The notes: generated by a model not told the origin, from the letters alone. Counted from the stretch's first letter, positions 1 to 64,000 are shown. The stretch: 64,000 nt of DNA from Candidatus Thorarchaeota archaeon (GCA_048884965.1 JBHLQH010000010.1:22718-86717), one strand, 5' to 3'. Numbers and translations are program-made.

Positions 1-1332
1 AGTAGAACTGAGAAATTCGAGATAACAGAGAGGTCAATCATTCATTCTGGACCTGTGCATCTGACTCCGTTTAAAGACCCTAAAACTATCGATTATGAGG
101 CGCTTCGTGAGCTTCTCCTTGCTGATTATGCAGCTGCTGGAATTGAAGTGGGTAGTATTGATACTGGTGCCGTCATTATAACCGGTGAAAGTGCAAAGAA
201 GAAGAATGCTGAAGAGATAGTGAACGTGCTTGCAGGTGAAACAGGTAAATTCGTAGCAGCAACAGCAGGACCCAACTTCGAGTCCGTCCTTGCTGCATAT
301 GGTTCTGGTGCGGTTGCAAAGTCAGAGGTAACCGGTCGCACGATTATGAATGTCGATGTAGGTGGAGGATCTTCTAACATCGCGGTCTGCAAAGATGGTA
401 AAGTGATTGCTACTACAGCAGTAAATGTAGGCGGTCGTTTGATAGCTACAGATGCGGAAGGCATTGTTATTCGACTTGAGGATACAGGACGCAATGTTGC
501 CCGAGAGATAGGTCTCTCAATCGAGATTGGTGATAAGATAGATGACTCGATAAAGCTGCAACTAGCACGCGCCTTAGCTGAGGCTTTAATAGAAGTCCTT
601 AGAGGTCCACCAAAATCGAATCTTGCTGAGATGCTCATGATGGCAGAGCCGATGAACTATGTTGGCGAGATCGATGACATTACCTTCTCAGGAGGCGTCG
701 CTGAATACATCTATGGGACCGAGAATGGCAACTTTTATGATTTAGGTCTCTTCATCGCCAATGAGATAAAGAACCTTGCCAAGTCAAACAATCTTCCAAT
801 TGCAGAGCCTACTCATAAGATACGAGCAACAGTAATTGGGGCGGGTCAGTTCAATCTACAAGTAAGTGGCTCAACAACGTTTCTATCATCCGGACTCAAA
901 TATCCCCTTCGCAATCTCCCTGCAGTAGTTCCATACATACCAAGAAGTAAAACCAGAGCAGAGGATGTCACCTCAGCAATTAAAGAAGCCTTCAAGCTCT
1001 TTGACGTGCAAGAAGGAGTCGATGAGATGATCATTGCTTTCAATGATGCTGTGAGACCCTCTTATGAGAACCTTACTGAGTTTGCCAAGGGAGTCGTCGC
1101 AGCTCTGCCTAGGACGATCTCTTCAGGAAAGCCCTTACTCATGTGCTTTGACTCTGATATCGGAAACAGCGTAGGTAATGTCATGCGTCGTGAAACCAAC
1201 ATCACCAATGATATTCTATCTATTGACGAGATTGCATTGAGCGCAGGAGACTTCGTCGATATTGGCGAGCCTATCATTGAAGGTGTCGTTGTACCTGTCG
1301 TCGTCAAGACACTTGTCTTCGATTCAAGCTGA
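1..1332 (+). CDS. eutA: Ethanolamine ammonia-lyase reactivating factor EutA (5'-truncated by window edge)
   Basis: Frame is open from base 1. Motifs DTGAVIITGESAKKKNA, FVAATAGPNFESVLAAYGSGA, NVDVGGGSSN, IRATVIGAG and the C-terminal VPVVVKTLVF are typical of EutA. Confidence 0.9.
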   Translation, partial: SRTEKFEITERSIIHSGPVHLTPFKDPKTIDYEALRELLLADYAAAGIEVGSIDTGAVIITGESAKKKNAEEIVNVLAGETGKFVAATAGPNFESVLAAYGSGAVAKSEVTGRTIMNVDVGGGSSNIAVCKDGKVIATTAVNVGGRLIATDAEGIVIRLEDTGRNVAREIGLSIEIGDKIDDSIKLQLARALAEALIEVLRGPPKSNLAEMLMMAEPMNYVGEIDDITFSGGVAEYIYGTENGNFYDLGLFIANEIKNLAKSNNLPIAEPTHKIRATVIGAGQFNLQVSGSTTFLSSGLKYPLRNLPAVVPYIPRSKTRAEDVTSAIKEAFKLFDVQEGVDEMIIAFNDAVRPSYENLTEFAKGVVAALPRTISSGKPLLMCFDSDIGNSVGNVMRRETNITNDILSIDEIALSAGDFVDIGEPIIEGVVVPVVVKTLVFDSS

Positions 1333-1560
1333 GACCTCCGCCATAAGTGTATCCTTGTTGGTTCAAAGATTCATTGAATATCACCCAAGAGAAGTGATGT
1401 GGTGGTCAAAATCAAATCACGGAAGATTATGATCATTCTGGAGTGCGTTTGAGTCAAATCTCTAATTCATTGGATAGAATAATGGCATCTCCTAGTTTTA
1501 CGTATAGACTTAAGGCAATGAACTAAAAGTTCATCATATCTAATCGCAAGGGAAGTAAAT

Positions 1561-2451
1561 ATGTCTGAGAAAACATCGGGCCTTGAAATTGGACCACTAC
1601 GGGAATCGGATAGGGAAGACGTGATTGAAATAGCCAAGCATACTTGGGATGGTCATGATTACTTAGTACACTCGTTTCCAAAGTGGATTGTTGATCCAAA
1701 CTCACATACTGCAGCAATTAGAATAAACAATAAGGTCGTCTCAGTAGCAAATCTTCGTGTCATTGATGACGGACAGACAGGTTGGATGGAAGGGTTACGT
1801 GTCCATCATGAGTACAGAGGAAAAGGACTCGCATCGGTAATGACGAGGCATATCGTTAAGATAGCAGTCGATCTAGGGGTCAAAAGACTGCGTTATACGA
1901 CTGCATCAGATAATGTGCAATCGCTACATCTTGCAAGCTCTGTGGGCCTGTCAATAAAGTTTGAGATGGGTGGTCTATGGCAAGAAAACATGGATACTAT
2001 CACTTGGCGTCATCGTAGCATCCCTGTCAAAAAAGTAGATTTCAAGGAGATTCCGAAGGGAGTATATGAATCAGATTTCTTTCCTCATGATATAATTGTT
2101 CATGATTGGAAAGCCTATGATGTCTCACCCAAGATATTGAAGGAGTTGAGCAAAGGCGCCTCGTTTTGGATTAGTGAGCTTGATGGAGAGGTTAGTGCAT
2201 TCTCCATAGGTGGGGACAGATATGAAGGAGATAACAAATTTTGGAGTGCAACAATATACGCGAAGGATGAGAGTGTGTTTCTGGACCATCTTTCCAATCA
2301 TCTTGAGTTCGCATCGGAAGAATATGGGGGTTTCTTTGCAGCATATCCCGTATGGTTCATGAAATTGGTCGCAACGCTGACATGGCCAAATACTAGCGAT
2401 GACCCTTTTGGAGAAGATATACGAATGCTTCTTCTAGAAAGAATTCTCTAA
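1561..2451 (+). CDS. GNAT-family N-acetyltransferase
   Basis: GWMEGLRVHHEYRGKGLAS acetyl-CoA-binding motif A; N-terminal TWDGHDYL. Confidence 0.85.
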   Translation: MSEKTSGLEIGPLRESDREDVIEIAKHTWDGHDYLVHSFPKWIVDPNSHTAAIRINNKVVSVANLRVIDDGQTGWMEGLRVHHEYRGKGLASVMTRHIVKIAVDLGVKRLRYTTASDNVQSLHLASSVGLSIKFEMGGLWQENMDTITWRHRSIPVKKVDFKEIPKGVYESDFFPHDIIVHDWKAYDVSPKILKELSKGASFWISELDGEVSAFSIGGDRYEGDNKFWSATIYAKDESVFLDHLSNHLEFASEEYGGFFAAYPVWFMKLVATLTWPNTSDDPFGEDIRMLLLERIL

Positions 2452-2512
2452 ACCGTATGTAGAGGCACATTCATATCTGGGAGGCATCTTGACCTCATGA
2501 AACACCTTGAAG

Positions 2513-3421
2513 TCATTTCGTACGCATCATCACATGCGAAATATCGGATTGGAAATTTGACCCTTCACGTAAAATTACATTTGGATCCTTCACTATGTAC
2601 GTGAATGAATATATTATTCCAGTATTTACATTGGTAACAAAGAAATATTCTGGACGTTCTAAGAATTTCTCAGTGTATGCATCACAGATCCTATTGAACT
2701 CCGCTAAAATAGTACTCAGAGGGTAATCCTTGTGGATGTTTACTTCGAATGTGTAGCGAAAGATCTCATCGCCTTTGGTGAGGTATTTTAGCTTATCAAC
2801 AGCAACCCCTCTTTTCGATGATTGAGGTGTACTGCTCTTCTGTTGCTTTATTCCTCTTTCTGCAAGATAATCATCCAGACGTATTCTGAAATTCGTTAAT
2901 TGTGAGTCAACTATCTTCCCATTTGGAACGAATATCCGACTGAAATCCTGTGTCAGCAATCGAGTGTAATTCAGGGTGATCTCAATAACAAGGCCCTCCA
3001 CGTCGCCCACTCGAATGTAATCTCCTACGCGGAAGGGTCTAGCTCCAAATAGATAAATGCCGCTAACTAGGTTGCTAAGTGCTCTTGAGAATGCCAACCC
3101 AATAGCTGTGCCAAGTAAAGCTCCAATGGTAACACCACCACCACCTAAAACTCCCGTTACTGCAATTACGACTCCTACAGCGATTCCAAAGAAAATCAGC
3201 CGTACCATGAAAACGATTCCAGCCGAACCTTCTCGGGGCACCCCCATTTTTCTAAAAGAAATCTTAATGCTACGAATGGTGACCAGGTAAATAAGATATA
3301 TCAAAAGCATGAAAGGTATAATTGCCACAATGCTAGCATAGTCTTGAAGTCCGAGGGGTTCAAGCAGTATAACGAAGATATTAACGAAATCATCCCAAGC
3401 AGTCTGCATGTCGTTCACCAA
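2513..3421 (-). CDS. mscS: Small-conductance mechanosensitive channel, MscS family
   Basis: Three TM segments, AIGLAFSRALSNLVSGIYL, RPFRVGDYIRVGDVEGLVIEITLNYTRL and IFVPNG. Confidence 0.85.
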   Translation of the reverse strand: MVNDMQTAWDDFVNIFVILLEPLGLQDYASIVAIIPFMLLIYLIYLVTIRSIKISFRKMGVPREGSAGIVFMVRLIFFGIAVGVVIAVTGVLGGGGVTIGALLGTAIGLAFSRALSNLVSGIYLFGARPFRVGDYIRVGDVEGLVIEITLNYTRLLTQDFSRIFVPNGKIVDSQLTNFRIRLDDYLAERGIKQQKSSTPQSSKRGVAVDKLKYLTKGDEIFRYTFEVNIHKDYPLSTILAEFNRICDAYTEKFLERPEYFFVTNVNTGIIYSFTYIVKDPNVILREGSNFQSDISHVMMRTK

Positions 3422-3440
3422 AACCTCCGAATAAATTTAA

Positions 3441-3468
3441 GAAACACGACACATACGCATCGTGTTTC
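3441..3468. repeat. 9-bp perfect inverted repeat GAAACACGA-N10-TCGTGTTTC between the DUF308 gene and mscS
   Basis: Read directly from the sequence. It lies about 10 bp upstream (minus strand) of the GGAGG RBS of mscS. Confidence 0.6.
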
Positions 3469-3472
3469 GTTA

Positions 3473-4027
3473 CTATCGCAACTGACCAGTTGCACCTGCG
3501 ATCACTCTAGCAATGCCATTGGAGATAAATGACACGGCCAATACTACAGCTAGTACATAGAATCCTATGGTTGAGAAGAATAGTGCGAATAGAGCTATTA
3601 CTAGGGTCATTAGACCTACAACAAAGTGCAGAATCCGTCCCCAACCAGGAACTTCTTCTTCTAGCAATCCAACTGATACTCTCACAATCCCAATGACCAA
3701 GAGACCAAGAGCCACAAGGAGTATTAGTAATTCAATTGCCAAACTTGAGAATACGAATACAAGCAATGCCATAAATATCGCAAGAACTCCAGCCATCACA
3801 TTCAGGAACCTTGATAGCACACTCAATTCCTTGACTGAAATTGCCTTCGCAAGTCTCGCAAAGCCAAGTGCTATCAATGATATGCTCATGAGAAACAAAG
3901 CAGTGAGGGGTACCAATGAAAAATCCAACATAATCCAAAAGCCCAGTACCAAGGACACAAGTCCCAAGATGATATCCAAACCTCTCAGTCCCTTGGGATA
4001 CAATTCTACTCCTTCAGAAATACTCAT
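3473..4027 (-). CDS. HdeD/DUF308-like multi-pass membrane protein
   Basis: Six hydrophobic helices in repeated pairs ending G.AR/G.VR, a DUF308-like pattern; GGAGGTG RBS. Confidence 0.7.
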   Translation of the reverse strand: MSISEGVELYPKGLRGLDIILGLVSLVLGFWIMLDFSLVPLTALFLMSISLIALGFARLAKAISVKELSVLSRFLNVMAGVLAIFMALLVFVFSSLAIELLILLVALGLLVIGIVRVSVGLLEEEVPGWGRILHFVVGLMTLVIALFALFFSTIGFYVLAVVLAVSFISNGIARVIAGATGQLR

Positions 4028-4040
4028 GACTTCACCTCCC

Positions 4041-4382
4041 CTAGAAAATTGATTTTAGATCAGCCTTCTTTCTCCAAAAGAAGCCCCACGCTAGCAGAAC
4101 TAATGATGCAACAATCGCACCAACTCCAATGAAGGCACCTACAAATACATTGAGATCCTGCAAAGCAGCACCAAAGACAACCAGCATTAGAACTGCATAT
4201 ACCATACCAATCACTCCAATGACAACACCAATTGTTGCAGTTATCATGAAGCGAGTCGCATACCAAGATATTCGATCGTATGCACGTTCCTCTATTTCCT
4301 CAAAAGTGGGTCCCTTGCGAGGCTTTGGTTCGCGTTTCTTCCCGCTATCTGGCACTTCAATGAACCTCCTTATGTCCACCAA
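4041..4382 (-). CDS. Small 2-TM hypothetical membrane protein
   Basis: Charged N-terminus followed by two TM helices; overlaps the upstream gene in a co-directional run. Confidence 0.6.
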   Translation of the reverse strand: MVDIRRFIEVPDSGKKREPKPRKGPTFEEIEERAYDRISWYATRFMITATIGVVIGVIGMVYAVLMLVVFGAALQDLNVFVGAFIGVGAIVASLVLLAWGFFWRKKADLKSIF

Positions 4383-4650
4383 GACGCTTTCTCAACCGCT
4401 TCCCTTCACTCCTCATCCAATACAATCCCCAGAAGGTGAGGAATGCTCCTATTAGTAGAAAGGCGAAACCGATGAATACAGCACCTATAATAACGATTAG
4501 CAGGAAATCCGTTCCATATACTATGTATGTCAATAATGAATAGACTAGACTCACTGAGCCTATTGCAATCATCACGACACTCAAGACTATATATTTCGAA
4601 GCTATCGACATGATATCCATACTAGCTTCAATATCAATCTCCCCAGGCAT
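4357..4650 (-). CDS. Small 2-TM hypothetical membrane protein
   Basis: Two hydrophobic helices and a basic C-terminal tail. The start may be the later Met at about 4620. Confidence 0.6.
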   Translation of the reverse strand: MPGEIDIEASMDIMSIASKYIVLSVVMIAIGSVSLVYSLLTYIVYGTDFLLIVIIGAVFIGFAFLLIGAFLTFWGLYWMRSEGKRLRKRLGGHKEVH

Positions 4651-4741
4651 AATTAATCGGTTGTACTGGTGGCTTGCTGTCTAATCAAACTATCGTTCTG
4701 AAGCATTAAAAGGGAAGGCGAAACTATGGAATGGTGGAGGA

Positions 4742-5800
4742 ATGCTGTTGAGTGATTACAGTTCTAAAGTTGGGTTGCCCCCAGGAACGATTGTTCATAC
4801 TGGACCGAAATTGATTGACGAAATACAGATACGGATAACTGACTATAATGAGAGTTCGATAGAAGAAAAATGCAATGCGTCCATTGAAGAATGCGTACCT
4901 CACCATGATAGTAGTTTGACGCGATGGATAGACGTAATTGGAGTCCATGATGTCCGCAAGATTGAAAGAATTGCAAGTAACTTCGATATTCATCCTCTCA
5001 TCACTGAGGACCTATCAAGCACTCAACAGCGACCAAAAGTTGAGGTTATGCCGAATGGTATCTATGTCGTGGTGAGGTCCTTTGATTACCTTGAGGAAAC
5101 AGATGAAGTGCATTCAGAGCAAATCAGTATCATTGTAGGCAAAGGATTTGTACTCTCTTTCCAGGAGTCACTTCCTGATCTTTTTGAACCTATACAAAAC
5201 AGATTGCACCAGCAATTGAGTAGAATCAGACGTAACCTTTCAGATTACCTGACCTATGCCCTTGTAGACATGGTTGTGGATAGATATTTCATTGTTCTTG
5301 AAGTCATTGGGGATAAGATCGAGGAACTTGAAGATGCAATTGTAAAGAATCCAACTGAGGTCATGCTGCGAAGCATCTACTCCCTAAAGAGAAATCTGCT
5401 CCTGATGAGGAAATATATTTGGCCTTTGAGAGAGGTCGTTTTTCGTCTGAATCGAGATGAGGCAACACTAATCCAACCAGAAACTCAGGTATACCTGAGA
5501 GACCTCTATGACCACGTAATACGTGCCACTGATCACATTGAAACCTATAGGGATTCATTGACCACGATGCTTGACATCTATCTAACGAGTATTAGTAATA
5601 AGATGAACGAGGTAATGAAGGTACTCACTGTCATCTCAACGATATTCATACCCGTGACATTCCTCGCTTCCATCTACGGAATGAATTTCATATACATGCC
5701 TGAATTGGCTATACCCTTAGGCTATCCTGTACTTCTAATATCAATGCTAGGAATTGGCATCACATTGTTATTGTATTTTAGACACGTGAAATGGATCTAG
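4742..5800 (+). CDS. corA: Magnesium/cobalt transporter CorA
   Basis: KVGLPPGT N-terminus, HPLITEDL..QRPKVE, YGMNF signature followed by MPEL, two C-terminal TMs. Confidence 0.95.
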   Translation: MLLSDYSSKVGLPPGTIVHTGPKLIDEIQIRITDYNESSIEEKCNASIEECVPHHDSSLTRWIDVIGVHDVRKIERIASNFDIHPLITEDLSSTQQRPKVEVMPNGIYVVVRSFDYLEETDEVHSEQISIIVGKGFVLSFQESLPDLFEPIQNRLHQQLSRIRRNLSDYLTYALVDMVVDRYFIVLEVIGDKIEELEDAIVKNPTEVMLRSIYSLKRNLLLMRKYIWPLREVVFRLNRDEATLIQPETQVYLRDLYDHVIRATDHIETYRDSLTTMLDIYLTSISNKMNEVMKVLTVISTIFIPVTFLASIYGMNFIYMPELAIPLGYPVLLISMLGIGITLLLYFRHVKWI

Positions 5801-5816
5801 AACGGAGAGCAATCAC

Positions 5817-6296
5817 ATGCAAAAGACAGTTGATGAATCTCGGACATCGATGACGCAGACCGTGTTCCCAAATGACGTTAACAATAACGGTACGCTCTAC
5901 GGAGGAAGGCTCCTTGATTGGATAGATACGATTGCAGGTATTGTTGCAAAGCGGCATTGTCGATCAAGTGTTGTTACGGCATCAATTGATTCGCTGAATT
6001 TTCTAAATCCCATATATCAGAGAGATATCGTAACACTGGAGGCATGGATAAACTATGTCGGAAGAACTTCAATGGAGATTGAGGTCAGGGTCACATCTGA
6101 AAACCCCATAACTGCGGAAACATCGAAGACATGCCGGGCGTTCCTAACATATGTTTCAACAGATGAGAAAGGAGAACCAAAAGAGGCTCCCAAACTACTC
6201 ATTCAAAATGAAGAAGAGCGATATCGATTTGAAATGGCCTTAGAGAGACGAAGTGGACGTCTTAAGAGTCTCAAACTTGAACCAATAGAATGGTAG
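5817..6296 (+). CDS. Acyl-CoA thioesterase (hotdog fold, YciA-like)
   Basis: VFPNDVNNNGTLYGGRLLDWID, VVTASID and VGRTSMEIEV motifs. Confidence 0.92.
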   Translation: MQKTVDESRTSMTQTVFPNDVNNNGTLYGGRLLDWIDTIAGIVAKRHCRSSVVTASIDSLNFLNPIYQRDIVTLEAWINYVGRTSMEIEVRVTSENPITAETSKTCRAFLTYVSTDEKGEPKEAPKLLIQNEEERYRFEMALERRSGRLKSLKLEPIEW

Positions 6297-6366
6297 ACTC
6301 CTTCAAAGAAGAAGTCTAGCTTGTCAGGTGAAATGATAGGCTAGAGAGAAGCATAGTCTGTATTGA

Positions 6367-6606
6367 CTATACTTCTTTCAAGGCATAGACAAGCTCGTGA
6401 TCGACCTCATCTACAACCTCAACCTTGCCCCACTTCAAGAGACCGATGAGGTTCCAGACAATCAAATCCTTTTCCATCTCTGTCTTGGATGCGATGCCTG
6501 TAACCGTTTCTCTTCCCTTGGATAGGACAAGCTGTATCTCCTGCCTTTGCTTTCTGATTTCACTTCTCTTCTGTTCAAAGAATGGTGCGAACCGTCTCAT
6601 TTCCAT
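6367..6606 (-). CDS. Small winged-helix-like protein at the end of the hdr/mvhD operon
   Basis: Overlaps the mvhD stop. TVTGIASKTEM..LIVWNLIGLLKWGKVEVV..Y fits an HTH-plus-wing pattern. Confidence 0.65.
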   Translation of the reverse strand: MEMRRFAPFFEQKRSEIRKQRQEIQLVLSKGRETVTGIASKTEMEKDLIVWNLIGLLKWGKVEVVDEVDHELVYALKEV

Positions 6607-7040
6607 TCCCTCTCTATTGGCCCAAGTTCCTTGACTTGGTCTGTTAGTTTTCGTACTCCATCTGCGAATATCTGAGCTTCAGAAGCACTTGCCCATTGCA
6701 GCCTAATTCGCATCGGATTGACACCTGCTTGCTCAATCACCTGTTCCATGAGAGCCCAACGTGCACGGAGCTTTAGATTGCCACTGGTATAGTGACAGTC
6801 CCCTGGGTGACAACCGCTGACAAGAACACCGTCAGCGCCCATGTCTAGAGCAGCAAGAATAAACTCTGGGTTGATGCGACCCGTGCAATTCACCCGAAGG
6901 ATCCTCGCATTAGGAGGATATTGTATGCGGGATGTCCCGGCTAGGTCTGCTCCAGCATACGAGCACCAGTTGCAGCAGTATGCCACAATACGAGGTTCCC
7001 AAATCGTTTCAGATTCCTTTTGGATAGCTGCTTGAGTCAT
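6597..7040 (-). CDS. mvhD: MvhD/FlpD [2Fe-2S] subunit
   Basis: CCNWCSYAGADLAG, RVNCTGR, GADGVLVSGCHPGDCHY and WASASE; all ligands are Cys, with no in-frame TGA. Confidence 0.95.
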   Translation of the reverse strand: MTQAAIQKESETIWEPRIVAYCCNWCSYAGADLAGTSRIQYPPNARILRVNCTGRINPEFILAALDMGADGVLVSGCHPGDCHYTSGNLKLRARWALMEQVIEQAGVNPMRIRLQWASASEAQIFADGVRKLTDQVKELGPIEREWK

Positions 7041-8788
7041 TATGTACTTCCTCCTTCAGCCTGTGCCGGAGTACAGAGATATGCCTCAACCATGGCGAGA
7101 ATCTGCTCATCCGTGGAATGAAGCATCACAATAGCACTACTCGGACATCCACCAGCACATGTCCCACATCCATGACACTTTGCCTCAGTTACAAATGCAA
7201 CTGCAGTATCAGCAGTCTTATCGATAGCAATTGCTCCGTAAGGACAAGCTGACACACACGTGTAACAAGTCGAACAAAGCTCTGGCAGCACCTGAGCGAC
7301 TGTTGATTCAATCTCGACCTCTCCACGGGCCATCAAACCAACGGCCTTTGCAGCTGCACCACTTGCGTCAATCGCAGCCTCATGAGCATTCTTGGCTGCC
7401 TGAGCAGCTCCAGCGATCATGATACCTGCTGTGTGAGTAGTTAGTGGTGCAAGCTTGATGTGCTCCGGATTGAAGAACCCATCCCCACTTCTTGTAAGAC
7501 TGAAGAGCTTTCCAGTTTCTTCAATGTCAGAAGGAGGAACCATTGCGGATGCCAATACGAGAAGATCTGGCTTGAACTCAAGCTCATCCTCTGAGAGGAC
7601 ATCGAACCACCGCACGAATACTTGTCCATCCTGCACTGTGACAATAGGTTTCTGTTCAGGCGGGAATTTACTATATATGACATTCCTGCTACGTGCAAGC
7701 CGATGCAACTCTTCATGACCTCTGCCATAAGTTCTGATATCCTGATAGAGCACCAGTACCTCTTCACTTCTTTGTCTCAGATCAGAAGCGGCCTTAGCAA
7801 CCGCAGAACAACAGTGACGTGAACAATGTTCATGGCCTTTGATCCCTGCCTCGCGAGATCCAACACAGCCAATGAAGGCTATCTTCTTCACAGGTTTACC
7901 ATTGCTTGGTCGGAAGAGTTCATACCTTCGTGGCATCTCTTGCAACTCTGCAAGTGTGACAATATCTGGAGAAGTTCCGTAGCCATAGTAGCCCTTTGGT
8001 TTGAAGGGTTCAAATCCTGATGCTACAACAACAGCTCCAACTTTGTATTTTCGCTCACTACCTGTAGGATTATTCCTGATGACCACATCAAAGTTGCCAA
8101 TATAGCCCTCAAAGCATACAACTTTACTGTCCCTGAGGACCTCAACGCGATCGTGCCGCATGATGCGTTCAACCATTGGCTCTATGACCTGTTCTCCAAT
8201 TTGATCTGCGGGGAAGAGGTGAGTCCATTTCGCGACGGCGCCACCTAGCACTTTCTCCTTCTCCACAAGCACTACATCGAATCCTCGATCAGCTATATCA
8301 AGAGCTGCAGTAAGTCCCGCAATACCTGCTCCAACGACCAGTGTCCTAGGAGTGACTGCTACTTTCTTGATAGGTAATGCATCCAGCTTTGCCGATCGAG
8401 CCACAGACATCTTGATTAGATCAATCGCTTTCTCAGTGGCTTTCTCAGGTTGTCGCATGTGACACCAGGATACATGTTCCCGGAGGTTGACCTGATCGAA
8501 CAGATACCTGTTCAGTCCAGCCTCTTCGACCACTCTCCTGAAGGTGGGCTCATGCATTCGTGGGGAGCAACTTGCTACGACGACGCGATTCAATTTGTGC
8601 TCCTTTATCTTCTTACGAATGAGCTCTTGTCCACTGTCGGCACACATGAACATCTCGTGAGTTGCGAAGATGACATGCGGCATTGATTTTGATTCCTCGG
8701 CGACTCGCTTAACATCAACGACTCCAGCGATGTTGTGGCCACAGTGGCAGACGAATACACCAATTCGTGGAGTTTCATTATCGCTCAT
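7040..8788 (-). CDS. hdrA: Heterodisulfide reductase subunit A-like protein (N-terminal domain, FAD domain and C-terminal 2x[4Fe-4S]; no inserted ferredoxin)
   Basis: RIGVFVCHCGHNIAG, VVASCSPRMHE, VNLREHVSW, GAGIAG, CVGSR..CSRHCC, and C-terminal CSTCYTCVSACP / CHGCGTCAGGCP. Confidence 0.9.
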   Translation of the reverse strand: MSDNETPRIGVFVCHCGHNIAGVVDVKRVAEESKSMPHVIFATHEMFMCADSGQELIRKKIKEHKLNRVVVASCSPRMHEPTFRRVVEEAGLNRYLFDQVNLREHVSWCHMRQPEKATEKAIDLIKMSVARSAKLDALPIKKVAVTPRTLVVGAGIAGLTAALDIADRGFDVVLVEKEKVLGGAVAKWTHLFPADQIGEQVIEPMVERIMRHDRVEVLRDSKVVCFEGYIGNFDVVIRNNPTGSERKYKVGAVVVASGFEPFKPKGYYGYGTSPDIVTLAELQEMPRRYELFRPSNGKPVKKIAFIGCVGSREAGIKGHEHCSRHCCSAVAKAASDLRQRSEEVLVLYQDIRTYGRGHEELHRLARSRNVIYSKFPPEQKPIVTVQDGQVFVRWFDVLSEDELEFKPDLLVLASAMVPPSDIEETGKLFSLTRSGDGFFNPEHIKLAPLTTHTAGIMIAGAAQAAKNAHEAAIDASGAAAKAVGLMARGEVEIESTVAQVLPELCSTCYTCVSACPYGAIAIDKTADTAVAFVTEAKCHGCGTCAGGCPSSAIVMLHSTDEQILAMVEAYLCTPAQAEGGST

Positions 8789-10122
8789 TATTGTGCACCT
8801 GCCTTTGAAAGAATGATTGTAGCTCGCATAGCGGCTGCACTTCCAGCCGTAACTGAATCAGGGATGTCCTTTGGTCCATCAGCACACCCACAAGTGAATA
8901 CTCCAGGAACAGGAGTTGAAACAGGGGCTGCAAATGTATCTAGGATATCCAAGTAGCCATCTTCGGATTGTTTCAGTTTCAGGACCTTTGCGATGGTGCT
9001 AAGACCCTCAGGTGGTTGCAATCCGGGGCATATGACAAGCATGTCATGCTCTACCTCTGTAAGTTTAGCTGTTTCGATGTCCTCTACTTCTACGATGAGG
9101 TTGTGGTTATTCTGATCCTCAGTGACTTCTCCCACGCGACCTTTCACAAAATGGACACCAAAGCGAGTCTTTGCCATCTCATAGAATTCCTCGAAACCCT
9201 TGCCAAAGGCTCTGATATCAGCGTAGTAAATTGTAACTTTTGCCTCTGGGTCGTGCTCGCGAGCCATCACGGCATTCTTTACACCATACATGCAACATAC
9301 GCGGCTGCAATAGGGTACGCCCTTGTTCACATCGCGGGCTCCGACGCACTGAATGAAACCTAGGTCCTTTGGCATTCGTCCATCACTCATCCGAATGAGG
9401 TGACCATGAGTAGGACCTGCAGCATTGATGAGGCGCTCATACTCCATAGCGTTCACGACATTCTGATAGCGGCCATATCCAAGTCGAGGATATACTGAAA
9501 CATCAAAGAGCTTGTAACCAGTGGCTACAACAATAGCGCCGACATTGAGTTGGACTACTTTGTCCTTCATCTCATAGTCGATAGCACCTCGAGAACATTC
9601 CCGAGCGCATCGATTGCAGTTGATGCATGTTTCCATATCGATAGTGTAGACAGCTGGAGTAGCCTGGGGGAAGGGGAGATAGATAGCCTTCCGGAATCCA
9701 AGCTTCTCTTCAAACTCAGCTGGAACCTCTACTGGACAGACTTGAGCACATTCGCCACAACCTGAGCATTTGTCTTCATGGATGTATCTAGCCTTTCTTC
9801 GTACCTTGACCGTGAAGTTACCCTCATGGCCTGTTGCTTCCTCTACCTCTGAGTAGGTTAGGAGTTCGATGTTTGGATGGCGTGCGACTTCACTCAGCTT
9901 TGGAGTAAGGATACATGCCGAGCAGTCAAGAGTTGGAAAGGTCTTGTCTATCGCAGCCATTCGGCCTCCAATTGAAGGAGTCTTTTCCACTAGATACACC
10001 TTGAATCCCTGACTCGCGATATCCAATGCAGCTTGCATCCCTGCGACGCCGCCACCGATCACGAGAGCGTTATCTGAAACATAGCGTTCCATTCTACTAA
10101 CATAATCTGCACTTTGGGTCAT
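8788..10122 (-). CDS. hdrA: Heterodisulfide reductase subunit A-like protein (FAD domain with inserted ferredoxin; no N-terminal domain or C-terminal ferredoxin)
   Basis: GGGVAG, KTFPTLDCSACILTPK, CSGCGECAQVCP, CINCNRCAREC, QCVGAR..CSRVCC and GPKDIPDSV. Confidence 0.9.
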   Translation of the reverse strand: MTQSADYVSRMERYVSDNALVIGGGVAGMQAALDIASQGFKVYLVEKTPSIGGRMAAIDKTFPTLDCSACILTPKLSEVARHPNIELLTYSEVEEATGHEGNFTVKVRRKARYIHEDKCSGCGECAQVCPVEVPAEFEEKLGFRKAIYLPFPQATPAVYTIDMETCINCNRCARECSRGAIDYEMKDKVVQLNVGAIVVATGYKLFDVSVYPRLGYGRYQNVVNAMEYERLINAAGPTHGHLIRMSDGRMPKDLGFIQCVGARDVNKGVPYCSRVCCMYGVKNAVMAREHDPEAKVTIYYADIRAFGKGFEEFYEMAKTRFGVHFVKGRVGEVTEDQNNHNLIVEVEDIETAKLTEVEHDMLVICPGLQPPEGLSTIAKVLKLKQSEDGYLDILDTFAAPVSTPVPGVFTCGCADGPKDIPDSVTAGSAAAMRATIILSKAGAQ

Positions 10123-10994
10123 TGCTTGACCTCCTGTAATGATTCCATAATATGTGTTGGACTTATCTTGTTCAACTCGAAGCCAAGAGATTCATCATCA
10201 AGACCTAGAGCAGGACCAAGGAATTGCGGGATTGTGATAACAGGAAGCTTGTTCTTCCCGGCATCATCACCAAACTGAACCTGTGTCAATTGAATATCAC
10301 AGAAAACACAAGCTGTAACAATACCATCAGCACCAGCAGCTACAGCGTTATCGATCTTCTGACGACCAATAGAGGTTGCGATGCTCTCGCTCATAGCAAG
10401 CATTGGACCTCCACAGCAACGAGTCTTTCCTGTATAGTCAATAGCAGTGGCTCCAACTGCCTCTACCAGACGATCAAGAATAGTAGGAGATTCGGGGTCG
10501 TCGACCTGTACAATTTCATACGGACGGGTGACATGGCAGCCATAGTGGGCAGCCATCTTTATCCCCTCGTAGGGTCTCACAACCGCTCTCTCGATCTTAT
10601 CGATGCCAATGTCTTCATGAAGTACTTGTAGAAGATGACGGACTCTTGCCTTTCCTGTATATTTCAAGCCTTCCTCAGCAAGCAAAGAGTTCACTTCATC
10701 TCTAAGCTTGTAATCATTGTCAAGGTGATACTTGTTTATCTTCAGTGATCCTGAACAGGCTCCACAGATTGCAAGGATATCATGACCTTCTCTTTCAGCC
10801 AATGCCAATATTCTTCCACTCATAGCTGCGAAGGCGCTCTTAGATAGAGACTCTACATATTGTGCGCCACAGCAATTCGTGTCATTGAACTCAATAGGAT
10901 TGACTCCGAGCTTCTTGAGAACGGCAATGGTTGAGGCTTCATATGATGGAAGCCGCACGGGAGTTGTGCATCCGCGATAGAGTAGAAGATCCAC
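10119..10994 (-). CDS. hdrB: Heterodisulfide reductase subunit B
   Basis: Two CCG domains: YRGC..NCCGA..CGAC and HYGCH..RCCGG..ACVFC. Confidence 0.93.
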   Translation of the reverse strand: MDLLLYRGCTTPVRLPSYEASTIAVLKKLGVNPIEFNDTNCCGAQYVESLSKSAFAAMSGRILALAEREGHDILAICGACSGSLKINKYHLDNDYKLRDEVNSLLAEEGLKYTGKARVRHLLQVLHEDIGIDKIERAVVRPYEGIKMAAHYGCHVTRPYEIVQVDDPESPTILDRLVEAVGATAIDYTGKTRCCGGPMLAMSESIATSIGRQKIDNAVAAGADGIVTACVFCDIQLTQVQFGDDAGKNKLPVITIPQFLGPALGLDDESLGFELNKISPTHIMESLQEVKQ

Positions 10995-11501
10995 CTATGC
11001 CTCAACCTCCTTCTCCTTTGCAAAGTATCTCTGCTTAACACGTTTAACGAATTCATCATTCATCTCGAGGTCAATCTCAAGTCCGAGATCATCTCGTTCA
11101 TCCTCAATGAAATCTGAATATGCATCCTTGAGAAGCCATCCGTCTTCTAGAACGGTGTGAAGTGTGCTCTTGAAGACATTCGGAATGTGCCCTTCACGGG
11201 CAGCGATGAATCGAACAGCGTGAAAGATTTCTGCAGGACTGACGCCTTCCTGGCAATTTTCCTCACACATTCTGCATGTCATGCAAAACCAAGGTTCTTC
11301 ACTACGAAGAACCTCCTCCCGCTTACCGATGAGAATCTTCTGAATAATCTTTCGAGGTCTATATTTATCAGAGGCTCGCGCAACCATACAACTAGCTGTA
11401 CATATTCCGCATTGAATACATTTGTTGATGGCTTCGCCTCCAGGAACAGAAGCTACTTCTTGCGCGAACTCCGAAGACGGAGTATGTATTTCACTTACCA
11501 T
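10995..11501 (-). CDS. hdrC: Heterodisulfide reductase subunit C
   Basis: CIQCGICTASC and WFCMTCRMCEENC [4Fe-4S] motifs. ATG at 11501 chosen because AGGTGA (RBS) lies just upstream. Confidence 0.92.
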   Translation of the reverse strand: MVSEIHTPSSEFAQEVASVPGGEAINKCIQCGICTASCMVARASDKYRPRKIIQKILIGKREEVLRSEEPWFCMTCRMCEENCQEGVSPAEIFHAVRFIAAREGHIPNVFKSTLHTVLEDGWLLKDAYSDFIEDERDDLGLEIDLEMNDEFVKRVKQRYFAKEKEVEA

Positions 11502-11713
11502 AAAGGTCACCTAGGCGAGTTTTTTTGGGAGATGGGCTCTGTTATAGAAAATAGGCGTCGTATCTATTCTCTATTACAAGGTAACCTTTGAGAAAACGAT
11601 TATATCCTTGCCGTAAGGGAACTTCGTTTATTATTGCGGTTTTCGTGTCTGGAAACGGACATGAATCCTATTCCCTGTAGCTAAAATGGACAAAAATAAG
11701 CATATGATAAAAA

Positions 11714-13249
11714 TCACTCTGGTTGAACGCGAGGAATCGTTATTCTGAACCGGTTAATTGCCTCACCTGCAGGATGCTCATAGAAAAGGCGTCCATTGAA
11801 AAGTTCGATGATCGAACGCGCTACAAATATATCAAAATCGATACGCGTACTGAGCATGATAGATTTCAAATGAAGATAGTCCTGCACATCCGATGTTAGA
11901 GGTATACCGGGGCATTCAATTGTTAAGGTTGCAGTATCACCATTCAGTTCACACTTGATTAGGAAAGACAGATCATCTGAGTTGCGAGTCTTGATAACAA
12001 ACGAGATGATACTAAGGATAGCAATAGCAAGCATATCATTAGCATACAGTCGTGGATTGTCGCTAATTTCAAGATGAACCTTGAAATCCTGAGGGTTGAG
12101 AAGGAATGCAGCATGATCCATTGCGCTTGAAAGGATGATTGCCAAAGGAGTGGGTTCGAAGGTTGAGAATCGAGAATCTAATATTTGTGATAGTTTTGAA
12201 ACTTGAAGATTCAAGAGAGTAGCCTCGCGACTCAGCACCTTCGCTGAAACTTGAACATCCTCCAGCTCAGGATCTTCTGTGGGGTATTCCCCGAGAAGAT
12301 CAAGATAGACAATCATAGCTTGAAGGATATTTCCCATCTTATGAGTCCACATGCCCAAATAGAATTCGCTCTCAGCCTTCGAATCCTGAAGCTGTCGTGT
12401 TCTACGTGCAACGGTTTCTTCAAGGATCTTTCTGGGCTCAAAAATCGCAGACACACTCATTCCCAGCGTGATGATCACGAAACCAGTTGTGAATGCACCT
12501 AGCCACACAACCTCAGCAAGTTGATACGGATTTTCCAGTAGAACGATAATAATCTCGCCGTATATCCAAAAACCGAGTGCTATGCATGAAACCATGATCA
12601 CACGATCTCTAGACTTGATCCATTCGTATGCATACTTCACAAGAGACGTCAGCATTGTAATAGCGATGACCAAGACAAGAACCAGAGCTATAGGAGACAA
12701 TCCAGCCACTCCTCCACCCGGAGAAGTTACCGTGAATACGGGTTCTGGACTGAACAAGAACCAAAAACCCAGAAAGGGAATAACACCAACACCCCAAAGG
12801 AGCGAAAGAAATCCAGATCTTCTTGTAACTGTTGAATCGCCAAGGAAAGAACCAGCAAGCATACTTGGAAAAATTGAGAGTCCCATCGCGATCATGAGTG
12901 TGCGATTTCTATTTCTATCTGCAAAAGGTAGCCATCCAGTGAAGATTGGATGAGAAACCACATAGGTCATTCCTAGAATAATGATATCAAAAACCATCAA
13001 CAGAATAACTAGATTTCGAACCTGACGGTTTTGGTAGAAGTGCACCATTGAATGTGTGAAGATCATGCTACTAGATGCAAGAATTGCTGAGATGAGTAAT
13101 GGAATGGCAGTTGCAATCACAGGAGGTGTTGTAAGAATCCATATCTGACCGGTTATGGTCACTGCTGCGAGATAGAACCATACATAGCATGAGAGGACAA
13201 TAATCAGTATGTCAGTCCACCGATACATGTTTCCAGTCTCATGTTTCAC
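11714..13249 (-). CDS. Multi-TM sensor histidine-kinase-like protein with degenerate HATPase domain
   Basis: About 8 TM helices, LEETVARRTRQL signalling helix and H-box-like GMWTHKMGNILQ. N/G1/G2 boxes are not recognisable, but the terminal LFNGRLFYE..NRFRITIP strands are retained. Confidence 0.75.
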   Translation of the reverse strand: MKHETGNMYRWTDILIIVLSCYVWFYLAAVTITGQIWILTTPPVIATAIPLLISAILASSSMIFTHSMVHFYQNRQVRNLVILLMVFDIIILGMTYVVSHPIFTGWLPFADRNRNRTLMIAMGLSIFPSMLAGSFLGDSTVTRRSGFLSLLWGVGVIPFLGFWFLFSPEPVFTVTSPGGGVAGLSPIALVLVLVIAITMLTSLVKYAYEWIKSRDRVIMVSCIALGFWIYGEIIIVLLENPYQLAEVVWLGAFTTGFVIITLGMSVSAIFEPRKILEETVARRTRQLQDSKAESEFYLGMWTHKMGNILQAMIVYLDLLGEYPTEDPELEDVQVSAKVLSREATLLNLQVSKLSQILDSRFSTFEPTPLAIILSSAMDHAAFLLNPQDFKVHLEISDNPRLYANDMLAIAILSIISFVIKTRNSDDLSFLIKCELNGDTATLTIECPGIPLTSDVQDYLHLKSIMLSTRIDFDIFVARSIIELFNGRLFYEHPAGEAINRFRITIPRVQPE

Positions 13250-13313
13250 TAAGCAGCACCCCAGCGAATATGTATAGGATTCATCTTGTATATTATAAAG
13301 TAGTGTGTACCTC

Positions 13314-15062
13314 CTACCTTTGAGATGAAGTCATGAGTAATCGCATTACGCCCATCCTGATGTCCTCCTCTGAAAGGAATCCAGTTAGCTCTTCATCACC
13401 GATATGTATGGTTGGCAACGCAGGAAGATCATCTTCTGACACGCCAGCCGTCGGATCATCAATATTTATGATATTAAGTGATGATCGCCCAATACCTAGC
13501 TCATCAAGAACTGTTGTAAGAGTATCAAGTACTGGACCACAGAAGACGCAGTGATCGGATTTATAGAAGTCAATGATAGGTAGCTCTAGTTCCTCTTGCC
13601 ATCGTGGGATAATGACCACGAATTTACTCCCCTTCGAAGGGTCACCCTTCACTCTATCCTCGACCCAGATTCTACCACCTAAATGTCGTATATACCTGTC
13701 TGCGACTGTGAGCCCAAGCCCTTTCCCCATATGTCTAGCATCATCTTCAGGAGTTCGTCTGAATACCTTCTGTTTCATATCGTCAGATATTCCCGGTCCC
13801 GAGTCCAAGAATTCCACTTTGATCTCTCTACCATAATCCTGTGCTTCAGCTTGAACCTTGATGGACACCTTTTCTTTCATATCATAGGTCATAGAGTTGT
13901 GCAGTATGTTGAAGAAGACGTTATGCAAGAATGCATGACCTACAACCTCCATGTTGTCATCATCCAATTTGGACTCATACTCTAGCTTCTTACCTTCAAA
14001 ATCTCGTTGCACTTCGATATATGCCCGTTTCAGGTGAGGAGCCAATTTCGTTTTCATTGTAGTTGGGGGAGCTCTGTCCAGACTCAAGAGGACACCCATG
14101 TTGACAATAAGTCGAGCAGCACGTCTGAGGTTCCAAGAGGCATCTCGTACCAATGCTACTTCTCTCGGAGGCAGTTCTACTGACACCTTGAGATCCTCTA
14201 ACGCAAAGATAACACTTTGAAGGATGATGTTGAGATCACTCGTCATAAGGTCGAAATAGAGATTTGCTCGTTCGCTCTCTTCACGAAGCTTCTGCTCAGC
14301 ACGTCTCCTTCGAGTGATATCAACAGCTGTTAGTCCGATCTCGTTAGGTGTTGCACTCTCAGGGTTAAGAGTCCTAGCGGATATGCTTGCCCACAACGAT
14401 TTCCCTGAGCAGTGATCCATTTCCAGCTCGATTCCACTGACGCTCTTTCCACGCATGACTTCTCCGACAATATCGCCTCCGGGGTCGAACGCCCCCGTAT
14501 CCGTAGATGTCTTGAAGAATGATGTAATTGGATGTCCTAAAATATTATCGGCATCACATCCGAGTAAGATCTCAGATGCCTCATTAACCTGTGTGACAAT
14601 CCCGTCAGCATTGAGGGTGAAGTATGCAACAGGAGAGAAATCATAGAGGGAAGCGAATCTCTGTTCCAATTGCATGACAGCTTCCTGTAACGCAATTTGA
14701 CCTGAAATATCCTGTACTGCGGCAACTATTGCAGGATTCCCACCTATCTCGATAACACGGGGATTGACCTCTACATGGAATGTCCTGCCAGTCTTTGATT
14801 TCATTCGAGTCGTGAACTTCTCATGTTGCGCTCCATCTAGAAGAGCATCAATATGGTTCTGATGCTGCCTTTTTGCCACGGGATCTAAGAGGTCCTCAAA
14901 TTCCATGTCCAGCAGGTCATCTTCAGCATATTCCAATAGGTCTGCAAAGACTCTGTTCACTTGAATAATCTCTTCATCCTGAATTACAATCATTCCTTCA
15001 TGAACGACGTCCATCAGTTGCTTGAGCAGATCCTTAACGGTTTTCAGGTCGGACATACACAA
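13314..15062 (-). CDS. PAS-PAS histidine-kinase-like protein lacking the H-box His, with C-terminal thioredoxin-like CxxC domain
   Basis: Two PAS domains ending VQDISG and AVDITRR; N-box NVFFNILHNS, G1 DSGPGI, G2 GKGLGL; H-box region DLMTSDLN; C-terminal FYKSDHCVFC..ALPTIHIG. Confidence 0.85.
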   Translation of the reverse strand: MCMSDLKTVKDLLKQLMDVVHEGMIVIQDEEIIQVNRVFADLLEYAEDDLLDMEFEDLLDPVAKRQHQNHIDALLDGAQHEKFTTRMKSKTGRTFHVEVNPRVIEIGGNPAIVAAVQDISGQIALQEAVMQLEQRFASLYDFSPVAYFTLNADGIVTQVNEASEILLGCDADNILGHPITSFFKTSTDTGAFDPGGDIVGEVMRGKSVSGIELEMDHCSGKSLWASISARTLNPESATPNEIGLTAVDITRRRRAEQKLREESERANLYFDLMTSDLNIILQSVIFALEDLKVSVELPPREVALVRDASWNLRRAARLIVNMGVLLSLDRAPPTTMKTKLAPHLKRAYIEVQRDFEGKKLEYESKLDDDNMEVVGHAFLHNVFFNILHNSMTYDMKEKVSIKVQAEAQDYGREIKVEFLDSGPGISDDMKQKVFRRTPEDDARHMGKGLGLTVADRYIRHLGGRIWVEDRVKGDPSKGSKFVVIIPRWQEELELPIIDFYKSDHCVFCGPVLDTLTTVLDELGIGRSSLNIINIDDPTAGVSEDDLPALPTIHIGDEELTGFLSEEDIRMGVMRLLMTSSQR

Positions 15063-15314
15063 ACCTCTGTCCTTTTTCCAATATATCCTAGCTACATAAA
15101 CAAACGTCTAACGTGCTATGTGCTGTTTTTAGTCAATCGAAATTCAGAAATGTAGCTATTGAGAGAGGAGAATAGGTCGTAGGAGAGATGAAAAATCAAT
15201 TCATTCTGCTTGCGTTGATATTGCTATAGGCCTTAGCTTGGATGGTACCAATTAGTTCCTATGAGACAGCAGAAAATGTAACATTTGAGATTGATGGCCA
15301 GTTCATATATCTCC

Positions 15315-17702
15315 CTAGTTTCCACCTGTCAGAGAATACTCCTTTATCTTTGATGCCATCTCAGAGAGTCGAGCATCTACCAGTTGAAAGATTGTTCCTT
15401 TCTCAAATGAACCATCTTCTTTCCTTTTGCCAGCTTTGACCCCGGTTAAGATTTCAATGCCTTCCTCAATTGTGGAAACTGGATAGATATGGAACAAACC
15501 CTCTTTTGCTGCCTCTACTATCTCTTCCTTGAGCATTAGATTCTGCACGTTGCTTATAGGTATAATAACAGCTTGTTCTCCAGTAAGTCCACGCGCCTTA
15601 CAGACTTCAAAGAATCCTTCTATCTTTTCGTTTACTCCTCCGATAGCCTGCACTTGTCCATTTTGGTCTACAGAGCCTGTAACTGCGAAGTTTTGCTTTA
15701 TGGGAATCCCAGAGAGAACAGAGAGGAGTGCATACAGCTCTGTACTTGAGGCGCTATCCCCATCCACACCAGAATAGCTCTGCTCAAAGACCAATCTAGC
15801 TGTCAGACTCAAAGGTTTGTCTTGAGCAAAGATCTTGGATAGATATCCAGCGATTATCATGACACCTTTAGTATGGATGCTACCTCCGAGATTTGACTCT
15901 CGTTCAATATCAACTAATCCTTGTCTCCCTACTGCAACGCTCGCTGTTACTCTCGACGGGCCACCAAAACTGAAGTCACCATATTGCATTACGGAGAGAC
16001 CATTAACTTGCCCAACCTGACTTCCTTCTGTTTCAATCCGAATAACGCCTCGTGTGATATACTCACGTAATCGTTGTTGGATTAGATTTGATCGGTATAT
16101 CTTCTCTTCAATTGCTTTCTTCACATGCTCAGCTGAAACATGGGGTGTGTCTTCCTGCGAAGCATAGAACGTAGCTTCCCTGATGATATCAGCAACATCC
16201 GCAAATTGAGTGGAGAGCTTCTCCTGATCATCAGCCAGTCGAGAGCTGAACTCAATTACTTTTGCTGCAGCCTTTACGTCAAGATGCTTCAATCCTTCTC
16301 GGCCACATACATTTGCCATAGCACCTGCGTATTTCCGAACATTGTCATCAGTCCAGTCCATTTCAGTATCAAAATGGGCTTTAACCTTGAATAGCTCCTT
16401 AAAGTCCGGATCTTGGGAATAAAGCAACTGATAGGTCATGGTATCTCCAAGAAGGATAACTTTCACCCTTAATGGAATAGGCTCTGGTTTCAAGCTCTTT
16501 GCTGAGATAGGACCGCCTGGCAGCAGCATATCTTCAATCTCAATAGCTTCGTTCTTGAGAGCCCGTTTTAGACTCTCATATGAGCCGGGAGACTTTGCTA
16601 ATTCGATGACAGGAATCATCAAATAACCTCCATTTGCCTTGTGAAGACTTCCAGGTTTGATCAGGGTAAAATCGGTAGTTAATACCCCAAAACGAACCTC
16701 CTTCTCAATCCGACCAAATAGGTTGGAGTATGTGGGATTCAGCTCAACCATTACAGGAGCGCCTTGCGTTTTGCCATCACTCACCATGACATTGACCTGA
16801 TAGCGTGTGAAGAACTGGTCTATTACAGCCGCAGCCTCTGCAGACTCTGGATTCTTGGCTTCAATGAAGGTTCCAAGATTCTCTAATATACTATGTTCTA
16901 CATCATCAATATGCTTTGTTGCCTCATCGATTCCCTTGTAGAGGTCTCTCATATCAGAGATCATATCTCCAATTGCATAGAGAGCCATGTCCTTATTCAA
17001 CTGGTCTAGACGCTCATTTACATCGCTTTCCAATTTCCTCAATTGACGCATTGCTTTTCTAAGATCTGCATCTATCTCTGAACGTGCTTTGTTAATTTGG
17101 TCAATCATCTCAGGACTCAATGTTCCGATCTGTTCTTCTGTAAGCGGAACACCCTCCACAACGGGAATGACCAAAAGTCCTGCTTGGGTACCACGCAAGA
17201 TGAAACCTTTTTTCTCAGCTTTCTTACTCACTTCCTCGAATAATGCCTTTCGCTCTGCTTCTACCTGTTGTGTCGTTGCTTGTCTTCGAGTTATATAATC
17301 CTCACTCTCAAAGACCTCGGGAATAATCTGCCTTGCAGTATCTATAAGCACACCAAGTTCCTTCTTGAATTTCTCAGCCATTCCAGAAGGTAGCTCAATG
17401 GCATTTGGTTCTGAAGGATTCACAAAATTGTAGACATAGCACCAATCTGAAGGTGGGTCACGGCCCTCAGCCAAGTCCTTTAGAAACGCACTAACAGTGG
17501 TTGATTTTCCTGTCCCAGGAGCTCCTGCTGCGTAGACATTGAATCCCTTCTCCCGAATCTCGAGACCAAAACTTAGTGCTCGTAGTGCTCGATCCTGCCC
17601 AATGATATCATCATTTGGTTCAAGATCCTTGGTTGTCTTACATCCCATTATACTAGGTTTGCAAAATCGGCGATATTTCGATACTGATAGTTCCTTCACC
17701 AA
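15315..17702 (-). CDS. Lon-like (LonC-type) S16 protease
   Basis: IIGQDRA, GAPGTGKS, DWCYVYNF, coiled-coil insert, IKPGSLHKANGGYL, catalytic Ser in VDGDSASS and Lys in IGGVNEKIEGF. Confidence 0.9.
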   Translation of the reverse strand: MVKELSVSKYRRFCKPSIMGCKTTKDLEPNDDIIGQDRALRALSFGLEIREKGFNVYAAGAPGTGKSTTVSAFLKDLAEGRDPPSDWCYVYNFVNPSEPNAIELPSGMAEKFKKELGVLIDTARQIIPEVFESEDYITRRQATTQQVEAERKALFEEVSKKAEKKGFILRGTQAGLLVIPVVEGVPLTEEQIGTLSPEMIDQINKARSEIDADLRKAMRQLRKLESDVNERLDQLNKDMALYAIGDMISDMRDLYKGIDEATKHIDDVEHSILENLGTFIEAKNPESAEAAAVIDQFFTRYQVNVMVSDGKTQGAPVMVELNPTYSNLFGRIEKEVRFGVLTTDFTLIKPGSLHKANGGYLMIPVIELAKSPGSYESLKRALKNEAIEIEDMLLPGGPISAKSLKPEPIPLRVKVILLGDTMTYQLLYSQDPDFKELFKVKAHFDTEMDWTDDNVRKYAGAMANVCGREGLKHLDVKAAAKVIEFSSRLADDQEKLSTQFADVADIIREATFYASQEDTPHVSAEHVKKAIEEKIYRSNLIQQRLREYITRGVIRIETEGSQVGQVNGLSVMQYGDFSFGGPSRVTASVAVGRQGLVDIERESNLGGSIHTKGVMIIAGYLSKIFAQDKPLSLTARLVFEQSYSGVDGDSASSTELYALLSVLSGIPIKQNFAVTGSVDQNGQVQAIGGVNEKIEGFFEVCKARGLTGEQAVIIPISNVQNLMLKEEIVEAAKEGLFHIYPVSTIEEGIEILTGVKAGKRKEDGSFEKGTIFQLVDARLSEMASKIKEYSLTGGN

Positions 17703-17857
17703 GAAAACGCACGCTCTTATTAGTCAGGACCGTTCTTTCAGTTAAGGATATCCATAAGAGACTCTTATCGTATTAACCAAATGATAGCACAATCCTCAAA
17801 CATAAAGGAAATCAGATAGTTTTGCATTTTGATTGCAAGAAGGCTTGGTGAATTAAA

Positions 17858-18751
17858 ATGGAAACCAGAAACAATTCAAGGATAATTCCTATATGTAACA
17901 AAGCAACAGCTCAGCAGCCATTAGAACAATATCAGAAAGCAATACTCTTCATAATTTTGTCAATTCTCGGATTTATCGTCTATAATCTTTCGGGGTACAA
18001 TTCTTTCTTTGATGGTCCGACTCAATTCCTTGTACGGGTTTCAGTTTCTGCGACTCTGTTGTTTGCCAGTCTGCTTACCTACAATCTACTTTCTGAGCGC
18101 AATCGGTGCTACCTCATTACATTCTTTGGCATATCTTTTGGTTTTCTTCTAGCAAATATCTTTGGGAATTGGTATGAGTATCTAGGATTCACTACCTCAA
18201 CCATAGAGGGATTTGCACTAGCAAAATTCGCTGAAGTCGTTCCAATCATGCTTTCTGTTCTTGTTGTTTCTCTTGCCTCAAGAAATAGCCTTGAGGATAT
18301 TCTTCTAAGAGGAGGGAAAATTCCTCGGAGCATGGCTTTGGGATTATTGGTAACTCCCCTTGCGATCATTCAATATCTTGCAATGGGGGGCCTCTCAGTT
18401 ACTACTGGAATTGAAGTAATTGTATCATGGTTGCCATGGCTAATGCTATTTGGTTTTTCAAATGCTATAATGGAGGAAACGATCTTCAGAGGGCTTTTCT
18501 TCAAAAAATATGAGCACGTACTAGGAAACCGACTATCACTAATTCAAACATCACTTGTGTTTGCAATCTTACACATCTCACTTCTTCCCTTCATGGGTCT
18601 TATGATCAATGTAGTGTTCGTGGTATTCCTCTTTTTCCAAGGTTTCGCTTGGGGATGGGTGATTCAAAAATCGGATAGTATCTGGGGTGGTGTATTGGCT
18701 CACGCAATTGCAGACATTCTATTTGCCATAATCATCTTTGGAGTTGTCTGA
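17858..18751 (+). CDS. CPBP (CAAX/Abi) intramembrane metalloprotease
   Basis: NAIMEETIFRG, FAILH and LAHAIAD motifs; multiple TMs. Confidence 0.9.
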   Translation: METRNNSRIIPICNKATAQQPLEQYQKAILFIILSILGFIVYNLSGYNSFFDGPTQFLVRVSVSATLLFASLLTYNLLSERNRCYLITFFGISFGFLLANIFGNWYEYLGFTTSTIEGFALAKFAEVVPIMLSVLVVSLASRNSLEDILLRGGKIPRSMALGLLVTPLAIIQYLAMGGLSVTTGIEVIVSWLPWLMLFGFSNAIMEETIFRGLFFKKYEHVLGNRLSLIQTSLVFAILHISLLPFMGLMINVVFVVFLFFQGFAWGWVIQKSDSIWGGVLAHAIADILFAIIIFGVV

Positions 18752-18804
18752 AATTGCGTTACTTGAAAACAATAAGAGTGAAGGTCAACGCCTCCATTCA
18801 TGCA

Positions 18805-19194
18805 TTAGTCTATACCAATCTTGGTTGTAAGTTTAACTAACAGAAACATGATGAATGCCATAATAATGAATGTAAGCAGATTTCCTGCAAATGATCCAAT
18901 CATTATCCCAGATGTGGCACCCTCATATAGTGGTATGTAGATATCAGCCCAACTATCAGCACTTGGGACAAATAGACCAACAACTGGCATTACGATGTCA
19001 TACACGAAGGATTTGATCAATTCGCCAAGATAAATTGCAAGGATAAATGCAACGGCCAAACCAATCACTTTGTATTTCTTCAGAAAGTCTGTGAATTCCT
19101 GAACAAGACCTGACGGAGCAGGCAGTGGTGTCGGAGGAGTTAGTAACTTCCTGATTTCTTTTAATTCGTCCAGCATTTGCTCTTCATTCGTCAT
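18805..19194 (-). CDS. mscL: Large-conductance mechanosensitive channel MscL
   Basis: EFTDFLKKYKVIGLAVAFILA..LIKSFVYDIVMP (TM1) and IGSFAGNLLTFIIMAFIMFLLVK (TM2); GGAG RBS before ATG 19194. Confidence 0.88.
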   Translation of the reverse strand: MTNEEQMLDELKEIRKLLTPPTPLPAPSGLVQEFTDFLKKYKVIGLAVAFILAIYLGELIKSFVYDIVMPVVGLFVPSADSWADIYIPLYEGATSGIMIGSFAGNLLTFIIMAFIMFLLVKLTTKIGID

Positions 19195-19273
19195 GATATT
19201 GAATCTCCATGATATTTGTAGAAGACATTTCATTAACTATGATAAATAGATTGGCTACTGGCAATATTAAATG

Positions 19274-19308
19274 AAAAAGAGGAGAAGAGAACTCGAAAGA
19301 GAGTCCTC
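19274..19308 (-). terminator. Hairpin plus pyrimidine/U tract downstream of ssb
   Basis: Minus strand GAGGACTC-TCTTTC-GAGTTCTC (8-bp stem with one G-U pair) followed by TTCTCCTCTTTTT. Confidence 0.6.
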
Positions 19309-19320
19309 AACTAAGCTGAA

Positions 19321-28716: not shown

Positions 28717-30513
28717 CTATCTTCTTCTGGTAATGGAAAAAATCACGATTGTTCCAATAGAAATCCCTACCACAAGAAGAACAGGTTCTACTGGAAATGC
28801 ATTTGCTGTATCTGTTGGATCAGGACCTTCACCAGAACCGAAGAAGTATTTTGAGTTATATGAGAATAGAACATGACTTCCAATTTCGTATTCATCGACT
28901 AGAAAGGGTCCTGAAGTCACTAGAGTCACATCTCCAGGAAGGGGATTCCATTCATCCCATCCATCATATCCCACTTGTGGCACAAAGATGTGCTTGGGAA
29001 GAATCGGCTTATACGTAATGGCATGAAGATGCCAGATAGATTCTGTGTTAAAATGGAATCGAACTTTGTATGGTGTCATCATCACAGCTTGGGTCATGTT
29101 CCAAAGATCCGGACCATAGGGACCTTTTGTCTCACGATAGTAGTTGATTGAATATGAAACATCATCAGCAGTTAGAGGTGTTCCATCGGACCATGTCACA
29201 TTTTGTCGGATATCAAAGGTAACTTGTGTGTAACCTTCAGGGACGCTTGGATTATCAGCATGACTCTCTACCAGATAGGATTCAGCGAGCCAAGGAATAT
29301 CAATTCCATCAGGACCTGGTTTCAGCAAGCTATCGTACATCATATAGAGCATCCCTTCTAGAGGATACTTTATTGGCATCATCATGAAGTTGAAGGTCTG
29401 TATATCATAGGACATCGTAGTGCGGAGTGTGCCGCCGAAGGGTCCACCAAATGCAGGCAGCAACTGAGTTTTGTAGTAGCTCCACCATCCAGGCACCCCG
29501 ATAGACATATCCTCGACGAACCCTACGAAGCGATCTGTTCGATACGCAGAGAGAATAGTGTTCTCATAGCAGATTATCTCAGGACATTCATATACCCAGA
29601 TCTTCTGCATCTCCTCAGCAGCTTCCCTTACCTCCTCATAGTCAATGGATCTCAATAGTTGGTCACGCCAAGCATCGAATGTTGCGTTATTGAATCGAGC
29701 GAAGTTCCAACCAGGAACTCTTGAGTAATCTCCCCAGTAAGCATAACCCAACCAGTCGACATCCATATTCTGGAAATCTCTTCCCATAAGCACCACATCA
29801 TAGTTACCGTGCCAGTAGAGTCGATTGAGATACTCATAGTAATCAGAGGGCACACTCACGGCATCTATACCTATACATTTCAGAGCATCAACAGCATAGG
29901 TTCCAATCTGAGTTGCGGTGGGTATTACATGAGATATTTCAATAAACAGATTGAATGCAGATCCATCAGGAGCCTCTCGCCAACCATCCTCATCGATATC
30001 AATGAAACCTGCGTCATCTAGTAGCTTCGCGGCCATCGTATAATTTGCATCATAGTAGTCATACGGTAATGTCCCTTCTATAGAATAGGGATTCATCCTT
30101 GGTACACAGCTATCAAGAGGGTCTGCCATTCCGTTCCATAAGACATCAGCTATCGCACTTTTGTTGAGCGCGAATGCGAACGCTCTTCTGAAGGCAGTGA
30201 TACTCAGTGGATATTTGTCTGTGTTGATAGAAAGATATGCATAGCCATTCCTAGGGGTTCTTACCGTAGCTATGGAATCTACATCTTCAAGCTCAGGTAG
30301 GTACATTGGGTCCAGCGTAGCTCCTAGAATATCTACTTCATCATCAAGAAGTGCTTCAACCTGAATGTCGTTATCATCAAGCAATCGTGCGTGGACTTTG
30401 TCAATCCAAGGACCGGTATACGAATGGTTGACTGATGAAACACTCATAGGCAATGTGCTCAATACCATACTTGTCATGATGAAGATGACGAAATATCTTG
30501 TTCCTCGTACCAT
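28717..30513 (-). CDS. ABC-type peptide/nickel solute-binding protein (family 5), permuted and membrane-anchored
   Basis: FRRAFAFALNK, AAKLLDDAGF.D.D.DGWRE, GGTL, PWLAESY, TWSDGTPLTADDV and SGPF; TM followed by RRR. Confidence 0.88.
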   Translation of the reverse strand: MVRGTRYFVIFIMTSMVLSTLPMSVSSVNHSYTGPWIDKVHARLLDDNDIQVEALLDDEVDILGATLDPMYLPELEDVDSIATVRTPRNGYAYLSINTDKYPLSITAFRRAFAFALNKSAIADVLWNGMADPLDSCVPRMNPYSIEGTLPYDYYDANYTMAAKLLDDAGFIDIDEDGWREAPDGSAFNLFIEISHVIPTATQIGTYAVDALKCIGIDAVSVPSDYYEYLNRLYWHGNYDVVLMGRDFQNMDVDWLGYAYWGDYSRVPGWNFARFNNATFDAWRDQLLRSIDYEEVREAAEEMQKIWVYECPEIICYENTILSAYRTDRFVGFVEDMSIGVPGWWSYYKTQLLPAFGGPFGGTLRTTMSYDIQTFNFMMMPIKYPLEGMLYMMYDSLLKPGPDGIDIPWLAESYLVESHADNPSVPEGYTQVTFDIRQNVTWSDGTPLTADDVSYSINYYRETKGPYGPDLWNMTQAVMMTPYKVRFHFNTESIWHLHAITYKPILPKHIFVPQVGYDGWDEWNPLPGDVTLVTSGPFLVDEYEIGSHVLFSYNSKYFFGSGEGPDPTDTANAFPVEPVLLVVGISIGTIVIFSITRRR

Positions 30514-30701
30514 GCAAGAACCCCCTAACTCCCACTAGTTGAATAGGAATATCAAAAGCGTTCTTGTGTCTTTTGATACAAATACACTCCTACAAAGAAG
30601 ATCCGAAAGACCAAGAGCAAACTCCTTCGTTTTTCTTGGTGAACTGCAATTAAGAAGTGAAAGGTAATATGAGATGAGAGAATCAATCAAAAAGGATACT
30701 A

Positions 30702-31574
30702 TCAGGATTCGATCCTTCCAAGCTCGCTTTCTGGATCAATATGCACGGTCATTATGATATGCGGAGACACTTCTCTAAGTTGCACTTCAAGAGCATCAAT
30801 GATATCATGTGCATTACGTACACTCAACGAGTCCTTTACAGTGATGTGCACATCAGCAAGTACAAGATTGCCTTGTCTACGAGTCTTTAGGTCATGAAAT
30901 TCTATGAAACTAGATTTCAGAGTTTCTAGGACCTCACGAATTATCCTCTCCTCAACCTCGCAGGATTGATCCATAAGATGCCGGGCGGAGCGAATCATGA
31001 GCCCAATGCCCATGCGTGCAATTAAGGCAGCGATAACAAAGGCTACTAGAGAATCCATGATAGTCCAACCTGTCAATTGGACAATCACCAATCCGATCCA
31101 AACGCCAAGTGAGGATATCACATCAGAGAGAAGGTGCTTTGCATCGCCATCAAGAGCCATGGAGTTGCTGCTTTTCGCGATGCGCATCAAAAGGATTGAG
31201 ATACACCCATTGATCGCAGTGGCGATGATTGAAATCACGATCCCAAAGTTGAGGTCCAAAAGCAAAACCGGCTCTAAGATACGACTAGATGCAGCACCTA
31301 CAATCAGCAATGCCGCGGCTAGAATAAAAATGCCTTCTAATGCGCTTGATATATCCTCTATCTTTTGATGTCCATAGTTATGCGTGTCATCAGCAGGTCG
31401 CTCAGAGATATAGACTGATGAAATCATGATTAACGACGCAATGATGTTGACAATAGATTCCAGAGCATCAGATAGCAATGCAACTGAATTGGAAATCAGA
31501 TACGCCGCTATCTTGATACAGAAGACAGCAAGTCCACCAATAATCGCGATTGTTGCAGCTTGCTTTTTATTCAT
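30702..31574 (-). CDS. Cation diffusion facilitator (FieF-like) transporter
   Basis: SVALLSDALES, PADDTHNYGHQKIE, DAKHLLSD and C-terminal AHDI..VHIDP. Confidence 0.93.
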   Translation of the reverse strand: MNKKQAATIAIIGGLAVFCIKIAAYLISNSVALLSDALESIVNIIASLIMISSVYISERPADDTHNYGHQKIEDISSALEGIFILAAALLIVGAASSRILEPVLLLDLNFGIVISIIATAINGCISILLMRIAKSSNSMALDGDAKHLLSDVISSLGVWIGLVIVQLTGWTIMDSLVAFVIAALIARMGIGLMIRSARHLMDQSCEVEERIIREVLETLKSSFIEFHDLKTRRQGNLVLADVHITVKDSLSVRNAHDIIDALEVQLREVSPHIIMTVHIDPESELGRIES

Positions 31575-31636
31575 GAGCCAATCAAACGAGAGCCTGAATT
31601 ATTGTCTTTTAGACGTTGTCCTAGTGTCACTGTTTC

Positions 31637-32635
31637 CTATCTCATCTTATCGCCATGGAACATGTCAGGTTCGTATGTACGAGGCCACTCAGGCGAATTC
31701 TCTAGAATTGCCTCTATCTCGTCAAGTGTAGACTTTGATAAATCGACATCAGAAGCTTTCACGTTCTCAGTCACGTGCTCGGGTTTCGTCGCACCGATTA
31801 GAACAGCAGAAATCTCAGATCTGCGAAGAATCCATGCCAACGCAAGCTGCGTCATAGTGATGTCCATTGAATCAGCAATTTCAGTTATCTTCATGATCTT
31901 CTGTCTGACATCCTCAGTGAGATACTTCAAGAATCCCTCACTGCGACTCCCGCGACTTCCTTCGGGGATGCCATCATTGTACTTCCCAGTAAGGATTCCT
32001 TGATAGAGTGGACTCCATACAGTGAAACCCATTCCATGGCTTTTGGCTACTGGCATTATCTCGAGCTCGATGTATCTGAACAGCATATTGTACATCGGTT
32101 GCTCTACAATTGGTCTTTGAAGATCATGCTCTTTTGCAATCGCATTGACACGCTCAAGCTGAGCTGCTGTCCACACAGATGTTCCCCAATACCGAATCTT
32201 TCCTGAATGGACCAAATCGTCCATGGTTTCAACAGTTTCCCGTAAAGGTGTCGTTGAATCAAATCGGTGAAGATAGTAGAGATCTAGATGATCAGTGCCT
32301 AGTCGTTCAAGGGTTCCTTCAATGGCATTCATTACATTCTTTCTGCCATTTCCCCAATCAGTAATCGCATCACTCGTAGGCCAGAACACCTTGCTTGAAA
32401 TCACGATATTCTTTCGGTCTATGGTCTCTTCACGAAGCCATTCTCCAATGACCCTCTCAGCGCCACCCATTGCATATATTTCCGCTGAGTCAATGAAGTT
32501 GATTCCTTCCTCTAAAGCAGCGTTCATGCACTGTTTTGCTATCGCATTATCCACCGTTCCACCATAGGTCAACCATGACCCAAGTGAAATTTCAGATATC
32601 TTTAATCCACTTTTTCCGACTCGTCTATATCTCAT
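31637..32635 (-). CDS. Aldo/keto reductase (Kv-beta-like subgroup)
   Basis: MRYRRVGKSGLKISEISLGSW, DSAEIY, SSKVFW, DLYYLHRFD and VWSPL; catalytic D/Y/K/H present. Confidence 0.93.
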   Translation of the reverse strand: MRYRRVGKSGLKISEISLGSWLTYGGTVDNAIAKQCMNAALEEGINFIDSAEIYAMGGAERVIGEWLREETIDRKNIVISSKVFWPTSDAITDWGNGRKNVMNAIEGTLERLGTDHLDLYYLHRFDSTTPLRETVETMDDLVHSGKIRYWGTSVWTAAQLERVNAIAKEHDLQRPIVEQPMYNMLFRYIELEIMPVAKSHGMGFTVWSPLYQGILTGKYNDGIPEGSRGSRSEGFLKYLTEDVRQKIMKITEIADSMDITMTQLALAWILRRSEISAVLIGATKPEHVTENVKASDVDLSKSTLDEIEAILENSPEWPRTYEPDMFHGDKMR

Positions 32636-32702
32636 GATATCTCCCTGTACATTGGCATCACTTAACAATATATAACTTCTAAGATGTGGTCAGAAAGGAA
32701 TA

Positions 32703-34982
32703 TCAAATCACATTTTCGATTGAAGGAAGAATCATAGAGATCATGACTTGTATCAAATCTACGTCTGTTTGAATTTGACTTGTCAAGAGTGAGCCTTTGA
32801 TTTGCTGGACAATAAGTCGAGCTACCTGGAAACCAAGGGTGGCCTCGATATAACCGATAGGGCTTGGACCAATCTTCTTACTGAACTCATCAGAATCTAC
32901 CATTGAGAACGGTATCTCAATTGAAACATTCCAATATGGGGTTCCTCGATTCATCTCAGAATCTATGGAGAGGGCCAGTTCTCGTCGATACGATGGGATC
33001 TCGAGGGCAACATACAAGAGATTGAGTACTGCTCCAAAGAGGAGCTCATTGGCCATGACAAAAGATCTATTCTCCGAGGGCCTAAAACGAATAAGGGTGT
33101 CTGGTCTTCGGGCACTATGCGTCACAATGTCAAGGGCACTAACTACGGTAGCAATGAGATTAGTTGGTTGTACTGGACGTTCAGCCCAGTTGTCGCTCTC
33201 ATTCATTAGGCGAACATTCTCGATGAGTTGCTCAGTAAGAGAAACTGCGGTTCGTGCATCAGATAACAAACGTTCTTGGTCCATAGAAGTGTGATCTTTT
33301 GAAGAAAGAAGCTCGAGTGTTGTAAGGGTCATCTGGTTGTAGTTGGTGATGTCATGCATGAGAAGATCAGCATAAAGCCTAGCTCGCATATGAGATACTC
33401 CTACATCACGAGCTGCACTGATGTATAGAGCCACTAAAATAGAAGGACCAACCAAGAGACTACCGAAGAGGAAAATCTCAGAAACCCACCAGCCTGGAGT
33501 AAAGTAATCGTAGAAACTTTTCAATGTGATAGGAACAATCCAAGAGGCGAGGAAACCAACGACATACATCTCAAAGGAGGGCTTGCCTTTACTCAAATTG
33601 GCAAGGAGAAGCAGAAGATATGCATAACCGATGAATACAAAGTAATTGCAGACCAACAACAATCCATTTCCTAGGAGTCCAGATTGCAATATAGGGTAAA
33701 TCCTGATAATCAACTGATTTGTGACTTCTCCAATATAAACAGCAGAAGCATAGAATATCGAATAGATGAATAGATTGAGAAATGAGAAGAAACTAGATTC
33801 CTCATTGTTCTGACCTCGAAGGCTTTTCTGAACCTTATAGAGAAGCTGTAGCGTTAAAACCCCACCAATAAGATATGGCACGGTTGGTTCACCAGCCACT
33901 ATTGTGCCAAATACAAAGAGAGAGAATGTCGATGCCAAAGTGACAGCTGACCATACTACAAAAACAAGAACCAAATAGAAATGAATCAATGAAGGTTTCA
34001 ATCTCGAGTAAGCGAAGAGCAAGATAGCCATTATCGCTGATAGAATGCTAGCTCCAAAGTGAATTATCGAGTATGCAAGGAAATTCCCTACTTCGAAAGG
34101 ATCTGTCAGACCAACTGATTCTATAATTGTCGTTATCAATAGTGGTAGATACGCAGTCAAAGCTAAAGAGATGATAATAAGATAGCGCGTAAGTCTGGTG
34201 TAGGAATGTTTCCGAAGGTATGGCATGCCAAAGGTGATGCCATAGAGAAAGAGAGCAGCTATCAGAAGATTCTCCGCGAAAATCCAAGAATCAGAGTTGG
34301 TCAGGAAAGCATTGATAGTTATTGCAGAAGCAATCGATATGAGGATAGATGCTCCGGTTAAATATCCTCGATCCAAGGAAAAATGATCACATCTCTTCCA
34401 GCATATAATTGGCTGAAGAAGAAAACTCCCACAGATTATGGCAGCTAATGTTACTGGCAATACTCCATCAACAGATACAACAAGTAGAGGCTCAATGAAG
34501 AAGTAGGCAAGACCATAGAGTGATACTGGAACTGAAAGCAGGATCGAGAGGAACATCCAGGATTGCTTTCTTGTTGCAATCTCAAAACCCCTATTGCCTG
34601 ATAGAAATCCTAGCAATAGAAAAATACCTGTCAAGCATAGCTCGATCAAAGTCACGAAATGATCTTTTGGACCAACAGCCATCACCTCTTGAGACAAAAT
34701 TAGGAATGCCAATGCGTGGTCTATCTTTGAGAACACATAGAATAGAAAAGCAACTAAAAAGAAGCATCTCGATATGGATTTCCTATCTTGGGTGTTGATG
34801 AGCAGTACTACAGCAGAAATAGATGCCCAATAGGCAAGAATAGAGTGAACAGCTAGACGTGTCCGATAGGAGAGGGAAACAATTCCTGCTCCACTGAGGG
34901 CAAAATAGGTGGATATTATTGCTAGTGGTACGAGGAGGAGAACCTTGAAGATATCTCTTCTATTACCCACTAACATCTTCAA
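32703..34982 (-). CDS. Large polytopic sensor histidine-kinase-like protein with degenerate HATPase domain
   Basis: About 14 TM helices and a canonical archaeal-type H-box RARLYADLLMHDITNYNQ; no DxGxG or GxGLG boxes. Confidence 0.75.
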   Translation of the reverse strand: MKMLVGNRRDIFKVLLLVPLAIISTYFALSGAGIVSLSYRTRLAVHSILAYWASISAVVLLINTQDRKSISRCFFLVAFLFYVFSKIDHALAFLILSQEVMAVGPKDHFVTLIELCLTGIFLLLGFLSGNRGFEIATRKQSWMFLSILLSVPVSLYGLAYFFIEPLLVVSVDGVLPVTLAAIICGSFLLQPIICWKRCDHFSLDRGYLTGASILISIASAITINAFLTNSDSWIFAENLLIAALFLYGITFGMPYLRKHSYTRLTRYLIIISLALTAYLPLLITTIIESVGLTDPFEVGNFLAYSIIHFGASILSAIMAILLFAYSRLKPSLIHFYLVLVFVVWSAVTLASTFSLFVFGTIVAGEPTVPYLIGGVLTLQLLYKVQKSLRGQNNEESSFFSFLNLFIYSIFYASAVYIGEVTNQLIIRIYPILQSGLLGNGLLLVCNYFVFIGYAYLLLLLANLSKGKPSFEMYVVGFLASWIVPITLKSFYDYFTPGWWVSEIFLFGSLLVGPSILVALYISAARDVGVSHMRARLYADLLMHDITNYNQMTLTTLELLSSKDHTSMDQERLLSDARTAVSLTEQLIENVRLMNESDNWAERPVQPTNLIATVVSALDIVTHSARRPDTLIRFRPSENRSFVMANELLFGAVLNLLYVALEIPSYRRELALSIDSEMNRGTPYWNVSIEIPFSMVDSDEFSKKIGPSPIGYIEATLGFQVARLIVQQIKGSLLTSQIQTDVDLIQVMISMILPSIENVI

Positions 34983-35280
34983 TCCCCTTCATGGAAATGC
35001 AAAATGAGATAAAAGCTAATCTTAGATGGTCAATTGAATGTGCAAATCGCTTCAAAGTAGATTCTTGGAAAATCCTGCAGTTCCATTTTAGCTATCGTAA
35101 CGAACAATACCGCCAATCCATACATCGAAATTCAAATAGCTAGAAGATAAGGAGAATTTTCCTTAGTCCGTCGCTTAGCGAGTCTGTTCGGAATTGATTC
35201 CTAGTTGCATAGCGGAATGGCAGTGCTCGAATATGAAAATGCTTTTGCGTAGTTCAAGTGTTTTATTCACTAACTGAAAG

Positions 35281-35440
35281 AATATTTGACAGATATACTC
35301 AAGAAAAGACCATATTGATAACATTCATTTATTATATTAGGCAATGAATTTAATAATATAATCGATTAAGTAGATTTCTAACCATAAGGTATTATTTGAT
35401 TTCCATTTGTAAACAAGAAATGAATATAAAGAAGGGGAGC
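35281..35440. promoter_or_regulatory. AT-rich divergent promoter region with TATA-like boxes
   Basis: Very AT-rich stretch (TTTATTATATT, TTTAATAATATAAT, ATATAAA) between divergently oriented sensor genes. Confidence 0.45.
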
Positions 35441-35505
35441 ATGCAGATGAGTTGTGCGAATGCTAGACTCAGTGGTACGTTGGGAAAGCATCGAGGAAAG
35501 ATGAT

Positions 35506-36795
35506 ATGGATCCCGACTACACCAGGATATTAGAAGAAATAAAGTCGACTCTAAGAAAGAATCCTAGGGGTATGACAATAATAGATTTGGCAAATTCGCT
35601 TGATATTAACAGAAATACTATGGCCAAATATCTAGATGTTCTTCAGATAGGTGGAAATGTTGATTCATTCAGAATTGGCCCTGCAAAGATCTACACAATA
35701 TCTAATCGAGTTCCGGTTCAAGCTATGCTTAATTTGCATGACGATGGAATCTTGCTGATTGATGGTTCAATGCATATTATATCAGTCAATGAGACCTTTT
35801 GTGAGATAGTAAATCTCAATCGGAGTGACATCATAGGTGAATCTGTTGAAGGGTGGGTCCATTTTTACGAAAATTCGCAGGAGATATTTAATGCCTTTCG
35901 AATAGCAATAGGTGGATTACCTTCAGAGATGAATGTCGATATTGTTTCACATGATAGGAAACGTCATGTATTCTGTAAGTTTGTTCCCACAACATTTGAT
36001 GATGGTTCAAAGGGAGCTACACTAATTGTGAGTGATGAAACTGAGAAATACCTTCGACAAGAGCAGATTGCCAAATCTGAGGAACGGTATCGAATACTCG
36101 TTGAGAATATCCATGATGGTATGTACATACTTCAAAAAGAATCCATTATGTTTTGCAACACCGCTTTGTGTGATATCTTGCAAATGACAAACGAGGAGAT
36201 TATTGGAACCAATATTTGGGAATTCATCCATCCCGAGGATTTAGAATGGACTACTGCAGAGTATTACAAAAGACTTGCTGGTATAGAAGGATCAAACGAA
36301 TTCGTTGTTCGTCTCATTAGGAAAAATGGAGAAGTAATTCTCGTAAGCAGTAGAACAAGTATTATCGATTATAATGGAGATACAGCTATACTGGGTATAA
36401 TCAGAGACATAACTAATCAAACTAATCTGAGAACCCTTCTTATCAAATCGCATGAAATCATGCTTGATATTCTGGATCCTCTTGAAATCCCAATCTATGT
36501 CGTAGATTCCAATACCTATGAAGTGGTTTTTGCTAATCAGAAAGTCATCGAGTTAATGGGGAATGTATTAGGAAAGATGTGCTGGAAAGTATTTCATGAG
36601 AACTCAGAAGGTCCTTGCTCTGCTTGCGTACGCACAAAAGAAGCAAATCTTACACAAGAGGAGAAGTTCAGTGACATTGAAGGTTGCTCGGAGGAATATA
36701 GCACGATGGGCGGAAATAGCTACAGATTTTTCACAAAGCGAATATTGTGGAAGGATTTCAGACTATGCAGAATAACTGTCGGATATGAGAACTGA
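35506..36795 (+). CDS. Winged-HTH plus multi-PAS regulator
   Basis: N-terminal PRGMTIIDLANSLDINRNTMAKYLDVL..G.V..IGPAKIY; PAS domains (IHPED, IIRDIT); third PAS with Cys motif CWKVFH..PCSAC. Confidence 0.85.
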   Translation: MDPDYTRILEEIKSTLRKNPRGMTIIDLANSLDINRNTMAKYLDVLQIGGNVDSFRIGPAKIYTISNRVPVQAMLNLHDDGILLIDGSMHIISVNETFCEIVNLNRSDIIGESVEGWVHFYENSQEIFNAFRIAIGGLPSEMNVDIVSHDRKRHVFCKFVPTTFDDGSKGATLIVSDETEKYLRQEQIAKSEERYRILVENIHDGMYILQKESIMFCNTALCDILQMTNEEIIGTNIWEFIHPEDLEWTTAEYYKRLAGIEGSNEFVVRLIRKNGEVILVSSRTSIIDYNGDTAILGIIRDITNQTNLRTLLIKSHEIMLDILDPLEIPIYVVDSNTYEVVFANQKVIELMGNVLGKMCWKVFHENSEGPCSACVRTKEANLTQEEKFSDIEGCSEEYSTMGGNSYRFFTKRILWKDFRLCRITVGYEN

Positions 36796-36956
36796 TTTTT
36801 TTCGATTTTTCGAGATATACGCACGGCAGTATAGCACGGAGCTTTTGCCATTTGCTTATGCTGAACGTATTCGCTTTGCCACCATTGCCTTATTAGTAAA
36901 ATAACATCACCATAGAGAACAGGAATATGTCTACAGTATTCCTCAAGGTGAACAAT

Positions 36957-37433
36957 ATGGAATACAAACAATTACTCGATGTTTCCAATCTCATTGTCGC
37001 ATCTATAGCGAGATCGATCACCCGAATGGGACTAAGTGGTGATCTCATTATCGCTCAAGTTGCAACAGAGATGGAATCCGATGATATCCAGAAGACAATT
37101 GCTCACTCGGGACTTGAAGTGACGGGGACCGATGTGGATAGTGTGTTGAATTCTTTTAATATGCAGATGACAAAATTGGGAGCCGTTCAGAAAATCGATA
37201 TTCAGAAGACCTCTGATACTGAGGTTATAATTCGCCTCAGTGACTGCGGGCTGATTCCCGCGACACAATTGATTCGAGGGAATAATCCAACGCTAATTCC
37301 ACCATGTGCTTGGATGGCCTTACTATCTTCATCAGTCGAGAAGAATACTGAGAATACCTCCGTTATATCAGCGTGCCAATGGAAAGCTGATTCAAACACA
37401 TGCGAATTCACAGTCTTGATGGAGGCAAAGTAG
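36957..37433 (+). CDS. V4R/Bet3/H-NOX-like small-ligand or Zn-binding protein
   Basis: IIRLSDC..PPC..SAC....TCEFTV Cys pattern of the V4R type; AGGTGA RBS before ATG 36957. Confidence 0.6.
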   Translation: MEYKQLLDVSNLIVASIARSITRMGLSGDLIIAQVATEMESDDIQKTIAHSGLEVTGTDVDSVLNSFNMQMTKLGAVQKIDIQKTSDTEVIIRLSDCGLIPATQLIRGNNPTLIPPCAWMALLSSSVEKNTENTSVISACQWKADSNTCEFTVLMEAK

Positions 37434-37578
37434 TTGTCAACTTCAGACTGCAAATATGCAGGTGAAACAAATCCTCAAGGCCTGATATGGTGCGGCAAGA
37501 AGAACATCTACGTTTCTGGGAAAGAAAAGGAAACGTGTGAATATTACACAAAGGAGTGAACATAAGAAGGTGTCAGAA

Positions 37579-37941
37579 ATGAGTGCTAAAAGCAAGAAAC
37601 TGAAAGATACTCTAAAAGAACTACAATCAAATAGTGACGTTGACGGATGCGCATTGGTTAGCGACAGAGGTCAGGTGATGAGCTCTGCGCTGGCTGCAGA
37701 TGTTGATGAGAAGGCTGTCGGTGCAATGGCGGCTGCTCTAGTATCAATTGGTAGCAGAGTTGGAACTGCATTGGGATCTGGTGCGCCTAAGAGTATAGTC
37801 ATCGAAGGGAATGGATGCACAATTATTCTCAGGAAAATCCGTGATACAGCTCTGATTGGCACAGCACCTGTTGATGCAAAATTAGGGCTGATTGATTTCG
37901 AGATGAGTAAAACAGCCCAGACTATAGAGGAAATTCTATAG
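37579..37941 (+). CDS. Roadblock/LC7 (MglB/LAMTOR-like) protein
   Basis: VDGCALVSDRGQVMSS..VGAMAAAL..SIVIEG..AKLGLI. Confidence 0.92.
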   Translation: MSAKSKKLKDTLKELQSNSDVDGCALVSDRGQVMSSALAADVDEKAVGAMAAALVSIGSRVGTALGSGAPKSIVIEGNGCTIILRKIRDTALIGTAPVDAKLGLIDFEMSKTAQTIEEIL

Positions 37942-37987
37942 TTCATTCCAAACAATCCATAGACATACTTTGAGAGGGACCGTAAAG

Positions 37988-38659
37988 ATGGAAAGACATA
38001 GACTGAAAGCATATGACTACAAGGTCTTCATAACAGGAGCCTTTCAATCCGGAAAATCAACTTTGATACACACTCTCGACCCCGATACAATTTCAGTAGA
38101 ACGAGACATGAAAGAAGAATATCGAGGTGAAAAAGGTAGCACAACAACAGGTTTTGACCTAGGTAGGGTAATTTGGGTTAGAAAGGAGTCACATCACACC
38201 GGCCTTATTATTCCGAAAAAGCAGTTCCAACTTGAAAAAAGTGAGTATGAAAATTGGATTGTCAAAGAGATCGAGCTGCGAGGCGTTCCTGGTCAGCTTC
38301 ATTTCAGATTCATCCGCGATACCATGCGATCAAACACGAATGGAATCCTCACCATCGTTGATTCATCAGATCTGGGAATGATCGGAGATGCAACAGCGAT
38401 TCTTGCTGAGAATGAAATCACCTTTGATGCAACCCCTCAGGTGGTCATTGCAAACAAGCAAGATAGAGAAGACGCTGTAGCTCCCGAAGTCGTTGCAGGA
38501 TGGTTTGGAATAGAAGAAACCTTTGGAGCAATTGGTAAGGACCAAGAATCAGCTCAAGGAGCTTTAATCTCTCTTTTGAAGAAGATTGAAGCTCCTCTGC
38601 ATTCATCTTCAGAAGGTACCTACACCATGAATACAATCATAGGAGATATACTGGAATGA
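37988..38659 (+). CDS. Small Ras-like GTPase, MglA/CvnD type
   Basis: G1 GAFQSGKST, G2 TTTGFDLG, G3-like GVPGQ and G4 ANKQD. Confidence 0.9.
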   Translation: MERHRLKAYDYKVFITGAFQSGKSTLIHTLDPDTISVERDMKEEYRGEKGSTTTGFDLGRVIWVRKESHHTGLIIPKKQFQLEKSEYENWIVKEIELRGVPGQLHFRFIRDTMRSNTNGILTIVDSSDLGMIGDATAILAENEITFDATPQVVIANKQDREDAVAPEVVAGWFGIEETFGAIGKDQESAQGALISLLKKIEAPLHSSSEGTYTMNTIIGDILE

Positions 38660-39108
38660 ACGACGAATTTGTTATCCCACCATTGAAGATGATTAAGAGT
38701 GAAGTTGCTAATTTTGTACAACACATTCCAATATGGACAATCACTCTCTTTACGGTAGATGGTTATGTCCTTGAACACAGATCGAATAACATGAATTTGC
38801 CTCAGGAAATCGAATTAATAATCAGCAGCATGTCTGCAGGGTTAATCACAATAGCTGAGGATATGATTCGGATGGTCGATCATAGCAAGCTGTTTAGTCA
38901 AGTTATTGTGGATTCAGAGAACGTATCGGATAATGAGAATTTTTCCATTCTTCTTAGGCAAATAGCAGATAATATTCTATTGGCATGTGTCTTTCCCAAC
39001 TCGACACATTTAGGATTAATCACATTTGAAATTCAGGAACTGACCAATAGGATAAGAGATATTGTCAGTCAATGGGATATAAAACTGCATGAAGAAACCA
39101 TGACATAA
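38656..39108 (+). CDS. Roadblock/LC7-like protein (divergent)
   Basis: ITLFTVDGYVL..ISSMSAGLITIAE..QVIVDS..THLGLI; ATGA overlap with the GTPase gene. Confidence 0.75.
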   Translation: MNDEFVIPPLKMIKSEVANFVQHIPIWTITLFTVDGYVLEHRSNNMNLPQEIELIISSMSAGLITIAEDMIRMVDHSKLFSQVIVDSENVSDNENFSILLRQIADNILLACVFPNSTHLGLITFEIQELTNRIRDIVSQWDIKLHEETMT

Positions 39109-39121
39109 GGGGGCTCTCAAG

Positions 39122-39544
39122 TTGCAGGTCGGTACATTGGAAAGACTAGAGAATGTATTAAGCAGAATGAGTAACGACGGTTTCAACATTCAAGCTAGCG
39201 TTGTAATTAACGAAAGAGGACTTACAATGGCAAGTATGGCACACAGAAATTGGTCAGCTGATAAAATCGCAGCGATGGTTTCGTTAATTTCCGATGGCGC
39301 TACACGAGCATTATCCAATCTCAGTATGGGATCTCTTTCAACTATTTCAATAGCCTCGGAAAAGGCAACTCTATGGATTGCTGAGTTCGATGTGAACGAA
39401 AGACAATATAGAATAGCAATAATACTAGGTCACGGACCTCTCAGAATTAGATCATTTTGGGATAGAGTGCGGAACCGCGACTTCGTTACCACAATATTGT
39501 TGCCTTCAGCTAAGAAAATTCAGAATATACTTGGAGGAAGCTGA
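39122..39544 (+). CDS. Roadblock/LC7-like protein
   Basis: IQASVVINERGLTMAS..DKIAAMVSLI..ISIASE. Confidence 0.8.
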   Translation: MQVGTLERLENVLSRMSNDGFNIQASVVINERGLTMASMAHRNWSADKIAAMVSLISDGATRALSNLSMGSLSTISIASEKATLWIAEFDVNERQYRIAIILGHGPLRIRSFWDRVRNRDFVTTILLPSAKKIQNILGGS

Positions 39545-39610
39545 AACTTCCTTCGACATCTTAAATTTTCGTCAGTACAGCAATCGAAAAACCAATGATA
39601 TAGATGCAAT

Positions 39611-40033
39611 TCACATATCCAAGCATGTTGAGAGTGAAGAAAGATTCTCAAGAAATCCGTATAGGCATTCATTGCAAACATTAGCATGGTTGCCATGTGA
39701 TTTTCCAGTAAGCATTTCGACAGCATCTATAAGATCAATTGGATTCACAAGTCGATTCTTAATAACTACGTCTTTCCCCTTTGAAATGCAAACAAGCTTG
39801 CTCTTCTCAGTTTCGATCCGGAGAAGCTGAAAGCATGCATTATTCGACTTTGCCTCGAGAAGTCCTTTTCCAATCGAGTCACCTGTTAAGAGCTCTGGCT
39901 CCAACGGGATGTACTCAATGGTGGTTATTTGATCATTATTCATACAAAGCATTTCCCCATCTGACTCCTTGAAACATGGACAACCCTTGACAATATCATG
40001 GAGGTCCATGCGTTGGATAGAACTTCTCGTCAA
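39611..40033 (-). CDS. Hypothetical Cys-containing protein
   Basis: 140-aa ORF with GGAGG RBS before the TTG start; CPC..C and CNEC motifs; no family recognised. Confidence 0.5.
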   Translation of the reverse strand: MTRSSIQRMDLHDIVKGCPCFKESDGEMLCMNNDQITTIEYIPLEPELLTGDSIGKGLLEAKSNNACFQLLRIETEKSKLVCISKGKDVVIKNRLVNPIDLIDAVEMLTGKSHGNHANVCNECLYGFLENLSSLSTCLDM

Positions 40034-40205
40034 ACTAAGTGCCTCCTAGAATGTATGTATGATTTAGAGTAATAAACTCCCCAAGTAAAATGGTGTAATA
40101 CTATTTCTTGCAGGATAAATCGTGGCGTTGTGGCTCATTCCCACGCAGTTAAATATGATACAGAACTGATATTCCTCTCCTACTCATAGAAAGGAAGGAA
40201 ATGTC

Positions 40206-41630
40206 ATGTCAGGACTCGATACATCCCACGATCAAGATAGCCCTGATCCAAATGAACTGACATGGTTCCAATCTGTTCGATATGTTACAAGGAACTCGAA
40301 CTGGACCATCTATCTACTTACTGTATGGATCTATAGCTCTCTCAATGTCCTGTATCAATACTTCAATCTGTTTTTCAGAGACATAGGCATTGGCTATATC
40401 GAAGTCGGATTTCTACTTTCAGCAATGTTTGGAATTCGACTGCTAGGGAATTTCGTATCAGGATATTTGGCTGATAATTATGACCGTAGGAAACTCTCAG
40501 TCTTTACAATGGCTGTGAGTGCATTTGGCTATTTGTTCCTCGTTGTTGCTGATGGCTTCCTACTTGTATCCATTGCCATGGCGACCATTGGATTAGCATC
40601 GTTCACAGGAACAGCTGGAGTAGCCTATCAGATGCAACAGGTTGACAGAAAATTCGGTGGAGTTGCTCAGAGTCTTTTCAATCTGGGAGCGTCATTAGGT
40701 TTGATCCCGCTATATGTCATCAGCAACCTACTCGGTGCAGGAATCGAATTCGTAGAAGTTATGCGAATCCTACTCTTGGTTGCCGCGATTCTGTATTTAA
40801 TTGCCGCTGCTGTCAGGGCATTTGCATTGGAGTCTATTCCCATACCAAAGCGATATGTTTCCAGTGGCAACCTCCTAAGGGACTTCTTAGCTGAGAATAT
40901 TAGAGGTTTACGACTCCTTGTCAGAGTTTTCCCAGTCTTTGTAGGTCTGATTTGTCTAGATGCATTAAGTGATAGCTTCTACCAGTTTGCTAATACCTAT
41001 TATCTCAACGAAACCCTCGAGTACACGATCGGCGATATTAATCTGATGTTCCTCATAACCCTCCTAATCTCAGTCCCACTCACATTATGGCTCGGAAGAT
41101 TCTTTGACAAGCATGGCGGTAGGAAGATAACCGTGATAGTATATGGCATCATGCCAATCTCAATCATCCTTCTTATCATGGCACGGTTCATTCCCTACTA
41201 TACGCCTATCGAATGGGTTGCATCTTTGAATGCAATCTATCCAGGACTTGGAGTTCTTCTCACGCTTGCCTTCCTTGCTACAGCTATGAAGTCTATTAAT
41301 GACACCCTATGGTTCTCCGTTTTAGGAACCTATATTCAAAAATCCCTCCCAAGACAGGACCTCGGTAAACTCTTCAGTTTGACCAATGTATTGATCCTAG
41401 GATTTATCGCAGTAGGTCCTATTCCTGCAGGCTGGATTTACTCTCTTTGGCAAGGACTACCTCTTCTAGCAATCACACTTCTATTGAATCTCTTGATTCT
41501 TATCATTCTGATAGTGAGGAGTATTGAACCGAGAATTAGTGTGGATGAGCTGGAGGGTGAGCTCAAACATGAGGCTATGATCGACATAGAAATCGTGGAT
41601 GATAAAGAGCAAGTAGAAGATGTCCTATAG
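40206..41630 (+). CDS. MFS transporter
   Basis: Motif A in both halves (GYLADNYDRRK, GRFFDKHGGRK); about 12 TMs. Confidence 0.92.
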   Translation: MSGLDTSHDQDSPDPNELTWFQSVRYVTRNSNWTIYLLTVWIYSSLNVLYQYFNLFFRDIGIGYIEVGFLLSAMFGIRLLGNFVSGYLADNYDRRKLSVFTMAVSAFGYLFLVVADGFLLVSIAMATIGLASFTGTAGVAYQMQQVDRKFGGVAQSLFNLGASLGLIPLYVISNLLGAGIEFVEVMRILLLVAAILYLIAAAVRAFALESIPIPKRYVSSGNLLRDFLAENIRGLRLLVRVFPVFVGLICLDALSDSFYQFANTYYLNETLEYTIGDINLMFLITLLISVPLTLWLGRFFDKHGGRKITVIVYGIMPISIILLIMARFIPYYTPIEWVASLNAIYPGLGVLLTLAFLATAMKSINDTLWFSVLGTYIQKSLPRQDLGKLFSLTNVLILGFIAVGPIPAGWIYSLWQGLPLLAITLLLNLLILIILIVRSIEPRISVDELEGELKHEAMIDIEIVDDKEQVEDVL

Positions 41631-41709
41631 CTCATATTTTATCGAATTCCAATAACCTCTTATAAGGGGAGAAACATTAGTAACTGAAAAGGTTAGCTAG
41701 GGGAAGACA

Positions 41710-43122
41710 GTGACTACTCTAGATGATAGTGTCGTTCTGCTATCAGAATTTGGTCTGACACCTTACGAGGCTAAGGTGTATCTAGTGGCAGTCAAGCTAG
41801 GATTAGCTGCAGCTAGCAAGATTAGCAAGGCTTCAGCCGTTAGAAGAGAGGAAGTCTATAGGACTTTGCCAAAACTTGAGAAAGCTGGTTTGATTGAACG
41901 TGTTCTCGGTAGACCTGTAAAGTTTCGGGCAATACCAATTGAGGATGCCGTTTCGTTGCTCTTAAAGAGGAAAGAGGAGGCTGCAATAAAAGAACTTCAA
42001 GAGCTTACAGGAAAGAAAGAGAAACTAATACGACTCTTCGAATCCCAAACTCCAAAAACAGATGAGAAAAGTGATGCAGCGCAATTCGTTCTGGTGTCCG
42101 AGAAGGATACCGTTGCCATGCGGATGGAATCGCTCATCGATTCCTCGATTAGCCGCATTGACATTGCTGATTCAACACCAAATGTTGTGAGATTCCTTTT
42201 GAATTATGAGGAACACTTAAAGAATGCACTCAAACGAAATGTCAAGGTTAGAATTCTAACCGAATACCCAGATGAAGAAGAAGCCTTGCAGCGCATTCTA
42301 TTGCACAATCTTCCAAAAGATGAGGTCAGACTTCGTTATCTTGATGATATCCCTAGTAGGTATGTCCTATTTGATGGAACGGATGTCATGCTGTCTACAT
42401 CTGCAAAAGGTGCTCTGGATGAGAGCCGATCATTATGGACTCAAGATACAAATCTTGTGTCTGTTATTAGGAGGGACTTCGATGAGCAATTCAGTAGATC
42501 AGTAGATTGGTACACATACATCTCAACACCAGTTGAGAACATCCTCAGATCACTAAAACATCTGAGACCCAGAGATCATGTGGTTCTTTTCTATGATACA
42601 CCTCAGCTTAAACACGAGATTCTTTTCAACTTCATTAAAAGCGGTCTTGATCGAGGAGAAGCTGCCAAGTACATTTGCGCTGAAGAAACCCCCTCAGAGA
42701 TAGCTGATGCCATGAGACAATACGGAATTGATGTCGATGCCCATCAGAAGAGTGGGGCACTTGAGATCATTTTGTATACTGACTTCTATATCAAGGATGG
42801 CAAGTTCAACGTTCAAGATGTGATGGATAGCTGGCAAGAGTTCTACAATGAAGCAAGATCTTCAGGTTTCAAAGGACTTCGTGTCACTGGTGAGATGTCA
42901 TGCTTCATTCAGCACAATCTCACAGAAGATCTCCTAGATTATGAACGAGCACTTCATAGTGTGCTTGAGATCCCCATCATAGCCGTTTGCGCTTACAGCT
43001 CATGGACTATCGAGGGTGTTGAGAATCCAGTAAATGTATATTCTGAGCTAGTGAAAGCACATGGGAAAGTCCTCTATGTTGACGAAGCTAGTGCGGCCGG
43101 TTATCTTGAGATTCGAAAGTAG
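41710..43122 (+). CDS. TrmB-family regulator fused to a MEDS sensory domain
   Basis: FGLTPYEAKVYL..VRREEVYRTLPKLEKAGL..RPVKFRAIP (TrmB HTH); effector domain; DHVVLFY..GLDRGE..GFKGLRVTGEM..AVCAY (MEDS). Confidence 0.88.
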   Translation: MTTLDDSVVLLSEFGLTPYEAKVYLVAVKLGLAAASKISKASAVRREEVYRTLPKLEKAGLIERVLGRPVKFRAIPIEDAVSLLLKRKEEAAIKELQELTGKKEKLIRLFESQTPKTDEKSDAAQFVLVSEKDTVAMRMESLIDSSISRIDIADSTPNVVRFLLNYEEHLKNALKRNVKVRILTEYPDEEEALQRILLHNLPKDEVRLRYLDDIPSRYVLFDGTDVMLSTSAKGALDESRSLWTQDTNLVSVIRRDFDEQFSRSVDWYTYISTPVENILRSLKHLRPRDHVVLFYDTPQLKHEILFNFIKSGLDRGEAAKYICAEETPSEIADAMRQYGIDVDAHQKSGALEIILYTDFYIKDGKFNVQDVMDSWQEFYNEARSSGFKGLRVTGEMSCFIQHNLTEDLLDYERALHSVLEIPIIAVCAYSSWTIEGVENPVNVYSELVKAHGKVLYVDEASAAGYLEIRK

Positions 43123-43135
43123 AATCTCACCTCAA

Positions 43136-43378
43136 CTATGCCGGTATGTATATCCACTGTCTCATGTCCAAAAGGCACGGAATTCTACGAATTAGTTTCT
43201 TCTTCAAAAGTCTTCGGAGGGCATATCTCACGGTTCGGGGGGCGAAAGGAACTTCATCTAGCAATTGCTTTGGAGTAACGCCATTTGCGCCACGTTCGCG
43301 GAGGATCGCCAATACTCTCTTCTGGCTCTTGGTCAGCCTATGGTTTCTGAGTTCAATTTCTAACTCCTTATCACTCAT
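43136..43378 (-). CDS. Small winged-HTH DNA-binding protein
   Basis: LTKSQKRVL..TPKQL..APRTVRYALRRL..LI.R.P.L.DMRQ..Y. Confidence 0.85.
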   Translation of the reverse strand: MSDKELEIELRNHRLTKSQKRVLAILRERGANGVTPKQLLDEVPFAPRTVRYALRRLLKKKLIRRIPCLLDMRQWIYIPA

Positions 43379-43593
43379 CAAGATTATCACCTACAATATG
43401 ATAATTGGTTGAGATAATTAGTACTTAAGCAGCTGTTACTGTGAGCGTGAAGCTACAATTCCTTCATCGTTTGTTTGTAAGTTTCAATTTGTATTTGAAA
43501 ACAAGAATTATCTACAAATCGAAAGCGCAAACCCTGCTTCAATATGGGAGTTTTTTAGAACGATATCAAATTCTAGTTCGATAGGCGATTCAA

Positions 43594-44367
43594 GTGAAAA
43601 CATGGGGAAATCTCTGGGATCTTCTTGGTTTGCGTTTGGTACAGCTCATTGGTGTTTCTGGTGGAGCTCGTGTCCTCGATGTCGGAACCGGAGGGGGTTC
43701 AACTCTTATTGCATCCCTAAGATGTGTGGGACCTACTGGTTATGTCTTCAGTCTAGACAAGGATGAGAAATGGGCTACTCATGTGAATTCCGAGCTTAAA
43801 CGATTGAATGTTGTAAACGCGGAGGTGAAACACATGGATGCAAAGGCAATCGAAATGCCTGATGCGTCGTTCGATTTCGTCATCTCAGGATTCTTGGGTT
43901 GGGGGCAGTGTTTCGATTTCTCAAAGATGAGTTTCCATTCACCCGATCTAGTCATGAGTGAGATGCATCGTACTCTCAGAGTAGGAGGAAAGCTTGGGAT
44001 TTCAACTTGGCTCCTCCAAAGCGATACTGAATGGATGGAGAGCTTTGTAGCATCCTTTGATTTTCCAGCTAAACGTGTCTATTCCAAAGAAAATGAAAAA
44101 GGATGGGAAATAATTATGCGCGAATCTCCTTTTGAGAAGTTCACACTTCTCTCTGAAACGATCGAGTATCCCTATGCTACCAGAGATGAATGGTGGGAGG
44201 AGATGCTTGCATATGGATGGAAAGCTCAGATAGATGAGTTATGCATTGCGAAGAATGTACCAATTGCGAAAGTGAAAGATATGGCATTTGATAGGATTGA
44301 CGAGAATTGTTCTGAAAATGGCGTTCGATTACCAAGAAGAATCCTCTTCATCCTTGCGGATAAATAG
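43594..44367 (+). CDS. Class I SAM-dependent methyltransferase
   Basis: VLDVGTGGG motif I, MDA..PDASFDFVIS and EMHRTLRVGGKL. Confidence 0.88.
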   Translation: MKTWGNLWDLLGLRLVQLIGVSGGARVLDVGTGGGSTLIASLRCVGPTGYVFSLDKDEKWATHVNSELKRLNVVNAEVKHMDAKAIEMPDASFDFVISGFLGWGQCFDFSKMSFHSPDLVMSEMHRTLRVGGKLGISTWLLQSDTEWMESFVASFDFPAKRVYSKENEKGWEIIMRESPFEKFTLLSETIEYPYATRDEWWEEMLAYGWKAQIDELCIAKNVPIAKVKDMAFDRIDENCSENGVRLPRRILFILADK

Positions 44368-44492
44368 AGGGATCTCGAATGGCGAGTTTCATTTACAGGA
44401 GGTTCCTCTCTCCCTCATGTTATCTGGGAGGTGTTTCTCTTGGCAGATTCTTCTAGGGCAAAGACCTGGAGGGATTCAGTCAGGCTATCTAC

Positions 44493-46673
44493 TTACACAA
44501 GCTTCTGAACACGGCTAACAAGTTTCACAAGTTCACTCTTTGCGATATCTGAAACAGCCTCTGTCATTGGAGCCTTGACTTCTGTAGCTAATACTTTCAA
44601 CAGAGGGTCATCTCGAATCTGCTTTAGTGTGATATCTTCTTGTAGAGTCTTCTTTGATTTCTGAGAGAGTTCCTTCACATGCTGACGCATGAGACCCTTA
44701 AACATGTCATAATGTCCGAGCTCACCTTCCGCGACCTTCTTTAAAGATCCCTCTGGAAGCATCTTCGTGAAGACCAAATTGACAAGATACTCACATATCT
44801 TCAACCTGAATTGGACTAGACTAGAAGTAGATCGTCCTATTTTTAGAATCAGTCTCATTAGATCTTCTTCCTTGTCAATAAGACTCGATACGATCTCGAA
44901 TTCAGGACCCTCATTTACTATGATTTCATGAACGAACGGTCGTATATCCGGCGTTAGTCGGTCAGACCCTGTTCGCAAAGAGGTATGGAGTTCTTGATAC
45001 TTCTTCTGAGACATCCCTGTTGCCCCAAGATTTCGGATAACCATCAGTGCCTTCTCGAGACTCTGGCTACCAAAGACGAATGGAAACGTCCTGCATGCCT
45101 TGATGGCAGCCAGTGTTTCCCCTGCTTTTACAACACCAGTATGTGCGAATTCATGTAGGACATCCCATGGCAGGATATTTGATATGATATCAGTCCCACT
45201 CAGAACAAGTCTAACAGCCTGATCAGGCATTAGGATATTCGAAGGGCGAACGATTCGCTCTAGCTTACTACCTCTCTGTTCCAATACTTGACATAACGTG
45301 AGATCATAGGGTTGAATATCTGCGTACAAAGGAGTTGTTCTATCTATGATCAACCGATCTGTTCCATCATATGCTTGGAAGAATTCCTTGTGTGTGCGAG
45401 TAGCATTCACCTCCCATTGTACAATGAAACCATCAGTCTTCAGCAATCGGTCAGCAGTTCGTAGTCTAGGTCTCTCCACCCACTTTCGATCACCGGTGGG
45501 ATTCTTCATCCAGGTGAGGAGTCTCTGATGTTGATTCACCTCATCTTGCGTAAGTTGTAGTACACCAGTTGTGCTTATGGATTTCATTACATATGTAAGC
45601 ACATCATCGGTTTCTAATTCACGAGGAATTCTATAGTGATTCTGTAACTTGTGCCGCTCGATATCAAATGGTGAATCATATTGCGCAGCTTGTAAGAAAT
45701 AGATAAGAAAGTCATCCCTAGAAGAAAATGAAGACTGAACTTCGTGTCTTGATTTCGTCTTGGTTTCGACATATGACTCTACTTCTTGGAATCGGGTTCC
45801 AGATATTCCTAAGAGGATGCGAAAGCGGTCAAGTCTTCTTTCTTCAACATCAGCAAGTATTTTCTCTAGCTCGGGATGAGATAAACCAATCAAATCCAAA
45901 GTAAACTTACCATCTGCTTTCTCTTCAATGGATATATCATCAGGAACGACTAGGAGATCATAAGTCAGCTTGACTCCCAACCTCTTCGCAACTGCGTTCA
46001 AGATGTAGGTTTCATCAAGGCGTTGAATTCCTCCTTTCGTCCAAAACCTGTGAAAGAAATCAGTTTCAGCAATCTTGTAATGCGGCACCAAGAGTGGTGT
46101 TACTACATCTATAAATCGAGCTGAGTCGTTTAGTATTGATTGCATATGCATCAGCCTATGCAAGACAGATCCAGAACCAACCTCCTCTCGTAATCGATTC
46201 CGTATCAGATCCAGCTCGGCTTCGCTAGGCTTTTCGGATTTTGCAGCATGTACGATTCTATCTCGAAGACTCACTTCAGTGTCCTTCTTTGGAGCTGCAG
46301 CTTGCTTCTTTATCTCCTCAATGATTTCTGGCAATCCTTTTGTGCTTTTGACAACCCTGAGGGAGCCTATAGCCTGATAGATTTCCTCAACTTGTGATGA
46401 TGAAAGCATTAGGAGAATCTTACCCATATGCTTGCACCAGCCGATATTGCTACCACCTGTGATCCTAGAACTGGCTCTTACAAAATCTGGACAAACATGA
46501 CCCACAACACCCATCTCCAAATCGATAGCTATCAGATAGGGTGATGATCCACTACCAGCAAGTGTAGCCCAGAGGGAGAGTGGCTGCTCTCTGAGAATAT
46601 GCAAATTGACCTTAGAGTCACTAATCTTCTCAGCTTTCTTGAGACGACTCGGTTCAACAAAACGTCTTACCAT
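44493..46673 (-). CDS. Large protein with N-terminal SWIM-like zinc finger
   Basis: GSGSSPYLIAID..HVCPDF..WCKHMGKILL; GGAGG RBS directly after the vWA gene. Confidence 0.7.
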   Translation of the reverse strand: MVRRFVEPSRLKKAEKISDSKVNLHILREQPLSLWATLAGSGSSPYLIAIDLEMGVVGHVCPDFVRASSRITGGSNIGWCKHMGKILLMLSSSQVEEIYQAIGSLRVVKSTKGLPEIIEEIKKQAAAPKKDTEVSLRDRIVHAAKSEKPSEAELDLIRNRLREEVGSGSVLHRLMHMQSILNDSARFIDVVTPLLVPHYKIAETDFFHRFWTKGGIQRLDETYILNAVAKRLGVKLTYDLLVVPDDISIEEKADGKFTLDLIGLSHPELEKILADVEERRLDRFRILLGISGTRFQEVESYVETKTKSRHEVQSSFSSRDDFLIYFLQAAQYDSPFDIERHKLQNHYRIPRELETDDVLTYVMKSISTTGVLQLTQDEVNQHQRLLTWMKNPTGDRKWVERPRLRTADRLLKTDGFIVQWEVNATRTHKEFFQAYDGTDRLIIDRTTPLYADIQPYDLTLCQVLEQRGSKLERIVRPSNILMPDQAVRLVLSGTDIISNILPWDVLHEFAHTGVVKAGETLAAIKACRTFPFVFGSQSLEKALMVIRNLGATGMSQKKYQELHTSLRTGSDRLTPDIRPFVHEIIVNEGPEFEIVSSLIDKEEDLMRLILKIGRSTSSLVQFRLKICEYLVNLVFTKMLPEGSLKKVAEGELGHYDMFKGLMRQHVKELSQKSKKTLQEDITLKQIRDDPLLKVLATEVKAPMTEAVSDIAKSELVKLVSRVQKLV

Positions 46674-46677
46674 GTTC

Positions 46678-49356
46678 CTACCTCCTGGACATAATCTCAC
46701 TTACTATCTCTGGGAACCCATCCCAGCTTTTTATTGGGACCAATTGGGCTGATGAAGACTCAATGATACTCTGTATGTTCCCGATTCCATATGTGGATGC
46801 AGGCACTGCAAGAAGACTGGTCACTCCCATATCTGCCATCTCCATCATGTATAGAGTCGACCTATCAAAATCCCCAAGGCAGGCATCAGTGACCATGATT
46901 AGCATTTTATCCTGACTTCTGGATTTACCAAATTGATCTCGAGCCCATTTAAGGGCAGCACTCATCTGTGTGCCTCCTCTAGCTTGAAGTTCAAGGAGCG
47001 TATCCATCACTGTATCGATATCAATCTCCTCTCCTATCTCACATACAACATGAGAATTGGATTCGAACAGTGCAACAGCAAGCTCATCACGTGCGAATGC
47101 TGCAAGCAGCATAGATGCAGCAAGTGTTGCTGCACTCAGTGGCTTTCCAGTCATTGAACCAGAGATATCGACTAAGAATACCACACATCGTCTTCCAGAC
47201 ACCAATCTTCTTACAACAAAATCTTCAGTCGTAACAGCGTCACTTGATTTACCGGTGGACATGATATAGTCAAGGGTCTCGTCGATATCGATTGTGTCAG
47301 GATCATCACCCAAGAAATACGGTCTGATTGTACCATTGGGTAGAACACCAGCTTCTGATGATCCTACCAGGCTCGAAGCCTTCTTCTTACCTAGCTCGAT
47401 AGCTACACGTTTGGCTGCCTCCTTGACAGGCTCTCGCATCCAAGGTGGGAGTATTCCCTTGTAGTCGAACCAAATCTTCAATAGATTCTCTCCAGAGCCT
47501 GCACCAAGACCTTGCTGAAGCAAATCTGCAGCAGATTGTGGGACGTTCTTGATGACCTCTTGCATATTATGATAGGCAAGTGCTCCTAGCGCACCAGATG
47601 TAGAATGCTTGATAGAGAGCGTGGTTAGTTCATTTATCTCAGCTGATGACAACTCTGCGTTTTCGAGTAATGATTCGATCCGCTCAAACGCAGGATCATC
47701 ATTCTCAATCAATTCTTTCAAGTAATCGAATAGGCCGCCAAGGAGTTTCGATATCTCTGCTGTAGACATCCCAAAGTCCTGTCCCATCTGACGAACCTGA
47801 GCATTAGAGAATGGAATCCCTTCCCGTTTCGCAGACTCTACATTCTCTACAAGATCATCTCTGGATGAAGTGCGACTAATTTGTTGGTCCATCCATTGTT
47901 TGAGGTTCTCTTTGATATGATCGAATAGTCCCATTTCATCACTAAGACTCTTAGTGTCGATGGTCTCCTCAAGTCCTAATGATTGCTGTATCATCATTTC
48001 CAGCTGAGATAGATTCTCCATCTGAAGTGCGTCCACCACTGAAGGAGCTCCAAGCATGCGTTCCTGATGTTCCATCATCCTTTCAGCAAGCTGCTTTCTT
48101 TCTTGCCAGCTTGCATCACCGAGATTCTGGAGTGCATGATGAAGGATGTCCAACCATTCTGGAGAGGCAATAGGGTGATCTAATATCTGATGAATTGGAA
48201 GTGATTGCAATTCATCCTTCAACTTAGAATAGACATAGGTCGAAAGATCGCTCCCCAACTGCTCATCAACGGTTCTAGCTTGAGAAAGCGCATCAAGAGC
48301 ATCTAACGCTTCCATTGTGTTATCGCTAATCTCATTCAATTTACTTCTCTCAATTCCCTCTTGGAATAGCTCAGGGTGCTGAAGGATGTCTGCGAGTGTT
48401 TGAACATGAGATCGAATGAACTCCTCAACAGCCTCTACTACGGTTTGGAGATTAGGTGCATGACCCGCCTTATCGATACGAAGACGATCAAGCAAACGAT
48501 CGTATTCCAAAGTGGTGTCAAAGGATGCCATGACCTGCGAAAGGGGAGTAGATTCAGGAATTGCTTTTAATTGACTTTCAGAAGATTCCGAATCTGCAAG
48601 GAAGTCTACAGCTAGTGATAGGTCATCTCTTCTCGAATATTTCCGCATATCCTCATTTAAACCAAGAAATTGCCCTTGGGTGACCTTCCTTTTGTCGAAC
48701 ATAGGCAATGACGTTAGTACCTCAGATCGTGCAAGATCTAGAAGCTTCTCATAGCTCGTGATTTCTCTTTGAAGAATACCACTTCGTCCTCCAGCTAGCT
48801 CGAATGCGGTTCGACGAATTGCGTGTTGCAATAATTCTTCTTTCGAAAGTGAATCTAAATTCTTGGAGAAGAGTTCCTCCTCTATATGTTCAGCAAATTG
48901 GAGGGATTGACTGCCGTGCTCTGCAGCTTTCTCGTTCAAAATCTCCAATAGCTCGAATAGCTCCTGAGGCGTCAGTCGTTTCTTTCGAACCCGAGACCCG
49001 CCTTTTCCTCGCGTCCCTTTTTGTCTCCTACCAGGAAGTATTTGCGTATCCTCGGGATCAACCAATCCAGGAGTTCCAGCCTCATCATCGAAGTACTCAC
49101 GCTCATCTCCAAGTAAGACTCGTAGGGCAATCATCTCTGCATATCCCTGGGCCTCCAGAGGCGTGGTGATGATCGCCAATTCTACTAGTTCGGGGAGAGT
49201 CAGTTCCAGTCCCGTCTGCAGCTTTCGTGTAAGTCCTAGGTTCGCAATAGCAATGGACTGGCGTGTCGAAAACAGGTCATCTCTGATATATGCTGGCGGG
49301 TCTTCTCTTGCTAGGCGAACGAAGTCAAGCGCGAACTGCACAATATCTACGCTCAA
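46678..49356 (-). CDS. vWA-domain protein (MoxR partner, CoxE-like C-terminus)
   Basis: IDIDETL, MIDAS DISGSM, GGT and VTD; long helical N-terminal region. Confidence 0.88.
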   Translation of the reverse strand: MSVDIVQFALDFVRLAREDPPAYIRDDLFSTRQSIAIANLGLTRKLQTGLELTLPELVELAIITTPLEAQGYAEMIALRVLLGDEREYFDDEAGTPGLVDPEDTQILPGRRQKGTRGKGGSRVRKKRLTPQELFELLEILNEKAAEHGSQSLQFAEHIEEELFSKNLDSLSKEELLQHAIRRTAFELAGGRSGILQREITSYEKLLDLARSEVLTSLPMFDKRKVTQGQFLGLNEDMRKYSRRDDLSLAVDFLADSESSESQLKAIPESTPLSQVMASFDTTLEYDRLLDRLRIDKAGHAPNLQTVVEAVEEFIRSHVQTLADILQHPELFQEGIERSKLNEISDNTMEALDALDALSQARTVDEQLGSDLSTYVYSKLKDELQSLPIHQILDHPIASPEWLDILHHALQNLGDASWQERKQLAERMMEHQERMLGAPSVVDALQMENLSQLEMMIQQSLGLEETIDTKSLSDEMGLFDHIKENLKQWMDQQISRTSSRDDLVENVESAKREGIPFSNAQVRQMGQDFGMSTAEISKLLGGLFDYLKELIENDDPAFERIESLLENAELSSAEINELTTLSIKHSTSGALGALAYHNMQEVIKNVPQSAADLLQQGLGAGSGENLLKIWFDYKGILPPWMREPVKEAAKRVAIELGKKKASSLVGSSEAGVLPNGTIRPYFLGDDPDTIDIDETLDYIMSTGKSSDAVTTEDFVVRRLVSGRRCVVFLVDISGSMTGKPLSAATLAASMLLAAFARDELAVALFESNSHVVCEIGEEIDIDTVMDTLLELQARGGTQMSAALKWARDQFGKSRSQDKMLIMVTDACLGDFDRSTLYMMEMADMGVTSLLAVPASTYGIGNIQSIIESSSAQLVPIKSWDGFPEIVSEIMSRR

Positions 49357-49362
49357 GGCGCT

Positions 49363-50277
49363 CTACCCCAATGCCTGCAATAGCTTCTTTGTAATGGTTT
49401 CAGCATCAAATCCAGGCTTAGCCTCAATGCCTTTTGGTATGACTAGCATTGCAATCTGTTCGAATTCCTTTGTACTAAGGTCCTTCTTCTTGCCACCCAC
49501 CTGTGAAGCCATGCGAATTATTGCTATAGCTGAACGAATTGACGCAGGTGTTTTGATCTCCCTGTGATCTCGAGTGGCTATTATCAGCTGATGAGCCTTC
49601 TGAAGGAATTCCTTCGAGAGTGTTGATCCTGGCACATTGGCTTGAATGATATCAAGCTCAACAGAGGGTTCCGGATAGTCCAATCGTATCCAGACACGTA
49701 TCCTATCCTTGAGTGCCTCTGACATTCGGTGTGTACCAGCCATATCACCGGGATTCACTGCTGCAATCAGGAAGAAGTTCTCATGTGCCTTTACTCGTGC
49801 CAGCTGAGGCAAGTACAGGGTTCGCTCCTCAAGCCATTCGAGGAAGCTGTTCTGAACGAACTCATTCGCTCGATTCAGTTCATTGGCAACGAACACACCA
49901 CCTGATACGAAAAGTCTGGCGAAGGGACCCGGTTCAAAGGATTTCCATCCATAGCCTCCCTTGAGAACCTGAGCTGGGTTGTGGACACCAACTAAGTGCG
50001 CTGGGCGAGTGGAGTCATCCATGGTCATGACTTCGAATCCGCGACCAGTTTCATTTGCGTAGGATGTTGCCAATAGGGTCTTGCCAGTACCTGGAGGTCC
50101 AGTAAGAGCTGGCGTTAGACCAGCGGCATCAGCTGCTTCGAGCCAATCGAAGGCGGCTGCATACTGTCCCTTCTTCACGAGTTTCACAGATGGTGTCTGT
50201 ACCTCTACTACTAGATTCTTAGCAATCTCTGAAAAATTAGAAGATGACTTGGTGTCACCAGTTCCTTCTGTAGCCAT
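49363..50277 (-). CDS. MoxR-family AAA+ ATPase
   Basis: Walker A GPPGTGKT, FEPGP, variant Walker B VFVANELNR, AAVNP, SEALKDR, LDYP and SIR. Confidence 0.92.
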   Translation of the reverse strand: MATEGTGDTKSSSNFSEIAKNLVVEVQTPSVKLVKKGQYAAAFDWLEAADAAGLTPALTGPPGTGKTLLATSYANETGRGFEVMTMDDSTRPAHLVGVHNPAQVLKGGYGWKSFEPGPFARLFVSGGVFVANELNRANEFVQNSFLEWLEERTLYLPQLARVKAHENFFLIAAVNPGDMAGTHRMSEALKDRIRVWIRLDYPEPSVELDIIQANVPGSTLSKEFLQKAHQLIIATRDHREIKTPASIRSAIAIIRMASQVGGKKKDLSTKEFEQIAMLVIPKGIEAKPGFDAETITKKLLQALG

Positions 50278-50423
50278 AATATACCCCACATTTAACGGTT
50301 TTACCCGCTCCTATCTTGAAGCCAAGACTTCAACGAGCAGTTGTCTTGATAGCGAATATATAAATCCCTACCAACTAATATATCCCCCTTATTCCAAAGA
50401 AACCAAATACTTAGGAGTTCGAG

Positions 50424-50455
50424 AAAAAGAAGAGGAGCCCCTCATATCGAGGGGC
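50424..50455 (-). terminator. GC-rich hairpin plus pyrimidine/U tract after the giant FG-GAP gene
   Basis: Minus strand GCCCCTC-GATAT-GAGGGGC followed by TCCTCTTCTTTTT, starting 8 nt after the stop codon. Confidence 0.7.
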
Positions 50456-50462
50456 ATTTCAT

Positions 50463-53400
50463 TTATTCTAGTTCTTTCCGTTTTCTGTACCAAATCAGAC
50501 CAATGGGTACAAACAAGAGGAACACAACAGGAAGTCCAATGCCCGCAACAACTGCAACTACTTCACCGAAGTTGACTGCTGCAGCCATCATAGGTAGTAT
50601 TGGAGCTGGAGGAGCTGGAGCTGGATATGTTCCAGAAACGACATAGACGGTGTCCAGTCGGTGGAATACAACATCCATCGGTCCAGAGGTTCCCACGAAG
50701 TGCCCGATGTTTGGCCGGAATACCTTCGCACCACCTGTGATGACATAGTGCCATAGTAGGTCACCAGTGTGCCCATCTATGATGTCGAGGTACTCATAGT
50801 TGACGAAGACGATGTCCTCATATCCGTCATCATTCATGTCTGCAACAGACATGGACGAGTCCCATGAGTTCAGTAACAAAGGTGCGATGAATCGCATTGC
50901 TTCTGTCGTATCCTCGTTATAGGCATAGACACCACTCTTCTCAGCATATACCACAAGCTCATCCTTGCCATCTCCGTCAACATCTCCTGCCGCGAAGTCT
51001 AACACCAGATATAAGGTAGGTAGCACGTAGATCTGAGTGTTGGTGCCACCGTTTACCAAATGTAGATCATAGATGCTATCCATCCAGACAAAGTCTGCAT
51101 AGGCATCGCCAGTGAAGTTGCCAACGATCAGGTCATAGACGCTAGATCCACCAGTGCCAAGAATACTGTAGAATACACCATTGGTTCCAGTATACACTAC
51201 TATTGCTTCATTAGTCCCTCCGATGGCTACATCGGGCAGACCGTCACCAGTGATATCTCCCACTGCCATATTGTAGACAGTTGCGGTGATGTTCATACTC
51301 GACTTATAGTGGAGAGTTCCATCATGGTTGTACCATCCGATGAAGACATGCGTCCCATCCTGCCAGAGAATTGCAATCTCATCATTGCTCTGTGCAGCAT
51401 TGAAGTTCTCGACATAGAAGTCCTGAGGATAGAAGTTCGTTGGGTTCGCAATGGTACCGATTTGAGCACCATTCGTACCACTTAGGACATAGAAGTCATC
51501 GTTATCATCAAAGAGAACGATGTCCCACCAGCCCGTTCCGTCCATGTTGCCGATGTCAACCTTCTGAATGATGCCCGGAACTTGCACACTCCAGAGGAGT
51601 GCTCCATTGGTACCATTCAGAAGATAGATGGTTCCGTTGTTATCCCAAGTCACTATCTCGTCGATTCCATCAGCATTGAGGTCTTCTGCAGCTGTACCGT
51701 AGATGGACACGTTTGTAAAGGATTTCTCATAGTAGAGGGTGTGTGCTGGAAATACATACTCGGTTTCTGGAAGCACACGCTCGTAGGAGTCGATTCCCAG
51801 AATCTCAAAGGTACCTAGGTCCCAAGAGAATGCTGTGTCCATTCCGGTTCCATGTATATCAGCTGCGTATACAGCATATGGCCATCCGTTCGTCTTGTTG
51901 AACCAAATGGGGATGCCGTTCTTGCCATCTAATGCAACCATCACACCACTTGTACTATTCACCAATCCCACTATGAGATCAAGTTCACCGGATCCTCCGA
52001 AGTGACCTGTATCCACATCATATGTGTTGAAGACGGTATCAGCACTGTAGTGCCATTGAGTCACTCCTGCCTTGATGTCCTCCATGTAAATGTGGCCTTG
52101 TACATTCCAAGCTACAACTTCTAATGAATCATCTCCATCAAAGTCGTCAACAAGCACTTCCAACACATACCACGAAGTTGAGTACGGTGTGGAGTTGTAA
52201 ATGAACTCACCTGTACTTAGGTCAAGTACATGAATTCCAAACCTTGCGAAGACGAGATCATCAAGACCATCATCATTGAAGTCAGCAGTCTTTATCGCAG
52301 GGAGGATTGCTGCATAGGAACTTGGTGTCTGATACAGAATCGTTCCATTGAATGGGTTGACAAGAGATATTCTTGTTCCCTGGACCATCGCAACAGTTAG
52401 ATTGCTCGCTCCTGTGAAATTACCGAACTTGACTTGCTCGATATCTCCAGCAGCTAAAGCCCAGCTGTGGTACAATGTTCCATCATCATGGAGCAGATAG
52501 AGAGAATCACCTGCGGTGCCGACTGCGATTTCGACGTTGCCATCGAGGTCTGCATCAGCAACATCGATCGCCTCGATAGCCGAGCCAGTGTCATAGCTCC
52601 AGACTTCAGAGCCATCTGCGATGTCAAGAACCCAGATCATGCCATCAAAGCCAGCTAGTAGCACTTCAGGAACTGTGTCATTGTTGATGTCTGCGAGAAC
52701 TAGTCGCTTGAATCCGGCGCTAGAGTCAGTATTATTCCACAAGCTAGTTCCATCATCATCGAATGCTTGAGCTCGATTATTGCTATATGGAGCAGTAATC
52801 AATTCCTCCTTACCATCTTGGTCGATGTCATAAGATGCAATTGGATTAGAGCCGCCAAACCAGCCATAGCCAGTTGATATTGCAGTCCAATTTACTACCG
52901 ATCCTCTGAGTGGCGAAATCCCTTCAGAAACATCGATGTACTCCAAGAAGTATACCTCTCCTCGCTCACAAGCGACAGCAATGTCATCCCAACCATTTCC
53001 ATTACTATCCGACACAGCAACGCCAGTTACTGGATTGGCGTACTCATCTGAGAGCCAGTCTTCAAGATAGTACATGAAGCTCGTTCCATTATTAGAGGAC
53101 TTCATCTCGTACATAGCAACCTGATGGTCAAATCCAACAACGACTTCCCTCCTTCCATCGCCATCAGTGTCTCCAACATCGAGGTCAACAACCTCTCGCA
53201 GGTGATTTAGAGCCCAATCAGACTGGAAGTTCTGTCCGTAGACGATATCTGGGAATAACCACCTGTACCATCCCTGATCTCCAACTTTCACATGCATAAC
53301 ATATGAGAAAGTGAAGGTATAGAGGAATCCTGCATCGGGTCTGGCACAGAAAGCTGGTGAATAGGAGGTTGGTTGTGGCACGGAATAGGTCACATAACCT

Positions 53401-56400
53401 CCGGGATATTCAGTCCTAGTCACTGTATCCGGCAAGGTGTTCAGTTCCTCAGGAACACTCCATGAGGCACCATCATCCTGACTTGCAACCATCTTGAATC
53501 TCTCTTCAAGCTCAGCATCCAGAACTTCATAAAGCACGACCAGACTCTTGTCGTCCGTCCTCAGATAATCGATATCAACAAACATTTCCTCAGAGTAGGA
53601 TGTCGTTGCTTGGTGTGGGTTGACACCTGTCCAATTGAAGTCATCGTTGGAAACGGCAACCCAGATGTCATGATCTGGTTTGTAGGTATCGATATTCTCT
53701 GCAGAAAGTGCGACAGCAATCCTACCATCAGCCAATCTGACAGCATCGATATCATGCGTTCTCATTCGATTATAGTTGTTGAAGTTCAATGGAACTCCAA
53801 AGTATCCACCAGTCATGTCTTTCCTGATTATTCTACAACCGATATCAGATATCGACAATGCAGCTTGGTAGGTGTATACCATTCCAATATGAGTTGCGTT
53901 AAACTCGAAGACACCGGGAGTGAATCTATCAACCCAGAACATGCCTGTGGTTTCTGGAAGGAGCATGGCAGTATGCCATCCAACACCTATCTCACCCCAT
54001 AACATTGCAAGGTAATGGGTTCCTCCAGCGTCATAAGCCTCCCATGCTATGTAGACATCTCCATCGGTTGTCGTCGTGACTGATGGCTTATACTCTGAGA
54101 CAATATTGCTTGAGTTTCCACTGTAGGTAATGTAGTTCTGAAGTGGAACTCCAGCAGACCAGATATCAATGCTATCAATGTAGGTCTTAACGAAGATTTG
54201 GGGTGTAGAAGCTTGAGATTCGTATACCATATACGCAAATCCTACGCCAGCACCTGTTTCGAAGAAGGCAACATCCTTGATAGACCTGCCAGCTTGAGAG
54301 TAGATCTCGCTTCCGAACATTGTTGTCTTTACTGGGAGAATCGGATAGTTGGGACTCGCGGTGACATATTCGACCTTCTGGTATCCATTATCCACTCCAG
54401 GGATGTGTTCCCACATATCGAATCCCTGACTATGACCAAAGATGATCTCAGTTTCACCATCATAGTCTTGGTCATCCAAAGTAATCACAGTTATTGGATT
54501 CCATCTAGTTATCTCAGTTGGAGCGATCCACGATCGCTGGAACGACCCACCTACACATTCATAGATATAGGCAAAGCCATTCTGTCTGACTAGACGGATA
54601 TCTTGGATACCACCAAAGATGATCTCACGATAGCCATCCTTGTCAGTATCACACATTGTCATCGCATTGATCTGGTAATACTTGAACTGCGAGTTCTCGC
54701 CATTTCCAGGTAGATAGTATCTGCCTTCCATAATGTAACTGGTTATGTAGAAGTCGTTATCTTCTAGGTCATCAAAGGAGTCATGGTTGATATTGTAGAC
54801 GAATAAGTATGGACCTGCAGCAACAGCAAGCTCCATCCTTCCATCCTGATCAATATCGTCACCCGCTGCAATGGCAGTTATCTTGGTCGCGAAGTCCTTG
54901 AAATTCACACGGTTGCCCCACTGTGTATCTCGTAGGTCAAAGGAATAGACATAGCGGACCGCATCACCACCAAAGAGACCTTGCTCTTCAAAGATGTACA
55001 GCTGCAGATTCGCTGCGACTATAATCTCCTTGAGGCCGTCTTGATCCAGATCGACATCAGCAATGAGATGTTCAGCATGGTCCCAGATCTTCCTCTTGAA
55101 GTCACCAGAGATTCCTTCGAGATCCTCATACGCATAGGGACTCTCATCAGAGACCTCAGTGTGATTAAGATCGAACGACCTGAACATCCGTTTGTATGTG
55201 TTGTTTACAAGATGCTCAAAAGCATAGACATTGTTGTCATAGTCACCGATGATGATCTCGTTGTTCCCATCAGAGTCTGTATCACCAGAAGCGATTGCCA
55301 AAGTCCAATCCTCTAGGTCGAAATCATTGTTCCAATCTTCCATAACATGGAAACCTAGATTGTAGAATGATCCTATCTCTCCGGACATGATGTTGATCTG
55401 CAATCTTGAAACACTGGGGTAGGTAGCTACCATGTATGCATCCGACGAACCAGATTCTGCACTGCACATCCAGATAGAATCTGTGTATGAATTGTAGGAA
55501 TACATGAAGAAGTCAGGCTTCTCCCATCCTGCAAACTCATAGTAGCGTTCCAAGAAGGGTCCATCCAAGTAATTCCCGTAATCGGGAAGCAAACGAACAT
55601 TTGTCAGATTCAATAGATTGAGATTCGTTAGCTCACCAGTATTGGACATGATCTTCTTGTTTTCCACCCAGATAGGATTCTCAAAGGTTCCTTCATTGAT
55701 GAAAGATGTAGCACCGTTTCGTCCATCGTAGCTGAGAACTAGATCAAGATCACCATCACCATCCAAATCATGGAGGTCTGGTTGTCCCCAAATCTTTGAG
55801 CTCTCAATTTCGTTTATGGCATCAAAATAGCCAGGCACCAAGGTAAAGTTCAGCGTTCCTGTTTCATCCTGTACATTCTCTGCCATGTATAAACGACCAT
55901 TACTGACAACAAAGTCAAAGTCGCCATCACCATCGTAGTCTGCAAAGTCCGTTCTTGGAGTGACAGTTGCCAGATTGACCAATCCAGCTAGTTGACCATC
56001 AGTATCAAGCTGCCAAAGCTCATTGTAATTGTTCCATGGAGCTGAACTTGAAGTTCTATAGTAGAATAGGATATTACCTCTATAGAGAGGCGTTTCCATC
56101 GCCGTATCAAGACTGATGTCTTCATCGAGCCCTCCAATGACCATGACAGAGATGTCGCTACCGTAGTTATTCAATAACCACGGATTCTCAACAGAAACGT
56201 ATTCGAATCCATAGTTTACTGGAGCGATATCGTTATTGATCTCAACCAGTAGAGGTTGTGTTAGGGGATCATAGACGAAGTTATGGTCATAGGCTCGAAT
56301 CTGTGCATCACCTCCTCCAGGAAGATTCTGAGCAAGCCAAGCAGTCCATAGATTGTCACTCAATGGAGCAGGTATACCAAAACCCCACGAATTCGCTTCA

Positions 56401-58373
56401 TACCCACCTGTCGGAGTGAAGTATCCTGCACCTTTCAAGTCCCAATTCGGTAGGTTCGTTGGAGTACCTACATACTCGATATCCCAAATATTGGCACCAT
56501 ATGTGTAGTAGTCGTCATCACCGCTCTCCCAGAATAGATCATATATCTCAGTACTGGAGTTATACTTTATACCAAGGAGCTCCCCAATCACGGTACCGAC
56601 AACGATCTTGTTCGCCTCAGTTCCGCCAGATGCCCACAGAGGACCGTTCTCTTTCAGAGGACCAATGGTCACCGCAAGAGCATCTGTAATCAGATTATAT
56701 ACTTGGGCTAGCTCGACCGAGTTGATGCTATATTTCGCTCCATTGAACACTGTGATCTTCGCAAATTGGAAGTAATCCCATTTCCGTCGACTCAATGCAT
56801 CATCGACATCTATCTTCAGATAGTACCCCGAATATATGAAGTGGTCTGAAGTGACCTGCTCGAAATCAGTACCATCCTTTGATATGCTGAAGTTGAAGTA
56901 CGGACTGAGATCTGCTCCAACGATGAACATCCCTGGGAACTTGATAAGGACATCAGGTTCTGCGTTTGCGCTCCCCGTTCCTTCCTCATCACGTCCGAAA
57001 TCAATGATAGCAGTGGCATTGTCAACTGAGGGAGAGCTCGCATCGAACTCCGAGAAGTTACCATCAGGTGCACCAGCCATACCTGTGTTGAATGGATAGA
57101 CATCAGCATCTGGAAGGAAGTAGCTTCCGCCCCATACATATTGAATAGGTTCGGGAACGTTGATCGATGCATTATCAGGATCATGATACGTGACGTTCCA
57201 AGCTTCTATGACTCGGTCAGCATAGTAATCAAGACCCCAGTAACCAAAGGTTTCCCAAGCATCATACTCCTTGACGACTTTCTGATACATGTAGGTCTTC
57301 TTGCTGGTGTCCCATTCTAGTGTGAAGACACCTTGACCTTGTGCAACGATAGCCAGTTCATCGCCAATGTCACCATCAAGCTCACCGACTGCCATCGATA
57401 CTATAGGTGTCCATGTGTAGTTCTCTGATGTCCAATTGAGGTAGTAATGATTATCGTTGATTAGTGGGAATGGATAGCCGTTGATCATGAGGGTGATGCC
57501 ATCATTCTCAAAGACATATACCGTCCCATCTCTGGTACCAACGATGACCTCAGGGAGACCATTGCTATTTGTATCACCGGTCTCAAGAGAATAGACCTTA
57601 TCAGCAACAGGAAGTGATGCAACCTCTCTGTAGGAAATCCAGTGCTCCTCATTGAATGGATAGCCGGAGTGATCATCGTATTCGTAGATGTGCACATAGC
57701 CATCCCAGCCACCAGCGATGATGTCTGGGCGATAGTCATGATCGATGTCATCCACCTTCACTGCGAAGGCTCTGAACATATCAGGACTCCTCCAGACTAG
57801 CTCGAATTGGTTCTCGGTATTGGTGTACGGATCGTAGATGTGCTTCTGTTCGAAGACGTATACATGTCCATCTGCACAACCCGCAACAATCTCTAAGAAA
57901 TCGTTGAGGTCGGTGTCTCCGAAGGCAAGGCTCATTACATCACTCTGGAACACTCCATCACCGGTGTCCCAGACCTTATCGAACTTGTTAGTCTCGACAT
58001 TCAATCGGAAGAGGTGCACCTCATTATCGTATAGGTACCCACCAGCAAGTGCAAGGAATCCTGTTGGCTCGTGATACTCAATCGCATGTATCGCAGCCTG
58101 TGACTTCCATGGCTCATACATGATCTTATAGTCTGCATCTCGGTCACCCAATACCGAGCCGATGTCATAATCGCCTGGCAGGTATGGGTTATCCTCTGCG
58201 ATTGCTTGCTCTACCGCCGGTACAATCTCTTCAGGTATTGGCCCAATGCTATTTGAGAGCAAGTCATCTAGTGTACTCGGTTGTACGCTCTGTAAGGGCA
58301 GAGCGGGAATCATACCGAGTGAGCTGATGACGAGCACGCTAAGGAATAGTAATGAAAGAACTCTTGTCTTCAC
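50463..58373 (-). CDS. Giant (about 2636 aa) cell-surface FG-GAP/VCBS beta-propeller protein with C-terminal TM anchor
   Basis: GTG at 58373 after a GGGAGG RBS gives a signal peptide. Many GDxDxDGxxE/D-hhhG repeats, Asp-box SQDDGASWS, PQQ-like blades, Pro-rich linker, TM and RKRK tail. Confidence 0.85.
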   Translation of the reverse strand: MKTRVLSLLFLSVLVISSLGMIPALPLQSVQPSTLDDLLSNSIGPIPEEIVPAVEQAIAEDNPYLPGDYDIGSVLGDRDADYKIMYEPWKSQAAIHAIEYHEPTGFLALAGGYLYDNEVHLFRLNVETNKFDKVWDTGDGVFQSDVMSLAFGDTDLNDFLEIVAGCADGHVYVFEQKHIYDPYTNTENQFELVWRSPDMFRAFAVKVDDIDHDYRPDIIAGGWDGYVHIYEYDDHSGYPFNEEHWISYREVASLPVADKVYSLETGDTNSNGLPEVIVGTRDGTVYVFENDGITLMINGYPFPLINDNHYYLNWTSENYTWTPIVSMAVGELDGDIGDELAIVAQGQGVFTLEWDTSKKTYMYQKVVKEYDAWETFGYWGLDYYADRVIEAWNVTYHDPDNASINVPEPIQYVWGGSYFLPDADVYPFNTGMAGAPDGNFSEFDASSPSVDNATAIIDFGRDEEGTGSANAEPDVLIKFPGMFIVGADLSPYFNFSISKDGTDFEQVTSDHFIYSGYYLKIDVDDALSRRKWDYFQFAKITVFNGAKYSINSVELAQVYNLITDALAVTIGPLKENGPLWASGGTEANKIVVGTVIGELLGIKYNSSTEIYDLFWESGDDDYYTYGANIWDIEYVGTPTNLPNWDLKGAGYFTPTGGYEANSWGFGIPAPLSDNLWTAWLAQNLPGGGDAQIRAYDHNFVYDPLTQPLLVEINNDIAPVNYGFEYVSVENPWLLNNYGSDISVMVIGGLDEDISLDTAMETPLYRGNILFYYRTSSSAPWNNYNELWQLDTDGQLAGLVNLATVTPRTDFADYDGDGDFDFVVSNGRLYMAENVQDETGTLNFTLVPGYFDAINEIESSKIWGQPDLHDLDGDGDLDLVLSYDGRNGATSFINEGTFENPIWVENKKIMSNTGELTNLNLLNLTNVRLLPDYGNYLDGPFLERYYEFAGWEKPDFFMYSYNSYTDSIWMCSAESGSSDAYMVATYPSVSRLQINIMSGEIGSFYNLGFHVMEDWNNDFDLEDWTLAIASGDTDSDGNNEIIIGDYDNNVYAFEHLVNNTYKRMFRSFDLNHTEVSDESPYAYEDLEGISGDFKRKIWDHAEHLIADVDLDQDGLKEIIVAANLQLYIFEEQGLFGGDAVRYVYSFDLRDTQWGNRVNFKDFATKITAIAAGDDIDQDGRMELAVAAGPYLFVYNINHDSFDDLEDNDFYITSYIMEGRYYLPGNGENSQFKYYQINAMTMCDTDKDGYREIIFGGIQDIRLVRQNGFAYIYECVGGSFQRSWIAPTEITRWNPITVITLDDQDYDGETEIIFGHSQGFDMWEHIPGVDNGYQKVEYVTASPNYPILPVKTTMFGSEIYSQAGRSIKDVAFFETGAGVGFAYMVYESQASTPQIFVKTYIDSIDIWSAGVPLQNYITYSGNSSNIVSEYKPSVTTTTDGDVYIAWEAYDAGGTHYLAMLWGEIGVGWHTAMLLPETTGMFWVDRFTPGVFEFNATHIGMVYTYQAALSISDIGCRIIRKDMTGGYFGVPLNFNNYNRMRTHDIDAVRLADGRIAVALSAENIDTYKPDHDIWVAVSNDDFNWTGVNPHQATTSYSEEMFVDIDYLRTDDKSLVVLYEVLDAELEERFKMVASQDDGASWSVPEELNTLPDTVTRTEYPGGYVTYSVPQPTSYSPAFCARPDAGFLYTFTFSYVMHVKVGDQGWYRWLFPDIVYGQNFQSDWALNHLREVVDLDVGDTDGDGRREVVVGFDHQVAMYEMKSSNNGTSFMYYLEDWLSDEYANPVTGVAVSDSNGNGWDDIAVACERGEVYFLEYIDVSEGISPLRGSVVNWTAISTGYGWFGGSNPIASYDIDQDGKEELITAPYSNNRAQAFDDDGTSLWNNTDSSAGFKRLVLADINNDTVPEVLLAGFDGMIWVLDIADGSEVWSYDTGSAIEAIDVADADLDGNVEIAVGTAGDSLYLLHDDGTLYHSWALAAGDIEQVKFGNFTGASNLTVAMVQGTRISLVNPFNGTILYQTPSSYAAILPAIKTADFNDDGLDDLVFARFGIHVLDLSTGEFIYNSTPYSTSWYVLEVLVDDFDGDDSLEVVAWNVQGHIYMEDIKAGVTQWHYSADTVFNTYDVDTGHFGGSGELDLIVGLVNSTSGVMVALDGKNGIPIWFNKTNGWPYAVYAADIHGTGMDTAFSWDLGTFEILGIDSYERVLPETEYVFPAHTLYYEKSFTNVSIYGTAAEDLNADGIDEIVTWDNNGTIYLLNGTNGALLWSVQVPGIIQKVDIGNMDGTGWWDIVLFDDNDDFYVLSGTNGAQIGTIANPTNFYPQDFYVENFNAAQSNDEIAILWQDGTHVFIGWYNHDGTLHYKSSMNITATVYNMAVGDITGDGLPDVAIGGTNEAIVVYTGTNGVFYSILGTGGSSVYDLIVGNFTGDAYADFVWMDSIYDLHLVNGGTNTQIYVLPTLYLVLDFAAGDVDGDGKDELVVYAEKSGVYAYNEDTTEAMRFIAPLLLNSWDSSMSVADMNDDGYEDIVFVNYEYLDIIDGHTGDLLWHYVITGGAKVFRPNIGHFVGTSGPMDVVFHRLDTVYVVSGTYPAPAPPAPILPMMAAAVNFGEVVAVVAGIGLPVVFLLFVPIGLIWYRKRKELE

Positions 58374-58374
58374 T

Positions 58375-61300
58375 TTATGCGCCTCCCTTCTTGCCCTCTT
58401 TCGGGCTGTCTTTCTTTGGTTTAGACGTCTTCTTAGAGTCCGTGCTTTCCTTCTTTGCCGATTTCTTCGACGAAGCATCCTCTGGACCGCGTCGTAATAT
58501 CTTCCGTTTCATCCAGCCTCCACCGGCCTTCATCTTATTCCGCACCTTGCCCTTGCTCTTGAGATCATATACAATTACCAATGATGCAAAGGCGACAATA
58601 CCAATCGCGGCTCCGATAACGATCATCCAGAAGGGATCATCACCAGACTGAACGATGTAGCGTATCTGCAAGGCGTGAACGACACCATCAGGAGCTCTTC
58701 CATAGACTCGGAGGTCGTATGTTCCGGGCGACCAACGGGTCGTGTCATTGTGCCAGAGGCTATTACCTACATAGGCCAGATTCACTGGATCGCTCCAGCC
58801 TGTCCCGTTATCATATACATACCACATCTCTTGGAATGCAGTGTAGTTGAACACCTGTACTGGTGAATTCTGCCAGACAGTGGTCGAATTCTTCGGATTC
58901 GCCATAGCCATGCTGAACTGCCCACGGGCTGTCGCAAGGGCCATCTCGAACTCGTCCTCTGAGGTGAAGCTCAGCGGGTCAAGCCCGAGAGATATCTCGA
59001 GACCGTCAGAGTAGGTGTCCTCATCCGTGTCCCACTTTGCTGCGTGGGTCTGGTAGACATAGACCTCTGTTCCGTCAAGAATGCCGTCCAAGTCTGAGTC
59101 TGGTGCGAAGATACCGCCATGGGGGAGGGTCTGCAGACCCATCTTGAACTCGATGGCATCAGCGAGACCGTCATAGTCTGAGTCAAACTCCCAGGTATCC
59201 TCGTATCCATCATTGTCGGAGTCTGTGTCTGTCGGACTGGTCAGGTAGAAGTATACCTCAGCACCGTCTGGCAGCCAATCTCCATCACTGTCCCAATTCA
59301 GACCATCTGTACCATAGAGAGAGTCTTGTGCTGGGTGGAAGTCAGAGAGTGACTCCTGTCCGCCTGCTGGGATATAGCCAGGGTAGACAGGTTCCGGCGG
59401 CGGCTCACCAACGGGCGGGTCATTTTCTGTGCCCATACCTATGCTCCAGTTCGTCGGAGGCCATGGACCATACGGCCAAAGCTCCTCGAAGGATTCGAAG
59501 GTGTCCGTTATATTATCTCCATCGGTATCATTGGAGCGGGGATCAGAGCCATAGACCCATGCTTCGGTCCAATCATCGATGGTATCATTGTCCGTGTCCC
59601 AGAGGTCAGGCTCGGTGTTGAATACGATGACTTCCTGGTAATCGGTCAAGGTGTCGTTGTCGGTATCCATAAGGACAGGACTTGTGTTGTAACGCAAGGT
59701 AACAGTCAGGGCGTTGTAGGGATAGATGAGCTCGCTCACGTTCTCCAAGAGCAACTCGGCTCCATCAACGAGCCAGTCCTGATCCGTATCATTGTTCATA
59801 GGATCTAGAGGTATGGGATCGAGCCAAGGCACGATGCCGGCTCCTAGGTAAAGCTCCCATGCATCTGAAAGACCATCTTGATCGCTGTCTGCCTCGGTCA
59901 CGTTGGTGCCATGGATGTATGCCTCCATATAGTCAGACATCGGCCAAGTCATATCACCGTCCTCATTGGGCTCGGTGATAGAATCATGATCAGTGTCCCA
60001 GTTCAGAGGATCGCTATCCCAAATCCAGATTTCCTCACCGTCCGCAAGCATGTCATCGTCCGAGTCATAGTCAAAGGGATCAGTACCATAGACCATGATT
60101 TCCTCGTAGTCTGTGAGACCATCATTGTCCCCATCCTCATCCATGGGATCAGAGCCGTATGTCAGGACCTCTTGGCCGTCAAGTAATTTGTCGCCATCCG
60201 AATCATCTTGCAAGGGGTTGCTGTGCCAGAGATAGACTTCCTCACCGTCTCCAAGACCGTCCATGTCAGAGTCCCAGAGATTAGGATTGGTGAAGAAGAC
60301 ATAGAACTCATCACCATCGCTGATCATGTCCAGATCAGAGTCAGATGAACGGGGGTCGCAGCCAAGGAGCAGCTCCTGCATGTCAAATAGACCATCGTCA
60401 TCGGTGTCTGGGTCAGTCGCAGAGGTGTGGTTGCTCCACTGGTTCAGTACGCCTTCAAGACCATCAATGAGTCCATCGTCGTCTGTGTCTCCATCTGTTG
60501 GATCAGTAGGTGGAGTCTGGGCGAGCTCGTAGCCATCAGAGTTGAGCCACGCACCAGGCTGCGGTGTACGGTCAGTGACACCAGTGTCTCCATCCGTATC
60601 GGGATTGCATGGGTTCGTGAAGACCTGCTTGCGCTCGGGCTCACCTTCAGCGTCATAGACGATGATCCAGAAACCTGCGATCTCGATTCCATCGCTCATG
60701 TCCATGAGCCACTTTCCGGGACTACCGTCAGGACCTGCCTGTGAGTCGATCATACCATTATACAGTTGGAGGTAAGAGTCGTCATCAGTATCCGCGTCCA
60801 AGGGATGTGTATAGCCACCATTGAAGATGAGTGGGTCTGCGTCAAAGCCAGAGCCTTCTGTGTCATTATAGAGACTATCCAGACCGTAGTAGCAGCCGGT
60901 CTCGCCCTCGTCACCATCGAGGATAGAGTCTCCATCAGTATCCGGATTCAAAGGATCTGTATGGTCATTGTAGGGCACGCCACCAATAACGACCTCTGTT
61001 ACGGTCGGAGTGATGTTGGAGATGTCCCATCTGTGGTAGACCTCGTACGCATCTGTCAATGCATCCCCGTCGGTATCCTGACACAAGGGATCAGTGAGGT
61101 AGATCTTCGCTTCCTCATAGTCAGTAAGGTCGTCCCAATCACTGTCAGGGAACAGAGGATTCGTACCAAGGTCCCATTCTTCTCCGTCGAGTAGACCGTC
61201 ATCATCAGAATCTGGATCTACGGGGTCAGAGCCAAGGGTCTGGACCTCGAGCTTGTCGGAGGCACCATCGTCGTCAGTGTCAGCCTTGGTCTTATCCAGG

Positions 61301-64000
61301 CCGGGTATGGAGTCCTCGTACTCGTCCGAAAGGCCGTCATCGTCCTGGTCGAAGCCGACGCCCGAGCTCTCGTACTCTGCCTCACCCTTCTTGGGGGACA
61401 GGTCCCACGGGCCGCCGGGCTCCCAGGTCCACGTGCCATCCCACGTGAAGAACAGGAACCGTATCTCCAGTTTTAACGTCAGTATCAAACGTAATGTTAT
61501 CTTCATCGGGTTGCCCGAGCCGAGCTCCTGGAAGAAGGTCAGGATGATCTCCAGTGAGCCGCGCAGCTTCGCGGCAGCGATGAGGATGTCAATGCCAAGG
61601 TTTAGCGCCACGCCGATACAGAGCTCTATCGAGAGGGTCGAGACCTCTGATGCCTCTGCCGTGGCCGCCTTCTTCACAATATCCAGACCCAGCGTGAACC
61701 AGATGTCGAGAGATATCGAGTCAAGGCCGATGTAGGAACCAAGCTTGTTGAGGACACCACCACCAGCTCCACCGGTCAGTATGTCCAACAGTGTGATCTT
61801 GCGTGAGATGCCTACGTCAAGGCTCAAGCCCCACTCAAGAATCTTGAAGAAGTTGTCCCACTCGAACTGCCCCTCACGGAAGGTAAAGAGGTTGAGGAGG
61901 AAATGAGCAGAGCCCGAGAACTGCAACTCGACTCCAAGCATACCAAGGAGGAACTCCATGAATGGATTCTTGGAGGAGTCAAAGCCCTCTACTCCAAGGC
62001 TCGCATAGAACTGCGGTGATATCTCGAAGAAGCTTAGGAAGACCCGGAACATCTCAGAGAGGCCATCCATGGAGAAGGGATTCCTTCCCTCAAAGATGAT
62101 GGACCGTAGGAACTCGAAGAAAGGTGTAGGATTCAGGTCGAAGTTCGCTGAGAGACCTAGGTCAAATGTAAGGGTGAACAGGGACCACTCGCCAAGGCCG
62201 ATAGGTATCTCACCATCATAGCCAAGGAGGTCGGAGAGGCCGCCGAACAGTCCGTTCAGGGTGTTCTCCAGCTCATCAAGGAGCGGCGTGATTTGACCGG
62301 TCAGCCAGTCATACGCCTTTCCGAGGAGCCATTCGACACCGTCGGTGAAGATGCCCTTGACGTCCATGATGAAGGACAGGATGGTCTCGAGCATGGTGGG
62401 GTCAAGGACACCAGAGAGTAATCCTGAGGCCATGTCTACGATCTCAGAGATGACCTCCTTCGCGTTGGGCATGTCGTACTCGTCGAGACCGAACATATCG
62501 GGGAAGAAGGACTGCAAGAGCTTGAGGAACGAGTCAATAGGAACGTCATCCATGCCAGGGAAGATGCCCACGATGGAGCCAACAGACATGAGGAGGGACT
62601 TCATGATTCCCTCGAATGATTGTCCCTTGACATCGCCGATAAGATTGAAGATTCCTCCAGTGATTTGACTGAAGGTGTTGAGGATGTTCTCCACATCTGG
62701 GAGACCCTCCAGGATGTCACCATCATCCAAGAACTTGATGACGGTCTTGATGAGAGTGGGGATATCAGACAGCTCAGACACGAAGTTGCTGACTGTCTGG
62801 CTGATCATCTTCTTGAGTGCGTCAGAGTCTGACACCATAGCGACCAGCCCGAGAATGGGCTTGACTGCACCATTGATGACACTCATGATCTCTGCAGCAT
62901 CGGCCAAAGTATACTCAGCAGTTGGAGGTAGTAGATTGACCAAGCCTTCTACTACTTGGAAGATGTCTGGGATATCAGCAGGATTGAATCCCTCATTGAA
63001 GAATCCAGATACCAGGGTCATGGCATCCTCAACGAGGTCTCTGACGTTCTGAGCAGCGCCTGATGCATATTGGTCAAGCAGATCAGATATCATGCCTCTG
63101 AACTGACTTACACTCGAGAGAGCATTCTCTTGGAAGTACTTTGTGACATTGAGAAGCTGCCGTGCTAGATTTTCAACCTCTCCCACAATATTAGACACAC
63201 CAAGGAATTCCTCAGCTATTTGACCAATCAACGCAAGTAGAGATTCCTCGCTGTAGTTATCAATAAGGTCAACGACTGATAATGCCATCTGAATCAATGC
63301 CATAATCTTGTCGATTGTATCTTGACCTAAGGAATCAGTAAGCAAATTGAATCCAGCTTGTAGCAGCTTCTCGCCAACGTCCTTCAGGAATTGGGAGAAG
63401 TCAAAGCTGGATAGATAATTGACCACAGTGGTGACCACTGTAACAGTCTTGTTAACGAGTTCAGTGACAGTGCCGAGCGACAGACCGAGAGATGCGACCA
63501 ATGTCTTGTTGAGGAGGCTGGACAGGACATTGTTCGTCACGAAACTTAGGATTGTATTGAACGCGCCTTTGCCGTCCTTTACTACATCCTCGATCATATC
63601 GAAGAAGCCGCCACTAAAATCAAGAATCGTATCTAACCATGACATGATCTCTTCGGGGATAAGAGCAGGCAAGAGACCTTGGACAAGGTCTGTTATGACA
63701 CCTACGATGCTGCTGAAGTCACCGCGGAGATTAAAGAGAGCGCCGAGGATCGGTTCAAGATACATCTTCAAGTCATCAGGGAATGGAAATTCTTTGACAA
63801 GTGAAGTGATGATAGACTTCAGAGGACTGTCAGCGTCGAAATCCTGAACTATTCCAAGGAATGGTTTGATCATCTCAAACACATCAAGGATGTTACTGAG
63901 GGAATTCTCAGGAATGGAGATGACAGTCTTACCGGCTTTCATGAGCACATCCAGGAGGACATCAATGATTTCGCCGATTGGTCCATTGAGACCAGAGAGG
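58375..64000 (-). CDS. Giant surface protein (5'-truncated): amphipathic helical region, beta-rich region, TSP3-like Ca-binding repeats, TM and Lys-rich tail
   Basis: Frame is open to the window edge. Many DxDxDGL.DxxE...TDP repeats, then FWMIVIGAAIGIVAFASLVIVY and a Lys-rich C-terminus. Confidence 0.85.
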   Translation of the reverse strand, partial: LSGLNGPIGEIIDVLLDVLMKAGKTVISIPENSLSNILDVFEMIKPFLGIVQDFDADSPLKSIITSLVKEFPFPDDLKMYLEPILGALFNLRGDFSSIVGVITDLVQGLLPALIPEEIMSWLDTILDFSGGFFDMIEDVVKDGKGAFNTILSFVTNNVLSSLLNKTLVASLGLSLGTVTELVNKTVTVVTTVVNYLSSFDFSQFLKDVGEKLLQAGFNLLTDSLGQDTIDKIMALIQMALSVVDLIDNYSEESLLALIGQIAEEFLGVSNIVGEVENLARQLLNVTKYFQENALSSVSQFRGMISDLLDQYASGAAQNVRDLVEDAMTLVSGFFNEGFNPADIPDIFQVVEGLVNLLPPTAEYTLADAAEIMSVINGAVKPILGLVAMVSDSDALKKMISQTVSNFVSELSDIPTLIKTVIKFLDDGDILEGLPDVENILNTFSQITGGIFNLIGDVKGQSFEGIMKSLLMSVGSIVGIFPGMDDVPIDSFLKLLQSFFPDMFGLDEYDMPNAKEVISEIVDMASGLLSGVLDPTMLETILSFIMDVKGIFTDGVEWLLGKAYDWLTGQITPLLDELENTLNGLFGGLSDLLGYDGEIPIGLGEWSLFTLTFDLGLSANFDLNPTPFFEFLRSIIFEGRNPFSMDGLSEMFRVFLSFFEISPQFYASLGVEGFDSSKNPFMEFLLGMLGVELQFSGSAHFLLNLFTFREGQFEWDNFFKILEWGLSLDVGISRKITLLDILTGGAGGGVLNKLGSYIGLDSISLDIWFTLGLDIVKKAATAEASEVSTLSIELCIGVALNLGIDILIAAAKLRGSLEIILTFFQELGSGNPMKITLRLILTLKLEIRFLFFTWDGTWTWEPGGPWDLSPKKGEAEYESSGVGFDQDDDGLSDEYEDSIPGLDKTKADTDDDGASDKLEVQTLGSDPVDPDSDDDGLLDGEEWDLGTNPLFPDSDWDDLTDYEEAKIYLTDPLCQDTDGDALTDAYEVYHRWDISNITPTVTEVVIGGVPYNDHTDPLNPDTDGDSILDGDEGETGCYYGLDSLYNDTEGSGFDADPLIFNGGYTHPLDADTDDDSYLQLYNGMIDSQAGPDGSPGKWLMDMSDGIEIAGFWIIVYDAEGEPERKQVFTNPCNPDTDGDTGVTDRTPQPGAWLNSDGYELAQTPPTDPTDGDTDDDGLIDGLEGVLNQWSNHTSATDPDTDDDGLFDMQELLLGCDPRSSDSDLDMISDGDEFYVFFTNPNLWDSDMDGLGDGEEVYLWHSNPLQDDSDGDKLLDGQEVLTYGSDPMDEDGDNDGLTDYEEIMVYGTDPFDYDSDDDMLADGEEIWIWDSDPLNWDTDHDSITEPNEDGDMTWPMSDYMEAYIHGTNVTEADSDQDGLSDAWELYLGAGIVPWLDPIPLDPMNNDTDQDWLVDGAELLLENVSELIYPYNALTVTLRYNTSPVLMDTDNDTLTDYQEVIVFNTEPDLWDTDNDTIDDWTEAWVYGSDPRSNDTDGDNITDTFESFEELWPYGPWPPTNWSIGMGTENDPPVGEPPPEPVYPGYIPAGGQESLSDFHPAQDSLYGTDGLNWDSDGDWLPDGAEVYFYLTSPTDTDSDNDGYEDTWEFDSDYDGLADAIEFKMGLQTLPHGGIFAPDSDLDGILDGTEVYVYQTHAAKWDTDEDTYSDGLEISLGLDPLSFTSEDEFEMALATARGQFSMAMANPKNSTTVWQNSPVQVFNYTAFQEMWYVYDNGTGWSDPVNLAYVGNSLWHNDTTRWSPGTYDLRVYGRAPDGVVHALQIRYIVQSGDDPFWMIVIGAAIGIVAFASLVIVYDLKSKGKVRNKMKAGGGWMKRKILRRGPEDASSKKSAKKESTDSKKTSKPKKDSPKEGKKGGA
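58960..61360 (-). repeat. Coding tandem repeats of the bacterial TSP3-like DxDxDG(L)xDxxE type
   Basis: More than 20 degenerate copies, e.g. DTDDDGASDKLE, DSDDDGLLDGEE and DSDMDGLGDGEE. Confidence 0.85.

What the first reader, a model, noticed from the sequence alone, without database searches (positions are those of the whole stretch)
11714..15062. Putative split histidine kinase: adjacent genes with complementary defects
Seen: the cytoplasmic PAS-PAS protein (13314-15062) has intact N, G1 and G2 ATP-binding boxes, but its H-box reads RANLYFDLMTSDLN, with Ser where the paralogue at 32.7-35 kb has His (RARLYADLLMHDITN). The co-directional neighbour (11714-13249), a membrane receptor, keeps a His at that position (ESEFYLGMWTHKMGN) but its HATPase boxes are eroded (SIISFV, CPGIPL, RIDFDIF). 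Established: HisKA domains dimerise and many kinases phosphorylate in trans. Inference: the two may form a heterodimer in which one supplies catalysis and the other the phospho-acceptor and membrane input, acting as an AND gate. No response regulator is present in the window.
Basis: partly seen in the sequence, partly recalled or inferred. Interest (0 to 1): 0.8.

Follow-up and report, generated by a model that had tools for sequence, protein, structure and literature searches.

The report
Two neighbouring half-dead histidine kinase relatives
Two adjacent genes of a Thorarchaeota (Asgard) genome encode sensor-kinase relatives with opposite defects, one lacking the phospho-histidine and the other the ATP site, but each defect is older than the neighbourhood and the genes are adjacent in only part of one genus, so an obligate two-gene kinase is possible but unlikely.

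Summary
PAS582 (13314-15062, minus strand) is PAS-PAS-DHp-HATPase_c plus a CxxC thioredoxin-like tail. It has Ser275 where all intact paralogues have the H-box His, and its N, G1 and G2 boxes are intact. MEM511 (11714-13249, minus strand, downstream) is a MASE3-like membrane domain plus a DHp with invariant His303 and a kinase-fold domain that has lost N, G1 and G2.

The split-kinase reading is only weakly supported.
- All 120 database orthologues of PAS582 lack the His. The loss happened once, in a clade found in 11 genera.
- MEM511 lies next to PAS582 in only 5 of the 6 genomes of one genus. The sixth has Lon-PAS-HdrCBA with no remnant of MEM511.
- 19 MEM-family loci in other genomes have no kinase gene next to them.
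- In MEM511 the acidic general base beside the His is Lys. Across the family this change tracks loss of the ATP site, which argues against ATP-driven phosphorylation of this His. The His and the Asn at H+4 are invariant.
- The two DHp domains are only 20% identical.

Most likely these are two independently evolved pseudo-kinases with other partners. This scan has noted a similar complementary pair on other DNA (a Nitrospirota genome). FasB/FasC of Streptococcus is the closest published precedent.

The parts
13314..15062 (-). PAS582: cytoplasmic PAS-PAS-DHp-HATPase_c-thioredoxin-like protein without the phospho-acceptor His. The database gene call starts at ATG 15056, giving 580 aa.
   Evidence: ORF; Pfam; 120 orthologues at 50% identity or more
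14703..15029 (-). PAS domain 1 (aa 12-120)
   Evidence: Pfam PAS_9, PAS and PAS_8
14301..14636 (-). PAS domain 2 (aa 143-254)
   Evidence: Pfam PAS_4
14070..14312 (-). DHp helical hairpin of PAS582 (aa about 251-331)
   Evidence: AlphaFold model, helices 2-45 and 50-81, pLDDT 80-87; VIA-align Z 15-19 to histidine kinases and DivL
14238..14240 (-). Ser275 codon at the H-box His position
   Evidence: Orthologues carry S97, N14, T5, Q4 here and never His.
13602..13931 (-). HATPase_c (CA) domain of PAS582 with intact N, G1, F and G2 boxes
   Evidence: Pfam E 1.5e-16; PDB alignments to HK853; motif counts
13317..13580 (-). Thioredoxin-like tail with CxxC (Cys505, Cys508) and a cis-Pro motif
   Evidence: Best PDB sequence hits are thioredoxins (E 0.064), with CxxC and cis-Pro aligned. 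Model topology is beta-alpha-beta then beta-beta-alpha. Both Cys and the Pro are conserved in 120 of 120.
13286..13306 (-). TATA-like box (CTTTATAATATAC) in the PAS582-MEM511 spacer; possible separate promoter for MEM511
   Evidence: Similar A/T box just after the PAS stop codon in G146 and G164. Inference only.
11714..13249 (-). MEM511: membrane (MASE3-like) - DHp - degenerate CA pseudo-kinase. The database gene call starts at ATG 13228, giving 504 aa.
   Evidence: ORF; orthologue alignment A1; profile search
12425..13228 (-). Multi-helix membrane domain, about 7-8 transmembrane helices
   Evidence: AlphaFold helices. Family members P0185, P0177 and P0182 hit Pfam MASE3, and P0185 is above the cut-off. 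MEM511 itself is not hit.
12173..12391 (-). DHp hairpin of MEM511 with the invariant motif ESEFYLGMW[TS]HKMGN[IL]LQ
12341..12343 (-). His303 codon (H296 in the 504-aa numbering). It is followed by Lys304 where kinases have Asp or Glu, and Asn307 lies at H+4.
11729..12145 (-). CA-like alpha/beta domain without N-box Asn, G1 Asp or G2 glycines
   Evidence: fold match to kinase CA domains; no Pfam hit

Best explanation
These are two separately evolved, kinase-derived pseudo-enzymes that became neighbours only within one Thorarchaeota genus. They are not an ancestral or obligate two-gene kinase.

PAS582 belongs to an old clade of cytoplasmic PAS-PAS-DHp-CA proteins with a thioredoxin-like tail. 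The clade lost the phospho-acceptor His once, after duplication of a His-bearing kinase with the same tail. That sister copy is still present in nearly every genome of the family. PAS582 keeps an ATP pocket and an invariant CxxC. I infer that it signals without phospho-His, as an ATP- and redox-responsive regulator. It may act on its His-bearing sister or on a response regulator, in the manner of DivL or RetS.

MEM511 descends from genuine MASE3-type membrane kinases. It lost ATP binding and then changed the catalytic acid next to the His to Lys, while keeping the His and the Asn at H+4. I infer that it is a membrane sensor that exchanges phosphate with, or dephosphorylates, receiver domains in the manner of Spo0B or ChpT, or that it acts as a scaffold. 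It is probably not an acceptor for ATP-driven phosphorylation by its neighbour.
For: Shown:
- The His position in 120 orthologues is S97, N14, T5, Q4.
- The His-less sequences form a single clade nested among His-bearing Trx-tailed kinases.
- The His-less copy was verified in genera g1, g2, g3, g5, g8, g9, g11, g13, g14, g15 and g16. The His-bearing copy (MTHDLNNVNQ) is present alongside it.
- CxxC and cis-Pro are conserved in 120 of 120. The Mg-binding Asn is kept in 10 of these 11 genera and lost in g9 and in one g2 genome.
- MEM511 is adjacent to PAS582 only in G000, G146, G164, G227 and G248. G206 has PAS followed directly by HdrC. There is no MEM remnant in G206, G182, G143 or G215.
- The MEM family was found in only 35 of 76 genomes of the family.
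- 19 MEM-family loci in other genomes have no adjacent kinase gene and, apart from one weak partial match, no receiver.
- Across 46 MEM-family representatives, His and Asn at H+4 are invariant. Of the 7 that keep the Mg-Asn, 6 have Asp or Glu at H+1. Of the 39 that lost it, 31 have Lys or Arg at H+1.
- Distant family members hit HATPase_c and MASE3, whereas the MEM511 clade does not.
- DHp identity between PAS582 and MEM511 is 20%. PAS582 against its His-bearing paralogue is 35%, the highest in the genome.

Established knowledge: the acidic residue next to the His is the general base for autophosphorylation, and His plus a polar residue at H+4 act in the phosphatase reaction (PMC7005713).
Against: - Adjacency, shared orientation and a short spacer are kept in five species-level genomes and probably in seven more metagenome contigs (matching contig lengths). 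This is more than chance alone would normally give.
- PAS582 is the only protein in this genome with an intact ATP site and no His, while at least four proteins have a His and a dead ATP site. That pattern invites a trans model.
- Most His-less orthologues keep ATP-binding residues, so ATP use of some kind is under selection, and no substrate has been identified.
- The roles proposed for each protein are inferences from motifs. No interaction or activity was tested.
Confidence: 0.55

Rival explanations
1. Split kinase, the first reader's model, restricted to this genus. PAS582 and MEM511 associate through their DHp domains. The CA domain of PAS582 phosphorylates His303 of MEM511 in trans, so that a cytoplasmic PAS or redox input and a membrane input are both needed.
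For: - The complementary lesions are real and each is conserved.
- The genes are adjacent and co-oriented in 5 of 6 genomes of the genus.
- PAS582 keeps N, G1 and G2.
- Single-chain relatives with MASE3-PAS-PAS-DHp-CA exist (P0183).
- There is a published precedent: FasB/FasC form a heterodimer in which FasC is a pseudokinase carrying the acceptor His (PMC12675982).
Against: - His loss in PAS582 long predates the neighbourhood, and the clade persists without MEM511 in at least 10 other genera and in G206.
- About half of the family's genomes show no MEM-family member.
- MEM511 has Lys at H+1 instead of the general base (PMC7005713).
- The DHp domains are 20% identical.
- No response regulator lies in the locus.
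- A TATA-like box in the spacer suggests separate transcription.
- P0183 resembles PAS582 only generically, at 21% identity.
Confidence: 0.2
2. PAS582 is an active ATP-dependent enzyme that phosphorylates a residue other than the H-box His. This could be a Ser, Thr or Tyr on itself, on its thioredoxin-like tail or on another protein, as in histidine-kinase-fold Ser kinases. MEM511 would be unrelated to it functionally.
For: - ATP-binding motifs are retained in 10 of 11 genera despite an ancient His loss.
- The CA fold matches include PDK2 and BCKDK, which are kinase-fold Ser kinases (Z 15.5-16.2).
- Ser or Thr occupies the former His position in 102 of 120 orthologues.
Against: - The former His position also carries Asn, Gln, Lys or Arg in some genera, so it is not a conserved acceptor.
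- The whole genus g9 replaced the Mg-binding Asn with Tyr or Phe and still keeps the gene. The core function therefore survives without canonical ATP-Mg binding.
- No substrate is indicated.
Confidence: 0.15
3. Chance neighbourhood with a decaying gene. MEM511 is a recently inserted duplicate on its way to loss and has no specific function.
For: - It is restricted to one genus and evolves faster than PAS582: 44-60% against 65-78% identity in the same genome pairs.
- Its catalytic motifs are lost.
Against: - The reading frames are intact in all orthologues.
- The 17-residue motif around the His is near-invariant, and there are many invariant positions in both the membrane and the CA-like domains.
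- The wider family has about 50 clusters, all keeping the His.
Confidence: 0.07

Closest known systems
FasB/FasC of Streptococcus pyogenes (PMC12675982)
   Same: Two adjacent kinase-like genes. One supplies the kinase domain. The other (FasC) is proposed to be a pseudokinase whose DHp His is the phosphorylated site. Heterodimerisation rather than homodimerisation was seen in a two-hybrid assay.
   Different: - The Fas locus includes its response regulator FasA; here there is no regulator.
- Both Fas proteins are membrane kinases; here the two are unrelated in architecture.
- The lesions here arose independently and long before adjacency.
- The acceptor candidate here has Lys instead of the catalytic acid.
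- No interaction data exist here.
DivL of Caulobacter (His replaced by Tyr; PDB 4q20; PMC4211667)
   Same: A PAS-containing DHp-CA protein whose phospho-acceptor His is replaced, with the replacement conserved. It acts as a regulator rather than a kinase. The PAS582 model aligns to DivL with Z 18.8 over 221 residues at rmsd 4.8, tied with true kinases.
   Different: PAS582 has Ser, Asn, Thr or Gln rather than Tyr. It is cytoplasmic, carries a thioredoxin-like CxxC tail, and keeps canonical ATP-binding boxes in most genera. No partner is known.
RetS-GacS multikinase pair of Pseudomonas aeruginosa (PMC8498467)
   Same: One kinase-like protein modulates another through DHp contacts. RetS DHp-CA structures are among the top structural matches of the MEM511 model (6dk8, TM-score by target 0.64).
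   Different: RetS and GacS are not adjacent genes and both keep a His. The interaction is inhibitory, not complementary.
Spo0B and ChpT histidine phosphotransferases (from my own knowledge, not checked in a paper here)
   Same: A DHp-type four-helix bundle carrying the His, plus a CA-like alpha/beta domain that no longer binds ATP. They shuttle phosphate between receiver domains.
   Different: They are soluble and lack a sensor domain, whereas MEM511 has a MASE3-like membrane domain. Neither was among the listed structural matches. No receiver partner is identified.
Non-enzymatic kinase-like proteins of archaea (PMC5847659) and Asgard pseudo-kinases (PMC10343646)
   Same: The archaeal census notes HisKA proteins without a working ATPase, whose His may still accept or transfer phosphate or support phosphatase activity. 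An Asgard kinase lacking the catalytic His is mentioned in passing.
   Different: Those census proteins lack the ATPase domain altogether, whereas MEM511 keeps the fold with eroded motifs. Neither paper, searched for these terms, mentions a thioredoxin-tailed His-less clade.

Membership tests
Class I sensor histidine kinase (DHp + HATPase_c): PAS582 | Phospho-acceptor His in the H box | tested here: not met
   Ser275. None of 120 orthologues has His.
Class I sensor histidine kinase (DHp + HATPase_c): PAS582 | ATP-binding N, G1 and G2 boxes and the Bergerat fold | tested here: met
   Pfam HATPase_c E 1.5e-16; motifs; fold Z 15-19 to kinase structures.
Class I sensor histidine kinase (DHp + HATPase_c): MEM511 | Phospho-acceptor His in a DHp hairpin | tested here: met
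   His303 is invariant in 46 of 46. The model has the hairpin. The adjacent acid is replaced by Lys.
Class I sensor histidine kinase (DHp + HATPase_c): MEM511 | ATP-binding N, G1 and G2 boxes | tested here: not met
   N-box Asn residues are Ser and Phe; G1 Asp and G2 glycines are lost. No Pfam HATPase_c hit. The fold is retained.
Two-gene (heteromeric) histidine kinase, FasB/FasC type | Adjacent co-oriented genes with complementary lesions | tested here: met
Two-gene (heteromeric) histidine kinase, FasB/FasC type | The pair is co-conserved wherever the defective partner occurs | tested here: not met
   Adjacent in 5 of 6 genomes of genus g1 only. The His-less clade occurs without the neighbour in at least 10 other genera.
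Two-gene (heteromeric) histidine kinase, FasB/FasC type | Physical heterodimer and trans-phosphorylation of the acceptor His | not testable with these tools
   No multimer prediction or assay was available. Indirect evidence is unfavourable: 20% DHp identity and Lys at H+1.
Two-gene (heteromeric) histidine kinase, FasB/FasC type | Cognate response regulator in the locus | tested here: not met
   No receiver domain in the 64-kb window. The genome has 11 elsewhere.
His-less pseudo-histidine kinase (DivL-like) | DHp-CA fold with the His replaced, and the replacement conserved among orthologues | tested here: met
His-less pseudo-histidine kinase (DivL-like) | Acts by binding a response regulator or another kinase | not testable with these tools
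   No interaction data.
Spo0B/ChpT-type histidine phosphotransferase (MEM511) | DHp with a conserved His plus a CA-like domain unable to bind ATP | tested here: met
Spo0B/ChpT-type histidine phosphotransferase (MEM511) | Phosphate exchange with receiver domains | not testable with these tools
   No receiver gene lies beside it here. One weak partial match was seen beside related loci.
Thioredoxin fold (tail of PAS582) | CxxC at the start of helix 1, a cis-Pro loop, and beta-alpha-beta plus beta-beta-alpha topology | tested here: met
   Thioredoxins are the only PDB sequence hits, but weak (E 0.064), with both motifs aligned. Model topology agrees. Invariant in 120 of 120. No Pfam hit. The structural search list did not reach the tail.
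MASE3 membrane sensor domain (MEM511) | Match to Pfam PF17159 | tested here: inconclusive
   MEM511 itself has no hit. Family members P0185 (33.4 bits, cut-off 31), P0177 and P0182 (30.6-30.8 bits) do, and they are linked to MEM511 by the profile search.

The most novel reading that the evidence does not exclude
In this Thorarchaeota genus an ancient, ATP-competent but His-less kinase with a redox-active thioredoxin tail has recruited a MASE3-type membrane pseudo-kinase as its phospho-acceptor subunit. This would be the first two-gene histidine kinase in archaea, combining cytoplasmic PAS or redox input with membrane input. More broadly, the His-less Trx-tailed clade would be a new class of redox-coupled kinases that act in trans and serve the several His-bearing, ATP-dead kinase relatives in these genomes.
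Probability: 0.15. Interest if true: 0.65.

Novelty: new variant of a known kind. Interest (0 to 1): 0.4.

Why it matters
Pseudo-histidine kinases and kinase heteromers are an emerging theme in bacterial signalling (DivL, RetS-GacS, FasB/FasC), but they are almost unexplored in archaea.

This locus yields two well-defined families:
- A Thorarchaeota-wide kinase relative that lacks the His, mostly keeps its ATP site, and has an invariant thioredoxin-like CxxC tail. It is paired in nearly every genome with a His-bearing sister copy.
- A MASE3-type membrane family caught at successive stages of losing catalysis while keeping the His.

The second family gives a natural series for asking what a DHp His does once ATP chemistry is gone. 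The genus-restricted adjacency gives a clean test of whether complementary pseudo-kinases really team up. If they do not, the locus is a useful caution that complementary defects in neighbouring genes need not mean a split enzyme.

Tried and rejected
Neighbourhoods were taken from the genome search and the fetch from genomes instead.
- Pfam on the thioredoxin-like tail alone and on the 759-aa protein gave nothing.
- A PDB sequence search with the MEM511 C-terminal half gave only a chance ribosomal hit.
- The wide structural search of the PAS582 C-terminal model was filled by kinase matches and did not reach the tail. The thioredoxin fold therefore rests on weak sequence hits, invariant motifs and model topology.
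- Rosetta-stone idea: single-chain MASE3-PAS-PAS-DHp-CA proteins exist (P0183, P0185). However, P0183 is only 21% identical to PAS582, so I did not count this as specific support.
- I looked for relics of MEM511 between PAS and Hdr in G206, G182, G143 and G215 and found none.
- I considered the invariant His343 of PAS582 as an alternative acceptor. It lies at the start of the CA domain, not in the DHp, and I did not pursue it.
- I considered that loss of the Mg-binding Asn in 95 of 120 orthologues shows general decay of the ATP site. I rejected this as a sampling effect of one genus, g9.
- The bacterial promoter scanner was not used because the organism is an archaeon.
No multimer prediction is offered.
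Full report
**What is there**

The region holds two co-oriented minus-strand genes between an archaeal Lon protease gene (15315-17702) and hdrC/B/A (11510-8788). The genome is a 4.09-Mb Thorarchaeota assembly: sources name the orthologues 'Candidatus Thorarchaeota archaeon'. It has about 30 HATPase_c matches and 11 receiver domains. No receiver domain lies in the window.

**PAS582 (13314-15062)**

Pfam finds two PAS domains and a near full-length HATPase_c (E 1.5e-16) but no HisKA.

I aligned the protein with the genome's own kinases. The local H-box consensus is F-Y-x-D-L-L-x-H-D-L-x-N-x-x-Q. PAS582 reads LYFDLMTSDLNIILQ: Ser275 replaces the His, and Ile replaces the Asn at H+4. The N box (FFNILHNS), G1 (LDSGPGIS) and G2 (GKGLGL) are canonical.

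An AlphaFold model of residues 250-582 (pLDDT 83) shows three parts:
- a DHp hairpin;
- a CA domain;
- a C-terminal beta-alpha-beta, beta-beta-alpha unit.

The DHp-CA part aligns to histidine kinases and to the pseudokinase DivL at Z 15-19.

The only PDB sequence hits of the tail are thioredoxins. They are weak (E 0.064), but the CxxC and the cis-Pro are aligned.

**MEM511 (11714-13249)**

Pfam finds nothing significant. The AlphaFold model (pLDDT 71) has 7-8 membrane helices, a DHp hairpin and an alpha/beta domain. Foldseek matches the C-terminal half to DHp-CA kinase structures (RetS, ZraS, HK853, CpxA) with probability 1.0 and TM-score by target of 0.55-0.64.

The H-box reads WTHKMGNILQ with His303. 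Both N-box Asn residues, the G1 Asp and the G2 glycines are gone.

One detail needs correcting. The 'paralogue' at 32703-34982 is not a PAS582 paralogue. It is a third membrane kinase relative with a His and a dead ATP site.

**History of PAS582**

A database search returned 120 orthologues at 50% identity or more, almost all 560-610 aa. At the His position they carry Ser 97, Asn 14, Thr 5 and Gln 4, and never His. The CxxC cysteines and the cis-Pro are invariant in all 120.

A whole-genome search of 301 Asgard genomes found Trx-tailed kinases in 67 of 76 genomes of the family, usually two per genome. Reading the fetched copies shows two paralogue groups:
- Group A is His-less. I verified it in genera g1, g2, g3, g5, g8, g9, g11, g13, g14, g15 and g16.
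- Group B keeps MTHDLNNVNQ and all ATP boxes. In this genome it is C10:1847-3247.

In a tree rooted with tail-less kinases, the His-less sequences form one clade nested among His-bearing ones. This indicates a single ancient loss after duplication.

The Mg-binding Asn is Tyr, Phe or His in 95 of the 120 database orthologues. By genus, however, it is lost only in the heavily sampled g9 and in one g2 genome, and it is kept in the other ten genera.

**History of MEM511**

True orthologues (39-79% identity over the C-terminal region) are few. They share the near-invariant motif ESEFYLGMW[TS]HKMGN[IL]LQ.

A profile search over 1.8 billion representatives gave two tiers of hits:
- about 54 clusters with E below 1e-30, most of them full-length relatives;
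- ordinary kinases matched through the DHp-CA region, with 1250 hits at E of 0.001 or better.

Across 46 family representatives the His and the Asn at H+4 are invariant. Distant members keep the N box, DxGxP and GLGLGL, and they hit Pfam HATPase_c and MASE3. The MEM511 clade hits neither.

The residue after the His tracks the state of the ATP site:
- Of the 7 members that keep the Mg-Asn, 6 have Asp or Glu at H+1.
- Of the 39 members that lost it, 31 have Lys or Arg and 8 still have Glu.

These sequences are related, so this is a pattern and not a statistical test. The acidic neighbour of the His is the general base for ATP-dependent autophosphorylation. His together with a polar residue at H+4 acts in the phosphatase reaction (PMC7005713). 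MEM511 therefore looks adapted to phosphotransfer or phosphatase chemistry, or to scaffolding. It does not look adapted to accept phosphate from ATP.

**Is the pair conserved?**

Matching coordinates from the two genome searches shows adjacency only in G000, G146, G164, G227 and G248, all in genus g1.

Other findings on gene order:
- G206, the basal member of the genus in the tree, has Lon, PAS, HdrC, HdrB, HdrA in a row with no MEM511. Its best MEM-family hit is 32% identical and on another contig.
- In genera g14 and g16 the PAS582 orthologue also neighbours hdrCBA, again without a MEM gene.
- No MEM remnant was found in any of these gaps.
- In 19 loci holding MEM-family members in other genomes, none has an adjacent kinase gene.
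- Only 35 of 76 genomes of the family show any MEM-family member with this query.

Within the genome, the DHp of PAS582 is 20% identical to that of MEM511, which ranks 18th of 31. It is 35% identical to its His-bearing paralogue, which ranks first.

The spacer between the two genes carries a TATA-like box that recurs in G146 and G164. This is consistent with a separate promoter, but it is only an inference.

**Reading**

The complementary defects are genuine and each is maintained by selection. However, they arose independently and long before the genes became neighbours. The neighbourhood is a genus-level novelty, and the acceptor candidate lacks the catalytic acid.

I therefore favour two independent pseudo-kinases with other partners (confidence 0.55). 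A genus-specific split kinase remains possible (0.2). Three points speak for it: the arrangement is kept in five genomes, PAS582 is the only protein in the genome with an intact ATP site and no His, and FasB/FasC provide a precedent (PMC12675982).

A third option is that PAS582 uses ATP on a non-His substrate (0.15).

The scan has recorded a similar complementary pair in a Nitrospirota genome. The idea is therefore not unique to this locus.

**Limits**

- No multimer prediction, expression data or biochemistry was available.
- Genus and family labels are anonymous handles.
- Many of the genomes are incomplete, so an absence means 'not found in those searched'.

Noticed in passing
window 13317-13580 (-); G000 C10:1847-3247: The thioredoxin-like CxxC tail is shared by both paralogue groups, the His-less and the His-bearing one. 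It is invariant (both Cys and the cis-Pro) in 120 of 120 His-less orthologues. A kinase with a C-terminal thioredoxin fold seems to be a signature of this Thorarchaeota family.
   Followed up: partly
window 8788-11510 and loci L002, L003, L005, L006: PAS582 orthologues lie next to hdrC-hdrB-hdrA-hdrA2 in three genera (g1, g14, g16), on either side of the operon. In G143 an MvhD-like ORF lies between them. This hints at a link between the redox-tailed pseudo-kinase and heterodisulfide reductase.
   Followed up: partly
window 32703-34982 (-): The 759-aa membrane protein keeps a canonical H box (LLMHDITNYNQ) but has lost the second N-box Asn, G1 and G2, and has no Pfam hit. Its closest in-genome relatives (C1:113991, C22:48610, C67:3754) are intact kinases with the same kind of membrane domain. 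It is a third His-bearing, ATP-dead kinase relative.
   Followed up: partly
G000 C13:23580-25097, C53:5256-6944, C31:375-2681: The genome holds further kinase relatives at different stages of decay. One is a MEM511 paralogue with HK.GN and a dead ATP site. Another has a His but an eroded N box and G1. A third has lost both the His (Arg instead) and the ATP site.
   Followed up: partly
window 13286-13306 (-); L007 and L074 spacers: An A/T-rich TATA-like element (CTTTATAATATAC) lies directly after the PAS582 stop codon. Similar boxes occur at the same place in two other genomes of the genus.
   Followed up: partly
loci L004, L008, L023-L025 and places: The His-less and His-bearing Trx-tailed paralogues lie about 18-20 kb apart on the same contig in many g9 genomes, and 33 kb apart in this genome. 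This looks like conserved long-range synteny of the paralogue pair.
   Followed up: no
window 15056 and 13228: Database gene calls start PAS582 at ATG 15056 (580 aa) and MEM511 at ATG 13228 (504 aa). These are shorter than the mechanical ORFs, which start at TTG 15062 and GTG 13249.
   Followed up: partly
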